From positions 2,170,001-2,234,000 of the forward strand of contig MU058213.1 in NCBI GenBank assembly GCA_013265495.1: a DNA stretch of 64,000 nucleotides. Direction: 5' to 3'. Under the pieces are notes generated by a model. That model searched no databases and was not told the DNA's origin. It saw only the letters and a program-made list of their open reading frames with translations. The position numbers were made by a program, and so were the translations under genes. This stretch comes from Vicugna vicugna. Lineage: Eukaryota. Positions 1-64,000 of this stretch are shown here, in pieces (the first letter of the stretch is position 1; each line of letters starts with the position of its first letter).

Positions 1-350
1 GATGGACACGTAGGTTGCTTCCATATCTTGGTAATTGTAAATAATGCTGCTGTGAACACTGAGGTGGGTGTATCTTTTCAAATTAGTGTTTCTGGTTTTG
101 GGGGGATATATACCCAGGAGTAGAATTTCTGAGTCATATGGTAGTTCTATTTTTAGTTTTTTGAGAAACCTCCATACTGTTTTCCACCGTGGCTGCTCCA
201 ATTTACTTTCCCACCGACAATGTATGAGGATTCCCTTTTCTCCACATCCTCACCAGCATTTGCTGTTATCTTTTTGATGACAGCCATTCATTGTGGCTTT
301 GATTTACATTTCCCTGATAATTAGTGATGTTGAGCATCTTTTCATGTGCC
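1..350 (-). mobile_element. LINE-1 fragment (ORF2 3' region)
   Basis: Typical antisense L1 text (ttttgagaaacctccatactgttttcca...tgatgttgagcatcttttcatgtgcc). Confidence 0.85.
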
Positions 351-351
351 G

Positions 352-675
352 GAGCAGATGTGATAATCCTATGTTCTTGCAGCTGTCCGCCTAGGTCTGG
401 CCATGATGTTCCTGTAGACCTCCAATAAGATAAATGTTATTTTCTGTTCTGCAGCTTTTTAATCTCTATATGAATGAAAAGTGTTTTGGCTTTAAAGGTC
501 AAGCCTGGGAGGCAGATTGCTGAGAAAGGGCTATTATGTATACTTTAGGCTCCAGGCAACATTCTTCTAGACAAAGGCGCAGGGCCAGAATGACTAGGCA
601 TAGGCAGCAGAGCACAGAGGTTACAGCTAAAGGAATAGATCCAGTATGGCATCATGTTTGTTCTTCTCTGTGCAT
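352..675. mobile_element. ERV LTR-like fragment
   Basis: Resembles mammalian ERV1-type LTR text by eye and interrupts the L1. Family not assigned. Confidence 0.45.
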
Positions 676-1148
676 GTTTTGAGAATTGGGGTTACATCTC
701 TAGAATAAGAACCACATCCAACTTGGACAGCTTTACAGATACATCATAATGATCTTTCACCCCAAAAGCTAACTCAAAATTTCAGATGGATTCAGCCTCA
801 AAGTTCCACATGACTGACAGAATTCTTTGTCTCCTCCTTTCTTTCACTGCCAAGATCAGCATGCCTGTGCTCACTGTGTTGTTGCTTTTTCACTTGATTT
901 TTCAGCCTTTGTGCTGCCTTTCAGAGACAGAGCTCATACTCCAAGGGAAATGAGAATGCCTCTAATGCAGATGCCTCTACTTACTGATGAGGAAATGGAG
1001 TTCTTACCTTGCCTGCTCTTTTGATGAGTTATGGTGAGACTCCAGCTCTTTGATTCCCATCACTGGCTCCTCCTGTTTCCCTGCCTCCTGTCTTTCTTAT
1101 TCTTGCTCTTGTTCGTGCTGGTGGCCTCTTTGGTTAGCCCTCACTATT

Positions 1149-1556
1149 TTTTTTTAATTATACTATAGTCAGTTTACAATGTTGTGTCAATTCCTGGTGT
1201 ACAGCGTAATGTTTCAGTCATACACGTACATAGATATATTTGTTTTCATATTCTTTTTCATTATACGTTACTACAAGATATTGAATATAGTTCCCTGTGC
1301 TTTACAGAAGAAACTTGTTGGTTATCTGTTTTATATTTAGTAGTTAGTATCTGCAAATCCTGAACTCCTAATTATCCCTTCCCACCATCTTTCTCCCCTG
1401 GCAACCATAAGCTTGTTTTATGTGTCTGTGTGTCTGTTTCTGTTTTGTAAATAAGTTCATTTGTCTCATTTTTTTTTTAGATTCCACATATAAGCAATAT
1501 CATATAGTATTTTTCTTTCTCTTCCTGGCTTACTTCACTTCGTATGACAATCTCCA
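1149..1556 (-). mobile_element. 5'-truncated lineage L1 3' end with 13-bp TSD
   Basis: Poly-T then tatagtcagtttacaatgttgtgtc... (cetartiodactyl-type L1 3'UTR). Perfect TSD AGCCCTCACTATT at 1136-1148 and 1557-1569. Confidence 0.9.
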
Positions 1557-2869
1557 AGCCCTCACTATTGATTTCGCACCCACACCTAGAAGCTTCCCCA
1601 GGTTTTGTGAGGCTGAGGGTGCTCTCTTTGGGTTTTGGGGCTCAAACAAAGGCTTTCTAACCCATTTTGATACATTAGTGTTTGCAGTGTTCCTTGAGAG
1701 ATTTTATGGCAATGTTTTGGGTATTAAAGTCTGACAACAGAAAACAGATCCAAGCTGCAATATTAAAGTAGAAACTCAATATGATACAGATGATCCATGT
1801 TGATCAGAGTGTATTTTACAGCCACATTTTTCATAAAGTGAATTTCCATTTACATTTTTTTCTGTGGACTTCATTACAAAATCTGAGCTGGGTATCACTG
1901 TGATAAAATTAAATCTAAAGAGCAAATCTTACGGATCACAATTTAGAAGAGGAAAAAAATTATGACATTTTAATAAATGTGGTGAAGTGGCTAGAAGACA
2001 GCATTTAGACCTCCCTGCATAAGCATTATTTTTCTCATTTAAAAAAATAGTTTCTATTTAAAGAGATCATTGAGATCACCGTCTTACCCTGGCTAACTGC
2101 AGGTACTCGGGTGATGTCCTGTCCCTGAGCAGTTGTGCCGTTTCACCAGTTCCACGCAGTTGCCAAAGGGCCATTTCCATCTGGGTAGAATCAGATCTAG
2201 GCTGGGATCCCTGCGCTGCAAGAGTCACCTCAGTCAGATAATAACCTCTCTAAGCCTTAGTTTCTTTATCTGTGTGATAAGGTAGCAGCTGCCTTAGCGG
2301 GTTGTAGTGAGAACTCTGTAGGATCCTACAGTAGACTTCCAAGCGGAGCCCACCCCATCCTCCTTCCTCTCAATGGGAGCTTGGGTTTTACAGGATCGCG
2401 GGAATGAAACCAGTGTTCCTTAGTCTTTGAAAAATTATTTTGTGTGTTGTTCAAAGTTTAATTAAACGTTTTAGGCCATTACTGTACCATTTAAGGAAAG
2501 CTTTCTAAATAAGAAGCCCAAGAACTATACACTGAAATGTACACATAAACGGTGACAAAAATACTGTTGAGATTATTATGAATATGAATCAGTACAATGT
2601 GAAGTAAGGATGTGGTCTGGAAATGACTTGGGTTATAAGTTTAAATAGGAACTAACCACTCATACAATTTAGATCCTGAGTAGATTATTTTTTAGAAACT
2701 TGGGGCATAATTTGTCCAGTTTTATCATTTTGATAGTCAGCCCTTTCATAGCCATTGAAACTAGTGCTAACATCCAGTCAAGATTGTCCATTGACTTACA
2801 TGTCACAGATACATCCATCTTTTGTGCAGCCAACTTCTCACCTCTACATCTTCCTTTTTTTTCTTCCTT

Positions 2870-3262
2870 GTAGATTTTTACCCCCAGCTTTTAAAAGATA
2901 CTATTAACATGTGACAAATGTCAGTGTAAGGTATACAATGTGATGGTTTGAGACATGTATGTATTGCAAACAGACTACCACAATAAGGTTGGCTAACACC
3001 TAAACCCTCTCACATAATGAATATTTGTGTGTGCATGTGTGTGGTGATAACATTTGAGATCTACTCTCTTAGCAACTTTCAAGTATGCAGTACAGCACCA
3101 CTAACTATACTCACCATGCTCTACATTGTATCTCAAAACTTACTTATTCATCTTGTATAATGGAAACTTTATACCTTTTGACCAGCATCTCACCATTTCC
3201 CCCCACCCCCATCCCCTGGAAGCCATCATTGTATTCTCTATTTTTATGAATTCAGCTTTTTT
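2870..3262 (-). mobile_element. Older L1 (L1MA-like) 3' end; resumes briefly at ~3841-3860
   Basis: ctactctcttagcaactttcaagta...ctatactcaccatgct, typical L1MA 3'UTR. Interrupted by a younger L1. Confidence 0.8.
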
Positions 3263-3263
3263 A

Positions 3264-3830
3264 ATTTTTTAAATTGTGATATAGTTGATTTACAATGTTG
3301 TGTTAATTTCTGGTGTATAGCATAGTGATTCAATTGTATGTATGTATATGTGTATATATATATATATTCCTTTTCACATTCTTTTCATTATAGGCTATTA
3401 CAAGATACTGAATATAGTTCCTTGTGCTATACAGTGGGACCTTGTTGGCTATCTATTTATATATAGTAGTATTGACAAATCCCAAACACCCAATTTATCC
3501 CTCCACCCACTCCTTTCCCGCCTGGTTAACTGAAAGTTTGTTCTCTCTCTGTGAGTCTGTTTCTGTAAATAAGTTCATTTGTGTCATTTTTTTAGATTCC
3601 ACATAGGAGTAGAATGATGCGGTATTTTTCTTTCTCTTTCTGGCTTACTTCACTTAGTATGACCATCTCCAGGTCCATCCAAGTTGCTGCAAATGGCATT
3701 ATTTTATTATTTTTTATGGCTGAGTAGTATTCCATTTTATGTATATGTGTGTGTGTGTGTATATGTATATATATGTATATACCACAACTTCTCTTTCCAG
3801 TCATCTCTTGATGGATGTTTAAGTTGCTCG
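3264..3830 (-). mobile_element. Younger L1 3' end nested in the older L1
   Basis: ORF 3592-3804(-) gives the L1 ORF2p C-terminus (EYYSAIKNNKIMPFAATWMDLEMVILSEVSQ). TSD TT(C/T)AGCTTTTTTA at 3251-3263 and 3831-3843. Confidence 0.9.
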
Positions 3831-6109
3831 TTTAGCTTTTTTAGATTACATATATGAGATTCCTTAGTGTGACATATTACGTAACAGGCAAAAACTATGA
3901 TGTATGTATTTTAAATTATCCTTTATGGTAGGAAAGTCACAAAATTATTTTCAAAAGTTCAAAAGTTTTTCTGTATGTGTGTATGTATTCCTTTACCTAA
4001 AATGTATAGATGAACAAAATTCACCTCTTGAGGGGCTGCCTACTTTCTCATGGCCTCCATGTCTTCTCTCCTCAACCCTCCCTTAGCCCCTGGGTTTGGC
4101 TGCAGCCAATGGTCAGTGAACAATCCCCTGTGCTCTCTGGGGCACCCCAGACCATGAAGCAAGGCCCACTGGGGGGAATACCTGTTCCTGCCAGGTCCTG
4201 GCTGTGAATTGTTGAGGCCCTGGTGCTGTTCTTCCTCCCCCAGAGGACTGGGCCCTGGCAGCCCCCCTCTCCTAATCTTTTGGCCTCCTAAGAAATTGAC
4301 CTGTTTGCAAAGAGTTGCTGCAGTTCTCTTTTTTCTGAAAAACAAGCCCATAACGTCTTCATGATGGAGGTGAATGAGTAAATGGACAATAGGCTGCTTT
4401 TATCACTGTGATTACCAAGAAGTGGCCCACAGCTGTTAAGAGTAGCTTTCCAAACTGCATTTAAATCCTGATTTTGTTACTGTGTGACATCTCTAAACCT
4501 TCATTTGCCTAATAGTAAAATAGAGGGAAAAAATGAGGTTATTGAGAGGATTAAATTCGTTAATGTATATAAGTGCCTAGCATAAAACACTGTTTTTTTT
4601 ATCTTTGGGTGATTTATTGCTATAAAAAAATAGGCATTCCTGAAAATGTTATAACTAGTGTCCTATTTACCACAAACATATGAGATAATGCTCCTTATAT
4701 AAATATGTACTGCAGCAGAATAAACGTATTTTGGATGATACATCAGCATGGGGAATCTAAAAACATCATCACAGTGTCAAGAATTTGGGAGAAAGTAAGA
4801 AGGCATATAAATTACCAACCTATTTGCTATTCTTTATTTCTCTTTCTTATTTTTAATACCTTTCCTTATTTCTTCGCTTTTGTGTACATTATCAAAATGT
4901 AGGAGCACATTTACATCCCTGATTATAGTTTGTCTGAACTCTCAGACCTAGCTAATATCTCACCATGCTCAGCAGTCTGCTGGATTCAGGAAGATCATGT
5001 TCCACACTAACAACTTTAATGAGGAGATCAGACAAATAAATGGATAGGTCTTTACATGAAAAATAGAACAGGAAGAGTAGATTGAAAACTACTAATTGAC
5101 TTCTTAGAGTACTGATGATATTTGAGCAAGTTAATATTTTGATATATTCACTTAATGTAAATCTGTGATTTCTTTCAAGTATATGATCTGATTTATTTTC
5201 AAATATGTGTGTCATTTGAGTGTGAGTTTATTGTACTCTGAACCCACCCCAATTTCTTGTAGAGTGCACATCTGATTAATTCTCTTGTCTATAAAGAGGA
5301 CCTTAGCAAACTTAGTGACAATTATTTGTCTCAGGAAGCAGACAAACTTATAAGATGCTGACTGTTCCATTTCAGTGTTGCCATGTTCATCAACCCCTGG
5401 TTGCAAAAGAAGAATACTGCATTATTAAAGAGAAGAGAGGAATAGATTGGAGCAAATGCCAAAGTTTTTAGTGTCTTTTTTCCTTCAGACATAAAATAGA
5501 ATCACAGAGGTGAGCTTCTGCTTTAATTAATTCTTCCCTTGGTGATAAACCAGCCTTCTTGTCTCTGCTGCCCTCATCAGAACCACCTGAAGGGAATAAC
5601 TAGCAAAAGCTCACCTGCCATCTCTTGCACACGACAAACTTCAGACTGCCTAGAGATCAACGGTAGCAGGCTACCTCCACCTGCAAAGAAATCATAGTAG
5701 AGAATACTCGTGTAGTTCTTTCCATTGCATGTTTTCTGTATTGGCTCATGAATTTTACTGTCCTAATCCTAAACTGACAGAAGATAGTTTCTGTTTCAAT
5801 GACCCTTCACACAGATTCTGCCTTTGCAGAGAATGCTTTTGAAACACCAGTTAGATGCGCCAGCAGGGGGCGAGCATTAGCCATGAGAAAGGCTCAGGTT
5901 GACTACTTTTTCTAGGGGCAAAAGCTCACACATTCTCCCTTATGTGCACTCACACATTTATATTTAATTATTCTGTGGACATTTTTTTAAAAAGGTTTCA
6001 AAATTTCCATTATTGTGTTATATGAAGACCCTCAACTGGTATCTTCATAGTTCACCAAACTTACACCCAAGACTTTTGTTGCAAAAATGCTTTAGTTTTG
6101 GGGTAAACA

Positions 6110-6330
6110 GCCTGGCATAACAGCATGCATGAAGCTTTGAATGAAATAGAGCTGACCTGAATTTGAACGTCTAAGAGTTTTGTGACCTGAAGCAAATTTT
6201 ATGGCTTCTCTGAGCTTCAGTTTCTTTGCTGGTGAAATGGGGATGATAAGAGTACCTCCCTGACTATGTTGTTGAGATACCTGTATGAGATGACACGTGT
6301 GAAGGATTTAGCTCCATCACTCACCTGGTA
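6110..6330 (+). mobile_element. MIR SINE
   Basis: tgtgacctgaagcaa...tctctgagcttcagtttctt...aaatggggatgataa (MIR core). Confidence 0.7.
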
Positions 6331-8099
6331 AAACCCTGGTGAGTATCTTCTCTCACTTGTAATGAATACAGACCCTGGGAGAGTAGACACACAAAATTGG
6401 TAATAATGCCCACTAAAGGAGCCCTATTAAGAGTGGATTGGGGAAGGCTTATTACAGGATGAGTTTGCAGAACCAAAGGACGAATGAGATGCTCAAGGCA
6501 GTCTGATGTATATTTCAGTTAGCCAAGGTGGATCCACAGAAATAGAGCCCATGACTGAAGTTCACGGTTCACAAACCTAAAATGACTAAGAAATTACCAG
6601 GGGAAATGGAAATAAAACAGGCTGGATGGTTTTATATCCAGAAACATAATTTACAGTCAAGCAGTTGTGTCAGGACAGAGGGCTTTTCTGCATTTATTGT
6701 AGCTCGCAATTTCTTTCTGGCAGGATTTGGGGAAGAATATATCTTTTGGAGTTTGGCAAATCACAGGCAGGCCCATCTGTTCTGGAAGGAAATAGTCTTT
6801 ACTCACTGCTCTTTTACAGTTTGGAGGTCTGACAGATGAAAGATGTGAGCTTGAGGGAGCAAAAATGGGTTACAATTGCAAGAAATAAAATCAGAAAGGA
6901 CCAACATATTTATGGAGTAGAATGAACACTGGAGAGTTCCCAGGAGAAAGACTGTCTACCCTTCCTCATCCTGAACTATGTCTTCAGGGGACCTCTCAGA
7001 CAGCTTGATAAAAAGGGGTTTGGAAGCAAATTAACAATTTTGCAAGGATGTTCATCCACTTGCTGAGAAGAGTTGATATGATTATCTGTGTCCCTCAATC
7101 CTGAAAACTCTATGGAAGGAGTATTTTGAGTCTTAAGAATTTTATTTATTACACTCTATTTTTACAGCTATTTGTACAGACCTCTCCCTATAGGTATCTA
7201 TGAAAAGTAGATAAAGATGTTCTTTCTTCAAATAATTACTGAGTATCCCATATTTCTTTGTACTCCGAGGACATGTAATACATCTCAATTGGGTAAAATA
7301 CAGTCTGAAGCGATGCTCAGGTGTTCTTCCAAGGTATTTAAATACACAACTTAATAAAACATGCCTGAGTACTTACATGAACCAGGACATCTATCATATG
7401 AAACCAAGACTTCACTTTCACTCTTAAAGATGTTACATGAAATGCCATACTCTTATAAAAGTCCACGTAGGGTTTTAGAAATAGCATCTTATTCCTAGTC
7501 AGCACCAGGTAAAAATCTGACAAACCACAAAAAATTTACAACTTTTGGGTGCCTCAGAGGCTCTGGCAGCAGCCAGTGTCACTCGGGGGAGATGGTAACA
7601 CAGCTTAAAGCCATGTTGTTAGCCACACGCACGTGTATTACAAGCTAAGATGATTTCTGGATTTCCACACCTTTCTCTGGTGACAGCACCTTGAAAAAGA
7701 CTCCCCCTGCCCCAGTGGTGGAGGTGCACTTGTCATCCACAGTCATAATATAGTTGTCACTTAGATTTTTCCATGTGAAGCTTGTTAAACATCACATCAG
7801 GCCTCTCCAAAGTCACGTCTCCTAGTGTTTAAAAATGGTTTCTAATCTTAAGGCTGAGATAGTTTTGGCTATGTTCTGCCCCTAGTTGCTTGTCTTTTAA
7901 GCAAGAACATGCGATTGTGCAGGAAAATGAAGCTAATGGTCTTATATGTTTCCTCTCTGATTATGCTCATAAATCCCAAATAATTTTTATTTACGAAGGT
8001 ATAGAAATATTTGGTACATTACACTCACACGGGCAATACAGCCCCAAATAAACTGGCTCTTTTATGATGTGATCACTAGGCATAAGACAACTTGAACTA

Positions 8100-9800
8100 T
8101 GTTGTATTATATAAAATTTTAAACATACAGTAAGTAGGCAGACTGTTACAGTGAACTCCCATGTGCCTGTCAGTTGGCTTCCATGACAGTTTGCCCATGA
8201 TCAATATTTCAGCAATACCCTACCCACTCCTCCTCAGCTTAATTTGAAGCAAATCTCAGACGTTATATCATTCCACTGTTAAATATTTCAGTATTCATCT
8301 TTAAAATATTTGAACTCTTCTGTACACAATCTTCTGTACCATTGCTTCATAAATTAGCAATGATTCTCTAATACCATTGGATGTTTGAATTTCCAATTAT
8401 CTCACAAAGATGTTCTTTCTCCATCTTCTCCTCCTCCTCTTCTTCCTTTAAATCAGAGTCCAAATAATATCTAAAAGTTGAATTTACTTGTTTTATCTTT
8501 GAAGTGCACTTTAAAGGTTCTCCTATTTTCTTCTTTCCTTCTCTTTTTTCTTATGAAATTTATTTGTTGAAGAAACTGTTGGAGGGTTACTTGTTTTCTA
8601 GTTTTCTCACATTCTGGACTTTGTTGATCAGATCCCTGTGGCATAGTTAACACAGTCTATAATTTATATTTTCTAAAAATCAGTAGCTGAATCTACTAAT
8701 CTACTGGCTTGATTAGACTCAGGTTCAATCTTCTTTGGTAGGACTCTTTCCTAGGTGGCTGTCTGCATGTTTTCATAAGGAGACACATAATATCTGATTG
8801 TCTCTCTTCTTGTGGTGTTAAATCAAGAACAGTAGATGCTCAGCGCTGCCAGTGTTTCTGTGCCAAAATGTCCCCACTTATTTTGGTTATGGGAAACTCT
8901 TTTTATAGTACAAATTATCAGGAAGAAATCACAAGAATAAGATTCCTTGAATTTTTGCATGTTTAAAGCTGTTTGTACTTTTTATCCTTAAAAGTCAGTT
9001 TGAGTATCAAATTTCTGTCTCAGATTTTCTTTCCTTAAGTCTTTTAATTTTGTTACTCCATTGCTTTCTGTCATAAAATGTCCGTAAGTCTGAAAACAGT
9101 CTGATTTTTTTCCCATATAGGTAACTTGATCTTTTTGTCTGACTGTCCAAATAATTTGCTAGAATATGTGCCTGTATTGATCTTTATGGATTGATTTTTC
9201 CCAGATACGCAGTATGCTCTCTTAAAACAACATACTCCATTTTTTTGTTTGGTATGAGTTTCAGGAAACTTTCCTTGAAGTTTTTACTATATTTTTTTTT
9301 CTTCATGTCCTCCTAGTATATGTATGTTCAGTTTTCTTTTCCTAGCTTTTATAGCTGTAATTTTATCTTGCATTCTTTTTATTATTTTACATATCTTTAT
9401 TTAAATAATTACTCCTTTTACTTAATTTCTCTTCATGTAGTGCAGTTGTATATAAAAACACTGTTCCTTCATTTTTGAAATAATTTTACTTTTATTTTTA
9501 AGAAATAATTTAAGAAACTATAGTTCCAATTCTTTTCTGAGATCTGTAACCTCATCTGTGATTTTTCTAATTCTAATTGATGTTATTCTTTTTTATCTTA
9601 TAGCACTTTCTTAAATCTATTTTAGCTGATTTGCATATTAGTTTACTTCTTTTTAGAATCTGTTTTGTGGGCTCATCTTTGCCATGATTTCACTTCTGGA
9701 GAGAGATTACTCTGCTTCATATACACATTTTTTTTTACCTGATCACAACTGTGTATGGGATTTAAATGTGTTCCTTTTTTGTTCTTTACTTTTCCATGTT
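8100..9800 (-). mobile_element. Degraded old L1 (L1MC/L1ME-like) fragments
   Basis: T-rich antisense L1-like text, heavily diverged. Confidence 0.5.
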
Positions 9801-9851
9801 TTCAAGAAACAATTTTTTTAAAAAATCATCTTGAGTTGAGTGTGCAGCTGC

Positions 9852-10495
9852 TGTTCTCAAATGACCCAGGTGTGCCTTTGTTTATTTGGGGGGGGGGGGT
9901 GTCCTTGTCTTCTCCAGTCTTCCGCATTCCTTGTGGCTTCTTTCAGTTTCCTTCCTTACAAAAGCTGATACCCAGGGGGGTCATATAGTCACTGATATTT
10001 TGGGATGAGAACATCTCATCAGCTGTTTTTGGTTATTGGTTGTCTTTGGGTTTTGGGTTTTGCTACCCTAGTTACTCTCATTATAAGTGGTGTTCCCTTG
10101 AACTAGACTTAAGGAACCACTCATCATGGTGGTTAAGGTGGAGGCAGGAGGGAAAGAGACATAAATGATACTTAATGTTCTCAAATGACCCAGGTGTGCC
10201 TTTGTTTATTTGGGGGGGGGTGTCCTTGTCTTCTCCAGTCTTCCGCGTTCCTTGTGGCTTCTTTCAGTTTCCTTTCTTACAAAAGCTGATACCCGGGGGG
10301 GTCATATAGTCACTGATATTTTGGGATGAGAACATCTCATCAGCTGTTTTTGGTTATTGGTTGTCTTTGGGTTTTGGGTTTTGCTACCCTAGTTACTCTC
10401 ATTATAAGTGGTGTTCCCTTGAACTAGACTTAAGGAACCACTCATCATGGTGGTTAAGGTGGAGGCAGGAGGGAAAGAGACATAAATGATACTTA
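9852..10495 (+). repeat. Direct tandem duplication, 2 x ~320 bp (9852-10174 and 10176-10495)
   Basis: By direct reading, the copies differ only by G-run length (12 vs 9) and 3 substitutions. Confidence 0.97.
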
Positions 10496-11979
10496 GTGCT
10501 TTGGCTTTAATGAAGTATTTGCTTTTCTTGAATATAAACTATATTTGCCACAAGCCAATTTGTTGCCGTTGTTTTGGGGGTTTCATGTAGATGGTAATAA
10601 TATGGAACAGTATCAATTGTGATGGATTGTTTCAAGAAAAATCTACCTGTAGATCCTATAAAGTCTTTGTTCTTAAATAGGTAGCTTTATTTTTTTTAAT
10701 AGTCTCTATACCAAAAAACATTTTGCACATTTAACTCGGAGAAAATGCTGAGAGCTGATAATTATACCTGGATTTTGATTAATATATGCACCCTGTGCAC
10801 AATGGGGAAAGTTTCAGATGGCAAAATGGGATTGTTCTAATGGCTTTGGAGACTTGTGTCTGGGTACTAAGTGGAAAATGTCCTTGCACTGTGGACCAGA
10901 GGGGAATGTGGCCCAACTCGATGCATACCAGAGAGTAATTAAGAGAGGACATAAGAGACTACATTAAGCCGTATTATAGAAGCTTATTATTCTAGGCAAC
11001 CTCTGTGGGTTCTGAATGTTTCTGTGAGAACTGGTTCCTAAATAAATTTTAAAATTCAGCTCACACTTGCCTTTAGTGAATTTGGTAGAAGTTCTTGACA
11101 TTGAAAGACTTCTGTCAATGAGAGTGTGATAACAGTAAGAACAATGAGAACACGGAAGATATCAAACACTTGTCAGGAGGAGGAAGAACCCAGGGATGGT
11201 TGTGGGGCAAGCAGATACACCCAGGACAACAAATGAAAAAGGAAAAATGGTCTCTGTAATCACTGAAACTCTGCAGGAGGAGCTTTTGAGGTCAAAGCCT
11301 ATCACCTAACAATAGCCTGTGGAAGCCATTGATACCAAGGAGAAGCAGCACCAGAAAGGAACTTGGCTAAGGAAAGAGCCTAAATCCCAGGGTTTCGTAA
11401 GGGCCCATATTTGGGTTCCTTCATGAGAAAAGAGGAATCAGTCCTCTTTTTGTATGGAGTTTGGGATTAGGGGAAGATCCACTTTTCTTCTCTCTTTGAG
11501 CTTTATAGCAAGAATCAAAAGCTGATGACCAATACACTGCAAAGAATCTGCAGCTTTGTTTTGTTTTGTTTCATTTCTGCATGGAAATTGCCTTAAAAAA
11601 TTCAAGTATTTACACAAAGTTCCAGATTTCTCTGGAGTTCCAGAAATTTCAGACCCACAGATTATAGCAGAAGCCCAGGGAAAGCAATTGCTAATTGATA
11701 AAGGGAAAAAAACCAAACAAACAAAATCAAAGAAGAGTTAGAGCAAGATAATTGATTATTGGAAATAAGCCTATAAAAGACAAAAGGAGGGAGGGAGAGC
11801 CCCTGAGAAATATGAGACACTTCAGGGCAACTTCTGATCACATTCATAAGGAGCTCAAGATGGAGATAGGTCCAGATCCAGCGTTCTATCCTCCACCTCA
11901 AGCAGGAACTTGATAAACCATTTTCTAAATGTTAATACGTAGTTTAACATAATACCCACTTCAAATAGCAGTATTTAAA

Positions 11980-13097
11980 AAAAATTGTGGTAAACAACAC
12001 ATACTATAAAACTGATCATGTTAACCATTTTTAAGCATACTTTTCAGTAGTGCATACTATAGTGTAAAGTCTCTTTAAAACATTTTAGCTTACAAAACTG
12101 AAACTCTAGACCCATTAAACAATAATTCTCCATTTCCTCCTCACCCAGCCCCTGGGAACCATCATTCTACTTTCTGTTTCTGTGACTTTGACTACTTTAG
12201 ATACTTCTTGTAAGTGGAATCATACAGTATTTGTCTTTTAGAGGTTGACATTTCATTTAGCATAATGTCCTCCAGGTTCGTCCATGTTGTAGACACGGCA
12301 GGATTTCCTTCCTTTTAAAGATGGAACGATATTCTGTTGTATGTATATACAGATGACCCTTGAACAACATGAATTACGTGAGTCCACTCATATGTGGATA
12401 TTTTTCAATAAATATGCACTACAATACTACGCAGTCTTTGGTTAATTTAATCTTAGGGTACAGAACCCTGGATACAGAGGGCTGACTGTAAAGTTATATG
12501 GGGATTTTTGACAGCTGAGTGTCCATGCCCTTAACCCCTGCATTGTTCAAGGGTCAACTGTACTACATCTTCTTTATCCATTTATCCTCCAATGGACTTT
12601 TGATTTGCTTCCCACCTCTTAGCTATTGAAGTAATGCTGCAATGAACATAAGCATGTAAATTTCTCTTTGATATCCTACTTTCAATTATTTTGGATATAT
12701 ATCCAGAAATGAGATGGCTGGAGTACATGATAATTTTACTTTTAATTTTTTGAGGAGCCTCCATGCTGTTTTTATAGCTGCTGCAACATTTTATTTTCCC
12801 ATCAATAGTGTCCAAGGATTATAATTTCTTCGCATCCTCATAAACACTGTGGGGTGTTTTGTTTGCTTTTTGATAGTGTCCATCCTAATGGATGTGAAGT
12901 AATGCCTCATACTTTTGTTTTGAACTTCTCTAATCATTAGTGATAATGAACCTATTTTCATATGCTTGTTAGCCATTTGTGTATCTTCTTTGGAGTAATG
13001 TCTATGCAGGTTGTTTGCCGATTTTTAAAATTGCGTTATTTGATTTTTGTTGCTGAGTTTAAGAGTTCTTTATGTTCTGAACATTAACCTTTTATTA
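11980..13097 (-). mobile_element. L1 (L1MB-like) 3' portion
   Basis: Antisense L1 3'UTR and ORF2 end. ORFs 12582-12815 and 12791-12976 give degenerate ORF2p-like text (MANKHMK...SLMIREVQ). Confidence 0.9.
12350..12560. mobile_element. Tigger2-type (TcMar) non-autonomous DNA transposon inserted in L1
   Basis: TIRs CAGATGACCCTTGAACAA ... TTGTTCAAGGGTCAACTG, flanked by TA on both sides. Confidence 0.9.
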
Positions 13098-13518
13098 GAG
13101 AAAGACATACAGGCTGATGGAACAGAAAAGAGCCCAGAAATAAACTCTTGCATGTATGATCTAATGATCATTGAGAAGAGTGCCAACAGCACGCAACGGA
13201 GAGCCACAAGCTCTTCATAGATGGTGTTGGGAAAACTAGATATCCACATGCAAAAGAGAGAAGCTGGACCTTACTCAAAACTGATTAAATACTTAAACAT
13301 GGGACCTAAAACTCTAAAGATCCTAGGATAAAATATAGAGGAAAAGCTTCAAGACATTGGATTTGCCAGTAGTTTCTTGGATAGGACAATACAAGCATAG
13401 TCAACAAAAGCAAAAAAGACCAGGGAGACTAAATCAAACTTAGAAAATGTCCCCATGTCAAAGGAAGCAGTCAACAGAGTGAAAAGGCAACGTACAAAAT
13501 GGGAGAAAGCATTTGCAG
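13098..13518 (+). mobile_element. Inverted 5' segment of the same L1 (ORF2 region)
   Basis: Sense L1 ORF2 text (gagcccagaaataaac...tgggaaaactagatatccacatgcaaaaga...gggagaaagcatttgca) abutting the antisense part. Confidence 0.85.
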
Positions 13519-15544
13519 GTAACACCATTTTTAACTTAATATAGGATCACTGATCAATCTAAAAAAATGTCTCTATTAGCTGTTGGAATTTCAGGTACTG
13601 TATAGGGCAATGTTTTTCAGCAGAGGATCTTTCTGGACTTCTTTAAAAATACCTTGTTTGGAGGGTATATATTTGGCAACTGGAAAAATATACATCTTCA
13701 TGAGGAAGGCTAATTATTTCCCTTTCAATTCTTATATGATGCTAACAGATACTGCTTCCTTCCTCCACTTTCAGAGGTACAGCCTCTCCTTCCCCAGAAC
13801 CCATAAAAAAAGCTGGTGATGATGTTGATAACAGTGATGGCTGATATTCTGCCAACCTTTTTACATTTTTCATGCATTTAGCTCTCATAACAAGCACATT
13901 AATGGGTAGTTGCTCTTTATTTCCCCTCATTTTACGCATGTCCTATCAATAAAAATTACCAATTGTCCTTAAGTGCTATGATGTGAGAATTATTCTAAAA
14001 AGATGACAGGCTTACTGTCTTAACTTCCTCTTCCTCCCAAGTGATAGACCTTATTAATTTAGAACATAGCTTTGGTTACTTACAGAGCTTTTTCTCAGTA
14101 GAGGAGCCAGAGTTACCCAAGAGATGCTGAAGGAGAAATGCAAAAGGGCAAAGACGTGAACAGTGAAAAGCTCTGGTGACAAACTTCATGTAGTTCACAG
14201 TTGACCTAGAGCCAGTCCTTCGATATGAGGGCCTTTCTCCCTGGCTGCAAACCAGGAAGCAGGGTTTTGGTTTCACCTTTTCCTTCCAGGCTCTGCAAGT
14301 GCATGAATGTGCCCCCTACAGACAGCAACCCTGGAGAAGACTGAGCAGAATATTAAATGCCATGATAGAGGAGGGCTGTGATGTCCTATCATAGTAAACA
14401 AAGTACTCTAAGTGGATCCATTTTTGATGCAAGTATTTTAGACATTTCAAAGAAATATGTTCTTTAACTGCCTCATAGTTTGTAATCCATAGTTGTTGTT
14501 TGAGGACTTAAGGCATGAACCATTGCTTATAACCAGAAACTGGGTGATCAAAATCTCTTTAGTACTAGATATGGTTTAGTACAAAAGACGGTTGAAAAAG
14601 ACATATTTTTACAAATTTTGAATCTATGCAGTTTTTGGTCAGCACTGATTCTCATCTAGTCGTCAGGAAGCGTCTGTTGAGGTCATTTTCACTGCCCTTG
14701 GCGTCAGCAGCACATATTGAATAACTCCTAAAATACTGGCAAGTAATATGATTTCAAATTACACTCCTTAATCTTTGCAAGAGAGGAGAAGAAATCATTG
14801 CTGTTTTTAGAAGAAAGGAAGACTCAAGAATCATTTATTTATCACTATGTACATAAATATTTTATCTGAGACATTTATTCCTTCTAATATTGAACAAGAT
14901 AGCTCAGTTTATACATGAACTTTATTAACAAGCATGTGAAAATGTAGTGGATGTAAAATGTTTAGCAAGCAAATACAAACCATTAAAACAATAATTTTTA
15001 TTTTTGTCAAACCAAGTTGAAATTTGCATGTGGACATCAATAAAGAGTAGAAAAAAAAGTGATGTCACATTATCTTGAGCTTATCAATGAAATATGTATG
15101 TAGTCTATTGGGCAGTCTTCATTCTTTCTTGGGAGAGTTAAATATGCTTATTGTTCTCAGATTTAAAATGAGAAAGGAAAGGTACTAATTAACTGGTATG
15201 TTCTCCTTTCTCTGAACTTATGATTCTAACTACATGGTTCATTAGTCCCCCAAAGATGTGATTTAAAAAAAATGAAAAAGAAAAACAGAATACACATATT
15301 GAGCACATAGTAAATACAGACACAGGAAACTAAAGCCCGGGGAGGTTATAAAACTGGTATAAGACCATACAGGAAGAAAGCAACAGAGCTATGAATCAAA
15401 GATGGACCACTTGGTATTCTAAAATTTGATTTTTAAAAAATTTCTTACTAAAAATTTTTTTTAAATGTGCTCCTCTGAGAACTTCACTGTGATGAGTGTA
15501 AGGAAGACCAGAATAGTGGTAATAAGTTTGATGACATATTAATT

Positions 15545-15790
15545 ATTCCTAGCTAACATTTATTGAGTTCCTGCTCCATGTCAGGTATATACCCAGTTGC
15601 TTTACAAGGATTTATCTCCCTTGATTCAGCAGGAGGCGTATGGATTTGAATTGTTTTTATATCGTTTTACAAACGAGGTAACTAAGGCTTAGGGAATTTA
15701 AGAAACTTGACCAAAGTCAGAAAGATAAATACATGTCAGGGCTAAGATTAGAAACCAGGAATCGTGCTTCCAGAGTTGGAGTTTTTCAAT
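15545..15790 (-). mobile_element. MIR SINE
   Basis: agctaacatttattgag...ttttacaaacgaggtaactaaggcttaggg...aacttgaccaaagtca (MIR core). Confidence 0.75.
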
Positions 15791-16611
15791 GTTGTGCAGT
15801 TATCACTGAATCAATTTCTTGAATCAACAATAATCAAAGGATTAAGGAGCTGAGAAAATTTTTCCTCATCCAAATGCTGGGTCTTTTCAGCAAACTGGGC
15901 CCCATCAAAGAAACCTTTATCTGATAATTTGCTTGAGTACATTGCTGACACAAATTTTACAGAAGGGAAAAAAAACAAAAAACAAAATGCAGCACATCAG
16001 TATGAAAGTATAGATGCTGTCACACCAAACAGCATTCGGTGATCATCACCCAAAGTCTAATGATGACTGCCCAAGGAGAAATACTTGAAAAGAGCATCTG
16101 TTTGGATAATATCACTATTTATTAAAATTTAAAAAAAAAACTTACAAAGTTTGCCATCAGTTATGGTGTTAGTTTAAATAAATACCTGTCAACTCCTTGC
16201 TATGGAACCAGTTTTAAAGTAGGACTTAAAAGCCTGATCTGTAATCTAGCCTCCACCACTTACTAGTTCTGTATAATCAGGTAAGCCATGTAGCCTTTCT
16301 GAGTCTGTTTCATCATTTTAGTATGGGGCCAGTAACACGACTGCTATGTCTTGCAGGTTTTTCAAGATAAATTTCAAATGAGAATATGTATCTAAAATAA
16401 ATGTTAGACATTATTATTGTGTTACAGACTCACCACTGTTGAAATGTGCATTTAGAAGGTTTGTCCTGGCATGTGCTTATGAAACAGCTGGTGTGAACTA
16501 AGGGTGCCATTTAGACCAAGAAATAGAACAAAGCTAATTGGCTACACAGGGTCTCAACCCATGTCCTTAGCCTCATTAACTCTGTGCTGTACTAATGAAG
16601 CACACTGTTCC

Positions 16612-16637
16612 TCACTCACTCACTCACTCACTCACTC
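16612..16637 (+). repeat. (ACTC)n microsatellite
   Basis: Direct reading. Confidence 0.9.
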
Positions 16638-17049
16638 AACCTACCTTTTGTGAGTCTGACCTTAGTCCCAGCACTGATGATAGAAAGATGAATGACCATG
16701 GTCTCTATCCTCATGGAGACCACTATCCAGCATGAAACAGCAGGCAGACAAGTAAATTAATAGTCAACATACTTCACAGCAAACTACTTCTATAATAGAG
16801 GTTTATGAAAACTCTAAAGGGCCCAGAGAAGAAAACTTACCACGACTGACTAAAGTGAGTGAGAAAGTACAGTATTCTCATCTTGCTATTGAATTTGTTG
16901 AACCTGAACTTTTTATGTCTTAAAAATGCTTAAGTGCACTTAACTCTACATGTCCAGTAGTCACTCAGATTCCTCATTTGGAAAACTTAAAGGTACATTT
17001 CTTTTTCTTTGTCTTTTCTTTTCCTTTTCTTTTTTTTTCACTTAAGCAA

Positions 17050-17425
17050 TGAACATTGATTATATTACAGCCTGTGGGTCAGAAAATTTTGGAAAAAACT
17101 TAGCTGGGTGTTTCTGCCTTAGGGTTTCTGAGGTGGTTTCATTCAGCATGTCAGCAGGGGCTGTAGTCATGTCAAAGGATGAACGTGGCTGTATAAGTTC
17201 AGCTTCCAAGATAGCTTGCACACATGACAGTTGGCAGGAATTCTCAGTTCCTGACTGGCTGTTGGCAGGAGACCTTAGTTCCTGCCACGTTGAATCTCCT
17301 AGGCACCTTGAGTGTCCTTGTGACATGGCAGCTAGCTTCCCCCAGAGGGAGCAAGAGGCAGTAGGCAAAGGAAAGCCACAGTACCTTGTGTGACCTAGTC
17401 TCCAAAGTCACACTGTTACTTCTGC
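17050..17425. mobile_element. MaLR LTR (MLT1-type)
   Basis: gtgggtcagaaa...ttagctgggtg...ttccaagatagct...acatggcagctagcttcccccag...gacctagtctccaaagtcacac...acttctgcc, characteristic of MLT1. Confidence 0.75.
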
Positions 17426-18803
17426 CCCCAGGTACAATTTTTCAGCGATCCAGAATTTAATGAAAATCTCTAAGAACAGAACTTAGTGCTTACTATCATG
17501 AAATCAACATTTTGCCAGTCCCTCCAAATTGCATTGAATGGCTTATTCCAAAATATTAGTTCCCCGATACATTATTCAGTTACACAGAGCTCAAAACCAC
17601 CGCTTGCTATTTTAGATGTAATCACGTTTTGCCCTCAATCCTCTTGACAGTAAATCAGTTTTCCCAATTCATTTGAATGGATTCAGAGAGCCAATGACTG
17701 GTTACAGGGTTTGTTTGTTTGTTTGTTTAATAATGAGGTCCACTGATTGGTTGACCAGTTCCCTGAAATAAACAGTGAGGTCTGAAATGCAATTCAGTGC
17801 ACACAAGTTTGATTTATGCTTTTTCAAGAATTTCTTTGTTGCTTAAAGCCAAGTGCACTGGCAATTACAGAATTATATAAGAATGGCCCTTTGACGTGAT
17901 CCTTTTGGTTTAGTCAACCTGTACTACCAATAAAAAATGACCAATGATCCAGAGAGCTTGCTTTCCTCCCACCTGAACCATAAATGAGACAAACGATCTA
18001 GCCCAGCTTATGTCTTGGGATATGGGAGGTGAATAGTACCCTAGAGGTTTTATTCCTCCTGAAATTTAATCTTGCCAAAAGATTTATAGGAAAAATGGTC
18101 TTATTGTCTTAATCAATCTGTGAATAAGTTTTGGGACATGTGTGTGGTGTTTAAGTATATACATGGAAGTCACTCATTTACTCTCCTGTGTTGTTTAATG
18201 TCACTAATTGAAGACTTTGAAAAGCTCTTTGCAGAAATGAGTGTGTCTTATTGATAAGAATCTGTAGGACTCGGCTCAATGCTGTATTTACATCACTGTA
18301 ATAATACATTATTCAGATCATATACGTAGCAGGTGAAAACTACCCATCAAGCGCCAAGGAAGTTCCGTTAGGGATTTTGGTGTCCTTGCAGGTCAATGAA
18401 GTCATACAGGTCTGTCCCTCTTTCCAGGAGTGACATATTTTATTAGTGCTGCTGTCCCTCAGATACACAATTCCTGCCACTTTCAGAGATGTAAACAATT
18501 TCCATTTTGAAATAACTAACCAGAATCCTGATGATGAGAGCTAAGCAGTGCATTTATGAGAACACACATCCTGACTCCAGAGCACTCATGAAACATTTCT
18601 TCTTAAAAACAGACTGGTGATCACAAACCCTGTTGTTATTTTCTTTTTGAAAGTTTTTGAACTACAGCAATATTTTCACACCTCCTTTCCTTGCAGTACG
18701 TACCACGTTCCAGAGACCACCCAGGGTTAGGATCCTCTTACTTGTCTTTCCTTCTATAGGTTTAAACATTTAAACTGCTGACATTATATCCAGTTTACTG
18801 AGG

Positions 18804-18828
18804 GTGTGTGCGTGTGTGTGTGTGTGTG
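18804..18828 (+). repeat. (TG)n microsatellite
   Basis: Direct reading. Confidence 0.9.
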
Positions 18829-20199
18829 GCATATATATGGCACTATGCTGGGCGCTGGGGGCTCTTGACTGAGCATAGCTTCAGTACTTTGTTTTGGGTC
18901 TTACGTATCAGAAAAAGAAGAAAAAAGAAGACTCTGAATAGATAGATGTTCTTTCCTCTGTGTACTGAAGGACACTTTTCAAAACAGTGTATTGGCTAGC
19001 CTGAATTTTTCTGTATAAAAAAGTCAAGTTTTGCCCTACCATCTACTTGCATGTCTAACAGTTTTCCTTGGCTACTGTTTGGTTCGTATAGCCGGAGGCA
19101 GCAGAGATCTGCCCTGGCAGCCAGTCTGGTGGCTGGTGCAGGTGGGGCTCATGCTGCCCCAATGTTTGCCCCCTAATGCAGCCCATTAGACCTTGAACAG
19201 CTGCTCAAGTCCATTAACAGTCAATTAAGCGGCAGAAGCTGTGCTGCTGTGAGCTGACAGTGGGGCTGAGAGCTGGGAAAGGACAGGATCTGGCTCCTAG
19301 CACCTGATACATTGTGTGAAATTTGGGGACGATTTCTGAGAACATCATAGAGATATTACTTGTTTGGTTGTCACATATAGGAGATGGAATGTGTTTTGCC
19401 ACAAGTTTTGCCAATGTGATATCAGGCTTCACTGTTCATTTTGCTGGCCACTATAATATATTAAATATTTAGGCAAAGTAGAGTCAGTTAGAAAGTTGGT
19501 CAAGGAATATTCATCCTTAAGTGTACTGAAAAATGGCATGCCAATCTATGCATATATGCTCCTTATATTGTTTGATCTCAGCTGATAGTTGACTATTCTT
19601 TGGTCCTGAAAAACATCGTCCTATTTTCTAAAAAGCCAAGAAAATGAATAAAAGTAAGCCAGCAGACCAGATGCAGCTTAAAATTTACAAATTATTCCAG
19701 GACTTGAGCTTCTTTCAGGCTCTATTTTAAGATCCAGTACTTTGTTTCAACAGGAGGGTTAGAGGATAGAAAATGCTTTATTGATGGAAAGTAGGAGCTG
19801 CTACTCCCCCCGCCCCAACCTCCTCCACTTGGCAAAGCTAAAAAAGAAAGCAAGACCATTCAATTTCTAGGCAGCTCTTGAAAATGCTAACATCAAGTGG
19901 GAAGCCATTATTTCTGAGTGAGCATCAAAACCTTTGTATCACTCTAAGTTCCACCATTTCCCACTTTGATGTGTGTATATGTCTTTAATTCAGATTTCGG
20001 AGGAATCACCTTCAAATGGGTTTCCACACATGAAAAAGAAGAAAACCACCTGAGATGCGATCTCAGCATCTCCTCAGTCTAACCAGGGCGTTCTGTTTGC
20101 TTCTCGCTGGCTAATTGGGAATGATACTGTGTGCAATGTACTTTTCATGATTCCAAGCACAGCCCACTACATCTAAACCAGTAATGATTAAATTACCTC

Positions 20200-20900
20200 C
20201 GTTATCAAAGAGGCTGCAAGCGCGGCCAGCAGAATTGGCCATCCAGTTGTCTCCTAGGTCGTCGCTCAGGGATACAGGGAAAATTAGGCTGGGGAAGCTC
20301 CAGCCTACAGGCGTCTTCCCCAGACAGAGATGAAGCTGCGCCCTACACAGTTAGTTGTCTGTGCGGTGGTGACAGCCACACCTGGCAGCGGCCACAGTGC
20401 ATCTCCTGCGAGCAAGGGCTGTGGCTCAGCCCAGAGAAGCTTCTCTGTGCAGCCGCGGCAGGGGCAGCAGGGGGAGCCGAGGCGCTCGGGGAGGGAGGCT
20501 GGAGGATCGCAGTGCCTGTGCTGCATTCCCCAAAGCAGCGCCGCGGCCGGCGCTTGCGAAGTTCCCAGCACGCACTCAGCCGCGCTGCTCCTCACCCTCA
20601 ATTGTTGATGAGCCTTAGCGCTCGTCAACGTGCAGGAGACAACCTCTGGTGCTTTCTTGGAGATAGACATGAGAAATGAGCTGCCCAAGGAATCTGGCAA
20701 TGAGAAGAGTGAAAAGCAGTTTGGCGCCCGCAGCTAAGTTGTAAAATTGCTTTGGAGGTTGCCCCGGGGAGCACGAGAGCATTGACAAGAACGGACACCG
20801 TTGCAGACCAAAGGCATGCCCGACTGCACTTGACTGGGATCGCTGGGACGCAGCCTCCGCTCCAACTATTTGTGGCCGAATAAAGGAAAGGAGACTAGAA
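20200..20900 (+). promoter_or_regulatory. UNC13C: CpG-enriched, GC-rich promoter / TSS region of UNC13C
   Basis: The only CpG-dense stretch in an AT-rich window (e.g. cagcgccgcggccggcgcttgcg, ggcgcccgcag). Repeat-free and followed by a strong splice donor. Confidence 0.75.
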
Positions 20901-21017
20901 ACAGGACTGCAAGTGATATTCCTGAAAGAAAAACATACACTCCAGAAGGAGGGGAGAAACAGCCCAGTTGGTTGTGTGCATTTCTTTTCTTTTCTTTTTT
21001 TAAGGAGAATCCCTCAG
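20450..21017 (+). other. UNC13C: Probable non-coding exon 1 of UNC13C (start position uncertain)
   Basis: Ends in near-consensus donor CAG|GTATGT (21017/21018), followed by a GT/T-rich intron start. Lies downstream of the CpG-rich region. Confidence 0.65.
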
Positions 21018-24000
21018 GTATGTTTTGTTTCCCAGTATGCCATGCCTAATCTGCATGTGATTTTTGTGTCTGTGATTTTTCTTGTTGATTCGTTTTGTCT
21101 GCACTTTGAATCCCTATCAGGGTCTTCTTTTAGTGTAGTAGATGGATTTATAAACGCTCAGCTGTCTGGTGTGTAGAATATGGATGGTTCTGTTGAGGGT
21201 TGTAGACTTCTCAGTCATGGCTTTATTTGAAATGCAGAATGATTAATGATTGTTTAGTTTCTGCACAACTTTGAGGGGGGTATCTGCTTAGTGAAAAATA
21301 AGGCTGAGATAAGAGGCTGGGACATTTTCTGACCCCTTGAGATTTGGGGGAAAAATTAGGGCTAAACAGAAAAGTAAAGTTGAGGGCTTCTAGGAAGGGG
21401 TTAAAAGCCAAGGTGTCATAGAGGAACACTGTTATCACCCAAGTATTTTTCCAGCTCAGCATCCAGTCTGGAGCAAAGAGAGCTCTACCAGTGGTTCTGC
21501 ATTTTGAGCTCTTGATCAGTCCTTCAAGAAGAAGATCCTGCAGATGTGCTTCCAAGAGAGGAATTGCTTAAACTGTGGACTTGGTTATATGGCACAGTTG
21601 TTCTAGACTGCTGAAAGAGGCAATGTAGAAAAAATCCCTCTGCTTCAACAGCTTGAGTAAACCCAAACTTCTGCAATTACATCATCGATACACTTGTATA
21701 ATAAAGAGAAAGACAGATATGGCAACAATAGTAATGTTGGCTGCCTTTAGTCCCTAGGCTGAGATGACAAAGCTCAAAGTCACTTTTCCTTATCAGGCTT
21801 TTAAGGAGAAAAAGGAAAGAGGTGGGTGGGTAACACACATCAAATGAGTTTTGGAAAATACTCTGCATGTCTTAAAAAGCCAAGGATGTAAGCTTGTCTC
21901 ATTTTTGAATCAATAGTAAATCTAGTGTTTTAAAAATAATCCTTTCATCTTTAACACTTTAATACAGAATTTTCACAAAAGTAGGTAAAATTGGTAGTAC
22001 GTCAAGCGTGTGTGTATTTAAATTCAGTGAGCTTTACTGGAGGGGAGAAACCAGAGAATGAGAAAGTTTGCTACGTTTTTGCATATATCAAAGTATCTTA
22101 TGGATTTTTAAGTGTTTTGTTAATACAGAGAGTTCATGCCAAAGCTCTGGGACTTTGATTTTTAATTATTGTTGGTCCTACTTTTGTATGATTTAAAAGA
22201 ACAAATGGGATAGAAGTAAATGGTATTTAAATGATCATTTATGCATACTGTACAGTAAATCACCAACCTGCTCTTTTAAAATTAAAACCCTATTTTTGTC
22301 AAATGGTAGCCATCTGGAGCACTGACTTGGACCATGTAGCAAAATGAGGCAGTCAGTTGTCTCAAAATTCTACACATTACTATAATAACAATATCAAAAT
22401 ATGGCAAGCAACTATAAGCAATTCCTAGATCAAAAGAGTGATTTGGAAGATGGACAAAGAGTTGAGTTCACATTCATTAGCAGGGTATGGAAAAATTGTG
22501 CCTTTCTTCTATGTTAACATCTTACATGGGAGCATTACAATATCTGTAGATGAAACACTGTAGCAACAATACAGCAGTAATTTTACTGAATCCACTAAGT
22601 GATTATTTCAAACTAACGAATATACTGTGCTAGGACAATTGAAGTGAATCTTTGAGCTTCTCATTTACAAAGTTGCCTTTTCCTACCATAGTGAAATTCT
22701 GTTGAGACAGTAATTTCAATAGAATTGTGGACTTGGATTTGAAGAAGGATAAATAGGTAGGGTTTATTTCCTAACATTTGATTATTTATTGTTAGATTTC
22801 CATTCTAGGGACTTGGAGACTTCTTCCAGAAATTGTCATCACCACATGATTGACTAAGTCCATGCCTCCGTGAAGTACGAGGGAAACATGTTAGATAAGC
22901 CTAGAGAACGCCCTTTCCATGTGCCTGTTATTAATAAAGGGAACTCTTTCCCTTTCTAGGCCATCTAACCCTTTCTCTGGTTGCTAGTTTTAAAATATGA
23001 AGCAGTAAAGTAAATATGTGATGTACAGACCTACTTGCTTAAGAGCGCATGGAGCATTGTAAACAGATGGCAACTGTGGTGATTCCTCTTTCAAAGACAA
23101 ATTATAGAGATGTGTGTTTGTGTGTGTGTAAGGCTCAACTGAGAAGGGAATAAATATCCTTTGTGTCTTTGCTGATTTAGGGAAAATATGTGATTTTGAA
23201 TATCTGTACATTTTGGTATGAAAATATCTTTTCTCCAGTGCTCCGTGTACTTTCATGTCTGCTGACTTACTCAGCTCATGCAGTGCATGCACCCAACCAG
23301 GAGTTTTCTGAGGCATTATACCACCTGTACGTTGTCTCCCACTTCTAATACCATCAGCTTCCATGATCCATTCTTTCTATCCCGTACTCTTTACTATGGA
23401 GGAAGTTCCCCCAGAATCTTTGAAATGTGAGAATCACCTTCTTACCTGGAAAAAAAAAAAAAAAAGAAATCCTATTTTTCAGCAGAAATTTCGGGAATTT
23501 AAAAATACATACCAAATTTGTTTCTAAAAGCATACTTTTAGGGATAGAAAGTCACTTTCTAACTATATTTTGGTTTATACTTAATATCAACTTATGATGA
23601 CATATATTTACAATAATAGCACATAAACAATAATTATAAATTCAAGGAACTAAACATGCATCTGTTGTTGTTGCTCTTGTTACAAATCCTTCTGGATTGC
23701 AAGTTTTTGTGCTTAGTTGGCTAAGCTCCATTTCCCTTCCAGCTTAAAAAAGGGTGTAGGGGGTGGTTATTAATAGCCCTCTCAGCCTGTAGCTTTTGAG
23801 CAGGCAGAAGACTGAGTGCCCAGTTCTGTAATCTACGGAGATAATGGATGCTACATCAGTGTTTGCTCCACTTGTCTTTTAAGGCACAATTAGGAAGCCA
23901 GGTGGTGTTCTAGCCTGGAGATCAAAAGTCCTCCAGAGGAGAAGTAGAAATGATGACACACTGAATCATTTCCCCTTCTCTTGTGAAAATGACCCAAGAG

Positions 24001-25779
24001 ACTAATTGTTTCCTGTCTTTTGCATTCTAGTTATAATGTATAGTTTAGCCTCAGCATATATACATCATTGTAATCTTGACAGGGGAGAATATGTTATATT
24101 GTTTTTCCTACGTAGAGAGCTAAGAAAGTCTTTGGTGGAAATAAATGCTGGTCAACAAGATAGAAAGTCAACATTATAAATTGTGCCCAAAGGATTCTCA
24201 AAGTATTTTAAAAAGTAATCAGAGAAGATAGGTTTCCCTCTAGAATATTTTCTTGTCTCCCTTAAACTTTTACAACCTTCTTTTTAGCTTGCCTCTCTTC
24301 CCAACACTCTCCACCAGCCCAAGTACTACATTCGGGGTAAAATGTTTTGTTTTCTGAGACTTCTGGCTCTTGAGAATCTCGGTACAATATGTCTGCTTGG
24401 TAGACAAAAGGTGTTTTGCATAGAAATATTTTACTTCTTGTGTTTTATAAGTTGAAATAACTGGCTCTAGAAGCATCTTTTCCAGGCTTCTTATACACAA
24501 GGGAAAAAAAGAAAAGAAAAAAGAATAGCTGTCAGACAAGGAAGACTTTCTATTTTACGGGCAGGTAGGGGGAACTGATGGCTTGGGCCTCCTCATGGAG
24601 GCACGGTTCTGAGACAGGACCCTGGTGATCTGATCCCAGAAAAGCTGGAGGAAGAATGAAGTTGTTTTGAATCATGTCATTTTTAAGTGGCATCTAGCTG
24701 AGAAATCCTAACCAATTGCTTTGTTACTAGGACTATTTTGTGAAAATTACTAATCAGATGAAAATAGAGAATCAATACACACATTCTAACTAGAGCTCAT
24801 GGCTTTTTGTTATCTCATCGAAAATACTGGAATTAGTCAAATCCAGATTCAGTCTCCAACTGTTTGGTAAACTTGGGCTATCATTTCCTGGCATTGGTTT
24901 CCTCATCTGTAATGGAAAACTATGATTCTCCTGACTCAGAAATTCTATAAAATCTGTGCAGTGTAGACTCTATAGCGCTGACTCCATTTGAAATACAGCT
25001 ACAGATTGCTTGATTCTGCTTTGCTTCTCCTGGGGCTGGAGGCTTATAAGTATCATTTACCTGCCTGATGAGCTGAAGAAGCAGTACGAATCCTTTCAGG
25101 ACTTTTAAGAAATTTGATAGCTTGTTTTCTTTCGCACAACTAGCCAATAATAAGCTCTGTCTTAATCATAGTCCATGTAGCTGCATATTTTGTATAAGGC
25201 CCTGGGTGTGCGAGTCGTAAAATATTTGCTGCAGCTTTGACAGATGTTGAAATGCTTCCATTTTGTACAGGAAACAAGTGGTATTTGGATACTTAGCTGC
25301 TCACTTTTAGTCTTCATAGAACAGTTTTGCTGAGACTTTTAAAAATAAAATGTGTATACATACCCTCCTTAGTCATTTGAATAGATTTACTTTCCTTCCG
25401 GCTGTCTGCCTTTCTGGATGGGTACACTCAGGAGAACATGCTAGAAAAAAGGAGACTGCATGAATCGCTCGTGGCTGAAGGGAGAATATAGGAGAATTTG
25501 TATTTCCTTTTTAATTTCAAAGAAACCCGGTTAGCAGAAAGTGGATTATGTAAATTAATTTCATATATGTCAAAATTTAAACTGAATTCTAGTTACTTCT
25601 TAGAAAGCCATCCAGAGGATAAGAAGATCGTGTTAATTACCCAATGAAGTGTCACAACATTCCTGGATTGTAAGTGAGGAACAACTTTTTAAAAGAGAAA
25701 ATGATAAGATATTTAAAATTTGATGAAGAAACAACAAATTTCAATAAACACATAATAACATTCTTCTTCCTTTCAGCCT

Positions 25780-26400
25780 TTAGTGGGAGCGTTCTCTGGA
25801 TCCTCTCTGTCTGCTCTGTCTTGGTGAGCTGAATTCATTTAGTGGCCTCTACTACCTCATGGAGGGGAATTATGCTTATGTGTCTCACCAAAGTCCAGAG
25901 TTTCAACTTCTCTGGTTTCCCCCCGAACAGCTCCTTTCTCTGATATCCTCGTCTCTCAGGCTCAGTCTCATGGCATCTTCACTGCCTTCTTCCTCTTCAT
26001 GACCTATTTTCAATTACTCATCAGCTCTTTTCTCTTCTGTGCCTCCTTTCCAGCCATGTCTTCTCTCCTTCCCCCACTGGCATCACCTTAGTTCAAGTTC
26101 TTGCCCCTTTCTGACGAGAATCCTGCTCTAATCTTCTGCTTATTCTTTCTGTTATGAGCCTCTCCTCTGAGCATCTGTTTTGCATACTACTGCCAGGTTC
26201 ATTGTCCTAAAAAAATGCCTTGACTGTGGCACATGGCACTTCCTGCTCAGAAACTTCCAAGGACACCACATTGTATAGGAAATCAAGCCTAAACTGCTTA
26301 GTGTGGAAAAAAGGTACCCTTCTCAACCCTGTCCCAGACTGCCTTTTTCAGCTTTACCTTCTGGTTCCTTACCCAATCTCTGCCCCCAGTTAAACAGATT
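25780..26400. mobile_element. L2 LINE fragment
   Basis: Pyrimidine-rich L2-like text (cacttcctgctcagaaacttccaa...aagcctaaactgcttag). Confidence 0.55.
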
Positions 26401-29400
26401 ACTGACAGTTTCCAACTACTGAATACTTACGCAATTCTATAATACTAAATTATTTGCACTGTTCATTTACTGAGGCTGCAGATACTTTCCCATGACATTT
26501 CACCTTTGGTCTTGACCTTTATTTTAGTTTGAGCCTTTATTGTTGTATGCAGCTTGGAAAAAAATATCCTAGCAAGACTATAAATGCATTAAGTCAGTAT
26601 CAGTGTAAACTTTGGCAAGTTACTTAAAATTTCTTCCTCTTCGCTTTTCAACCAGAAAATAATGGCTCCATAAAGGCTATTGCTTCATAGAATTTTCATG
26701 GAGATTAAATAAAATAATATATATTAAGTATCCAAAGAATGCTAGCTACTCTTAATTGTAGTTCTGTTCATTTTGTTCACTATCTGGGATATAAAAGGTG
26801 GCTGCTCAGTAAATTTGTCTGCTTTTGTATTTAATTTGAATTCTATAATATCAGATGTTAAAGGAAAAGACTAGTAAGGGAAGGAGAGAGACGGGTGTAC
26901 AAAGCAGGAAATAACAACAAGAAACAAGTAAAGTCAGAAGGAAAAACTCAAACCTCTACTGTGACTTAAGACAGTAATCACCTCAGCAATTACATTTAGA
27001 ACAAATTGGAATAACTTTGGACACACAATTTTTTTTTAAATCAAGGGCCTCGAGATTCTAATATTCTTACGTGTGTTTTCCGTGGTATCAAAAGTCAGCA
27101 AATATTTGTGATTTTCTGTATTTCAGCAAATGAGGGTTCTGTGAAGAGTCTACCACTGTAAAGTGGTCCTGGGACCAAGAAGAGAGACTAGAAATGACCA
27201 GCGACTGGGATTTGTTGTCACTGTTCAGAGGTCTGACTTTAGGAGGCACTCACTAACTCTATGGTGCAAGTCAGGGTCTAGTATTCGTGCAGCTCATGGA
27301 CACAACTTCTGAAAGGCAGGAGTGAGCTTCAAGAGAGGTGGAAGATGAACAGTTAACACAGGGGAGCTGCCTGCCTACCTTTACCTAGGTCAGCACCTCG
27401 TCACATTATTGGTCCGAGTCAACTCCCCAAGATGTTTGTCTGCCTGGTCTTGATCAGGTGTTCAGAGACTAAGTACTACTTTTCCAATTTGGTATTTCTA
27501 GTAACAGTACTTTCCTCATTGGCTCTATGTCCCATTTCCTCCTTCACTTCCTTTTATCTTAATCTTCCCTTTTTAACTTCAGCTGATAATCTAGCATGTG
27601 GTCTGCCTCTCTCTTGTTTAGTCCTGCAGGACACCCAACTTGTGTCACATTATTGATCTTTACCATCCTGGCTTCTGCTTTACAACATCTAGCTCCCAGT
27701 GGATTATTCAGCAATAGCCATAATTACGTGAAGAAATTCAGGGAATTCCCAATGGCCTTTTTCAGTTTTTTAGATGGAATTCTTAGAGCATCTGCTTATT
27801 CCAAGATAGGAGGCAGTGTGACTGATTATAGATAGCTGTTTTTCCCTGCAGCATTTCATACTGGAGAAAAATTTCCCAAAAAAGAGTAAATGAGGAATCT
27901 GAGCAAATTTGCCTTTAGTTCTTTGTTTGATCTTGAAATCTCTGAATTTCTCAATAATGATGGTAAGAGGAGGGAATGTCAATTAGGAGGGGCAAAGCAA
28001 GGCCGACTCAGAATTTATGGAGAGAAAACCTGAGCCTGGCATTTTAAGTTTTCCTTGTGAGTTTCTAGATTTTATATTGCCTTCCTTTTAAGACACTTGA
28101 CACTATAACCCTTGACTAATTTCTTTCACGGTTGGTTCCAGTTGTCTGCCCTTCCGGCCCTACCCACAAGCTGTTATTTGCTGATTTCTGTGTTTGTAAT
28201 ATAATACTTTCTTCATTAGAATGAAGAAATTGTTTCTTAGAATGCAGAAAATTAAAAAAACCCACAAGATGTGACATAAATTTCAAATGTCAAATGTAAT
28301 TAGAATTATCTCTCAATATGATTTTAAAAATTTATGAGTACCAAGAAAGTACTCGTCAAAATACTTACAATTTCTGGATGCCTGTTTTTAAATTATTTCT
28401 CAGTTAATCCACATTTTGTCTCACTTTTTATTGTGAACTCAAGCTCTTAGTTCAGTTACCTAAAATGCCTAGAGGACAGATGATTTATTGTACTGCTTAA
28501 TAACAGATGAAAATGGACCAAAAAATAAAGCCTGTTTAGATTTTCTTGCAAAAAAAAGTGTTACTATATGTCTGTGAATATTAATGAGTCATAAAACCAA
28601 GCAATCTGGAATCTGATGGAAAGACACTGTGAACTGCTACTTATTAAGAATTCAAACACCAGTGGACAGTTAACTAATTGTTGGCAGTATCTTTAGAACC
28701 AGGATAGATATAATATATTTTTACATGTGATAAGATATCTTAATCTTTAAGCATTGTGTCTACAATATTGTACAATAATGATACATTTTATTATGATGGC
28801 ATGAAAGATTCTGAAGGCTTCCCCTCAGTGTTTTCTATGCTATAAAATGTTAAATTATGTTTATAATGATTGGTCTTTAATACCTTTTAATTATTTGAAA
28901 CTGATAAGTAGGTATGTTGGATGAATAGGCATTTCCTATTTAGTAAAATAACACAATGTCAATGATAAGGGATGGCTGTCTGGATAATTAGAGTCCTATT
29001 TATTTGGCTTGAGAGGCAGTAGAAATGACCTTTGGAAAGTAAGTTAACCTATTTATAGGTTGATTATTAACACCAAGGGAAGTATTATGTCCCAAGATCA
29101 CAGACCTAGTCCCAACACATTATCTTCGTGAGGAAAACAATTGGTCATAAAGAGAAAGAGAAAAGAAATTATTGTCATGCAAAATCCATCTCTTTTCCCT
29201 GAAAAATAATTCAAAGCCAGCACCCTACTGAAGGGAAACCAGAACATCAACTCTATGCATGAAAGAGAGTACATGTTTCATATTTTTGAGTACTAGCAGG
29301 TTTATCTTAATTACATTTTTGCTTAGGTCACTACTGAAGTTAACCTGTGGGTCCTAGCAGGTGGCTGTGGAAGAAGGTGGGGACCGGAGTGTCACAGACA

Positions 29401-31786
29401 ACAATAGAAAGCCAAGCTTGGGTTTGAAACATGTCCAGACAATGTGCATTTCAGAAACCCCAGCACACCGGCGTGACTGTATTTACATTTTGTGTTCTTG
29501 CTGTATGCCTTGGGCTGCCTGAAGGACATCTCCTGTACCTTTCCGATGGAGAGGTGTATATCCTGCCTCTTGGGCTGCTGCCTTTGTCCTAATTAGACAA
29601 GCTAGAAAACACTTGTAGTCTAGGGGTTTCCTTCTGGGTTAATTACAGAGCTGTGAGCAGCTTGTACAGAAGTGAAGCAAGTTCAATTTCAGACAAGATG
29701 TGTCTGTGTGGTTTTAACATGTATTTACCTGTACAGAGGCCAATTGACAGCTTTGGCAACACCTCTCTCCCTCACCATCTAGTCAGGTCTGAGTTTCCAA
29801 TGCCTTTCTTTCTGCTCTTCACTGGATTGTGAGCTCCTTGAAGGCAAGGCTTGTGCCATTTTTCTCCTCACTGAGGAACTGGCAGAATGCTTACATTTGT
29901 TAGTTGCAGGGGAAAAAAGAACTGGTGAAATCGAATGGATCTGATGGGAGGCAATACAGCAGTTTCCTGTGTTTGACACTATTAATTACAAAAGATAATG
30001 CTTAAAAAGAGTTTTTCTTGATATTTCAAAAAAGATGGGGGCAATGGTGTAGATTATGATTATTGATTGGAGAGAATATTCCAGGCAGAGTGAATGCTTA
30101 TGGGTCAAAAGGAAATGACAAAGTCATTGTAAGGGGAAAGCAGCAAGCTTTTTTTGCTGATATTTAAGAAAGCTTTGGGCACTTTGGTAGGCTCCATGGA
30201 AGGAATGTGAAAATGAATAAAAAGACGACCTACTGTCCAAAGGTCTTCTATCCAATGGGTGAGGGAAACATAAACACATTATTATCATACAAGGAGCAAA
30301 TAACGGGGGGTTGCCAAGTAGTGAATGTGAATGTGGGCTAAATATGAACAAGAAATGGAAGGAATGGATTATAAGATCCCCCATTGCAACAGTAGTGGCC
30401 TGATGAGGAGGAAATGCAAGTACGTTGTGTTCAAACGAAGAGTTAAAGAGATGTCTTAGGTTATAGCAGACAATGTATGGTGAGGAGTGGGGCTGTTGGA
30501 AGATCTAAATTTCATGGCATAGGCATGGAGTCACTTTTTGGTAGAAATAGTGGGAAGGAAAGTACTGTTGTTTCTTGACATTGCTACTGAGGTGGTTCTC
30601 CCTGGTCATTCTGATCTCACAGAGAGCAGGAGCTTCTGTTATTTTGTTCACCATTATGTCCTCAAAACCTAGTACAGGTCACCATGCATAGCTAGGTTCC
30701 ATAAATATTTGTTGGGTATATGAATAAAGTGCTGATATCTCCATACTGTCAGTATTTTCAAAAGTTTTGTGTTCAAATCCAGACTTCTAACTAGTTAGAT
30801 TCCTCTTGAATATGTCTTTTACTTCTTCATCCTCACTAGTTACCTATTCTGTTGGAGCACCATGCAGTTACTGGGGGTTAAAAAGAATTGTCTTTCAAGG
30901 AAGGAGCTTGGAGTCATATTAGGGAGAGAAGACCCAGGCAGGTGCCATGCTTGGTGTGAGTAGAACATTAGAGGATACACTGAGCTGTTTCTCTCATGTC
31001 TGCATATTGTTCAGTATCCTGGAATCTGTTAAAAAAAATACGTTCCCTTCAAATTGTGATCAGATATTTCTTACCTGAACACTATGGCTCAATTTATATT
31101 CATCAATGAAAGAAAGGTTATGCAACCTCAATTACAATCTTGGAGAACTGTCAACAAATTCTGATTAACAAGTACTGCTTAATTGTTAAACAAAAATTAG
31201 GCAATCTTTCTTAGTTTCTTCCTGAAATAATAGCCTGGTAAGAAAATCGGGGATATGAATGAATGAATGAATAAATGATTAGTCCAAAAAATTCCTTAAG
31301 AAAACAAGGCAGGGCAGTGGTCTTAAATCAAAACTGTAATTCCTCATGCTTCATGCTCATCCTATAATTCCTTTTGCCATTAAATCTATAGATTTCTTCT
31401 TGGCAAACATAGGATTTGTGTTTTGTTTATTATGCCATGTAAAACCTGTTTTCTTTTCCTTTTTCTTTTTCTTTTTTCTGTTGAATACAAACATAACCCA
31501 AATACAAACCAGAGAGAGAATTACTTCTGACTATGTATTCAGGTGTTTCTTAACTAATAAATCATTTGGTTTCCAAAATATCTGTCTGTTAATATCAGTG
31601 TTAAAGTCTCTAGGAAACTAGCTTTTTGTTTTCTGGAAGACTGTACTAAGTATCTTTGTAAGTGAACTATCAATCCATTGATTTACCTGCCTTTAAGTCC
31701 TAACTTGGTTATACTGATGCATAAATCAACTTTTTTTTTTTTGAAAATGGTGGACAGCATGGTCACTTTGTCCTCTGTTTTTAAAA

Positions 31787-31807
31787 GGAGCTGTCCTAGG
31801 TGCAGAT
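31787..31807 (-). promoter_or_regulatory. Candidate REST/NRSF binding site (RE1/NRSE)
   Basis: Minus strand ATCTGCACCTAGGACAGCTCC vs consensus TTCAGCACCNNGGACAGCGCC, with correct 2-nt spacer and intact GGACAG half. Located in intron 1 of a neuronal gene. Confidence 0.55.
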
Positions 31808-33814
31808 ATAACACCATAGTAGCCTTGCATTTCAGTTTTGGTGGAGAGCTCTGTTAACTGTTATGATATGGAAATTCGGGGAAGAATTGGACTCAAGAGT
31901 CTAAGACTATATTCACATGTTTTTCTTTGATTCTGACCACTATCCCTAAACAGGATAATGAGGTGGGGATTAATTAATCGAGGAAGATCTTATAAAGGGA
32001 GAACAAGCCAGCTTGTCCAAAAGGTAAACAAGCCATGACAACTATACAACAATGAGTATCTCTGCCTGCTCACCTTAACCCAATTCTTCCTTCCTTCCTT
32101 CCTTTCTTTTCTTTTTTAAAAAACATTTTTGCCCATCTTCCTTTTCAAACATATTTGTTTTCTGTCTCATTTCCTTACTTATTTGGAATGTTTTAAATTA
32201 TTCTAAACATACAGGTAATTAGTCCATGTATCCACAGAATAATCTATGAAAGAGAGACTGTGAATAAAGAGCACATAAATAATGGTAGAGCTTTCAAGAG
32301 AACCCAACAAGAGAGTAGGAAGATTAATGCAGAGCAGGAAGATGGGGGACTGTCTGTCTTGCCTTTTGCTGGTCAAGAAATTGGTGACACAACTCTAGCT
32401 TCAGTTGGGATATTCATATTTGTTTATAAAGGACATATTGGAGTCACATCTAAGTGCTATGTAATTTTAAAGTCTTTTTTTTAACTTTTCAGTATTGATA
32501 TATATATATATCTTTCTTACCTCATACCCTCTTCCAAAAATTGTCTTCTTTGTAGTTTTATACTTATTGTGTGATTTAGCTTGAACCTGTAGACAAAAAA
32601 TAGTTTAAAGGAAAATAAACTAGATGTGTTAGGAGTAGCAAAGTAGTCTTTATTTCTTTGGTAAGATTTCAGGGCCATGAAGTTCTTATGTTTGGAAAAA
32701 CAAAAACAAAAACAATACAACCCTTATCCTTCTACCCCCAGAATACTAATGCTTTCATCGTTACTCCAAAAGTCTTCTAAATAGCCAAGAAGAGTAAATA
32801 AGTTAGTTCGCATCAGTTTTTAACATCTGTAGTCATCGGATTCTTTCCTGAAATTGTGGTAGGTTAGGTTAAGACTGGAGGAATTGCATACTAGAGGCCT
32901 TGAGAAAGTGGGAGAGAAAAGGTGAACAAAGGTGAAGCCAAGCTTTTGGGGACCAAATATATACACTTCACAAATGTTGTATTTTAAGAGCTAGGCATTT
33001 CTGCACCACTCATTTCTAAGGCTCTGACCAACTGGCTGAGAGCACCATTAGATGCTGGGAAACCTTTGATTTAGAATAGTGTTCCATATTTGGACACAGC
33101 TGGAACATGAAGAATCTGCCTTGGAGATACAATTTCTAATAAAGATCCATCAAGGATAATTTCTGAAATTCTATACACTATATCAATACAGGGCCTTTTC
33201 AGTAGAATATTTACTACGTTTATATTTAGTGTATTTGGTAGTGTATTTCAATGGATAATCAGTTTAAATTCAAATTTTGTTCTCCTTGACATAAATATGT
33301 ACTTTTTATATTTTTCCAGTTACCTATATAACAAAGCGATACAATGTGAAGGCTCTGAAGTTACATATCCTATATTCAGATGTAGGCACTACCACTTTCT
33401 AGAACTGTGATTTTAGTTAGACAAGATAATAAATAGCAGGTATAGTATAGTACACTTTTTAGAGGATTTTTTCATGATTTAATGAGGTAATTTTTAAGAT
33501 ATTCAGCATAGTGCCTGGAACAGAGCAAGCAAATATTAAATGACAAATTCTCCTATTACTATTCGTTACCCATTAGCTATCTCTGCTACTTACAAAATAT
33601 CGTGAAAATAAAGATAATATATTTTGTAGATGTGGAGTCACATAACCTGAAGACCAAAACTAGGGCATATTCAGGTACAATATGGAAAAGCTGAGAACTG
33701 GTGTTAGTGCCAATCCAGGAACCAAGACTCCCTTCAGTTGAAAGCCATTCCCAGGGGTTGACTCAGGGGATTCATACCTTGGTCCTGAAGGTATCACACT
33801 CTGGCATCCATTGT

Positions 33815-36800
33815 AGTCTGCCCTGCTTGCAGCTCAAACCCACTCGCTTCATATATCAAGTTAACACCATCTGAAATAGCTGGCTGGCATCTTTTCCTGG
33901 GGAAACTTACATGAAGAAAATTACTGGAATGAGCTAGAGACCTTGTGATTGCAACAGCTCTCAAGACCACAGCACCTCATCTTCCTCCTATACCTCCCGT
34001 TTTGGATGTCTCCCACCCATGGCTGACAGTTCTGCTGGTCTAGGTGGCTTACTCCTAGGGTGACCCAGACTCAGTCATTTTGTTGTTCTTATCCATTTAC
34101 CATTAAATTTGGCAGGCAATTATGAAGCGTTTCCTCAGTGGCTTATCTGGGTTCCAAACATGTGTCTCCTTGTTCACGTAGTGTAATTTCAGCCCTACAT
34201 TCTCCTAATACTCAGAGTCAATTCCTTCTGACATAAATTTAAAGTGGTCAGATGAAAATCATATCTTAAGATTTCATGGTACTTTCACTGTGTGTCCTAA
34301 TGGAAACAGTCCCTCTCTGGGAACCAGATGGTCTATAATCTTAGAAAAATAAGTTGTGGGGATGGAAAGTACAAATACTCCAAGTAGGACACTGAGACTG
34401 ATAATAATTAGGGCTGCTCCCTGGTTTTCAGACCTATGTATTCTATCTACTGGGGACCCAAAACCATGTGACGGTCACGGATTTAGAATATATACTTCAT
34501 TCTGAAGAATGGCACCTCATCCCATCAGGATATCAGTTCTAAGCTGGCACTTCAAGTGTGTTTTCAAAGACTATTAAAAAATTATTAGCCTGAAAGTTTC
34601 TGAGTTTTGATGTTGTATGTCATAGAACTAGTGGAGTCTATGGTCATGAGCCCACTGCTGCACAACCACTGCTGTAGGGCAGTCCCCTTGGTCTAAGATG
34701 AAATTATATGGGTGGAAAGGCAGATTTATATCTGGAATTGTATTGATGTTAGTTAAAGTGAAATACTGCCCTTTCCAGAGTAGAAGTTCAATGTGATCAA
34801 TTGCTACCAAGTGGCTAATCGATCATTCTTGAAAGATGTCGTATCAGGTGTTCAGCATTGATCTCTGTTGCTGGTGGGTTGAGCATTCAGCAAGAGCACT
34901 GCTCAGATCAATCTTGGTGAATAAGAACCCATACTGTTGAGTCCATGCATAATCTCCATCTCAGTGATAACTGGTCAAATCATTGTTGGCTTGGTTATTT
35001 ATTGCTACTTCCAGGGTGAATACTCTCTGGTAGACCTTAACATGCAATGCAAAACATCTCACACTTTGAGCTCTTTCCCTCAAATCTGTCTACATGCCTC
35101 TTCTTTAGGTCTCTTTGACCCTGATCTGCTAATTTTTCTTTTTACAGATTTCTGAGAAATTAGGCAAGTGAGTCACCACTTCTCATGAATCCACATCTAT
35201 CCGTTCCCTGGGTCTCTTCTCTTTCCACACAGAGTGGATGATCAGGTAACCTACCCCAGATTCTACCCACTGGGAGGATTTCTCCCAACTGCTATCTTTC
35301 AGCGCCATGTTGAGTGGGACTATGCAGCAGTAGTCCATTTTCATGGCTTACCCACATATTGAGACACCCACATACTAGACAACCTATGTCAACACTAAGT
35401 TCACATTTTTTTTCTTCTTCCCTTAGCCATCAGTAAGGGATATCTTCCAACAAGGAAATGCACACACAGAGAGAGAGAGAGAGAGAGAGACTGAGGGAGA
35501 GGTGCTGGTGCAATAGTAGAGAATGCAGAGGTCTAGGTCTTATGCTCGTGCAGCTTTCTTGTGCCCTGTGACCCTGGTCCTGTCTGATAATACCAGAGAG
35601 ACCATATTCATTTTTCAGTCAGTTACTATTAGATTCACCTGATCTTATGATTGGGTGAGACAGAACTCAGCTCATGATTCAGGCAACGTGGTCAATTGAT
35701 GCCGCATATTCAAGTGCTCTGTGTATATTTGGGCCCTGTTACAGATTGGGAATTAAAAAAAAAATTGTGTGTAGGTCTCCTCTGCAGATGGCTTGACCTT
35801 TCTCCAGAGTCCAGGGGTCAACATTGTGATTATCCTATTGGGGCTTGTCATAAATTCCACAAGGTAACATTTTCACTACAGGTATCTCTTTTCATAGGGT
35901 CTGAGCCATGTCAGCCTTTCATGTAACCAGTGGATGAGTCAGAGTAGTAGTCTCAAGTGTGGATTATATTACTTCCTAAACCTGAAGAGGCAACCGCACT
36001 TTGGATGTGAGAAGCAAGGATTTATTTTTCACTTTGGAGGGAATATCAGGGTATCCTCCTGACTACTTACCCCTGGAAACTACACTGGTGTGAGCCTCTG
36101 AGTCATCATAGGGTCCGTCTTCCTTTGGAACTCATGTGTCTTTTCAAGGCCTTTTTATTCCTCTTCTTGTTACTTTTTGCTCACTAGATTCAATTAACAG
36201 GCTATTATTCATGTAGTGGGCCAGTGCTCTTTAGAATACTAGGGTGGTCTAGGTCCTGGAACATGGTGGGAAAATGGTGGTACATGGTGGGGAAATACAG
36301 CCCTGGGACAAGAGGATCTATTCTTGTCTGCCCCACCTGAATGTGAACTGCTCCTGAACCATTTTCCTGTTGAGGCTGCAGAAGAATAACTCTGACTTGG
36401 CTGATTCAGTGACTGTGTACCATGTATCTGGGGCTACGTTAATCTACTTGAGCAAAGGTACCACGTCTGCACCGCAGCTGCAATTGGAATGACTGCTTTT
36501 TGACTTTGTGGTAATTGACTGTCATCCACTAGGATCTTGGGGGCCAAACTAATGAACTAAATGAGATTGAATTAAATATGGAGATGATGGAGACCATCAC
36601 CCGTACATCATTTAAATCTTTAAGGTTAGTGCTAATCTCTGCATTCTCCAGGATGTGATAATGTTTTTTATTTACTCTCCTGGCCTTCCGCACTATGACA
36701 GCTCTAATTCCACAGGAATCAACGTGAAGATTTTGCCAGCTACCATATATGTTTATTCCAATTACGTATTAAGACTGAAGAAATTATCAGTGAGTAAGTC

Positions 36801-38594
36801 CAGGGACCCACTGGGCACACTGAGAGTCATAGCTGTGCTAAAACTACATTTAGTACCTGCTCTCGTATGCCCCAACTCTTAAAGAGAATTGAGATCACTT
36901 ACTATCAATGTCAGCTCAGACTGTGTCTGAGTACTCAAAATATCTAGCTTTCTCTTTCCCCTCAGTGTGTGGTTATACAAGTAAGTCCCTTTGTTAAAAG
37001 TCTGTGGGAATCATTACCATATTGACTTGTCATACTGGTGGGTTCCAAACCTCATGGAGACCTGGCCTGTCTTTCAGTCATTGGGTCCTGGATTTGAGTA
37101 TTGGATCTGGTCCAGAAACTAGGCGAGAGATTCATCTTCTTACTAGGGAGGCTAGCCTCAATTTTCTAAACACATATTCATTATTTATTTGCTTGTATAA
37201 AGTAAACAGTATCTGTAGAGAGGTGTGCATCTGTCTTACCTCTTGGAACTGCTTTCTGTTAATCATCTCCATAGCTCTCTGTAAGTTTCCTCATGGCTTC
37301 CACTCCAGCGTTACAGCTTATTATGATAGTTGCACCTACCTCGTTTCTGATAGATGCTACTACCTCACCTCAGTTGTTTTGGGATCCTATTATTGCCATT
37401 GTTATTAGAGCATAGCCCTGTAACATCCCTGGCCTATAGAAGGTAGCCGTCACTGAGATACTCAGTGATGCCATTGAGAAATTCACCATTGCATTCCTTA
37501 TCTCATTAATAAATGATATGACCTCCTATGGGACATTTTTGGCTGATGAGTTTCCTGGCTTTTTGTAGTATACCTACCCCAGTGCACCCACTTATTTGAG
37601 ACTTATAAACCCTTTCTCTACTGTGTGCCATACTGTTTCTACTTCGTATAGATCGTAAGGTTTTCCAGGCCTTTAAAAATCAACGTAGTGTTATATTAAT
37701 ACTGTCTCTCATGATCCTCACCAGGTGTTAAATTCAGTGTCATAGAAGATTGCTTCAATAGCAATAAATTCTTTCTTATCTAACTTTGTATACCTCTGCA
37801 TTGATCTTGTACCCCCAGAATCCAGTTCATAAGTACTGTTTCAGTTCCTATATGTTCCTATTGTGTGCATATATATTGGTGAGGTCCTGCAGTTTCTTCA
37901 ATATAATCACTTTCCTCCCTTAAGAGATCCCGCTTTCATTCAGCTCGGTTATTTTGTGACTTTACCCAGTTATTGGTCTGAAGATCCATGGGGCTGTTTT
38001 GGGTAGAGGGTGCAGAGATTTTCTTGCAAGTCTTCAAGCAAGGGTCTCAAAGGATTAAGGGAAATCTGAGGATTTAAGAGTTTTGAGTGAATTAACCCAG
38101 ATGTCTCCATCACATGACTTATAGTCCCATTTTCAAGGCCCCAACCTTGGCACAACCAACCTGCCTAAAGTGAGAATTAAACCTTCTCTGGAGCTCTGCC
38201 ACTTGTATGATTAATTCCTGGCTCACCTTTTTCTGTATTTCCTGCAAGAGGCAGATTCCTGCTGTCTCTACATTGGGCCTTAAATTGGTAATTTATTGCT
38301 CTAAGGTTTTCAGTGTCTTTCCCCACTGCATTAAGAGGCACTATTCCATAGTGCTACTCACGTCCTCAACCTCTCAAATATCTTAAGATGTTGTACATAC
38401 AAATTCATCCCCTTCCACCAGTCCCACAGCCCAGTCCACCACTAGGGAATATTTTGACTGCTACGGTGCCCCAGAGGCTATCAGTTTTCCATATGGGATG
38501 CACCAGTGATTGAGTCCTCATTGCCAGTTCACAGAGAGGATCCAGATAAAATATCTCATTTCAGAGTTACTTCCTCCATGCTCCCTTGATACCA
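33815..38594 (-). mobile_element. Degraded ERVL-class (HERV16/ERV3-16A3-like) internal region with gag/pol remnants
   Basis: Minus-strand RT remnant at ~36395-36530 (WMTVNYHK...VIPIAAAV-DVVPLLK*INVAPDTWY). Integrase remnant in ORF 34628-34810 (IDHIELLLWKGQYFTLTNINT...DQG...VQQWAHDHRLH). PBS-like TGGTATCAAG next to the LTR at 38594. Confidence 0.85.
35461..35490 (+). repeat. (CA)n(GA)n compound microsatellite
   Basis: Direct reading. Confidence 0.9.
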
Positions 38595-38597
38595 ACT

Positions 38598-38972
38598 TTC
38601 TGAAGTCAAATTTCCTGGGAAGCAGACTGTGAAACAGATATAAGTGCAGAGTTTCTTTTGAATTTAATAGAGGGAGAGGCTGAACTACAATGCATTTGCA
38701 ACATAGGCCTCAGCTGGTCCTCCAGGAAGCTCTGATACTAGGATGGCCCTGTATGAAAGCAAGAGGGCTAGGCATTTGAGTACCCACATCAGTTAGTCAT
38801 TGGATGTGGGCTGACCCAGAGGAGGGGGAATTAACTCCTTGGCCTCTGTCCTTCTTGAAGCTGAGTGACTCAGCTCTATGCTTTTGGCAATAAACACAAT
38901 GCTCTTGGCAGTTGAATGGATAACTTAGTCCTCAAGGAGGGATTTGCATGGCACACCACAGCTCTGCCACAC
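38598..38972 (-). mobile_element. ERVL LTR (LTR16-like), 5' LTR of the provirus
   Basis: ttcctgggaagcagactgtga...ggcctcagctggtcctccaggaagctctga...ggagggatttgcatggcacaccacagc, an LTR16-family pattern adjacent to the PBS. Confidence 0.75.
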
Positions 38973-39689
38973 CATCTTTCCATTCCTTCTGAGGTTGGGT
39001 GGTCAGAATGCAAAGGTTATAGTTGAGATTGCGTTGGTTTTAACATCAAGAATATACAGAAAGTGTATGCTCTCTGCAAAAACTCTTCTGTCTATTTCCA
39101 CGACACAGTTTATTCAGAGGACTTTCTCATTGCTCATTTTTTAACCATTAGTTTAAAGTTATATTTTAAGGGTATTAAAAATTAGCAGACTGTTGTTCCT
39201 GGATGTCAAAGATTGTCTCTAATTTCCTGCAGCATTATTCTGAGCCTTCACTTTCTAGTTGTCATCAAGTCCTAAGTAAAGGGTCTGGGCTGAGTCAGGA
39301 AGGGGCAGATAAACATAAGCACAACCAGAGACTGAATCTTAGTGTAATTTTATGGGAGGGAGGAAGGATTCACCTTCATTTGTGAGCAGAGGCTTTCAAA
39401 CACTTGCATAGACAGGCATTGTATATTGTTATGTCTGTGGTTATTTGAGATGTAAACATTTTTGTATTGCCTTCTGAATTTCTTCCTATTTTCTTATTTC
39501 CATTACACCAGCACCTAGGCTTGCCGTAGATCACGTTACCAACTGCTTCTGTTGTGATCACTTACTCCCGGACGCTCTTTGAGGTAAGAGCTAGCTGATG
39601 CTGAGCGTGTATTAGTTTTGAACTGAAGAGGCTCTGCATGCATAATTTAGTATTCCATAATAAAAAATGTAAGAAATTGTTCTTAATTG

Positions 39690-39843
39690 TATTTTTTTAT
39701 TGAAGTATAGTTGATTTACAATGTTAGTTTCAGGTGTACAGCAAAGTGATTCAGTTACACATATACATACATATATATATTTTTTTTTCAGATTCTTTTC
39801 CATTATATGTTGTTAGAAGAAATTGAATGCAGTTCCCTATGCT
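39690..39843 (-). mobile_element. Short lineage L1 3' end
   Basis: tttttattgaagtatagttgatttacaatgttagtttcaggtgtacagcaaagtgattcag, same family as the elements at 1149 and 3264. Confidence 0.85.
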
Positions 39844-41684
39844 AAGAAGTTTTTAAAGAATTGGACATGTTATTTTGAATTCTTTATTGGGGGCATATAT
39901 TACTATCATATAGAATGTGCTCTATTTTTGCTGAAAAAGTTAAAAGATATCTTGCTATTAGGCCATTTGAAGTAATTTATAGATTTACTCTAAAAGCACC
40001 CTGTGATATGGGAAACGGATGAAATCGCAGCTCTGTTTAAGTGAGATACCAGTTTCAGTTTTAGTTATGAGTGCCACCCCCATTTTGCTTGCATGCTTCA
40101 AAGCATAAGTAATTGACTTTCACCCAAGAGTTAGATGCAAATGAAGTTCCATTGTATGAGGAGAAGTGCACTGGACCTATTACTCTAAAGGGCAAGGGAG
40201 GGAGGATACTAATTATGTAAGCATCTAAGTTTTAGTCTGTTGCCACACTATACAACAATCATTAAAATGTAAAATTCTCACTTTTACTGCAGAATAAGGA
40301 CACATCTAGAGTTATGTACAATCAGTGAGGTGCAAAGAACAACTCGGCAGTCATATCAATAGTTAAGTGTGAAAGTCTGTGGTGAGGATTAAGTGAATAC
40401 ACTTTTTAATGTGTATAGTACAATGAGGGGACATTTTAGTACCTACATAAAAATGTTCAATTTTTTGGGTGGATTTTTCGTTTCTAAAAATAGATGATGA
40501 CCTCAAGTGAACATTGAGGGCCTGAACAAAGGCAGTAAGTAGCTCCTGGAAGGGAAAGGAGGTGAGAGGAATGAGAGAAATTGTCAAATTTAGGACCATA
40601 ATATTTAGAACGAGTTAGATGCTTCAGGTAAATAAATAGAGGAATCAAGGGAACTTGGGGTTCTAGTCCAGTCTAAGGGAACGCTGGTTTTGCTGTTTAG
40701 TACTGTGAGAGAAATTTAGAGAAAATTGTAGTTTGTGATGGAGATGAATCTGAATATCTGGAATATGAAATTTAAATGCAAATATTGAATTTGAGATGTT
40801 CATGGTCATTCGGACCATACTGGTCAACACACAAATAGCAATTAATGCAAAGAAGAGAGGCTAGATGCAGACATACTGGGGAATAAAAGAAGTCTGAAAA
40901 GAGGAAGAGAGGTCGCTGAAGGACCTTGTAGGGCTTCTTTGTGAAGAACACTTACTTAAACTGGCATCTCACCATACCTTAGATAATAATGGCCCTAGAC
41001 CAAGGCTTAGAGAACATATAGAAACACGGCATCTGCTCCCTCTGTGGCCCTGTGGTCTTTCATTTCTACTTTTGACACCCAGTCTGTTTTCTTTTCTGAA
41101 ACTATGTTCTCACTGCTCAGTTTTCCCCAAAATCAAAGTTGATTGTTCAGGTCACAACTTTACATCACCTTCTTGTCGAAATGGCTGAAAAGCTTGGACA
41201 AAATCTCCGTGTTCCAACTCCCAGTGCCCAAGATGTAAAACCTAATTGGCCTCATTTCCATCATGTAACCACTCTAGTCAAAGTACCCTGTCCAGAGAGA
41301 GGCCACGTCATCATGGAGGTATATAGAATGATTTAAAGAAAGGCCGAATGGTTAGTGATTTCAGGTGCAGCAGGTAGATTAGGGAAGATTAAAGTTTTAC
41401 ACAAATATGTCCAATTAAAGAGAAACTTTAATAGAGTTTTTGGACTGGAACTAGATTGCAGGAGGTTGGAAATGACTGGACCCCCAGGGGCGTAGAGAGC
41501 AGGTCTCCTCGGTGCCTTGGAAGAGTTAGGTGAAAGTGCAGCAACCTGTGGAGGTGACGCCACTGAAGGAAAGCTGAAGGCTGTCTTGTTTGTTCTTTGT
41601 TTGCAATAGGGTAAGATATAAACATGCTTATTGCTTAGGTCGGTTAGACCCAGTAGAGAGAAAGAGAATTAAGATTCAAGCAAG

Positions 41685-41790
41685 AATAGAGGAGGGTAAT
41701 AGCTCAGTGGTAGAGCACATGATTAGCATGCACAAGATCCTGGGTTCAATCCCCAGTACCTCCATTAAATACAAAACAAACAAACAAAAA
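41685..41790 (+). mobile_element. tRNA-derived SINE (Vic-1-like, camelid)
   Basis: A box TAGCTCAGTGG, B box GGTTCAATCCC and A-rich tail. TSD AAGAT(T/G)CAAGCAAG at 41671-41684 and 41789-41802. Confidence 0.9.
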
Positions 41791-42329
41791 GATGCAAGCA
41801 AGGGAAGAGATAATTTCCAGAGCACTACTCTAGAGGTGGTGAGAGATGATTCTGTCAGTAGCACAGGAGGAGATATGACCCTTGAAAAGAAGAGATTCTT
41901 GTATCTGAGAGATGTACAGTGAACATACAGCACTGAAATAAACATCTCTCTGAATATTTATTGTAGTTGTTCCAATTGGATGTTGTTAAAACTCTGGATA
42001 ACTTCAATTGAACCTTAGTCAAGGACACATTTCTGTGTCAGCTAGTTTTCTAAGCAGGTATGAGAATTGAGGTCTGGCCTTTGTGATGAGACTCAATGTC
42101 AAAAGAACCTTTTATTCCAAAAACACGATGTCTTTCTGTTTAGACCTTTATGTCTTTGAATGCATTGCCCAACGACTCTTTCAGTACTGCATGCTCTGGA
42201 TAGCACTAACTGGGGCAACTAAAAAGTCCTAATTTTCATACAACAATCAGTTAAACCAGTTTCCACCATTCCAGCAAATTGCTTCTCATGTGCTACTGCC
42301 ATTATCAAACTACAGGCTATAATTTATGT

Positions 42330-43100
42330 TTATTTATTTACTTATTTTTAACTCAAATAAGATTAAAAAACCGTGAAATGTACAGATTTTAAGTTTATAA
42401 TGTGGAGAATTTAAAAAGCAACAATACACCTACTATCCCAATTAAGATACAGAGCATTTCTATTACCCACGGAAGTTTTCCTATGTCCCCTTCACATCAG
42501 CCCCCACCCTTCATAGGCAACAGCTTTTCAGATTTCTATTATTATAGATTAGCCTTGATTTGAACTTAATATAAATGGAATCATAGAATGTTCACTCTTT
42601 TGCATCTGGCTTCTTTTGCTCAACATGTTTTTAAGATTTGTGTGTAATAATGGTTCATTCTTTTTTATTGCTGATTTAGGACTCCATTATTTTTATATAC
42701 TGTAATTTGTGTATCCATTTCTCCTCCATATAGTTTTTTTAAACCTACCATCTGGCTATTATTAATATGGCTGTCAGAGAAATTCTTATACAAGTTTGTA
42801 TGAGAAAATGTCTTCATTTCTCTTGGGTAAATACTTGGGAACACAATTGCTGGGCCGTAGTGTAAGACTGGATTTAACTCTATGAGAAAATGCCAGACAG
42901 TTTCTAAAGTAATTATATTCTTTCACGTTGTCCTCTTTGGTGCATAAAATTGTCAGTTGCTTCACATCCTCTCCAGCATCAGTCTTTTAAAATTTTAGCC
43001 ATTTTTATTTGTATAAAATGGTACCTCCTTTTGGCTTTTAATTTACATTTCCTGATAATTAATGCTATAGAAAACATTTCCATGTGCCGCTTGGCCAGTT
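42330..43100 (-). mobile_element. Old L1 (L1MB/MC-like) 3' fragment
   Basis: gaacttaatataaatggaatcata...ttcatttctcttgggtaaatac...ttcacatcctctccagca, antisense L1. Confidence 0.8.
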
Positions 43101-44509
43101 AGAAATCAGTCTGAAATTGTCACCGACTACTAACCCATTGTGTTGCTTTTAAGGATGTGCTCTTGGTATTAGAGTGAATTTTGGGGCAAATCAAAAGCAA
43201 TAGAAATGAGCAAAATGACCTAGCAGCACCTAATCATCTGTGAAGAATACTTTGTGAATAGATTTTTATTGAAACACCAAAGGTACAGAGGTCTTTAGAT
43301 TTTATTAATTAGATATGTGAACATCTAATCAATTTACTGATTTCACAGCAATTTTCATAATTTCTTGATATATTTAGTGTAATTTTAACATAAAACACAT
43401 ATTTTTTGGCTGAAATATTTTACTGTATAGGCAACTCTTTTAGAAATACAGTATTATAAATTTGAAACTTACTTTTTCAGAATGTGTGATAATTACTTCG
43501 TCCAGGAGGATATTACATTTGTATTAATAATAGATTAAATCCTTTCCCCTAAGACCTTACTAACATTTAGGTCGACATCTGTTGATGGTTGAGCAGATTA
43601 GTGATAGTTCATAAGATATTGGTACATTTTTTCCATTGCTTTTTTTTTGCTATGAAAATTAATTAAACAGCTATTAAATATCAGGCACCCTGGCACATTC
43701 CATTAGGGAAAACAGATGCAAAAGTGAAAGAGTATATCACCTAGTGCTATTGCTGTAATACTTGTAAAGCAGGATAGTACAGGTGTGTGTGTACTTGAGA
43801 GAATGTATCCATGATGTCCAGATGCACCTGTGACAGGTGGATGGATGCATTAACACCTGCCTGGGCCATCAGGGGGGACTTCTGCAGGGAGGTATTGCTT
43901 GACCTGGACCTAGAATCCAACTTGCCAAGTAAGGAATTGAAGATGCTCTGGCTGTCTTCAAGAGTTTTGACTTAAATATCTTGTTGGAGTAAGGGAAGGA
44001 GTAATAAGGGAGAAAGTAGATATGAATGAAAACAATGCGTTCACCCTCATTATGACACAGTCTTACACATCCTGCACACAACCCCTAGGAAATAGAAAAT
44101 ATAGTTCCTGGTTTATATGTGAGGAATACAAAATTTCTGTGGTTGCAATCTCAGTTTCAGAAATGTTAAAATCTGAAAATATGTATATCTTAGAATCAAT
44201 AAAATACAATAAAATCATGGTTATACATTTCTCAGCAATTTCTTTAGAGTATATAACATTTTAAAAGAAACATTTGTAAACTACATATAATACTACACAT
44301 TTTTATCTTCCTCACAAGCTTTCAGAATTAGTGTTATTTTTACTACACCTTAAAAGTATATTGGGCAATTGACTTTAGTCTGAATGAACACAAAAAAGAG
44401 GTTAGTTTACAATGGGGCTTTCTTGGATGTTCTGTTGTCAGGAGGTGGTAAGTGTAGAGGTAAGGTCTGCCCAGATGGGAATCTTAATATGATTTATTAA
44501 AAACATAAA

Positions 44510-44730
44510 TAATATTAGCATTTTTGAGTACTTCTGCTGTTTCAGGCATTCCTCTAATTAACTCTTATTTAATCCTTACTGCAGCATGAGGGCGCTGGTA
44601 CTGTTATCATCTCATTTGTCAGATGAGGGAACTGAGGAACAGAGAGGTTAAACGTTGCTCACTGTGTCCAGCTAATGTGTGGCAGAGCCATTATTCTAAG
44701 TGGGCCATCTGGCTTGAGCCTCTGCCTGTG
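44510..44730 (-). mobile_element. MIR SINE
   Basis: catttgtcagatgaggggaactgaggaacagagaggttaa (MIR core). Confidence 0.75.
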
Positions 44731-44917
44731 CCCTCCCGTAGAGTAATGAATGGTGTCCGTAGCTGAACCGGGCCCCACATGGATACTGAGGTTACCTTAC
44801 TGGAACAGTGTGGTGTAGTATGGTTTGGGAACCACACTTATGTTGTTCACATTGTAGCTCTGTCCCTTGAGGAAATCTTGAATAGGTCACTTAGAGTCTC
44901 TAAATCTCAGTTTTATT

Positions 44918-45034
44918 GGTTTTTTTGGGGGAGGGGTGTAATTAAGTTTATTTATTAGATGGAGGTACCGGGGATTGAACGCAGGACCTCGTGCATGCTA
45001 AGCATACACTCTACCACTGAGCTATACCCTCTCC
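44918..45034 (-). mobile_element. tRNA-derived SINE (Vic-1-like) inserted in a MIR
   Basis: Reverse complement of ggagagggtatagctcagtggtagag...gcgttcaatccccggtacctcc. Degenerate TSD TCTCA(G/A)TTTT(A/C)TT. Confidence 0.88.
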
Positions 45035-48000
45035 TCTCAATTTTCTTATTTTAAAAATGATAGTAATATTTTACCTTGTGAGGATACTTTTTAAGGATTA
45101 ATCATTTAAAAATATTGAAGACAAATAATTTCTTCTTACTATGAAGCTATGAAAAAGGGCTTGGGCAGCTCAGGTAGGGGGGTGTAATTTGTTCTCATGG
45201 GGGTCTAGAACCTTGCGTTGGCACAGGACACTGGGCTGGTAGTGTGTCCAACCAATGCGTTGGGACCAAGATGTGGGAAACATTAGAACTAGCAGTGACT
45301 TTGTCTCCAGAATGGTGTTTTTCCTCAGTGGCCTTCCTTTACACAGCTTCAGTCTTTAGTAAGAATTACAACACTCATCAAAATTGCTCATAAGCTTTTC
45401 GCTCAGAAATCCCTTTTAATATTAAAATACTTTTTAGCTCTAGAAAATTACAGCTGTGGACTACAGAGAATCAAAGTAAAAGTCAAAACATTTCAGGACA
45501 GAGTTAGATTAGTAGAGCAGAGACTGTTGGGCACAGTGGGAAGATGCCAAGTGACTGGCTGTGCTTGCTTTAGAGAACAACACATGGAGAAAAACAGTGA
45601 GGCTGGGGCAGGAGACCTGCATTTTTGTTCCAGCTCCGCTGTGTGAACTCAAGCAAGTGTTCTGACCTTTCTGGGTTTTCATTTAATTTTATGCACAGTT
45701 GGAGGATTGGTGCTGTCTGAGCTGTACCCTCCAAGCTCTTGGACCCTATAGAGGGTCTTTTTGGGCTGGAGCTAGGTAGAAACAGCAGGTTACGTGGGAC
45801 TCCTGCCCTGCTGCTTTAATTCAACCAAAGGAGCTCTGCTTTTATCAGTCAAATTCATTGAGTTTCCACATCTGCTTTTATTGGGAGGATAAAAGGGGTG
45901 GCTGTGATTTCTGAGGATAAAAGCCAAATAAAAAACACACATAACCAGCAACTTGGCTCTGAAATGATAGCACTTAAAGTTGCTCACCTGTTATCCAGGG
46001 TACCTGTGCTCTGCTCCCTGTACATGTAAGTGGGCAGAAGTTGCAAAGACTAAAAAAGAAATAGTTTATATGCTCCAGAGGTGAGCTGTCTAGCTAGGAA
46101 TAGAGCCAGGCCATGGCCAAGATAGTAAGTGGGCAGAGCTGGTTCTAGAGTTCCCAGGCTCTCATGTCTGGCCTGTCCTACTACTTGTCCGTTTTGGTGG
46201 AGGACTGGCCCCCATCCTCATGCTTTTTTGTGTTCTCTCCTCCTACTCTCCCTCCTACTCTCAAGGAATGTTCTCGTAAACCATTGATACCAAGATACAA
46301 AGAGATTAATACGCCTTAAAGCAAAGGAGAGCCCCTTGGTGAGATCTGCATTTCAACAAGGACCAAGTCTTAAATAAAAGGAGTAAAGCTCTAATCAGAG
46401 CTTCTTCTTGAGGCAGGAGTTCTTTTTCAGGCATATTCCATAGGTGACCACTGTCTTCTCAAAGGTTGGTCCTTATGGGCATAGCAATACAGCATGATGT
46501 TTATGAGAAAGGATTCTGAGGCCAGTCAGTTTGGGTTGCATTTCTAGCTGCGTAGCCTTCCAGCTGTGTGTCTTTGGGACAGCTTCTCAGTTTATTCATC
46601 TGTAAAATGTGAATCAGTAATAATACCTACTGCAGATATTATAAACAAACATTAAGGTAGTAATCTACACAGAGGACTCAAGACAGGGTATGGCAGATAA
46701 TATAAGCATTAAACAAATGGAAAAACCTGTACAAGAGCTATTTGGTAAATAGTTAAAGACTGTCATGGATTAGACTCTCAGGACTCTGTGAAAAAGAGAA
46801 GATGACTGTAGTTAAAGAAACTATTGTGGAAAAGATTAGTCTTGATATGTCCTTGAAATGATTGAGGCCAGATTAGCTGGAGGACAGTCTAGGCAGGGGG
46901 AAGAGCAAGAATAAAAGAAACAATGAAGAAATAAGCTTAGTGCATCCATGGAACCACGTAGAGGCCAAGAGTAGAGAGTAAGCAATAATCTGCCGTAGGA
47001 GACTAGAGGAAAATTATATTCAAGGAAGATGAGATGGAAATCAGCTTGGAGTGGTAGAGGATATTGTTTTCGGAGGCCAGTAAGACTGCAATATTGGAAG
47101 TTAGAGTCAATGTTGCATTATTATAGTGAATGACCCAAGTTTTGGAGTCAGGGAACTACTTTAGCATCTGTGAGACTCACCATGCCTAACCATAAACTGT
47201 AGATAATATCCTCACAAGATTGCCAAGAAGATCATGAGTTGATACACACAGAAGAACTTTGTAGATTTCAAAGTGCTTATAGAATTATTAGAACTAGATG
47301 TCCTTGTGTGCTTCTAAACCGAAGTAGCAGCAATGGAGATGAGTAAAAAAATGTAAATGGGCTGTAGCTGGATGAAGAAATTCATAAAATATCCCATTAG
47401 GTAGAGTGAAGCAGACGTGGATCATTTGGCCTTCATTCTTGGGGAAATGGGTCTTTCTGTTTATTTTAAAAAATAATTCATTAGCTCAGGATAAACTCCT
47501 TAGTCATTTTTTGGTTTACTCATTTTTGTTGAAAAAATTTTCGTATGTATTGGTTTATTGTTCGTACCTTAACATAAGGAGGATGAATAAGTTCATAAGG
47601 ACATCATTTCATACGTGTTACTGTGTTTCAGCAGTTTTCATTGTCATAGTCATCCCTTCAACCATCACGTTTACATTATATATGATCCTTTTACTCCTGA
47701 TCTTTTTTTCTCATCACAGACTTTTCCCTACTACTTTGCCGCCCCCTCTCATTGGCCTTGTGGCTCCTCACTACCTATTGGTGTGACTAGCTTTCCCTTT
47801 TATCTCCAGCTACCCTGGTTTTTCACTTTGTTGTGCTCTAAGGATTCTGCTTGTAAAGTTATGTGGTCAGCAAGCGGGCCAGTGCTGCCTCCCATGGGGA
47901 CTTCTCACTCCGAGGAGCTGCCCCTGCATGTGGGTAGGTTTGCTCCATCTATGCAGTAACAGCTCTACCTTCCCAGCTGATGGGATGTTTCTTCCAGTCA

Positions 48001-48739
48001 GCTGCTTTCCAAATCACCCAGGATTTCCTGTTGAATGGAAATTTGGTGAACCATGTGCGTATACTTCTCTTGGATTTATTTTTGGAAGAATTTCTTTTAA
48101 ACCAGAAATCAGGTAGTTCAGGGTATTTACTGCTGAGGTGCTGTGGTGATGAGAAGCCCAGACTTTCTTGCTGTCTCCTGGTGGGGGATTCATTATCATC
48201 AGAACACAGTTAATGGGTGCTTACCACAAAGTCAATGCAAATGCAGTTAAGAGTGAGATTACCCTACTGGGCTGGTGCAGAGATTAAGCAGAGAGTGGTA
48301 ACTAGAAGGTCAGAAATTCAGGTGACAAGCGTGAGGTTCCTAGACCAAAGGTGGGAATTCAGGAGATCTGAGTCAGGGACTGTGAGAGAAACAACACACT
48401 GAAGTAGAGAGGGCAGGACCTGGGGGCGGTGACCGTGGAGGGCTGTATCAGATCATGTCTCTTTGTCTTCTGTTAACTTCTAGATACCCAGTTCACCTAC
48501 TTCACTGTATTTGATAACAAACTTAAAATTGTTTATTGATCTGAAAATACTTGAACTTAATTCTGGTAATGATTTAGCAATAAATTGCCAACTGTTCATA
48601 GGTCCAATTAGCTCTTTTATCCCACCAGGGCACCTAGCTTTATAATCATCTTAAATAGCTATCTTATAAAATGTATTTGTTATGCAAAAAATACTTTATT
48701 CCCCATTGAATGCTAACGTTAGGTTTGGAGTTTATACAC

Positions 48740-48960
48740 TTGTAGTCCAAATCTGGAGCCTGGAGTCAAGGCTGTGTGGCTTGTTAATTTCCTGATCTAA
48801 GGCAAGTTTCCTGAAAACTCTAAGCCTCAGCTTCCTTCTCTGGAAAATAATAATATATATTTCACGCAATTATTATGGGAATGAAGTGAAATGAGGTAAA
48901 TTTTAGAAAATTACATATACAGTGCTTGGCACATAGTAAGTCATAATGAAATATTATTAC
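48740..48960 (+). mobile_element. MIR SINE
   Basis: ggcaagtt...ctctaagcctcagcttccttctctggaaaat...cagtgcttggcacatagtaag. Confidence 0.75.
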
Positions 48961-50494
48961 TAAGGTGTCTCATAACATAGTCTAGTATTTTAATCTCTCT
49001 CAAAAGATCTCATTCCTAAAACCTTAACTCTTCCCCCTACACGTCATTACTGAACATAATGAATGGCTGTGTAATTAGAAGTAATACAACTGGACAGTAA
49101 TTACAAGATTTTTGAATTCAAGTAGTTTAGAATCATATGATGCAGTGCTGGTCTTCCCTCCTCTCCTCAACCCCCTCCCCTCCCTCATACTTCTTACTGA
49201 TACTGGTTTTGTCTTGATCTGGGTCACTTCCATTTTTTTAAAAAAGAACTTTTGAGAATAGAGTGCATAAGTGGCTTTGTATGTGGTGGGTGTTAGGACA
49301 CGTGTCAGGTACCACTGGTAACGCTCACCCTACATGCAACTGATAGCTTCAGAGACTCCAGGACTGAGGCGCGAGGTATCTTTCTGCCTTAGTTATCTTT
49401 CGTAAAGCTTTAGGTGAAGCCGTTGGAATGGGGGATAACATGGTGCCATTGACTAGCTGTGTAATTTTGGCCATATCTCTTCATCCCTTTGAACCTCGTT
49501 TCCTCATCTGTAAAATGAACATAATGATGTCTTCTTCAGAGAGTTTCTGTGACAGTAAATTGGGATAGTTTGGATTTCCGGAACATAACAAATGCTCATT
49601 AAATGTTAGCTTCCTTCCCTATCCTGGTTACTGTCTGAAGGAAGTTCCACAGCTGACATTTGAGATTCATTAACCCTCCTAAGGCAGCTGTGGCTTTGTA
49701 ATGGGATTGTAACAGAGAGATGTAAGAGAGAGACAGACAGAGAGAGAAGGAACCCAGTGGTGACTGGGAAGGTGAGATTTGAATGTTGGAGTATCGCCAC
49801 CGGACTATATAAGTGTAAGCCGTTCTCCATTTCCCTTCCAATTGCTTCTTCAAAATATTTTTGTTTTTCATTTCATCCTCTAACCTAGCCAGATTCCTAG
49901 GTTGCCCCCTACTTCTGTCTCCCTTAATTTTCACAACAGACACTGCACAATAATTCCTGTGTGATCACTCCTTGGGTCTTTTCAATACCCTTCTTTGTTC
50001 TAATGATAACTAATACGTACTGGGCTTTGCAGTGTTTTCGATACTGTTCTAAGAACTTTCCATGTGTTAACTCATTACAACTATTCTATGAGGAGTTACT
50101 TTTTCTCCCCCAGTTTAGAAACTGTACATGTGAAGGCAGCATAGAAGTACCTTCCTTAAGCTACACGTCTCAGGAGTGGAATTCCAGTGTCAGTAATCTG
50201 AATCAAGAAGACAGGTTGAAAACCAGTAACCATTAGTGCCTCCTCATCAAATGAAGCACCCAGACCTACAATTCAAAACTTTCCATGTTCTGTTTCCTTT
50301 TTGCCCATCCAGACCAACCTCTCTTTAGTTCCCATCTCTCTCCAAGGTGGGTGTGTCTCCATCTTTGAACACGAGGTGAACATTTGTGATGCTTGCCTTT
50401 CTGCTTATACTGAGTTTTCTTTCTCTGGATCATTTAAGGCCCAGTTCAGCTAGTGCAGGCTTCTTGGAATCTTTATCTTTTAATTCATGGGCTT

Positions 50495-51285
50495 ACTGTT
50501 TATTCCACTCATTCATTTATGTACGTATCCATTCGTCCAACAAACATTATGAGGCTGTTATATATCAAGCAATATGGATATTTAAAATTAAATAGAACAC
50601 AGCCTCTGCCCTTCACATCACAGTCAGATTTGAGAGATAGACACATAAATAAGATATTTCACACAAATGATTATTGTATTACTGTATTTTAAGAGTTCCC
50701 ATAACAAAGGTGCCTTCAAGGCATTGTGAGCACACAGAGGAGGAAATATTGGACTCCAAAGAGATCAAACAAGATGAGGCTGATCCCTGCTGAATATGAT
50801 ATATATAGATATTCTAGAGATATTCATGAGAGAGACACGTGGTGGTAGAGGGACAGGGAAAGGCATGGAGGCAGGAGGAACAGCATGCACAAAGGCACAT
50901 TGGTGAGGCAACAATATGGTAATCAGAGACTGTTACCTCTTTAATGTATCTTGATCAGATGTGCCCGTGGGAGTGACAGTTGCTGAGATAGGCAGTGTTT
51001 TAAGTAGAAGGACTTATTAGGAAGACTGTGTAGGACACAATTGTCAGAGTCCAGATGAGAAATTGTGGAGTTCAGAATTAAGGCATCACTAGTGGGATGA
51101 GGTGACATGCAGCATGGGGTGGATCATACAGAATCTAGAGTGATTTCTGGGTACATGGCTTGGATGAGTCAATAGTTATGATGATATTAATTGAGATTGC
51201 TAATACAGGCAAATGACTAAGTTTTGGATGGAGTTTAATTTTGGACAACCAGATGAAGATATTTAGTGAGCAGCTGAAATGTGGG
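50495..51285. mobile_element. L2 LINE fragment
   Basis: cattcatt...caacaaacattatgag followed by purine-rich L2-like text (ggaacagcatgcacaaaggca). Confidence 0.6.
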
Positions 51286-51289
51286 TTAA

Positions 51290-51555
51290 TTTTAAATTTT
51301 TGTGAGTTTGGAGATAGGTTTGCTTCAGTGAAACCATCACAACAATCTACGCTATAAAAATATCCATTATCACCCCAAATTTCCTCTTGCCTTTTCTTCT
51401 TTATATTTATTATTCTTTTGTGAGATGAACGCTTACATAAGGTTTACTCTCTTTGGAAAATTTTAAATTTACAATACAGCATTATTAGCTATAGACACTG
51501 CTGTATGGTGAGATCTCTAGGGCTTATTCATCTTGCATAACTGAAACTTTGTAAC
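51290..51555 (-). mobile_element. L1MA-like 3' end fragment
   Basis: gtgaaaccatcacaacaatc...agatctctagggcttattcatcttgcataactgaaactttgta. Confidence 0.8.
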
Positions 51556-53816
51556 TTTCAGGCCCTTTCTTCAATAACTGTTTATTGAATGTTTATTATG
51601 TATCCTGAGTTCAAGGTGTTTAAAATTGGACAAGTCATAGACTTACCCTTATAGGGGACATAGTCCAGTGGATGGAGACAGAAATGAGATTATAATACAG
51701 AAGAATTCTACATGCTTACGCACTGGGTTGTGGGAAAAGGTGGCAAATAGAGAGAAAAGCTTAATGTGGGTGGTTGGTGAAGTCTTCACAGGACAAATGA
51801 TTTTGGAGTTGAAACACAATTTTTATAGACAAGGAGGGCTGGATCTGAATGATATTCTAGGTAGAGAAGACAGAAAAGTTACTGAGGTGTGAAAGAGCAC
51901 AGAGCCGTTAGTGAATAACAAGTGATTCTGTGTGGTTGGAATACAGAGCAGGTGAGTTCATATGTGCAACTAGGAATACACACCCTGGGGTTCGCGCTTT
52001 TGAGGCAAGACTTCAGTTCAAATTGAATTTTCCTCTTCAGAATTTTCCCAGCCCTTTTTGTCTAGAACAGTAGTTCTGAGCTAGTAATGCAGGTCAAGAA
52101 GTCTAGACATGATTACATGAAAACATTAAAGGCATGGACAAAATTGCTGCTTTCATTTAAACAAAAAGCCAGGCATTTGTTTCCAGGTTTGGGAGACTCA
52201 GACTCTTAGATCAGTGATTAGTAGAAGAGTTTTTTTTTTTTTACCAAAGTTGATTTTTAAATAATTTATCTACCCCTACTGCTACTTAACTTTCCAAAAT
52301 CATTTGGAAAGAAAGGTCGCACAGGAGTACAACAAATATTTTTTGACTTTAATTCAGAAGTTAATTTCTTGACATTTTTATTAGTAGAGAACAGGTCCTG
52401 GCATGTAGTTTTGAATAAATACCAAACTGTTTCAGACAAGAGGAGTTAGACGTTGACAGCTTATGAAACCCAGAAGACAGAGGTTTAGAGTCTATTTCTC
52501 TCCTCCATCTTTTTGCTTCCCTTTCTTATTTGCAGTGCCCCGTCTCCTGTGAAGCTTGGCTCTTGGCCAGAGCATGTGTTCCCCAAGTCCCTGCAGAACC
52601 CTAGTGAAGCGAAATTGGCAGATTTCTAAGCAGAGGGAGCTGATGAAGAGCCCTTAGGCTCCTAAAACAGTGGGCAGTTTATGATGCATTCTTTAAAGAA
52701 TTAAGTAGATTATTTATCTACCCAAGTACATGGTTCAATATCCACAAAGGCTTTTGGCTGTTACTATTATTCTGTGATATATTTCAGTGATAAAATAGTA
52801 AGTTCAGTTTAACAGAATTTGATATGAATACCTACCACGTACAAGGCACGGTGCTGGTGAACCAGCAAAATGAATATAAACTTTCTTCTTCTTCATGTAA
52901 TTCAAGAAACTAGCTATCTCAAGGATGACTGAGTTGTGTGGTCATTGGCATTATCCTTAGGCACACTTTATCTGTGGTACCATTTCTTTCTGTGATCTGG
53001 TGCCTTATCTTCAGTCATGGTCCTAACTCTAGGGATAGGTTTCTTGCCATCTGCCATCAGGCTGTACTGGTTGATTAGGGTGGCACTGTGTTCCCAAGCC
53101 ACATCCTCACAGAACTGAGATGTATTATCCTCATTTACCAATATATTTCCCTCTTGTGTTTTTATTGTCATTCTAATGCCTAATTGGATATAGCCTTCTA
53201 TTTTTTCTTCAATTCTTGATACTCCACTGACAAATTTGTTGGCTATACAAGATGTATTTCATCTTGGTATCTACTTTAAAATATGAAATATTTTCTTACT
53301 TGAATTACTCTAATAATTACATAAGTACTAAAAGACTATTTGAATAAGAAAAGGTCCTATGTACCTGGATAATATGAATTTGATGAATTTTAAATGTCTG
53401 GGGTTGGGAATATATTTAAATGAATATATTTATATTGAAATGCTTATGTTTGTGTAAGTAAATGCAATTTCAGGAAAAGACATAAAGTGGAAATGATAAC
53501 ATCATGCAGATAATATAGGTTTTTTAAATTTTCCTGTCATCTTATACAGCCTTTTCTAAATAATCATTATTCCCATTATTACCATCATGTGTCCACTCAT
53601 AAGTGATTTAGGGGAAAATATAATTTATATGTAGTTATTGGTACTGATCTGCTTTAACTAGTTGTTTTAAAAGTAACGTGTGTGTTGAAATTCAGATATT
53701 TCCCTGTCCCCTCTGCAATTTTTTACACAGTGTCTTGAATACTTTTGAAAAACTTTGGAAATGGGGTAAAACTAGAATTTCATTCTGATATGCATTGTAA
53801 CATTCCTTTCTTTTAG

Positions 53817-54073
53817 ATGCTACATGAAGTTATGTGGAAATGAGAGCGTTTCATGAAACCCCTCCTCTGAAAGAGAATGTCTTTCATACGTGGAGCTTTG
53901 CTTCCAGTTTTCATAGGACACTGACCTTGTGGCCGAGCCACAGCGGCCCTTCCTGCTATTTTCAGTGATGCACAGAACATCTGAACAGTGATGCTTGCCT
54001 CAGATTTACAGATTTTCATCCTGATCCCTTGTTTACTTCTTTGGGGCAGAAAAGCTGGCACTCGTTGCTCTCC
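53817..54073 (+). other. UNC13C: 5'UTR portion of UNC13C exon 2 (splice acceptor at 53816/53817)
   Basis: Branch-like TGTAAC, pyrimidine tract and AG (cattcctttcttttAG|atgc), 257 nt upstream of the start ATG. A second candidate acceptor is ccttcctgctattttcAG at 53965. Confidence 0.75.
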
Positions 54074-57065
54074 ATGGTGGCTAATCTTTTCAAGAGCTTG
54101 ATTTTACCTTACATACATAAGCTTTGCAAAGGAATGTTTACAAAGAAATTGGGAACTACAACCAAAAAAAAAGAGAATCGTCAGCCAAAAAAGGATCAAG
54201 ACATTGCCACTGCTGGCCAGACCAAAACCCCCAAATTTTCTAATACCTTGAAAAGCACAGTCAAGAAGATTGCAAAGTGTTCGTCCGCTCGCAACTTATC
54301 CACTGAGGAAGACGAGGCTAACAAAGAGTTTTCCCTCTCGCCGACATTCAGTTACCGAGTAGCTATTGCCAATGGCCTACAAAAAAAAATTAATGTAACC
54401 AATGGTGATAATGAGGATCTGCTTCAAGAGTTTTCTTCGATTGAGAGTTCCTACTCAGAATCACTCAGTGAACTAAGAAGTTCTACGGAAAACCAGGCAC
54501 AGTCAACACACACGATGCCAGTTCGACGCAACAGGAAGAGCTCGAGCAGCCTGGCGCCCTCCGAGGGGAGCTCTGATGGGGAACGCACCCTGCAGAGCTT
54601 AAAACTGGGAGCTTTACGCAAACTGAGGAAATGGAAAAAGAGTCAAGAGTGTGTCTCCTCAGATTCCGAGTTGAGCACGATGAAGAAATCCTGGGGAATA
54701 AGAAGCAAATCTTTGGACAGAACTGCCCGAAACCCAAAGACAAACACTCTGGAGCCTGGATTCAGTTCCTCTGGCTGCATTAGCCAGACTCAGGATGTCA
54801 TGGAAATGATCTTTAAGGAACTTCAGGGAATAAGTCAGATCGAAACTGAACTTACTGAGCTACGGGGGCACGTCAACGCTCTCAAGCATTCCATCGATGA
54901 GATCTCCAGCAGTGTGGAGGTCGTGCAAAGTGAAATTGAACAGCTACGTACAGGGTTCGTCCAGTCTCGGAGGGAAACCAGAGACATCCATGATTATATT
55001 AAGCACTTAGGTCATGTAGGTGGCAAGGCCAGCCTGAGATTTTTAAATGTGCCTGAAGACAGATTTGAATACGTTGAGAGTGTGGTGTACCAAATTTTAA
55101 TAGATAAAATGGGTTTTTCAGATGCACCGAATGCTATTAAAATTGAATTTGCTCAGAGAATAGGACACCAAAGGGATTGCCCCAATGCAAAGCCTCGACC
55201 TATCCTAGTGTACTTTGAAACCCCTCAGCAAAGGGATTCTGTCTTAAAAAAGTCATATAAACTCAAAGGAACAGGCATCGGAATTTCAACAGATACTCTT
55301 GCTCATGACATCAAAGAAAGAAAAGAGAGGGGGATACCGTCCTCCCAGACATATGAGAGTATGGACATAAAGCTGTTGACTCCAGAGCCCAAAACCAAGA
55401 AGAATAATTGGCAGTCACCTGATGACAGTGATGGAGAGCTAGACTCTGACCTCAATAGAAACAGTTACGCTGTGCTTTCTAAGTCAGAGTTTCCAACAAA
55501 GGGAAGTGCATCCAAGTCGAGTTCAAAATCACACAACGCTAGAGCCAAGAATAAAACTGCTAGTAGCAGCAGAATTTCAAATAAATCAGAATATGATCAA
55601 ATTTCTTCACATTTGCCAGAGTCTGATAACTTGGCAAAACAAACCACAGCCCGTTCTGCGGATGCGGTGCCTCTCTGGCATTCCCAGAGTGATTTTTTCA
55701 CTGCTAAACTTAGTCGTTCTGAGTCAGATTTTTCCAAATTGTGTCAATCTTATTCGGAGGATTTTTCGGAAAATCAGCTTTTCACTAGAACTAACGGAAG
55801 CTCCCTCTTATCGTCTTCTGACCGGGAACTTTGGCAGAGGAAACAGGAGGGCACACCTACCTTGTATGACAGCCCTCAGGATCAGTGTGTGAATGAGGCC
55901 CCTCAGGGGGTCCAGGAGCAAAGTGAAATTGAGAACACAGAGACCGCAGATAGTGGAATGAGTAATGGCATGGTGTGTGCGTCTGGAGACCAGAGTCATT
56001 ACAGTGATTCTCAGCTCTCTTTCCATGAGGATCTTTCTCCATGGAAGGAATGGAATCAGGTAGAGCAAGGAGCTGACTTAGGTTTAGATTCATCCACCCA
56101 GGAAGCTTTTGACTATGACATACACAGTTTATCTGATCAACAACTAGAAGTTTACCAGAAAGACCTAGAAGACTTGGGAAAGTGCCAGAGTGACCTTCAG
56201 GATGACTCTGAGAGCTATGATTTAACCCAAGATGACAACTCATCTCCATGCCCTGGCTTGGATAATGAACCACAAGGACAATGGGTTGGCCAATATAATT
56301 CTTATCAGGAAGCTAACTCTAATGAGCTGTACCAAAATCAAAACCAGCTGTCCATGATGTACCGAAGTCAAAGTGAATTGCAAAGTGATGACTCAGAGGA
56401 TGCTCCCCCCAAATCTTGGCATAGTCGATTAAGCATCGACCTTTCTGATAAGGCTTTCAGCTTCCCCAAGTTTGGATCTACACTCCAGAGGGCTAAGTCA
56501 GCCTTGGAAGTGGTGTGGAACAAAAGCACACAGAGTCTCAGTGGGTATGAGGACAGTGGCTCTTCCTTAATGGGGCGATTTCGGACATTATCCCAATCTA
56601 CTGCAAATGAGTCAAGTACTACCCTTGACTCGGATGTCTACACAGAGCCTTATTACTACAAAGCAGAGGATGAGGAGGACTATAGTGAACCAGTGGCTGA
56701 CAATGAAACAGATTACGTTGAAGTGATGGAGCAAGTCCTGGCTAAGCTGGAAAATAGGACAAGTATTACTGAAACAGATGAACAAATGCAGGAATGTGAT
56801 CAGCCTTCATATGAAACACCTTATGAAACCCCACAAGATGAGGGTTATGATGGGCAGGTGGATGACATGGTTAGTGAAGGGGGATTGGAACTCTTAAATG
56901 AAACATCGGCCGAAATGGAAATAAAAGAAGATGAAAACCAAAACATCCCTGAGCAACCAGTGGAAATCACGAAGCCAAAGCGGGTTCGTCCTTCTTTTAA
57001 AGAAGCAGCTTTAAAAGCCTATAAGAAGCAAATGGCGGAATTGGAAGAGAAGATCCTGGCTGGAG
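54074..57065 (+). CDS. UNC13C: Protein unc-13 homolog C (Munc13-3), first coding exon (N-terminal 997 codons + 1 nt; CDS continues beyond the window)
   Basis: Translation [27 protein letters not shown]...[17 protein letters not shown] recognised as the mammalian UNC13C N-terminus. ATG at 54074 (tccATGg). The ORF track's 54029 start is a non-ATG upstream extension. Phase-1 donor GAG|GTATTT at 57065/57066, so the final GIYV* is intron read-through. Confidence 0.96.
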
Positions 57066-58622
57066 GTATTTATGTTTAAATGCTACATTATGAGCTAATT
57101 GTGTTTTAACATTGGGTGGTGCTTCTTTAGAACATGTTCTGTGTTTACTCTTTGGAGAAGTAACTTACTTTCAAGGAATTTGCCTGTTTATTCTGAGAAG
57201 GGTTTTATTTTACTCAGCTGCCCCAACAATTTGGGCTTGATAATTTAAAACCAAAGTGTTTGCAAGTAGATCATATTAAACTACGCCCTGCGTTCTGTGG
57301 ATCAAGATTTCTGTGCTAGGATTAGGTATAAACCTTATTTGATATTAACCAACCTTATCCTACCAGTTATCAAAGGAAGGATGAGTGAAATCAAAGAGCA
57401 GCCTGGGGTCTCATTTTTGGTTCTGTTAGGTTTACAAGGATGGGGAGGAAAGAGAAATTTAATATTAAAGAATTGGGAAAGATGGGCTCCTAGGTTTACC
57501 ACTCCTTTTCTCATCAGATCTACACTTTGGAGCCTGCCAGTAGGCAACCTCAGCCCATACCATGGAAGGACCACAGCCTCCCTCACTACCTACTATTGCA
57601 GCTGGTGGAGGGCATTAGAGCCAAAACCTTAGGCTGTGCCTGAGGGGTCACAAGTCACCCTTTAGGAGGAGACAGTGAGGGGGTAGAGTTGAGAAGTTTC
57701 CTCCTGAAGAGTGAAGTAGAAGTCTCTCTGGGAAATGACAACATTACCTGACCTAATGGTTTTGCTTTATCTTAAGGGGGAACAATTTTGGATAGTACAC
57801 TTTTGAAAAGTAGCTGCACGTAAATAAAAATTTTGTTGATTTTTGTATTACTCAGCTAAACTTCATCTTACCTCAAGCACTTACCTCAATCCTTTAACCA
57901 TTTATTTTAGTTGCATGCTTATCTCTTTATATCTTTGGGATAGTTTGATATAATCTCAATGTTAATGAATTTGATACATTGTTAATGTTTTCCTTGGTTA
58001 CAGCTTTTAAGAGATTTAAAAAACTCTACATAATACTTCATAAAGGTGTACATTTATGTATATGGTCAAGTGTTACTTGCTGTTATGACATAATATAATA
58101 ATTCTTTCAGCCAGTAGCCAATTATGGCTTCTTTTTCTTGACCAAAACTGTGATCAGATTTTACTCCAAACTGGCCATTTTCTGATTGACATGGATGGAT
58201 CACTGAATAATCAGATACCTTTCTGGTTAAACTGTTTCAGGTCCTAAAACAATTGAAATAACAATTAAGGTTCTTTGCTCTAAAAACTCTCCATATAAAA
58301 TAACATATCTTACGTAATTTATTTAAGTCAAGGGCATCTTGGGTGCATTGGCTGTTTTTTGGTTATTATTTTTGGGGGAGAAGTGTTCTTGACTATCTTT
58401 AAATTGATTTAAAAGGGCAAAAGAGTCAAAAATTTTATGTAAATATAATTCATAGTGGAGTAATGTCTATCTTATTTCAGAATGACTCTGATTAGTTAGA
58501 TATTCTTATCACCGACGCTCAGTTGATAGTTTCTTGAAATACAGGCCAGCAGTTTAACATTGTATTTTACTTACTGTAGATTCAGAGAGGTCTACTGAAA
58601 GGCATATTAGAAATAAGCTCTC

Positions 58623-58660
58623 TGTGTGTGTGTGTGTATGTGTGTGTGTGTGGTGTGTGT
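58623..58660 (+). repeat. (TG)n microsatellite, imperfect
   Basis: Direct reading. Confidence 0.9.
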
Positions 58661-60989
58661 TATGATGCAGTACATGAATGTTTTAATGCCAAACTGGTTA
58701 AGGGATCTGAAATGTTAGGCAATATTATAAATACAACAAAACTATACGTTTCAGAGGAAAAAAGGTTCATCAACTTTTTAAAAATCCCAAATTAACAAAC
58801 TTCTGCAAAGTAGATTGTTACTGATAAAGACCATTTACATGGCTAGCAATCCTAGTCACTTAGCACTCAGAAACATAAAGACACTTGCTTATCCACACAC
58901 CACCAACTTCAGAATCCCAAGTAGGTGAAACAGTTGTGTGCCGCATACCTGACACACCAGGCCTGACTACAGAGGACTCAGACCCCCTCTGCCACCTTGG
59001 AGCTTGGCTTGTTATCCTCTGAGCCAGCTTTGAAAGGAATCTGTTGGATATCACTTATCCTAGAGGAAGTCATACGCATGTCTTTAAGATGCTCTCTGGT
59101 TGCTTGGGAGGCACCAGATTGACTACCCAGGAGGCTGCGGTAGCCTAGATTTTAAAGGCCATCTCTTCTCCCCTTGGCAGTGGTCAGGCCGCTGTCCCCC
59201 TCCTGTGCACCAATATGCCTCATGAGGAAGGGCAGCCAAAGAAGGGCATTTTTCAGGCCCCTTCCTGACTCAGAGCATCCCAATGAGATGCCAGTCCTTA
59301 TGATGGATTTCGTTCCCATGGCCATCTGCTCACTGGGCTTTGAGCAGATGCCAACACATTTTTCTCTCCACGACTATTCTGTCACTGTTAGGTAGCAGTG
59401 CTGTCTTTTCTCCATTACTCACCTGGCAAGATGGGACCTTAGAGCGCTTGCTATAAACAACGTAAGTAAAGAGGGATTTTGAAAGACCCCAACATTTATA
59501 TACGTGGATATTTGGTGCTAGTGTTTCTGAGAACTTTCACCTTGAACAGTACACCAATGGGGAAAGAGATTTAGACTGTGTGTAGCCAGACCCTCCATGA
59601 GGCCATATTCTTCCCTTATTGTTGGACCCTAATGAGTGTTACCTCTTGTCTAGCTGGCCTGAAACTCACACGATGGTGGTGCATATCTGATCCGCTACCT
59701 CCAGCCCTGTACCACCCATCAACTGGAATTCACTATTGTCTCCTCTGAATTCCTATTCATCTGCCTCTTAGGCACTGGCTTCCACCTTGTGTAATGAAGA
59801 TTTATGTACATTGCACGTGTTCTTTTCTCAGCTGTGATCTAAAGGTGAGAAGCCTTATCTTTTCATCCTTTCCTTTGCTCTATACCTAGACCAGTGCTTT
59901 ACACAGGGATGACAGTGAGTTCATATGTGGGATGAATGCCTGAATCAAGGGAAATAGGAGACTAAATAAAAAGCACAAGCTTTGAAGTCAAATCCAAATC
60001 CAATCTGTGGTCTGTAATTGCTAAGACTATGACTTTCTCTCTTGCGAGTTCAGGAATATGATTAGGATAAAAACTTATTATTGAGCACTGCTATCTGTAC
60101 ACCAGGCACTTCCCAGGCAGTTTATCTGTTTTTTTTTATTCCTTTACTTCTTACAATATCACTATGAATTTGGTTTCATTATTACCTCATTTTACAGGTT
60201 AGGAAACTGAAATGCTGAAAACTTACATAAGTTATTCAATGTCATGCAGATAGTAAGGGGTGAATTTAGAATTAAATGGATGATAATTTGGGTTATTTAG
60301 AGCAGTCATATGCTCTATGGTTGTTTTGTTTGTGTTTTAAGGAGGAAAGACCTCAGGAAAGATGGAGGCAGTATTAGCCACCAGCTGTATTCCCAGTAAA
60401 GGATGTTCTTGGGAAAACAGGAATAATAAGAAAGGCACTGAATTTAAAGTAGTTCATTCTCCATTTTTTTATTTCAAATCCATGTTCATCTTATAAATCA
60501 AGGCTTGTAGAGCCCAATAAACACTGCAGCAGCTGCTGGAAGGATGATGTATCTGAAGTCTGAGTACACTTCACCTGCCATTAGATTCTAAAGTCATACC
60601 TGGAATTAGATTCTCAGGTCAGTTTGAAGTAAATTTTTCTAGCAGAAGAACAAAAATTTTGTTTTGCTTTGCGATGCCATCCCTGGGCTCTCTGTAGATT
60701 CTGAAAGAGATTTCTCCTAGATGAGACTGTACAGTCAATGGGTGAATCTTCCATTCTGTTGCTGTTGTAATGCCAGAACCTACACCAGTATCTGGCACAG
60801 AGCAAATGCTCAATAGGTATTTGTGCACCAGGTCAGTAAATGCTCTGAGTTGCTGGGCTACCTAGCTCCGTGCAAAGTGGAGAACTCTTAGAATTCAGAT
60901 AAACTTTAGTTTTCTTTCTTTCAGTCAAAAAGACTTTTTATTTTATTTATTTGTTTGTTTGTTATAATTTATATATTTTATAAAATGTA

Positions 60990-61090
60990 TATTTTTAAAT
61001 TTTTTTTTTTAGTGGAGGTACTGGGGATTGAACCCAGGACTTCGTACATGCTAAGCACACACTGTATCACTGAGCTATACCCTCCCCCCT
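60990..61090 (-). mobile_element. tRNA-derived SINE (Vic-1-like)
   Basis: Reverse complement of ggggagggtatagctcagtgatacag...gggttcaatccccagtacctcc, with poly-A tail. Confidence 0.88.
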
Positions 61091-61309
61091 ATTATATATA
61101 TTTTAATATAGTGCAATAGAGAAAGCATGATTGACAGTGAAAACAGGACTTTTCCCTCCTTTTGCTCTGTTAATCACAATCTTTCTTTCTATGATGATGT
61201 AACCTATCCATCTCCAAAAACTTAGTTGAATTTTTTTAAATTCCAGGTTTAATGGTTAAGAATAAATATTTCAACTAAGTTTTGGAGATTTGCTGGCTTA
61301 AATTTATCA

Positions 61310-61435
61310 AGAAGTGCTTCTTAAACTTTTGAATGCCTCTGGGCCTCACCTGTGGAGAGTCTAAGTCAAGAGTGACGAGGTCTGCCTTTTTAACACACTC
61401 CCCAGGGGCTTCTAATGCAGGTGATCATCAGAGGT
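61310..61435. mobile_element. MER5-like hAT-Charlie fragment
   Basis: agtgcttcttaaactt...ctgcctttttaacacactccccaggggcttctaatgcagg. Confidence 0.6.
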
Positions 61436-63379
61436 CTAAGGTTATACAGTTAATAAGAGCACTGATGGAAACTGATATGCATATGACACAATTCAGAGTC
61501 TGATGCTCTTTCCGTGACATTCCATTGTGAGTGTGGGCAAGTCTTGTCATGAAAGGGCATAGCTCATATTTTGAACCATACAGATAAGTTGTGCTTTTAA
61601 GGTCAGCCAGTTTTGCATTAGCTACTGTAGTAAGTATTGATCTCTGTTAGCACAAAGCGAGTGATAATTGTTTGGGATGAGACAGGATCACATGTTTAAG
61701 AAGTTTAGAAAAATCTGGAAGGGTGACACTTGGCATATTAAAAGGCTTTATTAGAGGTGAAGAAGTGTAAATAATGGTGATTTTTTGAGGAATGAAAGCA
61801 TTTCACAGAAGGTGGGGCAGAAGTTCACAAGGATACACAAAGGCCAGCTAGTAACAGGAGCAACGAATATTTAGGCTTCAAAGATTTTGTTTACTTATAA
61901 TTATTAATGGCTTCAAACTATATACCTGAAACAGTTTCTTTGTAGGGGAACTAAAAATGTAATACATTTTTCAAGGGAAATATTAACTGACAATGAAAGA
62001 TGGTGATTTCCTTATTGTACTAGGAGTATTGCTTTAAAGTTTACAATACAGATTTCCAAGTTCCAGAGATTCATGAAAGGGTGTTCTGTTAAAATCTCTG
62101 CTGGCTAGGTTTTTATTTGTTTGCTTAGGCTAACGCCGTTGTTCATGTACTTTCTGCAAGTTCAAATAGAGAGATATATTCTATAGAAACTATGACTCAT
62201 TTGAGAACTTTCTATGTGGAATAAAATAAAGAAACTCTGAACTCTGGTGTAAGATACAGCAAAGGATAGCCTGATCAATTGTTATTAATTAGGTTAGAAT
62301 TGGAGATGCCAGGACCTGAAATAGATGTACCCACTGGGGTGATGCAGGCTCTGGGATAAATGTCAATAGCAAATGAAGAGAGAAAGTGCAGTACAGCAGA
62401 AGAAAATCTGCTACTTGGAAAGTATACCTGAAACTACAGATGACTTCTTGGGCATTTAAGAGTCTAAGTCTGGGTATCAGTTGGGGTGTTAGAGAACAGC
62501 CAGGAACAAGGAGAATCAGGGGCTGGAAGTGGGCAGGAACTTTCTTCCAGGAAGGCTTTTTCTTGATTGGCCTTTGGTTACCTGACTAGGGACTAGGAAA
62601 GGCTCTAAATATCCCAGAATAGGAACTATTGAGAGGAAAGCAAATCCCAGAGGGATTGCTAAACTAGATGGCTCATGCAGAGAGTGAGCTAGGTGCCTGA
62701 ACTGGGGCACATGGTCAGGAGTCAGTCTCTAATATAGGTTAAAAAAAACTTGATAGTTCCACTGACATCCAAGAACTGAGCCCAGTTTGCAGACAGAATG
62801 ACTTGATGACAAGTCTCAGGTTGTTGGGATACCCTGACTCCACATGGAAAGATTCCTCCTGATAAGGTGTTTGTTGAGGTTGCCTCCACAGACTACAAGA
62901 CCAAAAAGAACTAAATGCATTAATGGACTTCTTCCAACTTATGGTATGCCTTTTCTTCTTCTTTTTAAAGAAAAATATATTATGGAATCTTGTCCACTAC
63001 CTCATGCATTAAACTTCACTCATGCTGGGTCTCAGCTAACTTCCAAAAATAAAAGAAACCCTCAGAGGGTAAAAATTACTAACATTCAGCAGATTCCACC
63101 AACTGTGATATGACTCTGTAAGCAATTAAAGGGTCCCAAAGATACTTTGAGCAATGCCACTTTATTTAGAATAAGTGTATCTGTCCCTGCTCCCTCCTGC
63201 CATCTTCACTGCCTCCAGCTTATCCCTTACTTCTGTGCCAGTGCAACCATTTGAAAAGGATAGTACTCATTTTGAAGTAGGAAACTTGATATTTGTGTGG
63301 ACATTTTTGTAATATAGCATTGACCCACACAAACACACTCACATTAATATTTTTAAGAACTCTGTAAGGCAGGTAGCTT

Positions 63380-63640
63380 AATAATGGATAACATTTATTG
63401 AGGACTTTGTTATGTGCCAGACACTGTTCTAAATATTTTACTCTATATTAAGTCATATAATCCTCATAATAACCCTATGAGATGGGTAGTATTATTATCT
63501 CCATTTTATAAGAAACAGAGACACTAATTTAACTAAGAAGAAGGTTTAAAAGAAGAAGAAGAAGAAGATGTGGCAGAACCAGGATTTAGAATTAGGCGTT
63601 TCTTTTCCAGCTTCTATGTGCTTACTCACTGCTGCCTAGT
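63380..63640 (-). mobile_element. MIR SINE with internal (GAA)n
   Basis: taacatttattgag...tatgtgccagacactgttctaa...aatcctcataataaccctatgagatgggtagtattattatctccattttata. Confidence 0.8.
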
Positions 63641-64000
63641 TTAGGATTTCAGAAATGAAGTCCTGGTATTCAGCTTTATCAGATGGAGACCTAAGGTGGA
63701 AAAATGTTGACTTACCTGACAACACAGATTTGTCAGCAGAGTTACAAATACAAGCTGTTCTCCCAAATCATAAGCCAGCACTCAAGCTATCAGACCATCC
63801 TTCCATTTCACATGATGTTATTACAGGCAATATGATTATCCAGCTATCCTTTCTGTGTAACTTGTGGTAAAAGAAACTGTTGCCCGCATATAATAGTGTC
63901 AACAAGAAATGACAGATTGAAATGATCTTATTTCCCAGAGATGTAGGCTAAGCTGCCCCTTTTCTTAATGTCTTTTCTGACGCTTAATGATGTCTTGTGG

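Follow-up and report, generated by a model that had tools for sequence, protein, structure and literature searches.

Munc13 proteins are essential for readying synaptic vesicles for release, and their isoforms set the release properties of each synapse. The N-termini of Munc13-3 and bMunc13-2 determine where these isoforms are placed. The stretch of Vicugna vicugna DNA analyzed here (the window; 64,000 nucleotides of contig MU058213.1) contains the first coding exon of UNC13C, the gene encoding Munc13-3, and raises the question of how a block resembling the ORF1 protein (ORF1p) of a LINE-1 (L1) retrotransposon came to lie within it. A sequence-only reading of the window had located this block at amino acids (aa) 243 to 419, had described it as intact and in frame, and had proposed that an ancient ORF1 was exapted into Munc13-3. 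When we translated window positions 54800 to 55330, the 177 residues agreed with that reading letter for letter.

The first coding exon of UNC13C (Munc13-3) spans positions 54074..57065 on the + strand, starting with an ATG at 54074 and followed by a GT donor after 57065. It is part of a single open frame on the + strand (53969-57079), and translation from the ATG yields the N-terminal exon product P0001, of 1001 residues. The window reads GGAG/GTATT at the 3' end of the exon and a UNC13C orthologue reads on as '...EEKILAG/DSSS', in agreement with the donor. Among the 120 best relatives listed, identity across aa 225-445 was 82 to 95%, and the named ones were UNC13C of mammals, birds, and reptiles. 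Across the block itself, UNC13C orthologues from teleosts to mammals are 69 to 95% identical. Because the block is in frame and kept from teleosts to mammals, we ruled out that it stems from a recent insertion of L1 or from faulty annotation. The block lies within a host exon that runs on into Munc13 sequence, and it is not the first ORF of a multi-copy LINE with an endonuclease/reverse-transcriptase ORF downstream. Genome-wide, this type of module is present at only two loci, UNC13C and UNC13B, compared with at least 150 scored matches for true L1 ORF1.

The order of motifs that the sequence-only reading had described in aa 243-419, a heptad-patterned helix followed by RNA recognition motif (RRM) signatures of the ORF1p type and the start of the C-terminal domain (CTD), is present and could be aligned position by position with human L1 ORF1p. 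An intact L1 ORF1p of the vicugna's own genome aligns as well, over a stretch that begins in the coiled coil and ends at the CTD start (BLASTP E 5e-8). A phmmer search of the PDB with a 227-residue block returned 14 distinct sequences at E ≤ 10, with human L1 ORF1p at the top (2ykp/2yko, E 0.0016). When a profile of 12 host modules was used, 18 PDB sequences were matched at E ≤ 1; the top four were all L1 ORF1p (2ykp, E 2.2e-7; 2yko, E 2.3e-7; 2w7a, an isolated RRM structure, E 8.2e-6; 2ldy, E 3.2e-5), and the next match followed at 0.047. Against 1.84 billion representative sequences, phmmer gave 341 matches at E ≤ 0.001. A profile of 40 short ORF1-like proteins among these matched L1 ORF1p at E 7.3e-17 and the host profile with a probability of 99.85% (E 1.2e-30, 159 columns).

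Similarity to known ORF1p structures had been predicted together with a match to the Pfam family Transposase_22 (PF02994), and the second half of this prediction failed. None of three window queries matched PF02994 at E ≤ 10, the exon product and the block retrieving only weak coiled-coil families, and the UNC13C block is not annotated by Pfam. Three of the 12 host modules matched the family at E ≤ 10 (best E 0.0044), with none reaching its gathering cut-off of 22.4 bits. Since the profile and fold searches agree with each other, we attribute the miss to a limit of the Pfam model, which represents mostly mammalian L1. The short ORF1-like proteins, putatively encoded by LINEs, are unnamed assembly proteins, only 2 of the 40 reaching Transposase_22 at E ≤ 0.001; the clusters of ORF1-like relatives are almost without names, and one includes a coral protein. 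Locus L009 was considered as the LINE home of one ORF1-like protein and was dropped, as the match (33% identity over 61 residues, among many overlapping long frames) looked unrelated.

The fold, the profile matches, and a set of invariant residues all identify aa 319-406 (55028..55291, + strand) as a noncanonical RRM of the L1 ORF1p type. Foldseek analysis of the AlphaFold2 model of the module, a check suggested in the sequence-only reading, gave 12 matches at E ≤ 0.001, and ranks 1 to 10 were all human L1 ORF1p. The match to 2w7a_A had an E value of 4.2e-6, a TM score of 0.72, and an rmsd of 3.7 Å across 100 columns, while generic RRMs appeared only from E 5.8e-3, placing ORF1p approximately a thousand-fold ahead of ordinary RRMs. 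Residues E328, E332, R362, and R375 show no variation across the 12 host modules. In the alignment with human L1 ORF1p, the pairs E328/R375 and E332/R362 coincide with E165-R215 and E169-R202, which a review on ORF1p describes as salt bridges of the human RRM. As modeled, the UNC13C RRM adopts the noncanonical fold nearest to that of the ORF1p RRM. A change from AHR to AQR had been suspected of altering RNA binding, a suspicion that the host sequences do not bear out. The position varies freely: crocodile, turtle, and fish have H, mammals and kiwi have Q, and UNC13B has Y or C. It is the adjacent Arg that is constrained.

Little of the CTD is left behind the RRM. A remnant of its start (aa 407-420; 55292..55333, + strand) could be aligned both to '...SAETLQARREWG' in human ORF1p and to the L1 ORF1p of the vicugna genome, and its residues R416 and K417 align with the conserved Arg-Arg pair at the ORF1p CTD start. 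Beyond these approximately 14 residues, the first basic turn, the CTD is gone from the host module. The model of P0003 falls to a pLDDT of approximately 40 from residue 187 on, indicating disorder after the RRM, and the consensus of the transposon ORF1-like proteins runs on into a CTD-like tail that has no counterpart in the host module. The review on ORF1p describes the RRM and CTD as jointly critical for high-affinity binding. Judged from its sequence, the UNC13C module has probably lost high-affinity RNA binding, and RNA binding is doubtful.

Alternatively, in line with a possibility raised by the sequence-only reading, the module might have retained the activity of ORF1p, forming a trimer that binds single-stranded RNA or acts as its chaperone and links Munc13-3 to RNA or RNP granules in the presynapse. 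In favor of this, the RRM has preserved its fold and its two structural salt bridges, a trimer is predicted (see below), R416 and K417 occupy the positions of the Arg-Arg pair, and the UNC13C RRM is mildly basic, with a net charge of +1 to +4 and a mean pI of 8.95 in nine sequences. This charge is, however, below the mean of the ORF1-like proteins (+4.4; n = 107) and that of the own-genome L1 ORF1p (+6); UNC13B ranges from -7 to +4. The absence of the CTD also counts against an RNA binder, as does the conservation of the RRM, which is lower than that of the coiled coil: its identity between mammal and fish is 59%, hardly better than the 55% of the rest of the exon. Moreover, the RRM core is absent from the annotated gadid UNC13C and from one teleost UNC13B-type protein, models without the RRM being found in gadids, flatfish, and halosaur, so either the RRM may matter little or these gene models may be wrong. 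Taking both sides together, we consider a retained RNA-binding function unlikely.

The whole module, coiled coil and RRM, is also found in an alternative N-terminal exon of UNC13B, the exon of the brain isoform bMunc13-2. It is present in UNC13B of Anolis and horse, and in the vicugna genome it lies on a different contig, inside a 907-codon open exon; like the UNC13C module, it is contained within one long N-terminal exon. The UNC13B and UNC13C modules of this genome match each other at E 7e-22, or E 9e-8 for the RRM alone, and by our count approximately 26 of 52 core positions of the coiled coil are identical. The model of the UNC13B module has the same fold, and Foldseek ranks 1 to 10 are again all L1 ORF1p.

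In a phylogenetic tree, one branch separates 15 host rows from 45 ORF1-like rows with a support of 100/99 and in 100% of 200 bootstrap trees, although this clustering may be inflated by the selective regime that the host rows share and by the odd amino-acid make-up of two to four of them. The host clade was recovered with a support of 98/93 when only the RRM columns were used and with a support of 96 in a quick tree of 122 rows. Because the tree is unrooted, it does not give the direction of transfer. Within the host rows, UNC13B and UNC13C each form a deep clade; teleost proteins occur in both, and a shark protein groups with B. As both host copies form one clade, the sequences argue for a single origin of the two modules, through a capture that predates the split between UNC13B and UNC13C. 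The shark protein in the B clade and the teleosts in both clades indicate that this capture is at least as old as the jawed vertebrates.

It might instead be supposed that UNC13B and UNC13C obtained their ORF1 fragments separately, by two captures or by a later transfer of the exon between the genes; in favor of this, the two exons do not align outside the module. The single, well-supported host clade, recovered also from the RRM alone, speaks against separate acquisition, and both modules are truncated at the same point, without the CTD. Because each paralogue forms a deep clade, with the shark inside B, any transfer between the two genes would need to date back to around the time of the gene duplication itself. 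Separate acquisition is thus very improbable, and we favor a single capture.

The coiled-coil helix (aa 235-310; 54776..55003, + strand) was identified from the model, the alignment, and its conservation. Two coiled coils are homologous to it: that of L1 ORF1p, in its C-terminal part, and the one through which bMunc13-2 binds ELKS1. AlphaFold2 places it at residues 13-88 of P0003, with a pLDDT of 85 to 93 in its core. The helix has a 3-4 hydrophobic spacing in its sequence, lies directly N-terminal to the RRM, and aligns with the coiled coil of 2ykp. Models of three copies, the one assembly size modeled, scored 0.70, 0.68, and 0.70, compared with 0.10 for the best control, on a calibration made for two copies. 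At least 75% of contacts were shared between runs, with a partner pLDDT of 76 to 78, and the contacts, in residues 20-91, are parallel and in register. This success may reflect a memory of the solved L1 ORF1p trimer on the part of the predictor. R-h-x-x-h-E is a trimerization motif, and inspection by eye did not find it in the UNC13C helix. The residues at the a and d positions are mixed (I, L, V, and F), and we drew no oligomer preference from them. Based on the models, the helix is predicted to form a parallel homo-oligomer, most likely a trimer as in ORF1p.

In 20 amniotes the block is more conserved than its flanks, and the coiled coil (identity of 0.96 to 0.97) is the best conserved part of the module, with 93% identity from mammal to fish over aa 243-300. 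The description of the block as the only ordered-looking island in the region went too far, since aa 541-570 (0.91) and aa 781-870 (0.94 to 0.97) are equally conserved among the same 20 amniotes. A further conserved segment lies directly upstream of the helix (from aa 148; 54515..54775, + strand). It is basic and Ser-rich, contains LRKLRKWKK, and is outside the ORF1p homology; aa 148-242 have an identity of 0.86 to 0.92 in the 20 amniotes and of 73% to a mormyrid fish. This segment does not align with UNC13B modules, and ahead of residue 13 of P0003 the model has low confidence. On the 3' side of the module, the motif SSQTYESMD (aa 423-431; 55340..55366, + strand) is specific to UNC13C: all 6 UNC13C modules compared, from mammal to fish, have it unchanged, and none of the 6 UNC13B-type modules has it. 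It is modeled as disordered and persists in the gadid protein without the RRM core.

The conservation of the coiled coil also bears on the possibility that the module acts on LINE-1, for instance through assembly with active ORF1p, a role proposed for L1TD1 and discussed by Kitao et al. (2025). The homology to ORF1p, the predicted coiled-coil oligomer, and the many intact L1 ORF1 frames in the same genome would all suit such a role. However, the coiled coil is only distantly similar to the L1 of its own genome (21% identity across the whole alignment), and it is almost frozen throughout bony vertebrates, whereas L1 coiled coils are highly variable according to the review on ORF1p. In addition, the bMunc13-2 motif has a demonstrated synaptic partner (Kawabe et al., 2017). 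There is little chance, in our estimation, that LINE-1 is the target.

The evidence for an ORF1p origin comes from sequence, profile, fold, and phylogeny, which agree with one another and uphold the proposed exaptation of an ancient L1-type ORF1. The block shows the marks of a domesticated ORF1p-derived sequence: it is homologous to ORF1p, sits at the orthologous place in a host gene, and has long been conserved. Convergence between a generic coiled coil plus a generic RRM and ORF1p, or acquisition of the module by LINEs from a Munc13 gene, would fit the failure to reach Transposase_22 and the unrooted tree but is extremely unlikely, given that the profiles match only L1 ORF1p among solved structures with the next match orders of magnitude weaker, that ORF1p leads ordinary RRMs so widely in Foldseek, that motif order and salt bridges agree with ORF1p, that the 341 ORF1-like relatives are diverse and include a coral protein, and that the host module is reported by Kawabe et al. 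(2017) for fish through human but not for Drosophila.

Whether the homology had already been annotated was left open by the sequence-only reading. For UNC13C it is known and has been in print since 2025: Kitao et al. (2025, Genome Res, Methods and Suppl. Fig. S8) report that the canonical exon is homologous to L1 ORF1, with L1-11_DR as the best LINE match, and mark the coiled coil and RRM on an AlphaFold model of mouse UNC13C (aa 223-404). This is a side remark without further analysis, and UNC13B is mentioned neither in the text nor in 10 supplementary files. Our literature searches found no paper linking Munc13-3 or Munc13 with ORF1p or Munc13-3 with an RNA recognition motif, and for UNC13B with ORF1 they returned only papers that looked unrelated by title and abstract. 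What is new here is the module in UNC13B, its membership in one clade with that of UNC13C, and the identity of the coiled coil with the ELKS1-binding motif, a link not found in the literature searches. In the available portions of Kawabe et al. (2017), this motif is described as a short coiled coil, and neither the RRM nor a retrotransposon origin is recognized there. It is paralogous to the UNC13C module, with about half of the coiled-coil residues identical and a homologous RRM.

LINE-1 ORF1p (2ykp/2yko/2ykq, 2w7a, and 2ldy; Transposase_22) likewise places a coiled coil ahead of a noncanonical RRM, shares the motifs xLRxxxVPE, xxR, PRxI, and LKGxxIxxS and both salt bridges with the UNC13C module, and is its best match in sequence and fold; a parallel trimer is likewise predicted for the UNC13C module. 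Unlike ORF1p, the module is without a CTD and without the ORF1p N-terminal region, is less basic, and falls below the Pfam cut-off. As a host exon present in one copy, it is joined to the C1-C2B-MUN-C2C priming machine, and its coiled coil is highly conserved instead of fast-evolving. L1TD1, Lyosin (MYL4), and isoforms of RFX5, NUP42, and USP4 (Kitao et al., 2025) are also host coding sequences that stem from L1 ORF1 and have been kept across species. In contrast to this group, the UNC13C exon is constitutive, not alternative, and has lost the CTD. The module, found from fish to mammals and in two paralogues, is also far older than sauropsid Lyosin or eutherian L1TD1.

We propose that UNC13C and UNC13B carry an exapted piece of LINE-1 ORF1p from one capture that serves as an oligomeric coiled-coil anchor at the active zone, with RNA binding probably lost, and we regard this explanation as probable. 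The analysis shows the block to be a domesticated fragment of an ancient L1-type ORF1 (coiled coil, RRM, and CTD start), in frame within the first coding exon of UNC13C. Of the ORF1p coiled coil it has retained the C-terminal portion, and it has retained the noncanonical RRM with both salt bridges, whereas the CTD has been lost save for its first basic turn. The helix, as a parallel homo-oligomer and most likely a trimer, would act as an isoform-specific active-zone anchor, replacing the C2A-RIM mechanism of Munc13-1 and ubMunc13-2, and the RRM would persist as a folded head for protein contacts or spacing.

An anchoring role has experimental precedent in the paralogue. According to Kawabe et al. 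(2017, J Cell Biol), residues 145-187 of bMunc13-2, its coiled coil, bind ELKS1(771-976), and the coiled coil is required for active-zone recruitment and normal priming. The same source found no binding of Munc13-3(1-304) to ELKS1(771-976), either by yeast two-hybrid or biochemically. Because it does not bind ELKS1, Munc13-3 presumably docks to another scaffold; by analogy with bMunc13-2, its copy of the module is presumably an anchor as well, with a negative result for ELKS1, the single partner tested. In a more specific scenario, which we find plausible but short of probable, the capture of a LINE-1 ORF1 at or before the base of the jawed vertebrates gave the ancestor of UNC13B and UNC13C a second, C2A-independent N-terminus, whose trimeric coiled coil would anchor the isoforms, through ELKS1 for bMunc13-2 and another partner for Munc13-3, and pre-assemble them as trimers.

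The shared ORF1p-derived module provides a structural model and domain boundaries for Munc13-3 and bMunc13-2 constructs, together with an oligomeric state that can be tested, and it accounts for the ELKS1-binding motif as a retrotransposon coiled coil put to new use. The UNC13C module would be one of the oldest domestications of L1 ORF1, and one of the few constitutive ones, in a core neuronal gene and not in one of the germline or stem cells. If the more specific scenario is true, the isoform diversity of vertebrate synaptic vesicle priming would rest in part on a domesticated retrotransposon protein.

One long open frame of the window runs from 53969 to 57079 on the forward strand and contains the coding part of the N-terminal exon of UNC13C (Munc13-3), which extends from an ATG at 54074 to 57065 and encodes 1,001 residues (P0001). 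We placed the exon end, with its GT donor, at 57065 because an orthologous protein runs on as ...EEKILAG/DSSS and the window DNA reads GGAG/GTATT at the same point. A search of longer proteins with residues 225 to 445 returned 469 proteins at E ≤ 0.01 from 970 candidates. The 120 matches listed were 82 to 95% identical to the query; those named were UNC13C of mammals, birds, and reptiles, and their precomputed Pfam domains were C1, C2, and MUN only. The sequence-only reading had proposed that an L1 ORF1p was exapted into this exon. Its 177 residues are the exact translation of 54800 to 55330 (residues 243 to 419), which confirms its coordinates, sequence, and motif order.

The expected kinship with ORF1p was borne out by searches of the PDB, where L1 ORF1p came first, but not by Pfam, where the cut-off for Transposase_22 was not reached. 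None of three window queries matched that family at E ≤ 10, and 3 of 12 host modules (UNC13C and UNC13B-type copies) did so, the best at E 0.0044, short of the cut-off. With the 227-residue block (P0003) as a single-sequence query, the best of 14 PDB sequences at E ≤ 10 was human LINE-1 ORF1p (2ykp/2yko; E 0.0016), in an alignment spanning the coiled coil, the RRM, and then the start of the CTD. A profile of six UNC13C and six UNC13B-type modules (A1) retrieved 18 PDB sequences at E ≤ 1. The first four were all L1 ORF1p (E 2.2e-7, 2.3e-7, 8.2e-6 for the isolated RRM 2w7a, and 3.2e-5), and the first match other than ORF1p was a coiled coil at E 0.047.

Short ORF1-like proteins gave a similar result. 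A phmmer search of 1.84 billion representatives yielded 341 proteins at E ≤ 0.001; among the 150 listed, most were 200 to 450 residues long and aligned over the coiled coil and RRM. An alignment of 40 of these short proteins (A2) has the consensus NLxFxGIPE ... RAHRxG ... KPRPIxVKF ... KLKGTxxGISED and then a CTD-like tail. Its profile matched L1 ORF1p at E 7.3e-17 and the host profile with a probability of 99.85% (E 1.2e-30, 159 columns). A scan of 40 short ORF1-like proteins showed that in five (P0139, P0147, P0154, P0169, and P0177) the coiled coil and RRM are followed by a C-terminal NADAR domain.

The vicuña's own genome (G000, 2.03 Gb) contains at least 150 scored matches to an L1 ORF1 RRM model. 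An intact 300-residue ORF1p from this genome (L003) aligned with the block at BLASTP E 5e-8 (21% identity, 232 columns), and hhalign paired the two on the RRM with a probability of 88%. L1 ORF1 copies whose frames are open are very numerous and spread over many contigs (e.g., L003:1291-2193, minus strand), and most of 150 scored matches sit in stop-free 322-codon frames. Such abundance suggests that L1 has been active recently in this species.

The predicted structure agrees with these comparisons. AlphaFold2 on A1 (mean pLDDT 71) gave a helix at residues 13 to 88 of the block, with a core pLDDT of 85 to 93, and disorder from residue 187 on (pLDDT about 40). Foldseek of this monomer model against the PDB found 12 matches at E ≤ 0.001, the first 10 all human L1 ORF1p, so that the RRM fold of the ORF1p type expected by the earlier reading was recovered. 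The best match, 2w7a_A, had E 4.2e-6, a TM score of 0.72 on the target, and an rmsd of 3.7 Å over 100 columns with 24% identity; ordinary RRMs began at E 5.8e-3. The human ORF1p RRM has two salt bridges that are conserved, E165-R215 and E169-R202 (ORF1p review). Their equivalents in UNC13C, mapped by the PDB alignment, are E328/R375 and E332/R362, with no variation at any of these four residues across the 12 host modules. The ORF1p CTD is absent from the block: a stretch of 13 residues is the only part that aligns with the CTD start, where R416/K417 of UNC13C correspond to a conserved Arg-Arg pair. The PDB sequence search, both profiles, the vicuña's own ORF1p, and Foldseek all agree, and the block is a real, domesticated fragment of an L1-type ORF1p. 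It shares the coiled coil, RRM fold, and salt bridges of that family and is set apart from full members by the CTD, LINE context, and Pfam score, none of which was found at the family's level.

We compared the exon among 20 amniotes, chosen for taxonomic spread from the 120 matches listed, scoring identity with the window in 30-residue steps. Identity was 0.96 to 0.97 in the coiled coil (residues 241 to 300), 0.85 to 0.91 at residues 301 to 420, and 0.59 to 0.70 in the downstream flank (451 to 540). It was also high upstream (0.86 to 0.92 at 151 to 240), at 541 to 570 (0.91; window 55694 to 55783), and at 781 to 870 (0.94 to 0.97; window 56414 to 56683). The block is therefore not the exon's only island, as had been claimed: residues 148 to 242, 541 to 570, and 781 to 870 are strongly conserved as well. 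These further islands show identities of 0.86 to 0.97 in the amniotes and 0.63 to 0.87 per 30 residues to fish, and match no Pfam family; the first (window 54515 to 54799) has a basic stretch, LRKLRKWKK, just ahead of the coiled coil. The change from AHR to AQR, thought notable earlier, falls at a variable position, where crocodile, turtle, and fish have H, mammals and kiwi have Q, and UNC13B has Y or C.

In a comparison with a mormyrid fish, identity is 93% in the coiled coil, 73% at residues 148 to 242, and 59% in the RRM, versus 55% over the remaining exon, so that strong constraint falls on the coiled-coil half of the module. A gadid UNC13C (P0130; a second, P0284, is in the same cluster) is without the RRM core, NVPEES joining the stretch before SSQTYESMD. 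A flatfish fragment (P0006) likewise has the coiled coil without the RRM core, and a halosaur UNC13B-type protein (P0244) matches the coiled coil only. These annotated teleost proteins may reflect genuine lineage-specific losses or errors in the gene models.

Among the hits of the representative search were Munc13 proteins of the other paralog as well, including Anolis "Unc-13 homolog B" (residues 152 to 317, E 5.8e-12), horse UNC13B isoform X18 (140 to 301, E 8.6e-10), a 1,911-residue protein with MUN and C1 domains, and one protein each from emu and basking shark. A UNC13B-type query matched the vicuña genome in exactly two places, the window itself and an exon on another contig (C2762) with 72% identity to the query. 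This exon is a 907-codon open frame (L010:535-3258, minus strand) whose first half holds the module; outside the module it is unlike the UNC13C exon. The two vicuña modules align at E 7e-22 (32% identity, 171 columns), and their RRM parts alone at E 9e-8. Foldseek of the UNC13B module model again ranked L1 ORF1p in the first 10 places (E 3e-4 to 1.2e-3).

A quick tree had 122 rows, retained from 155 matching proteins because they covered profile positions 60 to 170; the vicuña's own L1 ORF1p was among the 33 dropped, as were the RRM-less proteins. In it, all 15 host modules grouped as one clade (SH-aLRT 96). A careful tree contained these 15 and 45 ORF1-like rows, 60 in all, with three very long rows excluded beforehand. 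The 45 comprised 26 random rows and 19 named ones, the 18 best scoring plus P0176, the host clade's neighbor in the quick tree. Here a branch supported at 100/99 and present in 100% of 200 bootstrap trees separated the host rows from the ORF1-like rows, and the UNC13B and UNC13C paralogs each received 100/100; a tree of the RRM only (91 columns) supported the host clade at 98/93. Together with the shark protein, which falls inside the B clade, these trees indicate a single capture that preceded the B/C split and dates back at least to the jawed vertebrates. Caveats are that the trees lack a root, that a common selective regime applies to the host rows, and that the composition of some of these is unusual.

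Three-copy models of block residues 12 to 190 scored 0.70, 0.68, and 0.70, versus 0.10 for the best control. The runs shared at least 75% of contacts (partner pLDDT 76 to 78), which were parallel and in register along residues 20 to 91. The mark set for this score was attained by 21 of 30 proteins solved as pairs and by none of 23 solved as single chains, counts that apply only roughly to three copies. Because the L1 ORF1p trimer is already solved, the score may reflect likeness to it rather than independent evidence. The RRM carries a net charge of +1 to +4 in UNC13C (n = 9, mean pI 8.95) and -7 to +4 in UNC13B-type modules (n = 6, pI 4.6 to 9.4), versus a mean of +4.4 in ORF1-like proteins (n = 107, mean pI 9.36) and +6 in the vicuña's own L1 ORF1p (n = 1, pI 9.91). 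The lowered charge and missing CTD make high-affinity RNA binding of the ORF1p kind unlikely for the module, with UNC13C the possible exception.

The homology of UNC13C with L1 ORF1 is already in print, so the earlier proposal was correct but not new. Kitao, Ichiyanagi and Nakagawa (Genome Res 2025, PMC12129022) searched RefSeq proteins for similarity to the LINE ORF1 proteins of Dfam. In Table S4 they list L1-11_DR (LINE/L1) as the match of the UNC13C exon, and Supplemental Fig. S8 shows a coiled coil and an RRM on an AlphaFold model of mouse UNC13C residues 223 to 404. UNC13B is named nowhere in the text or 10 supplementary files examined from that article. Neither the shared origin with bMunc13-2, the UNC13B brain isoform, nor the identity of its ELKS1-binding motif with the ORF1p coiled coil was found in the literature, most subscription journals lying outside the search; so far as we found, these two points go beyond print.

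Kawabe et al. report that bMunc13-2 residues 145 to 187 bind ELKS1(771-976), that recruitment to the active zone and priming are impaired when this motif is deleted, and that Munc13-3(1-304) shows no ELKS1 binding; they invoke "parallel evolution." About 26 of 52 positions of the coiled-coil helix, counted on the alignment, are identical between the vicuña UNC13B and UNC13C modules, so the UNC13C helix and the ELKS1-binding segment are the same motif. We infer that it is the ORF1p coiled coil that serves bMunc13-2 as its ELKS1-binding motif, and that homology of the bMunc13-2 and Munc13-3 N termini extends across the whole RRM. Judging from the paralog's experiments, the conservation pattern, and the models, it is most likely that an oligomerizing coiled coil would anchor the Munc13 isoform to active-zone scaffolds and that the RRM head would be a relic.
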